From an uncultured virus (IMG/VR IMGVR_UViG_3300025139_000008) (Duplodnaviria; Heunggongvirae; Uroviricota; Caudoviricetes): 20,000 nt of DNA. Where the stretch lies: IMG/VR virus record IMGVR_UViG_3300025139_000008. The stretch is one strand, 5' to 3'. The notes below the pieces were generated by a model. It was not told the origin of the DNA and did not search any database. It worked only from the letters and a program-made list of their open reading frames with translations. A program made the translations under genes and the position numbers. How positions within the stretch are numbered: the first letter of the stretch is position 1; every line of letters begins with the position of its first letter. Below, piece after piece: positions 1-20,000 of the stretch.

Positions 1-666
1 AGCATCGTTGGTAGCACAGTGGCCGGTATTCGCAGCGTAACTGGGTTCCGAAGTGGTTCGGCTGCATCTACCATTCCTTTGAATGGTGATAGTTCTTCTG
101 ACCGAGATTTGGCACTTGGTTTTGCCTTCAATCGAGCAGCTTCAAACAACAGCTTACCAGCAAACTGGACGACATTGGCGTCTGTCAACGCCGCTAATGG
201 CTCAAGCGTTTTTGGTCGTATTTCGAACAACCCACCGGTCATAATCCAAGACAACGCCACTTCTTCCGCCACCGGCCCCGGACGATACTCAGCAGTTGTC
301 TCTCTAATTGGTGTGGTGACCTCCACCTTATTGGACTTCGATATTTCTTCGTATTTCCAAGGTGTTCCTCCGGGTCTTTTCGAAGTGTTCACCTACACCG
401 CTACACGGGACTTCACGCTCCCAATCAATTTCGAAGGATCGTTCGCTTACGCAAATATCACACCCATCGGTCCTGTGACTTTCCAGATCAAGAAGAATGA
501 CACGGTTATCGGAACCGTAAGCTTCGCTTTTGGAGAAAATACAGGAACATTCGTAGCCGCTGAGGGTGCATCGTTTGTTGCTGGAGACCGTTTGTCAGTG
601 GTTAGTCCATCTGATGTTAGTGAATTAGCTAACCTTTCGGTGAGTTTCGCAGGAACAAGAGTATGA
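1..666 (+). CDS. Phage tail-associated protein, 5'-truncated (frame open from base 1)
   Basis: Frame 1 is open from the window edge. The C-terminal ~105 aa (YFQGVP...FTLPINFEGS...FQIKKNDTVIGTVSFA...FVAGDRLSVVSP...LSVSFAGTR) resembles a beta-sandwich seen at the end of alphaproteobacterial phage tail proteins. ATGA overlap with the next gene. Confidence 0.6.
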   Translation, partial: SIVGSTVAGIRSVTGFRSGSAASTIPLNGDSSSDRDLALGFAFNRAASNNSLPANWTTLASVNAANGSSVFGRISNNPPVIIQDNATSSATGPGRYSAVVSLIGVVTSTLLDFDISSYFQGVPPGLFEVFTYTATRDFTLPINFEGSFAYANITPIGPVTFQIKKNDTVIGTVSFAFGENTGTFVAAEGASFVAGDRLSVVSPSDVSELANLSVSFAGTRV

Positions 667-1700
667 TTTACGAGTTAATTGGTTTTGACGAGTTCGAGAC
701 ACTTGAAGATGTTCAAAGGACTTTTTCAACTGTAGGTGCAGGCTGCTCGTTGGTAACCGATACAGAATCTGGGAGAGGAAAAGCCCTCCGGATCGTTTCC
801 GGTGGTGGCTCGGTTCTCGTCCCTGTATCCCCGCCGCCTTTGACAGTAATGGGTGCTTCTTTCCGTGTCCGTGTCATAAGCATGGAAAGTCAATCGAACC
901 GACGCATCCTGTATCGCGTAGAGCGTGATGGTGTTGCTCAATACTCTTTACAGATGGATAACATCGGTAGACTTTATACGACCACAGCCGGTGGAACAGG
1001 TAATCCCAACGTGACATACCCTGTCCCGCTGGTTTTTGGGCAGTGGTATCATATCGAAGTCAAAGGTAGGTCAGCCGACTTCGGAGTCGATGGTGGATTC
1101 TTTGAAGTAAAGCTCAACGGAAAAACCATCATTTACATCGAAAGAGACACAAACAACGTAAACGGTGCGGTTTCGGTGGATTCAGTGAGGCTAAACCTAG
1201 CTTTTGCTTTCGGTGGTGTGGTTGATATTGATGATATTACCTTATGGGATGAAACTGGTGACGAGAACAATGACTTCCTAGGGGATGTCGAAGTTGAGAC
1301 TTTGTTCGCAAATGCGGACGGGACCATCACCGGGTGGACTCCCAACACCGGAACGGCGTGGGAAGCTGTGGACGATACCAGCGAGGATGGCGACACCACT
1401 TACATCTCAAGCTCAACTGTGGGGGGCTCAGCTTCCTTCGGAGTCACTGACTTAGCCAGCAACCCTACCGAGGTCTTGGCGGTGAAGGTCTTCGGTATAG
1501 CTCGTAAAGATGGATTAGGTGACCGGGCAATTAAGCTAGGTGTGGTCAGTAACGGGATCGTGTCGGAAGGTTTGGAGACAACATTATCGACCAGCTATGG
1601 GCCTGTGATAGCTGTGTTCAATAGAGACCCTGATGGTGATGTAACTTGGACACCTCTTTCTGTAAATGCATTACAACCACGAGTTAGTTTGACACTATGA
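663..1700 (+). CDS. Virion/tail protein with concanavalin A/LamG-like domain
   Basis: 345 aa, beta-rich, with GQWYHIEVK...FEVKLNG...IDDITLWD and DFLGDVEVETL motifs typical of LamG-like phage structural proteins. Coupled on both sides by ATGA overlaps. Confidence 0.65.
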   Translation: MIYELIGFDEFETLEDVQRTFSTVGAGCSLVTDTESGRGKALRIVSGGGSVLVPVSPPPLTVMGASFRVRVISMESQSNRRILYRVERDGVAQYSLQMDNIGRLYTTTAGGTGNPNVTYPVPLVFGQWYHIEVKGRSADFGVDGGFFEVKLNGKTIIYIERDTNNVNGAVSVDSVRLNLAFAFGGVVDIDDITLWDETGDENNDFLGDVEVETLFANADGTITGWTPNTGTAWEAVDDTSEDGDTTYISSSTVGGSASFGVTDLASNPTEVLAVKVFGIARKDGLGDRAIKLGVVSNGIVSEGLETTLSTSYGPVIAVFNRDPDGDVTWTPLSVNALQPRVSLTL

Positions 1701-4700
1701 CGGCACGCGTTACTCAGATTGGCATCCAAGGGCTCGTAAAGGGCGATCCTGACGCACGTCTGGCTCAGATCGGTGTGCAGAGCCTTGTCAAGAATATCCC
1801 CGACGTGCGCGTCAGCCAATTGGGTATCAAGGCGCTTGCCCGGAATAATAAAAACGCCGACGAAATTGAACCCACCACACGACTCCTGCAAGCCACGACC
1901 AGTGCCTCGTTAGGTATTCCCGGTGATCCTTACTACAACAAAGTCTCTCTTCTTCTCCAAGCGGATAAGGGGTTTCGGGACCTGTCGAAATACAATGACT
2001 ATGTGAACGGAGATAGGGGGTTTTTGTTCATCCGGGACACGCCGGCTAAGTTCCTAAAGGCATTTGAATCTGTCTCCAGTAACACCATGGGAATCCGTTA
2101 CGATCGCAATCCAGAGCGGTTCGATTTCGGACGCGGGGCTTTTACCATTGAGGGCTGGATCAATCGTCCGGCGTTTAGCGGTTTCCGCTATATCATGGGT
2201 AACTGGTATCTGAAAACGGAGCGTTCTTGGTTCATTGGGACCAACAACAACGCCCTGACTTTCAGAGCCTCGATCGATGGGACGGAAGCCAACTTCTTCA
2301 ATCTCGAAGGAGCGGACTTACCAGCCAATACGTGGACTCACATCTGCGTAGAGCGCGACATCGAGGGGACGGTCCGTATGTATGTCAACGGTCAAACCGT
2401 GGCAACTGGGACTTTTCCAAATGAAATCCGAAAGGTTGATACTAAGCTGATCTTGATGGGTAGAAACCACTCATCGTCTATTGGTGGTATGAATAATTTT
2501 GAGGGCTTATTGGATGATTTCCGGGTAACAAAGGGGGTTGCTCGGTATGCTTCTGATGCCGGGTTTGTCATTCCAACAGCCCCGAATCCGATTGGCCCTG
2601 TTGACTACGAGCCATTCAATACCGATCCTTTCTGGGATAAGACTACGTGTGTCCTCGATCCTTTCGATGGTGCTGCTATTGATTACAAGCGCGGAGCCAC
2701 GATCACTGGTTTAACCGCAAGTAGCTTACAATTCAGCGGCGTCGGAACCATAGCGCATGTGGACGGACAATGGAACTTTGGTGGGCGGACGGAGCCTTTC
2801 ACCTTTGAAGTCGATATTGGTTGGAATAGTTCTTCGGGTAACAGTGTCGTTCAGATTATTTGTCCGGGCAACTGGCACCTCGCTACCGGAACTTCTGTTA
2901 TAGCCTTTCGCGTCTGGAATGGGACATCTTTTGTTGAGGTGTTTTCGTGGCCCAACATAGATGCTGACTGGTATTTCCCCAGAGCCACTGAAACCACAAT
3001 AATTACCCGTGACGAGATGGGGGTTTATCGGTTCTACCAGCAGGGTAAATACATGGGTAGCGCCGTGGCTCCATTTGCACCTGACACACCGACGGCTGAT
3101 TTGACCATCAATGCTGACTCGGCTCGCGTAATCCGCTGCTTGCGGATGACGTGGGACGCCGTTCGTTACCGGGAAGAAGACTTCATCAATAGCCCGATCG
3201 CGGATTTACCGCCCCCGCGTAGTGGGCCGGCTTATGCCGCCCCGATCCTCCCGGATGCGACATACCCCTATGACTTGGCATTCCCTGATCCCAAGGACGG
3301 AGCAGTAACTTGGCGGAGCGTTGTCGGTGCCAGCCCGTCCCCTAGGACTATCCATACTTCTGGTGTTCTTTACGAAGAAGACCCGAATGATCGCTGGCGT
3401 TGGGCTACAGGAAATTCTTCCACCACATTGTTGGATTATCATAGACTCCTTATCCCTGTTCAATATCTTGATGACATTGATGCAGGTGGAGTCTTCCTTG
3501 AATACTCCGCACTAGCGGCTGCCCCTTTCGATCACGCTGGGAACGGCACCCTCGTGGCGCTCGCGTTGGATAAGAATAGTCAAATGCTAAACGCATCCAG
3601 CAGCGACGCTGTTGTGACGGATAAGACTTTCAAGAACACGCAAGGGGCTATGTTCCTACCAGTGGGAACCCGGACCGTTGAGGTGGGTATCCTAGCTGGG
3701 TTGAGTGCTTTCCAAGGTAACTACGTCATGAGCCGCATCTCTGCCCGTCTCGTTGACGGGTTTGAGGATGCTCGCGAATATCTCAGCAAACCGACTCAGT
3801 TGATGGGCTCGATCATCAAGACTGACAATACGGAATGGACCGACGCTCGCGGCGGCACCATTATCGATACAGCAAACCTGAGTTGGCTGGCTACTTCGCT
3901 GACCACAACCCAGAGGGTGATGGACCTTCGGTGTGTGGATGATCTTCCGAGCAGCTACTTCACCAGCATCGACAACGGACTGGCGGCTTTTCGTTTTAAG
4001 GCTATCGCAACTCAGAATGAGGTCGATGATTTTGGGTGGGCCTATGTCGAGTTTCTGGATGTGTCAGATCAAGTAGTCGGCCGCCGGGTTTTCAGTTCAC
4101 CTAACCCACGGGTTGCATCGCCAAGGTTTGTGGGTCTCAATGTCGATTGTCCGATCCCGGTCGGTGCCCGTAAGGTCGTCATGGCTATCATGGGCTCGAT
4201 GAATTATGGCGAAGTCGTGAATGGCACCAACCAGATCAATTTCCCGACGAACTTCCACGAGGCATATTGCTACATCCCGGCGTCAGGGGAGATGCCAGTA
4301 ATCCCGGTCCCGCCGACTCCGGCAGGGGATGAGCATTGGGATAACGTAGTCTGCCTTCTGTCTACCCGTAATGGGGTGATCGAGAATCTGGGTAACCCCC
4401 GATACAGAGAACACATCGCTCCGGTCGGTGTGTCCGTAGCCTCGATCGATTCTCCATTCGGAGACACAGCCATAGCGTCCAACTTGTCTCTGGTGACAGG
4501 TAATTCGTTCTATGTCGAAGTCAAACTGGCTGACTTTGAAGGAGGGGCCTTTGGTCCCCAGATGACTTTCGAGGGCTGGTTCTACAGAACTCATCCAGTT
4601 AACACAGCGTTACCGAGTATCGGTATTCACAACCAGTTAAACGGTAATAACGGCGCTATTGATGGCGCGACTACTGGTATCCTGATGGATGGTGTGACGA

Positions 4701-5056
4701 CGACAAACGTCCAAAGCATCATCGATCAGTGGTATCACATCGCCTATTGTCGTGACGAAACTGGTAGAGCGGTTCTGTTCGTAAACGGCGAACGTCAGAA
4801 TATCGGTAGAACCGCGTTTGCAACGTTGTGGAACCGGGTTTTCCGGATCGGCCAATGGAATGTCGCATCCAATGTTTTCGGATGGTGCGGGTATTACGAC
4901 GAAATTCGGATTACCAAAGACGTTGAACGATACACCGAAAACTTCACACCTCCGGGCAATCGTTACCCGACCAAGCTGCCTTCTGGGTCGCTTTTGTTGA
5001 ATGGCGAAACCGGGCGCTTGCTACTCTCCGGAGACACTGGTGGAATCCTTACCTAA
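1697..5056 (+). CDS. Large tail fibre/receptor-binding protein with three LamG-like modules and two carbohydrate-binding-like repeats
   Basis: 1119 aa. Modules begin DPYYNKVSLLL, DPFWDKTTCVL, DEHWDNVVCLL and end DDFRVTKGVARY, RCLRMTWDAVRY, DEIRITKDVERY. LamG motifs FTIEGW and WTHICVER/WYHIAYCR. Central duplicated IDAG...LPVGTR and IDNG...IPVGAR units. Confidence 0.75.
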   Translation: MTARVTQIGIQGLVKGDPDARLAQIGVQSLVKNIPDVRVSQLGIKALARNNKNADEIEPTTRLLQATTSASLGIPGDPYYNKVSLLLQADKGFRDLSKYNDYVNGDRGFLFIRDTPAKFLKAFESVSSNTMGIRYDRNPERFDFGRGAFTIEGWINRPAFSGFRYIMGNWYLKTERSWFIGTNNNALTFRASIDGTEANFFNLEGADLPANTWTHICVERDIEGTVRMYVNGQTVATGTFPNEIRKVDTKLILMGRNHSSSIGGMNNFEGLLDDFRVTKGVARYASDAGFVIPTAPNPIGPVDYEPFNTDPFWDKTTCVLDPFDGAAIDYKRGATITGLTASSLQFSGVGTIAHVDGQWNFGGRTEPFTFEVDIGWNSSSGNSVVQIICPGNWHLATGTSVIAFRVWNGTSFVEVFSWPNIDADWYFPRATETTIITRDEMGVYRFYQQGKYMGSAVAPFAPDTPTADLTINADSARVIRCLRMTWDAVRYREEDFINSPIADLPPPRSGPAYAAPILPDATYPYDLAFPDPKDGAVTWRSVVGASPSPRTIHTSGVLYEEDPNDRWRWATGNSSTTLLDYHRLLIPVQYLDDIDAGGVFLEYSALAAAPFDHAGNGTLVALALDKNSQMLNASSSDAVVTDKTFKNTQGAMFLPVGTRTVEVGILAGLSAFQGNYVMSRISARLVDGFEDAREYLSKPTQLMGSIIKTDNTEWTDARGGTIIDTANLSWLATSLTTTQRVMDLRCVDDLPSSYFTSIDNGLAAFRFKAIATQNEVDDFGWAYVEFLDVSDQVVGRRVFSSPNPRVASPRFVGLNVDCPIPVGARKVVMAIMGSMNYGEVVNGTNQINFPTNFHEAYCYIPASGEMPVIPVPPTPAGDEHWDNVVCLLSTRNGVIENLGNPRYREHIAPVGVSVASIDSPFGDTAIASNLSLVTGNSFYVEVKLADFEGGAFGPQMTFEGWFYRTHPVNTALPSIGIHNQLNGNNGAIDGATTGILMDGVTTTNVQSIIDQWYHIAYCRDETGRAVLFVNGERQNIGRTAFATLWNRVFRIGQWNVASNVFGWCGYYDEIRITKDVERYTENFTPPGNRYPTKLPSGSLLLNGETGRLLLSGDTGGILT

Positions 5057-5068
5057 AAGGAAATTGAA

Positions 5069-5656
5069 ATGGCTGATAAAGACACATTAGCATTAGACGT
5101 AGCGGGCCTGCTGGATGGCTCAGAGCAGGTTCACATCGTTCAGGACGGGGAGAGCGTGAGGACGAGTGCCGGCGACATTGCCGCTCTCGCGGGCGATCCC
5201 GGATCGGTATTTGGTCCTAAGTGGGAGATCGCTTTCCAGTGGACGTGGACGACTAACGTCACGATGGTCGATGCAAACAATCTGGGCGATTACAAAGAAC
5301 TGATTGTTATCTGTAAAGATATTTCAACCAGTGCTTCTGTTCTTCGTTTGTTACAGCTTAGCACCAATAACGGAGTGAGCTACTTTTCTGGTGCAACTGA
5401 CTACACTCTTCTGGCGAATACAGGAACCCTGACCAACAGGAATAATGCCGCCAGCCATGTCAGAACCAACAACGGTCAAAGAACGATTTTCATGCGCCTG
5501 CCGACTAACATCGATGGGGCTATCAAGGTTATCCAGAGCAACGAAGGTAACGTTATTTTCCAAGCCAGCAACGCGAAGGTGGATGCCGTTCGGCTCCTGC
5601 TCAGCGCTGCTGGGAACATCACCGGCGGATCGATGATGATCCTCGGTCTGCGATAA
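5069..5656 (+). CDS. Putative tail fibre/virion accessory protein
   Basis: 195 aa with AAGGA RBS. N-terminus MADKDTLAL..AGLLDGSEQVHIVQDG is typical of phage fibre attachment segments; beta-rich C-terminus. Confidence 0.55.
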   Translation: MADKDTLALDVAGLLDGSEQVHIVQDGESVRTSAGDIAALAGDPGSVFGPKWEIAFQWTWTTNVTMVDANNLGDYKELIVICKDISTSASVLRLLQLSTNNGVSYFSGATDYTLLANTGTLTNRNNAASHVRTNNGQRTIFMRLPTNIDGAIKVIQSNEGNVIFQASNAKVDAVRLLLSAAGNITGGSMMILGLR

Positions 5657-5668
5657 GAAAGAGATACC

Positions 5669-6502
5669 ATGCAAGTCAAAAACCACATCCTCGAAGGCGT
5701 GCGCGTCGTGCGGTCTCCCAACATCTCCGGGTTCATGACACCGACTGGTGCAATCATGCACTACACCGCCAGTTTCAATGCCGATAGTGCAATTCGAACC
5801 TTGACAAATCCGGCTGCCAAGGTATCTGCACATTTGGTGATCGATACTGATGGAACGATCACGCAGCTTGTCCCCTTCAACCGGGTTGCATGGCACGCCG
5901 GACCGTCGAAGCTGGCTGGCCGGACCGGATGCAACAACTTCACGATCGGGTTCGAGTTCGTTAATCCGGGATTTTTCCGGATCGCCAAGGACGGCACAAT
6001 CATGGATTGGGAAGGCAAGCGACCCGTCCCGAAGGCAACGTTGGACCGTTTCGATCTCAGTCTACGTGCGCCAAACCGCCGTGTGGGAGGCGGGACTTTT
6101 GTCTGGCCGGGGTATTCCAAGGCCCAGATCAACGCCGGCCTCGAAGCTCTCAAGGCCATCAAGGAGGCTTACGGTATCACACTGATCGCCGGTCATGAAG
6201 ACATCGACACACGGGGCTGGAAGACCGATCCGGGCCCGGCTTTCCCGATGGGTGATTTCAAGGCCGTCATCCATGGCGGCGAAGATCGCGCCGATGGGAT
6301 GCAGCCGGCTAAGAGCCGCTTCCTTGTCAACACCCCGCGCCTCAACGTCCGGGCCGCACCCAACGGATCAGGCGCGATCCTGACTACCCTGTCGGGCGGC
6401 TCTGAGGTGGTGGTGATCGAAGACCTCGGAGCGTGGAGTCATGTCGAATACGCTCCGGGAAAACGCGGCTACCTTGCAGATCAATTCCTCAAGAAAGGGT
6501 AA
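5669..6502 (+). CDS. Endolysin: N-acetylmuramoyl-L-alanine amidase (Amidase_2) with C-terminal SH3b domain
   Basis: IMHYTA, VSAHLVI, AWHAG, IGFEFVN and GHEDI...KTDPGP zinc-amidase motifs. C-terminal LNVRAAP...WSHVEY...GYL SH3b. Directly upstream of the spanins. Confidence 0.9.
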   Translation: MQVKNHILEGVRVVRSPNISGFMTPTGAIMHYTASFNADSAIRTLTNPAAKVSAHLVIDTDGTITQLVPFNRVAWHAGPSKLAGRTGCNNFTIGFEFVNPGFFRIAKDGTIMDWEGKRPVPKATLDRFDLSLRAPNRRVGGGTFVWPGYSKAQINAGLEALKAIKEAYGITLIAGHEDIDTRGWKTDPGPAFPMGDFKAVIHGGEDRADGMQPAKSRFLVNTPRLNVRAAPNGSGAILTTLSGGSEVVVIEDLGAWSHVEYAPGKRGYLADQFLKKG

Positions 6503-6505
6503 ACC

Positions 6506-6940
6506 ATGCCACTTGTTTCAATCCCGACTTGGGCAGCCGCAAAGCTCTTTTTCAAGAGCAAGAAGTTCCTGATCCCGGCCGCCATCATCACCTTGCTGTT
6601 GGCGATCGGGGGCGGCACCTACCTCTATCTGAATCACCAACAGAAAGAGGCTGTCTCAGCAGCCGTCGAAGCAGCCGATTCCAACGCTACGATCCAGACC
6701 TACGAAACCAAGGAAACCATCAACACCCGCACGATCGAAGTGGACCGCCGCTTCGAAGACCTCCAGCGGCAGACCATCAAGGATTACGCCAATGTCCGAA
6801 ACCAAATCGAAGATGCCCCGGTTGAAGAGCGCGATGCTCAAGCCCCTCCTTTGCTCATTGATACTCTCAATGAGCTTGACCGCCTGCGCCAGCAGAGAAA
6901 CACGGGTGGAGTTCCTGACGCCGACGTTCCGGTCGGATGA
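6506..6940 (+). CDS. Inner-membrane spanin (Rz-like)
   Basis: Single N-terminal TM segment (FLIPAAIITLLLAIGGGTYLYL) followed by a helical periplasmic region. Follows the endolysin and overlaps a lipoprotein gene. Confidence 0.75.
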   Translation: MPLVSIPTWAAAKLFFKSKKFLIPAAIITLLLAIGGGTYLYLNHQQKEAVSAAVEAADSNATIQTYETKETINTRTIEVDRRFEDLQRQTIKDYANVRNQIEDAPVEERDAQAPPLLIDTLNELDRLRQQRNTGGVPDADVPVG

Positions 6941-7136
6941 ACTGGTCTGCATGGATGCACCGGCCGGCCAGCTTCCATCTGACACGGCGCTGGTGACCGC
7001 AATCGAGCGGGTTGTCGGAATCGACGAAGCTGGTGAAGACTGCCGCCAGCGCCTCGACCGGGTGAAAACCAAGATCGAAATCTTCAACGAGGTGGTAGCG
7101 GCAATCAACGCCGGTAAAGACCCGAAAAAAGATTGA
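6834..7136 (+). CDS. Outer-membrane spanin lipoprotein (Rz1-like)
   Basis: Signal peptide MLKPLLCSLILSMSLTAC with lipobox LTA-C. Starts inside the i-spanin in another frame. Start could alternatively be ATG 6813. Confidence 0.8.
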   Translation: MLKPLLCSLILSMSLTACASRETRVEFLTPTFRSDELVCMDAPAGQLPSDTALVTAIERVVGIDEAGEDCRQRLDRVKTKIEIFNEVVAAINAGKDPKKD

Positions 7137-7163
7137 CAATCACCGCCATTCTGAATATACAGT
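7133..7163 (+). promoter_or_regulatory. Sigma70-type promoter for the thyX gene run
   Basis: TTGACA (7133-7138), 17 bp, TATACA (7156-7161). Spacer contains CACCGCCATT, shared with two other promoters. Confidence 0.75.
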
Positions 7164-7182
7164 CCGCCTTGCAAGAGCGAAC

Positions 7183-7225
7183 GGCGGGGGAACGTCACTC
7201 ACCCTCCGGGGTCACACGTCCCGCC
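7183..7225 (+). other. Structured 5' leader hairpin upstream of thyX
   Basis: GGCGGG/CCCGCC, ACGT/ACGT and ACCC/GGGT helices capped by a c(UCCG)g UNCG-type tetraloop. Confidence 0.5.
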
Positions 7226-7252
7226 AAGTAGCTCCCGTCCTTAGGAAACCCA

Positions 7253-8122
7253 ATGACCTCTGTGATTCTCTCCCCGCTGGTCAGCGCGACCATCCTTGCC
7301 GACTCCATCTCGCCCGCCGGCGTCCGTCTGACGACCATGGAACTGGTCTACCCCCGCTTCATTCACTCTGAACTGATGACCCACCGCGTGTTCTCCCGGA
7401 ACGCTTCATCGAGCCGCGCTATCCCGACCAAGCGTGCGATCAAGATGATCCGGGAGAACCCGGCCGTGCCCGCTTCGTGGCGTATGAACCAGCCGGGTAT
7501 GCAGGGCTACGAAGTCGCTTCCGAAGAGACCACGCTGGCTGCCCAGACGATCTGGCTCGCCGCGATGGAAGATGCGATCCGTCACGCCGAAGCGATGGAT
7601 GCATTGGGCATCCACAAGCAAGTGGTCAACCGCATCACAGAGCCGTTCGCTCACATCAAGGTCGTCCTCACGAGCGTTTACTGGGGCAACTGGGATGGCC
7701 TTCGCCGGCATGGTGCCGCTGACCCCACTATCTGTGCGCTGGCCGAAGCGATTCACGAAGCACGAACCAACTCGGTCCCGCAAGACCTGCCGATGGGTGA
7801 ATGGCACCTGCCCTACATCACCAAGGAAGAGCTTGCGATCCACGGCATCAATCTGTGCAAGAAGATCAGCACCGCCCGGTGCGCCCGTGTGAGCTACAAC
7901 AACCACGACGGCACCAAGACGACGCCCGAAGCGGACCTCAAGCTGCACGATATGCTGCTGGTCGATCAGCCGATCCACGCCAGCCCGGCCGAGCATCAGG
8001 CGACTCCTGACCAACGCCGGTTCAATGGATGGGATAAACCCGAACTTCATGGCAACCTTGCCGGCTGGATTCAGTATCGCAAGACGCTGACCGGTGAAAA
8101 CATGGACGCCATTATCGGTTAA
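7253..8122 (+). CDS. thyX: Flavin-dependent thymidylate synthase (phage ThyX/Thy1 type)
   Basis: PRFIHSELMTHRVFSRNASSSRAIP signature, HKQVVNR, ARCARVSY, HASPAEHQA. AGGA RBS. Confidence 0.9.
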   Translation: MTSVILSPLVSATILADSISPAGVRLTTMELVYPRFIHSELMTHRVFSRNASSSRAIPTKRAIKMIRENPAVPASWRMNQPGMQGYEVASEETTLAAQTIWLAAMEDAIRHAEAMDALGIHKQVVNRITEPFAHIKVVLTSVYWGNWDGLRRHGAADPTICALAEAIHEARTNSVPQDLPMGEWHLPYITKEELAIHGINLCKKISTARCARVSYNNHDGTKTTPEADLKLHDMLLVDQPIHASPAEHQATPDQRRFNGWDKPELHGNLAGWIQYRKTLTGENMDAIIG

Positions 8123-8147
8123 CCACTGCAATTCTGACTTGACAGAC

Positions 8148-8181
8148 AGGCCCGCCTCCTTCACTGGAAGTGGGCCTTTCT
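8148..8181 (+). terminator. Putative intrinsic terminator/attenuator between thyX and ligA
   Basis: AGGCCCGC-CTCC-ttcact-GGAA-GTGGGCCT stem with a short TTCT tail. The U-tract is weak. Confidence 0.45.
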
Positions 8182-8194
8182 AATTGGAGACTGA

Positions 8195-10478
<2,284 letters not shown>

Positions 10479-10479
<1 letters not shown>

Positions 10480-10709
10480 TGGCTACGATCAACGTCGGTG
10501 AAGACGATTTCCTCGCGGTCGCTTTGGCAGCCGCCAGCGCCAAGGACGAAGGCGATATGGATCAGGCACGAGCGCTCGACAAGATCGCCCGCAAGATCAA
10601 CGCCAGTCTGTCTTCGGCCGCGACCAAGCAATATCGCTGGCTGGGCGGTTCCACGAAACGTGAGCCCCTGCGTTGGCAGGATGTTCCTTCAACCATAGGA
10701 GAAAACTAA
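10479..10709 (+). CDS. Hypothetical protein
   Basis: 76 aa, GGAGG RBS, coupled overlaps at both ends. Confidence 0.75.
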
Positions 10710-10930
10710 TGACGCTGATCATCAGCTCAAAGGAGATAATGCCCACCTTCAAGGTCCGGGAGCCTGAGAAGGGCCCGCCGATCTTCGCAGGAGATGTGTT
10801 CGATCACCCGACCTACACCGCTGTCGTCGTCGAAGATGTCACGATCGATGAACGCTCGATGCCGCGTGAGCGCGTCGTAACCTTCCGCGCCGCCACCCGG
10901 CAGGAACTCGAAGAGAATGGATACATCTGA
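10709..10930 (+). CDS. Hypothetical protein (73 aa)
   Basis: AGGAG RBS and TAATG overlap place the start at 10709 rather than 10673. Confidence 0.7.
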   Translation: MTLIISSKEIMPTFKVREPEKGPPIFAGDVFDHPTYTAVVVEDVTIDERSMPRERVVTFRAATRQELEENGYI

Positions 10931-11141
10931 TGCCGATCCCCGCTGCTCCGCCGTCGTCAAGCGCAACCAAGCTGGTTACGTCATGACCGTCCTTGCCATC
11001 TTCCCGACCTCAGAAGAGGCGTGGGAGTGGGCTCAGAACGCCAATGAGTGGTATGGTGCGGATCACCCGCTCACACCATTGACGATCATGGATGACATCC
11101 TGTCCAGCCCGCCTAAGTTCCCTGTGGAAGCCATGCGGTGA
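10917..11141 (+). CDS. Hypothetical protein
   Basis: 74 aa, fills the gap in a tightly packed gene run. GTGA overlap with the next gene. Confidence 0.6.
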   Translation: MDTSDADPRCSAVVKRNQAGYVMTVLAIFPTSEEAWEWAQNANEWYGADHPLTPLTIMDDILSSPPKFPVEAMR

Positions 11142-11803
11142 AACCCGCTGGCGCTCCTCCCAAGGACCTCGGACTGGTAGCTCTCACACCCAGCGAGATG
11201 ATGTTCTGGATGTATCTTCCGGTGTCCGAACCGGGGAATATGCTGGCGCTCGTGCCACATAACCTCAGACAGTTCGACCCCATCCTTTCGGCTGTGCGCG
11301 CTGACGATCCGGACCGATGGATGGACAGCTACGTCTATCTGACCGCGAAGACACTCTGGGTGGAAGGTGGATACATCGGCAACCGACCCGGCTGGCACAT
11401 CGATGGCTACGGGACGGATGATGTGAACTACATCTAGTCTGACCGGGCCCCGACGGTGTTTCTCATCCAGCAAAACCGCTGGATGCTGTCCGAGGACTGC
11501 GACGAGTCGTTGCGCCAGATGGCAAAGATCGGCCGCTATGCCGAAGCCTTCGACCACGTAGGTCTCCGCACCTACCCGGACAAGCACTTGCTCCGTCTGG
11601 ACAACACGGTTCTGCACAGATCACCCACCGGATTCGAGGCTGGGATGCGGACCTTCGTGAAGGTCTCCCTGAGCCGGGATCGCTACAACCTCAAAGGCAA
11701 TTCGGTGAACCACCTCTTGCCTGAGACTCACTGGCCTCTTGTCGATCGACAGGAAGTCCGCAACCACCCGGCGTTCAAGAACTCCGACTTCATCAAGGAT
11801 TGA
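11138..11803 (+). pseudogene. 2OG-Fe(II) dioxygenase-like gene interrupted by one in-frame TAG (11435-11437); pseudogene or readthrough
   Basis: ORFs 11138-11437 and 11456-11803 are in the same frame, joined by TAG-SDRAPT. The joined product has RPGWHID (HxD), LHRSP (distal His) and RTFVK (2OG-binding Arg). Confidence 0.7.
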
Positions 11804-11805
11804 TC

Positions 11806-12135
11806 ATGGGATACCATCTCTTTCTTGATGATGTTCGTATGCCCGGTGATGTTACTTGGGTAGAAATCCCGCCGGCTCGATACGTGATCGTCAGGAGCTA
11901 CGATGAGTTCCGATCCTGCATTGGTGAGTTCGGGCTACCAGTTCATATCTCTTTCGACAACGACCTCGCCGACGGTGATAAGGAAGGGATTCACTGCGCT
12001 AAATGGCTGGTCGATGAGATCATGGATGGACGCCTGACTGGTGACTTTACCTACACCATTCATTCGAAGAACCCGGTTGCAGCCGAATGGCTTAACGGAT
12101 TCCTAAACAACTTCTTCACACATTGGGAGCCGTGA
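11806..12135 (+). CDS. Cyclic-phosphate-processing receiver-like (cREC) domain protein
   Basis: LFLDDVR.P, VRSYDEF, ISFDNDL, G..CAKWL and IHSKNPV match the family pattern LFLDD.R / ISFDHDLG / HS.NP. AAGGA RBS before ATG 11806. Confidence 0.75.
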   Translation: MGYHLFLDDVRMPGDVTWVEIPPARYVIVRSYDEFRSCIGEFGLPVHISFDNDLADGDKEGIHCAKWLVDEIMDGRLTGDFTYTIHSKNPVAAEWLNGFLNNFFTHWEP

Positions 12136-12755
12136 TGGGATATATTATTCAACAAGCAAACGAGGCGTTCCAGCGGAATCATTATTCGTCCGATGCGATC
12201 TTCTTTTTCGACTTCGATGGCGTTCTCGCCACGCAGTGCGAGGAGAAGATTTTCCGAATGGATGAACGTCCAATGGAGCGTCGTCGGTTGGAGGAGAAAG
12301 CCCCCTTTGCGTCTGTAGATGCAGCCCTCTATCCTAGCACCAACTACCTTCGGCACATGGTCTACCAAGGGTATGCGTGGGGATCGGTCCCAGACGCCCA
12401 CGAGGAGGCCACCAGCTTCGCTCGATCGCTGAGTGACAGTGGTGACCCATATTTCATCGTTACGGCACGTAGCGGGCTTTGGGCGGTCCGTAGGCTGCTC
12501 GATTTTACCCAACAGCAGTTGATCTACCCTCAAGAGGTCTTCTGTCTCGGCCGGGCATCCAAGGCGCTCTTGCTGGCAGAGCTTCGCAAGGATTGGCCCG
12601 ATCGTCAGTTCGTGTTCTTCGAGGACTCCGATCACCACATCGAAGCCTGCCGGGCTCTGGCTGATCCGCTTCTGGAGATCGTAAAGATCGAGTGGCCGAC
12701 CTGCACCAAGAACGCCGAAGCCCTGTGCGACGCTTACCTCGGACCGGTGATGTAG
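12135..12755 (+). CDS. HAD-superfamily phosphatase (nucleotidase-like)
   Basis: Motif I FDFDGVL, motif II IVTARS, motif III SKA, motif IV FFEDS. TGATG overlap at 12135. Confidence 0.8.
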   Translation: MGYIIQQANEAFQRNHYSSDAIFFFDFDGVLATQCEEKIFRMDERPMERRRLEEKAPFASVDAALYPSTNYLRHMVYQGYAWGSVPDAHEEATSFARSLSDSGDPYFIVTARSGLWAVRRLLDFTQQQLIYPQEVFCLGRASKALLLAELRKDWPDRQFVFFEDSDHHIEACRALADPLLEIVKIEWPTCTKNAEALCDAYLGPVM

Positions 12756-12994
12756 TGGATGCGCTGGGATACCTGTGTCTTGGCTACTTGGTGATCGGAA
12801 TGGTTCTGATAGCTGCCGGGTATATCCTCACGCCCCTCATCGAATACGATGGTGACAACAACATCCTGTTCCATCTCGGCGACTTCGCTGAGGATGTTAT
12901 GGGACAACTTACGGCCGGCTATTTGCTTGCGCTGCCGATCATCATGGTCATCTGCTGCTACCTGACCGGTAGGGCACTCGGAGAACTCGCATGA
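12755..12994 (+). CDS. Small membrane protein (two TM segments)
   Basis: GTG 12755 overlaps the preceding TAG. Hydrophobic stretches LGYLCLGYLVIGMVLIAAGYILT and LTAGYLLALPIIMVICCYL. Confidence 0.65.
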   Translation: MDALGYLCLGYLVIGMVLIAAGYILTPLIEYDGDNNILFHLGDFAEDVMGQLTAGYLLALPIIMVICCYLTGRALGELA

Positions 12995-13158
12995 AACGTT
13001 TCCTGATCAATCTCTGGCGGCAGCACAAGGACCCGCTCTATTGCCGCAAGTGTGAGCGCTGGAATATGCGGCTCCCATGGCGCGATGGGAACTGGGCCTG
13101 TGTTCGCTGCGAGCTTACCCCGCCCCATCAATCGATCGATCACTTCATGGCCCGGTAA
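12991..13158 (+). CDS. Small zinc-ribbon protein (55 aa, not in ORF track)
   Basis: MKRFLINLWRQHKDPLYCRKC...WACVRC...FMAR with two CxxC. GGAG RBS, ATGA overlap, ends just before the terminator. Confidence 0.7.
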   Translation: MKRFLINLWRQHKDPLYCRKCERWNMRLPWRDGNWACVRCELTPPHQSIDHFMAR

Positions 13159-13160
13159 TC

Positions 13161-13197
13161 AAAAAGGCCCGCTGGATCGCTCCAGCGGGCCTTTCCC
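13161..13197. terminator. Bidirectional intrinsic terminator between convergent gene runs
   Basis: Perfect 14-bp stem AAAGGCCCGCTGGA-tcgc-TCCAGCGGGCCTTT with A/T tracts on both sides. Confidence 0.88.
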
Positions 13198-13215
13198 AAA
13201 GCGTGCCAACGCTTA

Positions 13216-13971
13216 TTACTGAGGGCGAAGCGTCGAGACGACTGCACCCAAAATCTTGAGGTCCTTGGCGGCGACTTCCTGCTTGTCACCCCGCGAGCCT
13301 TCGACCATGACCTTGCTCGACTTGGCAAAAGACGGGGCGATGCGGATCACTTCCATACCGCCGTTGACTTCGATCACGTAGGTATCGAACTCGTTCGAGA
13401 CGGACTGGACGCTGGAGTCCACGAACAGGCGAGTGTCCTGACGCAAGCCGAACGCATCGGCATTGTGACCGAGGACGTAGACCTTGAGCGTGCGGACGCT
13501 TTCCACGTAACTCTCGGCCAGCGATCGCGGCATCGCGAAAGTTCCACTGTTGTAGGAACCATCCCGGCCGAAAGTGATCTCGTCCACATTGACGGTCGCT
13601 TCGGCCGCATTCATGTCGCCGACGGCCTTGACGCCGTGTTCCCCGAATGCGAGGAAGGATGGCGAGACCTTGAGGACCCGCGCCAGTGCTTCGACGATCG
13701 GGATCGGCGGCATGATTGTGTTGCGTTCGTAAGCGACGATGGTGCCACGGCACTTGTCGGCCGCCTTGGCGAGTTGATCCTGCGTCACATTTTCACGCAG
13801 TCGGGCATAGGCCAGTCGCCCGCCCAGTGATCCGAGATCGAGATCGCTGTCAGAACCAGCGAGATCAGAGCGGCGTGCAACAGCAGGCACAGCGTGCATC
13901 TGGATTTTTGCTTTGGACTTCCCGGTGACACGTCCGCCGGGAGGCTTCGTAAGGGTTGCGTGAGCAGCCAT
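13216..13971 (-). CDS. XRE/CI-like HTH regulator with a degenerate S24-like C-terminal domain
   Basis: RLAYARLRENVTQDQLAKAA...TIVAYER...LARVLKVSPSFLAFG HTH. C-terminal ...LKILGAVV resembles a CI/S24 fold. GGAG RBS supports ATG 13971. Confidence 0.8.
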   Translation of the reverse strand: MAAHATLTKPPGGRVTGKSKAKIQMHAVPAVARRSDLAGSDSDLDLGSLGGRLAYARLRENVTQDQLAKAADKCRGTIVAYERNTIMPPIPIVEALARVLKVSPSFLAFGEHGVKAVGDMNAAEATVNVDEITFGRDGSYNSGTFAMPRSLAESYVESVRTLKVYVLGHNADAFGLRQDTRLFVDSSVQSVSNEFDTYVIEVNGGMEVIRIAPSFAKSSKVMVEGSRGDKQEVAAKDLKILGAVVSTLRPQ

Positions 13972-14003
13972 GTCTAGTTTCTCCATTTGTTTCGGTGATT
14001 CGC

Positions 14004-14033
14004 TTACTAGGGCAAAGACCGATTCGGTGTCAA
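14004..14033 (-). promoter_or_regulatory. Putative sigma70 promoter of the regulator gene
   Basis: On the - strand: TTGACA (14033-14028), 18 bp, TAGTAA (14009-14004). Confidence 0.55.
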
Positions 14034-14036
14034 GCG

Positions 14037-14079
14037 AAAATGCAGTCAAGATCATTTAGAATGTTCTCAACTGCATTTT
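14037..14079. repeat. 10-bp perfect inverted repeat, candidate operator
   Basis: AAAATGCAGT (14037-14046) and ACTGCATTTT (14070-14079), directly upstream of the regulator's -35. Confidence 0.6.
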
Positions 14080-14104
14080 TGACCCGTCAAATAGGAGGAA
14101 TATA

Positions 14105-14365
14105 TCAGGATTCCAAGACGGACCAATCTTTTGACAGATCGCTGTATCCGCCTAACCGCTTCCCTACTGGATCAGTCAGACTGGCGTCCTGATCCATGAT
14201 AAAGACCTGAGGCACAGTGTTTGTTCCGGTCTTCTGATAAAAATCCTGACGGAGCGAATCATCGGTCAGATCGACTTCGGTGTAGGTATAGCCACGCTTC
14301 ACAAGCTCCATCTTGAGGAGCGAGCAAAACGGGCACCCGAGCTTGGAGTAGACGACGATCTGCAT
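14105..14365 (-). CDS. grx: Glutaredoxin (RNR electron donor)
   Basis: YSKLGCPFC, TVPQVFI and LGGYSDL motifs. Coupled to the nrdB stop. Confidence 0.92.
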   Translation of the reverse strand: MQIVVYSKLGCPFCSLLKMELVKRGYTYTEVDLTDDSLRQDFYQKTGTNTVPQVFIMDQDASLTDPVGKRLGGYSDLSKDWSVLES

Positions 14366-15375
14366 CACGCGTTATCCTCGAACTTGGAAACGAAGTTCCA
14401 CGTATTCTCATCCCAGCCGGTCACGCCGCCCTTGGCATACTCGGTCGATCGGCCTTCGAAGAAGTTGGTGTGCGTGTGGGCAGCCATCATCTCGTCGATC
14501 CAGTCGAGTGGGTTTTCCTTCTGGCGGTAGATCGGCTTGAGACCCAACTGGATCATGCGGCGATCGGCCGTGTAGCGGATGTAGGTCTTGGTCTCCTCGG
14601 CCGTGATGCCGGCGACCTCGCCCATGGCGAACATGAGGTCGATGAAGCGGTCTTCGAGCCGCACCATGTCCTTGGCGATCTGGCGGATGGCTGCCTTGAC
14701 ATCTTCGTTCCAGAGCTTCGGGTTCTCCTTGATCATGGTGTGGAAGAGCTTGAGCATACATTCGACGTGCAGAGTCTCGTCACGCAGCGACCACTCAACG
14801 ATGGTGGACATGCCCTTCATCAGGTTGCGGCGCTTGAAGCTCAGCAGGACAGCGAAGCTGGAGAAAAGCTGCATACCTTCCCCGAAGGCCGAGAACACCG
14901 CCAGATCGAGCGCCAGACGCTCACGCGGGGTGAACCGCCGGCCGTCAGTCCCTTCGGTCCGATCAGCGAACATATACTCGTGTTTCTCAGCCATCTCGGC
15001 GTATTCGGCAAAGGCGCTGTAATCGGACTCCGGCATCCCGACCGTATCGATCAACTGAGAATACGAGTGGATGTGGTTGGCTTCCTGCGTCGCAATTGCC
15101 GAGAGCATCATGCGAATCTCGGTCGGCTTGAACATCGGGATGTAGACATCAAGGTAGCCGTGCGTGATGTCTTCATCACCCTTGGTGAAGAAGCGGAAAA
15201 GCTGGGTGAGAAGATTCTTCTCGGATGGGGTGAGCTTTGAGTTCCAGTCATGCACATCCTCTTGAAGAGGAACTTCGGATGGAAGCCAATGAGTCTTCTG
15301 CAACATATCGTAAGCTTCGAACGCCCACGGAAACTGGAAAGGCTTGTATGCAGCGCTCTTCTTAAAAATGGACAT
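14365..15375 (-). CDS. nrdB: Class Ia ribonucleotide reductase beta subunit
   Basis: HWLPSEV, FFTKGD, EANHIHSY (radical Tyr), EGMQLFSSF, RDETLH di-metal ligands, NFFE..STEY tail. Confidence 0.96.
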   Translation of the reverse strand: MSIFKKSAAYKPFQFPWAFEAYDMLQKTHWLPSEVPLQEDVHDWNSKLTPSEKNLLTQLFRFFTKGDEDITHGYLDVYIPMFKPTEIRMMLSAIATQEANHIHSYSQLIDTVGMPESDYSAFAEYAEMAEKHEYMFADRTEGTDGRRFTPRERLALDLAVFSAFGEGMQLFSSFAVLLSFKRRNLMKGMSTIVEWSLRDETLHVECMLKLFHTMIKENPKLWNEDVKAAIRQIAKDMVRLEDRFIDLMFAMGEVAGITAEETKTYIRYTADRRMIQLGLKPIYRQKENPLDWIDEMMAAHTHTNFFEGRSTEYAKGGVTGWDENTWNFVSKFEDNA

Positions 15376-15859
15376 CTTTCCAAATCTTTCTTGTCTTAAT
15401 GCGAGAAATCACTGTGGCATCTATGCCGTAATCTCTTGCTATTTCTTTTTGCTTGTCTCCGCTTGCTAGGCGGCGTTTAATTTGAGATACATCGACTTCG
15501 GTAAGCTTTGCTTGGGTATGTTGTTCGCCTTTCATAGCGGCGAAGCCAAGAGTTCTTCCTTTTTCAGCTTTGTCATCCATGTTGTCCTTGTTCGTGCCTT
15601 CGAACAAATGCTCTGGACGAACACATGCAGGGTTATCGCAACGATGGCAGGCTTGGAGATTACCTAGGGGACCGTGTAAACGCTCGTAAGCGAAGCGATG
15701 AGCCCTAGCGTTCTTCTGTTTCTCACCGTCCCAGAACAACCCGTAGCCGTCCTTGTCCAATGATCCTTGCCACTCCCAACAACCAGTTTCTGACACTTTG
15801 AACATAGCGTCGAAACGTTCATTGTTGGTGAGACCGCGCTGTCCTTGGAAGCTGGTCAC
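15362..15859 (-). mobile_element. Free-standing HNH homing endonuclease with C-terminal HTH
   Basis: GCWEWQG...DGYG, AHRFAY, ACHRCDNPACVRPEHLFEGTNKDNMDD, then AKLT...QKEIARDYGI...ISRIK. AT-richer than nrdA/nrdB and located between them. Confidence 0.9.
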
Positions 15860-16047
15860 AGCCGGTAGCGGTGTTCTCGGGCGATGATCCGGCGCGGCCA
15901 GACAGCGGTGTTCCCGCCCACATGGAAGGAACCGTCGGGGTTGACTTGGGTGACCTCGTAGTCACCGGGTGGGATGATGCAGTCGGGCTCATCTCCAAGC
16001 GTCACGATGTCACCGACGACGGGGAGGAAGTCGGGATCGATACCCAT
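15856..16047 (-). CDS. Hypothetical protein (63 aa)
   Basis: GGAG RBS and TGATG overlap support ATG 16047 (MGIDPDFLPVVGDIVTL...). Confidence 0.65.
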   Translation of the reverse strand: MGIDPDFLPVVGDIVTLGDEPDCIIPPGDYEVTQVNPDGSFHVGGNTAVWPRRIIAREHRYRL

Positions 16048-16334
16048 CAGTAGGTCTCCGGCATGATGGTATGCAGATCGGTGATTTGACACCCCCGAAT
16101 CTCACCACTTTCGGTATAGAGCATAACGTGATTTTGACGGTGAATCTGAGCATAGACCCTCCCCCAAATGGTGCGCTTGAGACGAGGAGTCCGCCCCGGC
16201 TTGATGTGGCTGGGGTGGGGCTGGTGGGGGTATTCGTAACCGACTACCCGACCCACCAGATCGCCCTTGAAATCGGGAAAAGCATCAGCATAGCTATCGA
16301 GAAAATTATCCTTCACAGGCGAGGCATCCTTCAT
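16047..16334 (-). CDS. Hypothetical protein
   Basis: Overlaps the nrdA end; start is 16334 or GTG 16316. Coupled to the downstream gene. Confidence 0.55.
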   Translation of the reverse strand: MKDASPVKDNFLDSYADAFPDFKGDLVGRVVGYEYPHQPHPSHIKPGRTPRLKRTIWGRVYAQIHRQNHVMLYTESGEIRGCQITDLHTIMPETY

Positions 16335-18072
16335 CTTCGGGCATGACCATTTCCAGCGCAGCCACCTTGGTGTTCATGTTCTCAGCTTTCTTGGGAGCCT
16401 TGGACCGCACATAATACATACTTTTGCTACCACCGGCCCAAGCCATGAAGTGCAGTTCGAGCATGTAGTCGGCGTCCACGAATGCGGGCACCGAGATGTT
16501 AAGGCTAACGCCCTGATCGACGTAGCCGGAACGATCGTTCGCCATCTGAATGGTCAGGCGCTGGTCGGTCTCGAAGGCGGTGGCGAACACAGCCTTTTCC
16601 TGATCGGTCAGGAAGTCCAGATGCTGGACCGAACCTTCGTGGAGCAGGATGTCCTTCCAGACTTCCTTGGTGTTCTTGCCCTTGGTTTCGAGCAGGCGAA
16701 CCAGCGACGGATTCTTAACGGTGTGCGAACCGGTCAGAGTCTTGTGGATGAAGATGTTCTCCGGCCACTGTTCGATGGACGGCGAGATCGGACCCTGCGG
16801 CACGAAGATCGACGACGAAGCATTCGGAGCCACAGCCATGCGGTGGGAGAAGCGATGCCCGGTGCCGGCCATGTCTGGCGCTTCACCGCGTTCAGCACCG
16901 AGCTTGAGCGAAGCCGCGATCGTCTTCTTCTGCAAGTCTTCGAACATCATCACGTTGTAGGCGCGAGCAAGGTCACTGCCCCACACGATCCCGTGATCCT
17001 GCAAGTAGGTGTGGAGGCCCATGCCGCCCAGACCGACCGACCGCTCGTTCTTTGCTGAGGCGACAGCACGCCACAGTTCCGGAGGAGCCTTCGCGATGAA
17101 GTCATCCAGCGTGTTGTCGAGCATCCGCATGAGGTCTTCGATGAAGAGCGGGTGATCCTTCCACTCATCGTAGGCCGCGAGGTTCGGACTCGACAGGCAG
17201 CAGACCGCTGTGCGATCTTCGGCCGTCGGAAGCATGATCTCCGTGCAGAGATTCGAGTGATTGATCTTGAGGCCCTTGTCCTTGAGAGGCTGGGGCAGCG
17301 CACGATTGGCGGTGTCCTTGAACAGGATGAAGGGCTCGCCGGTCTGGTGGCGCGTCTCGACGATCTTCCGCATCAGAGCGCGGGCGTTGACCGTCTTCTT
17401 GATCTCGCCGGTCTTCGGGCTGCGGAAGTTCCACTCAGCATCGGCCAGACAGGCGCGCATGAAGTCGTCTGTGATGTTGATGGCGTGGTGAAGGTTCAGT
17501 GCCTTGCGGTTTGCGTCACCACCCGACGGCTTGCGAAGCTCAAGGAACTCATCCGTTTCCGGGTGCGAGATGTCGAGATAGGCGCAGTAGCTACCGCGCC
17601 GGGTCTTACCCTGCGAGAACGCCAGCATGTAGCGATCGAGGATGCAGACAAACGGGATGCCGCCGGACGACGCCGAACCCTTGGATGTGCCTTCCGCGCC
17701 GCGCACAGCGATGTAGCCACCAACACCACCACCGAGGCTGGAGAGCCACGAAGTCTCTTCGTAGTGGGCGTTGATGCCCTTGCGGCTGTCGGCCATGTAG
17801 TTGAGGTAGCAGGAGATCGGAAGACCGCGCTCGGTGCCGCCATTGGAGAGTAGCGGGGTGGCGAACATGAACCAGCCCTTGGAAGCATAATCGTAGAGTC
17901 GCTGGGCATGTGCGGCGTCATCGGCGAAGGCTGCCGAGGCGCGGGCGAACGCATGTTGAGGACTGGTCTCCCCTTCAACCATGTAGCGATCTTGTAGGGT
18001 TTCAATGGCGTGCGGAGCGAGCAGAGCGTCGCGCCCGAGATCGATAATGACCTCGTTCGGGGAGACTGGCAT
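16306..18072 (-). CDS. nrdA: Class Ia ribonucleotide reductase alpha subunit, no ATP cone
   Basis: ATPLLSNGG, PISCY, SNLCTEI, VCCLSS, APNASSS, DQGVSLN, SMYY, C-terminal CLACEG. A promoter at 18113-18141 lies inside the longer ORF, so ATG 18072 is preferred. Confidence 0.96.
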   Translation of the reverse strand: MPVSPNEVIIDLGRDALLAPHAIETLQDRYMVEGETSPQHAFARASAAFADDAAHAQRLYDYASKGWFMFATPLLSNGGTERGLPISCYLNYMADSRKGINAHYEETSWLSSLGGGVGGYIAVRGAEGTSKGSASSGGIPFVCILDRYMLAFSQGKTRRGSYCAYLDISHPETDEFLELRKPSGGDANRKALNLHHAINITDDFMRACLADAEWNFRSPKTGEIKKTVNARALMRKIVETRHQTGEPFILFKDTANRALPQPLKDKGLKINHSNLCTEIMLPTAEDRTAVCCLSSPNLAAYDEWKDHPLFIEDLMRMLDNTLDDFIAKAPPELWRAVASAKNERSVGLGGMGLHTYLQDHGIVWGSDLARAYNVMMFEDLQKKTIAASLKLGAERGEAPDMAGTGHRFSHRMAVAPNASSSIFVPQGPISPSIEQWPENIFIHKTLTGSHTVKNPSLVRLLETKGKNTKEVWKDILLHEGSVQHLDFLTDQEKAVFATAFETDQRLTIQMANDRSGYVDQGVSLNISVPAFVDADYMLELHFMAWAGGSKSMYYVRSKAPKKAENMNTKVAALEMVMPEDEGCLACEG

Positions 18073-18112
18073 GAGTTTTGGGTGTCCGTAGATGAAGTGA
18101 AAACGGCCGCAC

Positions 18113-18141
18113 AGTATAGCGAAAATGTCGGTGGTGATCAA
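18113..18141 (-). promoter_or_regulatory. Sigma70-type promoter for nrdA
   Basis: TTGATC, 17 bp (containing CACCGACATT), TATACT on the - strand. Confidence 0.75.
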
Positions 18142-18148
18142 GGAGTAA

Positions 18149-18166
18149 ATTTGCTGTGCAGCAAAT
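18149..18166. promoter_or_regulatory. Palindrome upstream of the nrdA promoter
   Basis: ATTTGCTG-tg-CAGCAAAT with 8-bp arms, 7 bp upstream of the -35. Confidence 0.5.
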
Positions 18167-18183
18167 ATACCGCTTGACACGAA

Positions 18184-18801
18184 TTAGTGCTGGAGGACGG
18201 TGGAGAGACCCTTGGCTACGCTGAACCGAGGAAGCGCCAGACCAGTTCCGTAGACCCAACGACCGAACTCTGGGTGGACCCGTTCACCGTAGGAGCCGAT
18301 CTCAATCTCGGCGAGTTCCAGATCGAAGCCAATGTCAGTGGCAACAATATCCGGATCGATCCCACTCAGGACACCGACCACTTCGCGGGCGTCATGCATG
18401 ACGCGATCGACAGTCGCATCTTCGACAGTGACGAAGAGTTCGGCCTTCATGAATCCAGTCTGGTAGAAGATGTTCTGGACTGGCTCATGGCGGAAACAAG
18501 GTGTCACACCGATGTATGCGCCGGGCTTGAGACCCATGGACAAAAAGCCTTGCTCGGCAGACCCCACGAGGTAGTGGGCTTCTTCGAAGGCATCAGTCGC
18601 GCCGATCCATTTACCATCATGGTCGCGGTGGTCAAAACGGGGACCGGCAACGTAGACAGGAAACTCCGGCGGTAAGGTGGCGCGGATCGGTGCCTCAGGC
18701 ACTAGCCAAGGGACTTCCTTGTAGACGTAGCCGCGTTTCTGATACTCCGTGACCGCCCGGCCGAGTAGCGCGTAGTCGATCATGGGTGTCATATCAGTCA
18801 T
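18184..18801 (-). CDS. Minimal seryl-tRNA synthetase-like (class II aaRS) catalytic-domain protein
   Basis: Motif 1 RGYVYKEVPWLV, YLVGSAEQ, motif 2 TPCFRHE...FMKAE, FDLE..EIGS, motif 3 GTGLALPR. About 205 aa; start 18801, 18792 or 18783. Confidence 0.8.
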   Translation of the reverse strand: MTDMTPMIDYALLGRAVTEYQKRGYVYKEVPWLVPEAPIRATLPPEFPVYVAGPRFDHRDHDGKWIGATDAFEEAHYLVGSAEQGFLSMGLKPGAYIGVTPCFRHEPVQNIFYQTGFMKAELFVTVEDATVDRVMHDAREVVGVLSGIDPDIVATDIGFDLELAEIEIGSYGERVHPEFGRWVYGTGLALPRFSVAKGLSTVLQH

Positions 18802-19033
18802 CGTCCTCTTGGTCTTCGTCGCCGAAATCGTCTGGCCCCATGATGAAGTCGCTGCACATCTCGCAAAGCTGGGTGCATTCATCGACCCACGGACCGGTAT
18901 CACCACACTCCATGCATTCGTCAGGATCGGGAATCCGTTCGAGGACCTTACCGTCCTTGTCAACAAGGAACCGACCCTCAGCCGTCTCGACGATCTCGGG
19001 ATAGAAAACCGGTTGGGCCTTGATCTCAGTCAT
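18794..19033 (-). CDS. Small acidic zinc-finger-like protein (79 aa)
   Basis: AGGAG RBS before ATG 19033. CMEC...CTQLCEMC and an acidic tail DDFGDEDQEDDD. Confidence 0.7.
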   Translation of the reverse strand: MTEIKAQPVFYPEIVETAEGRFLVDKDGKVLERIPDPDECMECGDTGPWVDECTQLCEMCSDFIMGPDDFGDEDQEDDD

Positions 19034-19385
19034 CACAGTTCTCCTGCCTCGCGGCAAACTCAGGGCAAAGCTCAGCGACCTTGCGATGCTGATCGTATCG
19101 GTAATCCGCCCACGGATCATCTTCACCACCAACGAGACGGACAAAGCCGGTCTGCTCGTTGACCACACGGGCTCGGGTATATCGCTCGCCCTGCCCATCG
19201 TCACGAAAGACGTGATAATCCGGCGTTTCGATCCCGGCGTCTTCCATCTCGACCAGAAGCGCTTCGAAGCGCTTGCGCCATTCCATGGGCATGACTTGCA
19301 GTGCGAGCTTGGGCAGCACCAAGTAAGGCGTCCGGGCAAGCCGAAGATCGAACGGACACTGCTCCATGACCATGGCCTCAGCCAT
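19026..19385 (-). CDS. Conserved-looking phage hypothetical protein (119 aa)
   Basis: GGGAG RBS before ATG 19385. YLVLPKLALQVMPMEWRKRF...DPWADYRY pattern. Confidence 0.7.
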   Translation of the reverse strand: MAEAMVMEQCPFDLRLARTPYLVLPKLALQVMPMEWRKRFEALLVEMEDAGIETPDYHVFRDDGQGERYTRARVVNEQTGFVRLVGGEDDPWADYRYDQHRKVAELCPEFAARQENCDD

Positions 19386-19671
19386 CACGGTTCTCCCGCA
19401 CACCCGACTCGAAAGCCCGCTTGGTGACAGCCGCCATCGCGGCAAGGTCTGCAAGGGTCACAGTCGGGTGATGCTTTACCAGCCACCCTTCGATCGCTCC
19501 GATCACATCGGAGAGTTCGACCAGCGCCATGATCTGGACGTTCTGGTCAAGAGCATCGGCGAACTCGTCGATCTCTTCGTAAATCTTGGAGTCCTCACCG
19601 AACACACCGCGAGCGATCACAGCCTTGTGATAGCCCAGCAGGGCGTCGATGGTCTCATCGGGATCAGCCAC
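19378..19671 (-). CDS. MazG-like / all-alpha NTP pyrophosphohydrolase
   Basis: SKIYEEIDEFADA...LVELSDVIGAI gives EExxE...ExxD metal-binding helices. 97 aa. Confidence 0.7.
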   Translation of the reverse strand: MADPDETIDALLGYHKAVIARGVFGEDSKIYEEIDEFADALDQNVQIMALVELSDVIGAIEGWLVKHHPTVTLADLAAMAAVTKRAFESGVRENRDG

Positions 19672-19861
19672 GCTTCTTCATCCTCTTGCGAAATGCACGG
19701 TTCTCGACAGCCATTGCCTTGCGTCGCTGGGCCCGGTTCAAGCCTGCGTATCGGGGATCGATGTTGTCAACGAAAGTCAAACCGGACTTCATGTCGAACA
19801 AAGCGCCAGTGGAATCCCACTCGTCAAATCCATAGGATTCCATGTCCATGTGAGTGATCAC
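19664..19861 (-). CDS. Hypothetical protein with basic C-terminus
   Basis: GTG 19861 overlaps the upstream stop (GTGA); ATG 19849 is an alternative. Contains LNRAQRRKA. Confidence 0.55.
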   Translation of the reverse strand: MITHMDMESYGFDEWDSTGALFDMKSGLTFVDNIDPRYAGLNRAQRRKAMAVENRAFRKRMKKRG

Positions 19862-19953
19862 TTGCCGGCTACCACATCGATCACTACGGCGAGACCAACA
19901 GCAGCGAGCAGAAGGATCGCGGTGGCCTGAATCCAAGAAAGCTTTCTATCCAT
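19858..19953 (-). CDS. 31-aa single-pass membrane peptide (not in ORF track)
   Basis: MDRKLSWIQATAILLLAAVGLAVVIDVVAGK with AGGGG RBS. First gene after the promoter at the window end. Confidence 0.6.
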   Translation of the reverse strand: MDRKLSWIQATAILLLAAVGLAVVIDVVAGK

Positions 19954-19978
19954 TTTCTTTCCCCTGTTTTCAAGTCAC

Positions 19979-20000
19979 CGCATATCCATAATGGCGGTGG
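19979..20000 (-). promoter_or_regulatory. Probable promoter, -35 outside the window
   Basis: CCACCGCCATTATGGA-TATGCG-GT aligns in register with the thyX and nrdA promoter spacers and -10 elements. Confidence 0.55.

Follow-up and report, generated by a model that had tools for sequence, protein, structure and literature searches.

The window analysed here, a stretch of 20,000 nucleotides from the uncultured caudoviricete record IMGVR_UViG_3300025139_000008, carries on its minus strand an open reading frame at positions 18184..18801 which was identified from its translation, profile comparisons and an AlphaFold model as an armless mini-SerRS, i.e., a class II aminoacyl-tRNA-synthetase catalytic core (hereafter referred to as the core). 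Upstream on the same strand, at 19378..19671, lies a gene for a 97-residue all-alpha protein, putatively of the HisE/MazG-like NTP-pyrophosphatase type, which was assigned to phrog_6408 (E = 5.8e-31) and is referred to as the partner. Two small reading frames, also on the minus strand, are situated between the two genes. The first, at 19026..19454 as delimited mechanically, probably starts near 19385 to encode about 119 residues and weakly matches phrog_10794 (E = 8e-8); it is part of a chain of co-directional, overlapping genes and is not a conserved component of the module. The second, at 18794..19030, encodes a cysteine-rich, acidic product of 78 residues without a match in a Pfam search, and its stop codon overlaps the ATG of the core at 18801. 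A similar small reading frame occupies the same place in Erythrobacter phage XM05 and is not conserved across lineages. Scans of the window for Rfam families, tRNAs, promoters and terminators yielded nothing that bears on the core gene.

An earlier preliminary description, made from the sequence alone, had proposed a SerRS-like product of about 205 residues for this reading frame. The reading frame is real, and all of the motifs quoted at the time (GY..VPWLV, LVGSAE, TPCFRHE, FMKAE, DLE/EIGS and GTGLALPR) occur in its translation. The latter comprises 205 residues if initiated at the ATG at 18801 and 202 residues if initiated at the ATG at 18792, and ends at a TAA stop codon at 18186-18184. 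The second start is more likely to be the true one, as judged by its MTP.IDY beginning, which matches that of the homologues.

A seryl-tRNA synthetase catalytic core without a tRNA-binding arm

Searches with the single core sequence remained nearly blank, and its relationships were resolved by profiles. The single-sequence Pfam search returned only tRNA-synt_2b (E = 0.32); the score for PF00587 (11.5 bits) did not reach the curated cut-off of 29.3, no NCBIfam family was found at E ≤ 10, and a phmmer search against the PDB gave nothing. Some of the core homologues match PF00152 weakly. The core belongs to PHROG 4806 (E = 1.6e-31), which is labelled ‘histidyl tRNA synthetase’. However, when the PDB was searched with a profile of 64 family sequences, solved SerRS chains ranked on top (6hdz, E = 2.5e-5), and hhalign of this profile against E. 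coli SerRS resulted in a probability of 92.4% and an E-value of 5.2e-7 over 169 aligned columns. The alignment spans residues 170-402 of E. coli SerRS and, thus, covers the catalytic domain only. The AlphaFold model of the core (pLDDT 94.8, pTM 0.89) was compared with 48,161 solved chains in a VIA fold search, in which the top seven matches were all SerRSs of the bacterial/eukaryotic type with Z-scores of 17.4-18.7, about 185 of the 205 core residues aligned and 19-24% identity. The resemblance to SerRS noted in the preliminary description is therefore far above chance.

Compared to bacterial/eukaryotic-type SerRSs (TIGR00414; 7u2a, 2dq0, 6x94, 1ser; E. coli SerS), the core has the same class II fold and the same order of motifs, namely motif 1, a TxE-like motif, motif 2, an E.SS-like motif and motif 3, with the catalytic arginines and the signature residues aligned. 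Across 64 core homologues 26 columns are invariant. These include S81/E83, R104, E121, E167/S170, T186 and R192, which align with T237/E239, R268, E291, E355/S358, S391 and R397 of E. coli SerRS, positions that we take to be active-site residues. The core therefore retains the arginines of motifs 2 and 3 and every position aligned with the SerRS active-site signature, together with motif 1, the dimer interface. The gene is under strong purifying selection (dN/dS 0.04-0.06). Retention of the SerRS active-site positions would equally be expected of an enzyme that charges tRNA.

The two proteins differ in what surrounds the active site. SerRS has about 430 residues and an N-terminal coiled coil, whereas the core has about 200 residues, lacks the arm and has trimmed loops. 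No coiled-coil arm is present in the core, which has motif 1 at its very start, and the corresponding domain PF02403 (Seryl_tRNA_N) was absent from the entire 96.8-kb record, which is 57% complete, while being detected in 14 of 14 control genomes. A search of the record with TIGR00414 likewise gave no match. In the hhalign alignment, the core has 6 residues fewer than SerRS in the motif-2 loop and a much shorter stretch from EISSCSN to motif 3. Both the missing coiled coil and the shortened loops had already been recognized in the preliminary description. Only 4 of 258 family proteins bear an N-terminal extension of a helix-hairpin-helix (HhH) type that binds nucleic acids, an RNAP alpha-CTD in two of them (P0178 and P0151) and a Pol A HhH-like stretch in the others (P0114 and P0137). 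Taken together, the core is shown to be a SerRS-derived class II catalytic core without the tRNA-binding arm.

The partner and its pairing with the core

The partner family has a size of about 85 residues. Its most prominent feature is an EExxE...ExxD metal motif, whose residues E32, E33, E36, E52 and D55 do not vary in any of the 53 sequences compared and which is preceded by a conserved lysine within a three/four-helix unit. The same motif on consecutive helices is found in HisE (PF01503) and MazG (PF03819). The partner profile weakly matches the MazG structure 1vmg (E = 0.073) and the HisE structure 2a7w (E = 0.092), in both cases aligned over the metal motif, and HisE, MazG and dCTPase are at the top of a weak Foldseek list for the AlphaFold model (pLDDT 89.1), in which no match reaches E ≤ 0.001. 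VIA Z-scores did not exceed 6.7, a level that carries no information in the case of a helical protein, and HisE 1yvw (Z 6.2) was tied with unrelated helical proteins. With respect to Pfam the family stays below threshold: the partner of the window has no PF01503 match at E ≤ 1, and its homologues, at 14.9-19.6 bits, fall short of the cut-off of 21.3. In addition, the family has invariant motifs of its own, an N-terminal GYH and a C-terminal T..F..G.R, and outside of the metal motif K29, T83 and R92 are invariant. From the motif and the sub-threshold matches, the partner may be assigned, if weakly, to the HisE/MazG-like proteins. It is under purifying selection (dN/dS 0.12-0.23). Both proteins are acidic, with a median pI of 4.95 for the core and 5.13 for the partner, and net charge does not separate the readings considered below.

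The preliminary description had regarded the core as a stand-alone enzyme and had not noticed the partner gene. This view has to be revised. A partner was found in 84 of 88 core loci, always on the same strand and usually translationally coupled; it is located upstream in 74 loci (within 100 nt in 38 of these), downstream in 6 and fused to the core in 4, and it is absent from 4. The spacing between the two genes varies among close relatives. After dereplication at 50% identity, 43 of 44 lineages possess the partner, and the only exception is situated at the edge of its contig. Prokaryote genomes, scanned independently, gave a similar picture, with the partner in 13 of 14 loci, one of them a fusion, and the single miss again at a contig edge. 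Fusions, of which five loci are known and gp131 of Microcystis phage Ma-LMM01 is an example, have the partner joined to the C-terminus of the core, with only 11-15 residues between the motif-3 arginine and the GYH of the partner. Among 50,697 phage records, in which the partner was traced by tblastn, the core family occurs in 276 and the partner family in 269, with matching genus counts, and the partner was never found away from the core in the loci examined. The core is, thus, not a stand-alone enzyme but one half of a conserved two-gene module. A complex prediction for core and partner, run without controls, gave an ipSAE of 0.00 in both runs, which speaks neither for nor against an interaction. 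In a full-text literature search, the mini-SerRS was met with only in genome annotations, and no paper was retrieved that deals with its function or with the pair. The partner is the main clue to function.

Distribution and genomic neighbourhood

Clustering at 50% identity leaves 1,647 representatives of the core family, which is mostly viral, and 1,105 of them match at E ≤ 1e-30. The carriers of the family, most of which are large, tRNA-rich phages, include phages in common laboratory use such as the E. coli phages phi92 and phAPEC8, Caulobacter phage CcrColossus, Pectobacterium phage phiTE and Microcystis phage Ma-LMM01. Ultra-small bacteria and archaea, among them Saccharibacteria and a Woesearchaeote, likewise possess the pair. 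In genome records, the core is labelled as ‘histidyl’ or ‘seryl tRNA synthetase’ or as ‘hypothetical’. The genome to which the window belongs has 27 tRNA genes, including tRNA-Ser. For Citromicrobium phage RXM, which also carries the pair, a passage of its published account gives a single tRNA gene, that for tRNA-Trp (PMC8953757).

Apart from the partner, no neighbour occurs in more than 4 of the 44 lineages (Nuc_deoxyri_tr2 in 4; DUF4326, HD and DSP phosphatase in 3 each). It had been suggested that the core is encoded beside dNTP-supply genes. This is the case in the window, where NrdA is located just downstream of the core, but does not extend to the family: only 3 of the 44 lineages have genes for ribonucleotide reductase at a distance of up to 4 kb, and a general membership of the core in such operons was rejected. 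In five of the 14 loci from prokaryote genomes, several of these five being closely related, the pair is immediately flanked by a gene resembling nucleoside or nucleotide kinases. The abutting genes belong to two different families and are found on either side of the pair; a uridine-cytidine-kinase-like domain (E = 3e-9 to UCK2) is present at loci L097, L098 and L101 and AAA_28 at loci L095 and L096. In Saccharibacteria, NUDIX and MazG genes adjoin the pair, and the phage relatives XM05, RXM, L089 and L091 have genes for a dNMP kinase and MazG within about 3 kb. The position of the pair beside nucleoside kinases in Saccharibacteria and the Woesearchaeote suggests a nucleotide-level function common to phages and ultra-small cells.

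Other neighbours are of a different kind. In one archaeon, a small radical-SAM enzyme is encoded in an operon with the pair, several of the cellular copies are located near tRNA-modification genes (Trm1, TrmB, SpoU), and E. coli phage PHB05 has a YqeY-like gene after the core. The HhH-type extensions, the YqeY-like gene, the tRNA-modification neighbours and the 27 tRNA genes would fit an acceptor that is the 3' end of a tRNA or another nucleic acid. Within the available 57% of the genome, neither a separate arm domain nor a YqeY-like protein nor a carrier protein was found.

Possible functions of the pair

The preliminary description had proposed an adenylating ligase with a non-canonical acceptor. 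For an armless, SerRS-derived core with intact motifs this is still reasonable, and a nucleotide is the favoured candidate among the various acceptors listed at the time. In the reading that we prefer, and to which we give a probability of roughly 0.45, the pair would form a two-part ligase that produces seryl-adenylate and whose acceptor, as we infer, is a nucleotide and not tRNA. From ATP and an amino acid, most likely serine, the core would form an aminoacyl-adenylate, whose acyl group it would then pass to a nucleotide rather than to a tRNA selected by its variable arm. The partner would supply or hold the acceptor nucleotide, e.g., by converting an NTP to NMP and PPi, and the reaction would yield an aminoacyl (seryl) nucleotide or a compound closely derived from it. 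In phages with Z-genomes, MazZ feeds dGMP to PurZ, and the proposed route from partner to core would, by analogy, follow the same logic of supply. That the pair makes a class of metabolite not yet described, a seryl nucleotide derived from an NMP or NTP, is possible but somewhat doubtful.

Alternatively, the core may be a minimal but true SerRS that charges host or phage tRNA-Ser, with tRNA binding supplied in trans and the partner as an auxiliary protein, which we consider unlikely. A subunit of the host SerRS in a heterodimer, whose arm would serve the opposite subunit, or HhH/YqeY-like accessory domains could act as the helper. All SerRS-type active-site positions are retained in the core, tRNA-rich large phages such as the one studied here are its usual carriers, and passages of PMC10817482 describe the tRNA on SerRS as spanning both subunits. 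A precedent is SerRS2-alpha of protostome mitochondria, which is armless and catalytically intact but needs a second protein; together with SLIMP, an arm-bearing, catalytically dead SerRS paralogue, it charges tRNA-Ser efficiently, as stated in parts of PMC10817482 and PMC10570016. However, the helper of SerRS2-alpha is itself a SerRS paralogue with an arm, whereas the partner of the core is an unrelated small all-alpha protein of the pyrophosphatase type that has a catalytic-type motif of its own. The identity of tRNA-Ser resides mainly in the long variable arm, which, according to passages of PMC9976931 and PMC10817482, is read by the very domain that the core lacks, and the record contains no arm domain. 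The single tRNA-Trp gene given for RXM (PMC8953757, in part) weakens phage tRNA-Ser as a dedicated substrate: since this phage carries the pair, phage tRNA-Ser is not needed. The partner is unlikely to bind RNA because it is acidic (median pI 5.1), the core lacks 6 residues of the SerRS motif-2 loop, and the HhH extensions and YqeY-like genes that would speak for accessory RNA binding are rare, occurring in at most 3 of the 44 lineages, with the HhH type in 4 of 258 proteins and a YqeY-like neighbour in one lineage. A minimal SerRS leaves the universal NTP-pyrophosphatase-type partner and its invariant metal motif unexplained.

Class II synthetases make Ap4A as a side reaction, and the pair may be a dinucleoside-polyphosphate synthetase. 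An NTP held by the partner would then attack the aminoacyl-adenylate to give Ap4N, either as an alarmone or as an RNA cap. The metal and triphosphate-binding motif of the partner, which is of the NTP-pyrophosphatase type, would be in accordance with such a role, as would the fusions, in which only a few residues lie between the end of the motif-3 helix and the partner. However, the full conservation of a hydrolytic-type motif suggests that the partner cleaves an NTP and does not merely hold it, and the NMP-yielding kinases in the neighbourhood fit an NMP acceptor better. We therefore regard an Np4A-type synthetase as improbable.

A further reading, to which we would also attach little weight, is that the core is no ligase but a sensor or regulator, binding an amino acid and ATP solely for allosteric control of the partner, comparable to HisZ-HisG, by which the cleaning of the nucleotide pool would be tied to the amino-acid or energy status. 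HisZ is a class II paralogue that serves as a regulatory subunit (PMC9437257, in part), its structures rank near those of SerRS in the fold comparison (3rac, Z 17.1), and a HisE-like partner is reminiscent of the histidine pathway. However, HisZ is described in the same source as being without adenylation activity, whereas in the core the arginines of motifs 2 and 3 as well as the acidic positions for Mg/ATP are invariant in 64 of 64 sequences, which points to catalysis. In addition, the core shares only 7-11% identity with HisZ compared to 19-24% with SerRS, and no HisRS or HisZ chain was among the 35 PDB profile matches.

The amino acid:carrier-protein ligases and EpmA/GenX are class II cores that have lost the tRNA-binding part and use a non-tRNA acceptor, as set out in part of PMC9437257, and two of them appeared in the fold search (Bll0957, 3mey, Z 15.3 and 12% identity; GenX, 3a5y, Z 13.7). 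They are proteins of about 300 residues derived from methanogen-type SerRS or LysRS, whereas the phage core derives from bacterial-type SerRS and is nearer in fold to it than to the methanogen type (2cim; Z 18.7 compared to 14.6). That the core likewise aminoacylates a protein side chain, perhaps that of the partner itself with its invariant K29, T83 and R92, or the phosphopantetheine arm of a carrier protein is very unlikely, as the acceptors of those enzymes (carrier protein, EF-P) are not encoded with the core family, a PF00550 search of the record found no PP-binding domain, no carrier-like family is among the conserved neighbours in the 88 loci, and a partner that is only a substrate would leave its catalytic-type metal motif unexplained and, in the fusions, would permit one turnover only. 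The carrier-protein ligases named in the preliminary description accordingly find no support as a model for the core.

Synthetase paralogues that do not bind tRNA, such as EpmA, the amino acid:carrier-protein ligases, AsnA and HisZ, have repeatedly turned out to represent new chemistry. Recognition of the core as one half of an obligate two-part enzyme corrects the labels ‘histidyl’ or ‘seryl tRNA synthetase’ and ‘hypothetical’ under which it has been recorded. If the seryl-nucleotide reading is true, the pair would constitute a new branch of the chemistry of synthetase paralogues and a new nucleotide transaction between phage and host, and a seryl nucleotide would be used by hundreds of large phages as well as by ultra-small bacteria and archaea.

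Fold and active site of the mini-SerRS

Searched as a single sequence, the mini-SerRS, or core (ORF translation of 205 aa; 18184-18801, minus strand), reached the Pfam family tRNA-synt_2b at E 0.32 and gave no match in NCBIfam or, with phmmer, in the PDB. Among the PHROGs, it is a member of phrog_4806 (E 1.6e-31), which is labelled 'histidyl tRNA synthetase'. A search of 5.8 billion proteins yielded 638 candidates including 200 homologues at E<=1e-3, and all 120 among the matches listed were 167-276 aa long. The alignment of 64 homologues contained 26 invariant columns, and its profile matched 35 PDB sequences at E<=10, with SerRS at the top (6hdz, E 2.5e-5), PylRS next (2e-4) and AspRS/AsnRS weak. 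By hhalign, the same alignment matched E. coli SerRS with a probability of 92.4% (E 5.2e-7, 169 columns), covering residues 170-402 only.

The AlphaFold model of the core (pLDDT 94.8, pTM 0.89) was compared with known structures. Foldseek ranked SerRS, PylRS and PheRS-alpha at E about 1e-9 to 1e-8. In an exhaustive comparison with 48,161 chains (VIA), the top seven were all SerRS of the bacterial/eukaryotic type (Z 17.4-18.7; 183-193 residues aligned, 19-24% identity), followed by HisZ (Z 17.1, 11% identity), PylRS (16.5), SepRS, PheRS and ProRS. Lower still were the amino acid:carrier-protein ligase 3mey (15.3), methanogen-type SerRS (14.6-14.7), GenX (13.7) and archaeal AsnA (13.6). Model confidence, the seven leading structures and the hhalign match establish computationally the SerRS-like class II fold that the preliminary description had proposed; of the families it had named for comparison, SerRS is closer than the carrier-protein ligases and EpmA/GenX.

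The motifs are intact, and the pairings in SerRS order that had been read from the sequence by eye are those given by HMMER and hhalign. In the hhalign alignment, the invariant S81/E83 correspond to T237/E239 of E. coli SerRS, the invariant R104 and nearly invariant E106 to R268/E270 in motif 2, F117, K119 and E121 to F287, K289 and E291, E167/S170 to E355/S358, T186 to S391, and R192 to R397 in motif 3. We regard these aligned positions as those through which T. thermophilus SerRS contacts seryl-adenylate and Mg-ATP. Compared to SerRS, the motif-2 loop of the core is 6 residues shorter and the segment ahead of motif 3 much shorter, as the earlier remark on shortened loops had it. The core also begins at motif 1 and thus lacks the tRNA-binding arm; the arm domain PF02403 had no match in the 96.8-kb record, which is 57% complete by CheckV estimate.

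The core belongs to a large family that occurs mostly in viruses: of 1.84 billion cluster representatives searched, 1,647 matched at E<=1e-3, 1,442 at <=1e-10 and 1,105 at <=1e-30. Viral members make up 86-100% of its Atlas clusters, which bear the name 'hypothetical', and the median length of 258 members examined is 195 aa. Record names comprise 'histidyl tRNA synthetase', 'putative seryl-tRNA synthetase', 'RNA polymerase alpha CTD protein' and 'hypothetical'. The core is under purifying selection, with dN/dS of 0.04-0.06 against three relatives of 90-96% identity.

An obligate partner of the core

The annotated neighbourhoods of the core were inspected in seven phages of very different lineages, and the adjoining small ORFs were translated. 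One and the same protein of ~85 aa, the partner, was located directly upstream of the core in Pectobacterium phiTE, E. coli PHB05 and Caulobacter CcrColossus. Acinetobacter Apostate has it within a longer gene annotated as MazG, and gp131 of Microcystis Ma-LMM01 is a fusion with the core N-terminal and the partner C-terminal. In the window, the partner (19378-19671, minus strand; phrog_6408, E 5.8e-31) lies 601 nt upstream of the core at the domain level, and the interval holds two small ORFs that overlap.

All ORFs of 88 loci, i.e., the window, the seven annotated phage loci and 80 IMG/VR loci (119 pattern matches were narrowed to 87 confirmed loci, of which the best 80 were taken), were scanned with a local partner HMM. 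The partner occurred in 84 loci, in every case on the same strand as the core: upstream in 74 (<=100 nt away in 38 of these, with stop and start often overlapping), downstream in 6 and as a C-terminal fusion in 4. It was absent from the flank in four loci (L030, L068, L084 and L069, the last with the core at the contig edge). With the loci dereplicated by core sequence, 60/64 clusters at 90% identity, 56/60 at 70% and 43/44 at 50% had the partner. A second, independent survey, in which a single genome represented each prokaryote species, yielded 14 core loci, 13 of them with the partner, one fused; the sole miss was at a contig edge. Reciprocally, tblastn found the partner in 269 and the core in 276 of 50,697 phage records, and the genus counts of the two were alike (Escherichia 113/112, Acinetobacter 59/61, Caulobacter 13/13, Pectobacterium 10/10, Cronobacter 8/8, Brevundimonas 7/7). 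The partner is likewise under purifying selection (dN/dS 0.12-0.23 against five relatives).

When all flanking ORFs were clustered, no further family appeared in more than 4 of the 44 lineages, and both RNR subunits, large and small, occurred near the core in 3. Therefore, the module consists of two genes, core and partner, and the RNR neighbourhood in the window is a trait of its lineage. The earlier interpretation is borne out in part: it was right on the fold, the motifs and the missing arm, but the core is not stand-alone, and the proposed linkage to dNTP supply holds for the window, where NrdA lies downstream, and not in general.

In an alignment of 53 partner sequences, Y14, H15, G25, K29, E32, E33, E36, E52, D55, T83, F87, G90 and R92 are invariant. 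The pattern Lys-EExxE...ExxD is that of all-alpha NTP pyrophosphatases, to which the partner adds family-specific GYH and T..F..G.R motifs. Homologues scored 14.9-19.6 bits against PF01503 (PRA-PH), below the cut-off of 21.3, and the window's own copy had no match to this family. The best PDB matches of the alignment profile, MazG 1vmg (E 0.073) and HisE 2a7w (E 0.092), are weak, with alignments spanning the motif. The model (pLDDT 89.1) has three long helices; Foldseek returned no row at E<=0.001, and the top of its weak list was mostly HisE, MazG and dCTPase entries. VIA scores were uninformative at Z<=6.7 (HisE 1yvw: Z 6.2, rmsd 1.8 A, 62 residues, 21% identity). ESM Atlas neighbours were viral 'hypothetical' clusters first and MazG/PRA-PH clusters next. 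This weak but consistent support suggests, with moderate confidence, an enzyme of the HisE/MazG type.

Gene limits and surroundings in the window

The core gene has two in-frame ATG codons, at 18801 and 18792, and the latter (202 aa) is the likelier start because homologues open with MTP.IDY. The TGA of the preceding small ORF (18796-18794) overlaps or abuts the core start. Three nt past the TAA stop codon (18186-18184), a mechanical NrdA ORF begins with GTG at 18180 (16306-18180, minus strand). As the RNR PHROG match enters this ORF only at residue 44, and NrdA of the closest phage, Erythrobacter phage XM05, starts about 110 nt (113-nt gap) beyond the homologous core stop, the two genes may in fact be about 110 nt apart, the real NrdA start probably lying ~110 nt further on than that of the mechanical ORF. 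An inverted repeat with 7-nt arms and a 2-nt spacer (18150-18165, minus strand) occurs right after the core stop, within the first codons of the mechanical ORF; it is not among the hits of the consensus terminator scan.

Between nrdA and nrdB (14365-15375), an HNH endonuclease gene (15362-15859, minus strand; phrog_1872, E 6e-31) and two small ORFs are present. The close relative XM05 has only two small ORFs and no HNH gene there, which suggests an insertion polymorphism of a homing endonuclease. On the plus strand, a gene for a 1,119-aa protein (1697-5056), two separate regions of which match baseplate-wedge and virion structural protein families, is followed by those for an amidase-type endolysin (5669-6502), ThyA (7253-8122) and an NAD-dependent DNA ligase (8198-10321). 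Two plus-strand ORFs in the same frame (11138-11437 and 11456-11803) match N-terminal (17-95) and C-terminal (125-213) parts of the 222 positions of phrog_1843 and are separated by one in-frame TAG (11435-11437) and 18 nt; they could represent a split gene, a pseudogene or amber read-through. A CUA anticodon is absent among the 27 tRNAs listed by aragorn for the window's genome.

Possible acceptors of a seryl group

Several clues favour a nucleotide as acceptor. The sole universal partner of the core carries a site predicted to be of the nucleotide-triphosphate-cleaving type, and in the fusions the motif-3 arginine and the partner's GYH motif are no more than 11-15 residues apart. A nucleoside/nucleotide kinase-like gene, from two kinase families and on either side, directly adjoins the pair in 5 of 14 cellular loci. 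At L097, L098 and L101, a gene beside the pair encodes a protein with a uridine-cytidine-kinase domain (human UCK2, E 3e-9), and AAA_28 proteins adjoin the pair at L095 and L096. In the woesearchaeote locus, on a MAG contig (L095:4469-6477), AAA_28, a core-partner fusion (267 aa) and a radical-SAM protein (227 aa) follow each other with overlapping ends, flanked by the chromosomal genes for RtcA, an EF-1 exchange domain and Trm1. Saccharibacteria copies of the pair adjoin NUDIX and MazG genes, and dNMP kinase and MazG genes lie within about 3 kb of it in XM05, Citromicrobium phage RXM and two further phage relatives (L089, L091).

The three uridine-cytidine-kinase genes (L097:5552-6730, L101:5552-6730, L098:2928-4052; Saccharibacteria-type MAGs) encode proteins of 374-392 aa with the kinase domain C-terminal and an N-terminal half without assignment; the kinase abuts the pair on one or the other side, with NUDIX and MazG genes opposite. 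The best PDB sequence matches of the radical-SAM protein are weak (7tol, E 1e-5; 8wm2, E 2e-4). The RNR large-subunit gene beside the pair on the L091 MAG contig (6101-8863) contains an intein with a LAGLIDADG domain.

The likeliest mechanism, to which we give a probability of roughly 0.45, is one in which the core would form seryl-adenylate, the partner would deliver or process a nucleotide, e.g., NTP to NMP and PPi, and the core would then pass the seryl group to that nucleotide. Nucleoside kinases would yield the same NMP from the opposite direction.

Charging of tRNA-Ser with the aid of a helper appears unlikely. Serine identity is described as residing mainly in the variable arm, which is read by the SerRS arm domain (PMC9976931, PMC10817482), and the core has no such domain; RXM possesses the pair, yet its single tRNA gene is reported as tRNA-Trp (PMC8953757), which speaks against a dedicated phage tRNA-Ser. 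On the other hand, the SerRS active site is complete, and 4 of 258 family proteins examined bear N-terminal HhH-type extensions, namely an alpha-CTD in P0178 and P0151 (as also in CcrColossus gp133, L001:4743-5597) and, in P0114 and P0137, a stretch like the HhH of Pol A. The extensions match either RNA_pol_A_CTD (E 3e-6 to 2e-5) or, as fragments, about positions 108-150 of the DNA_pol_A profile, and the former explain the 'RNA polymerase alpha CTD' annotations. A tRNA or other nucleic-acid acceptor would also agree with a YqeY-like gene after the core in PHB05, tRNA methyltransferase genes near some cellular copies, and the 27 tRNA genes of the window's genome, which include tRNA-Ser(CGA) and all lie outside the window. 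This array (contig C1:3122-10279) serves most amino acids. Since mitochondrial SerRS2-alpha with SLIMP shows that a helper can rescue an armless core (PMC10817482, PMC10570016), tRNA charging is retained among the alternatives. Np4N synthesis by core and partner, an allosteric role like that of HisZ, and ligation to a protein or carrier each seem improbable.

PMC8953757, the only paper found to discuss a family member, names it simply SerRS, and the synthetase-paralogue table of a 2022 review lists under SerRS only SLIMP and amino acid:carrier-protein ligases (PMC9437257). A search of the main texts of papers found none on the core-partner pair. We regard the mini-SerRS as a synthetase paralogue whose obligate partner is new and whose proposed acceptor is a nucleotide.
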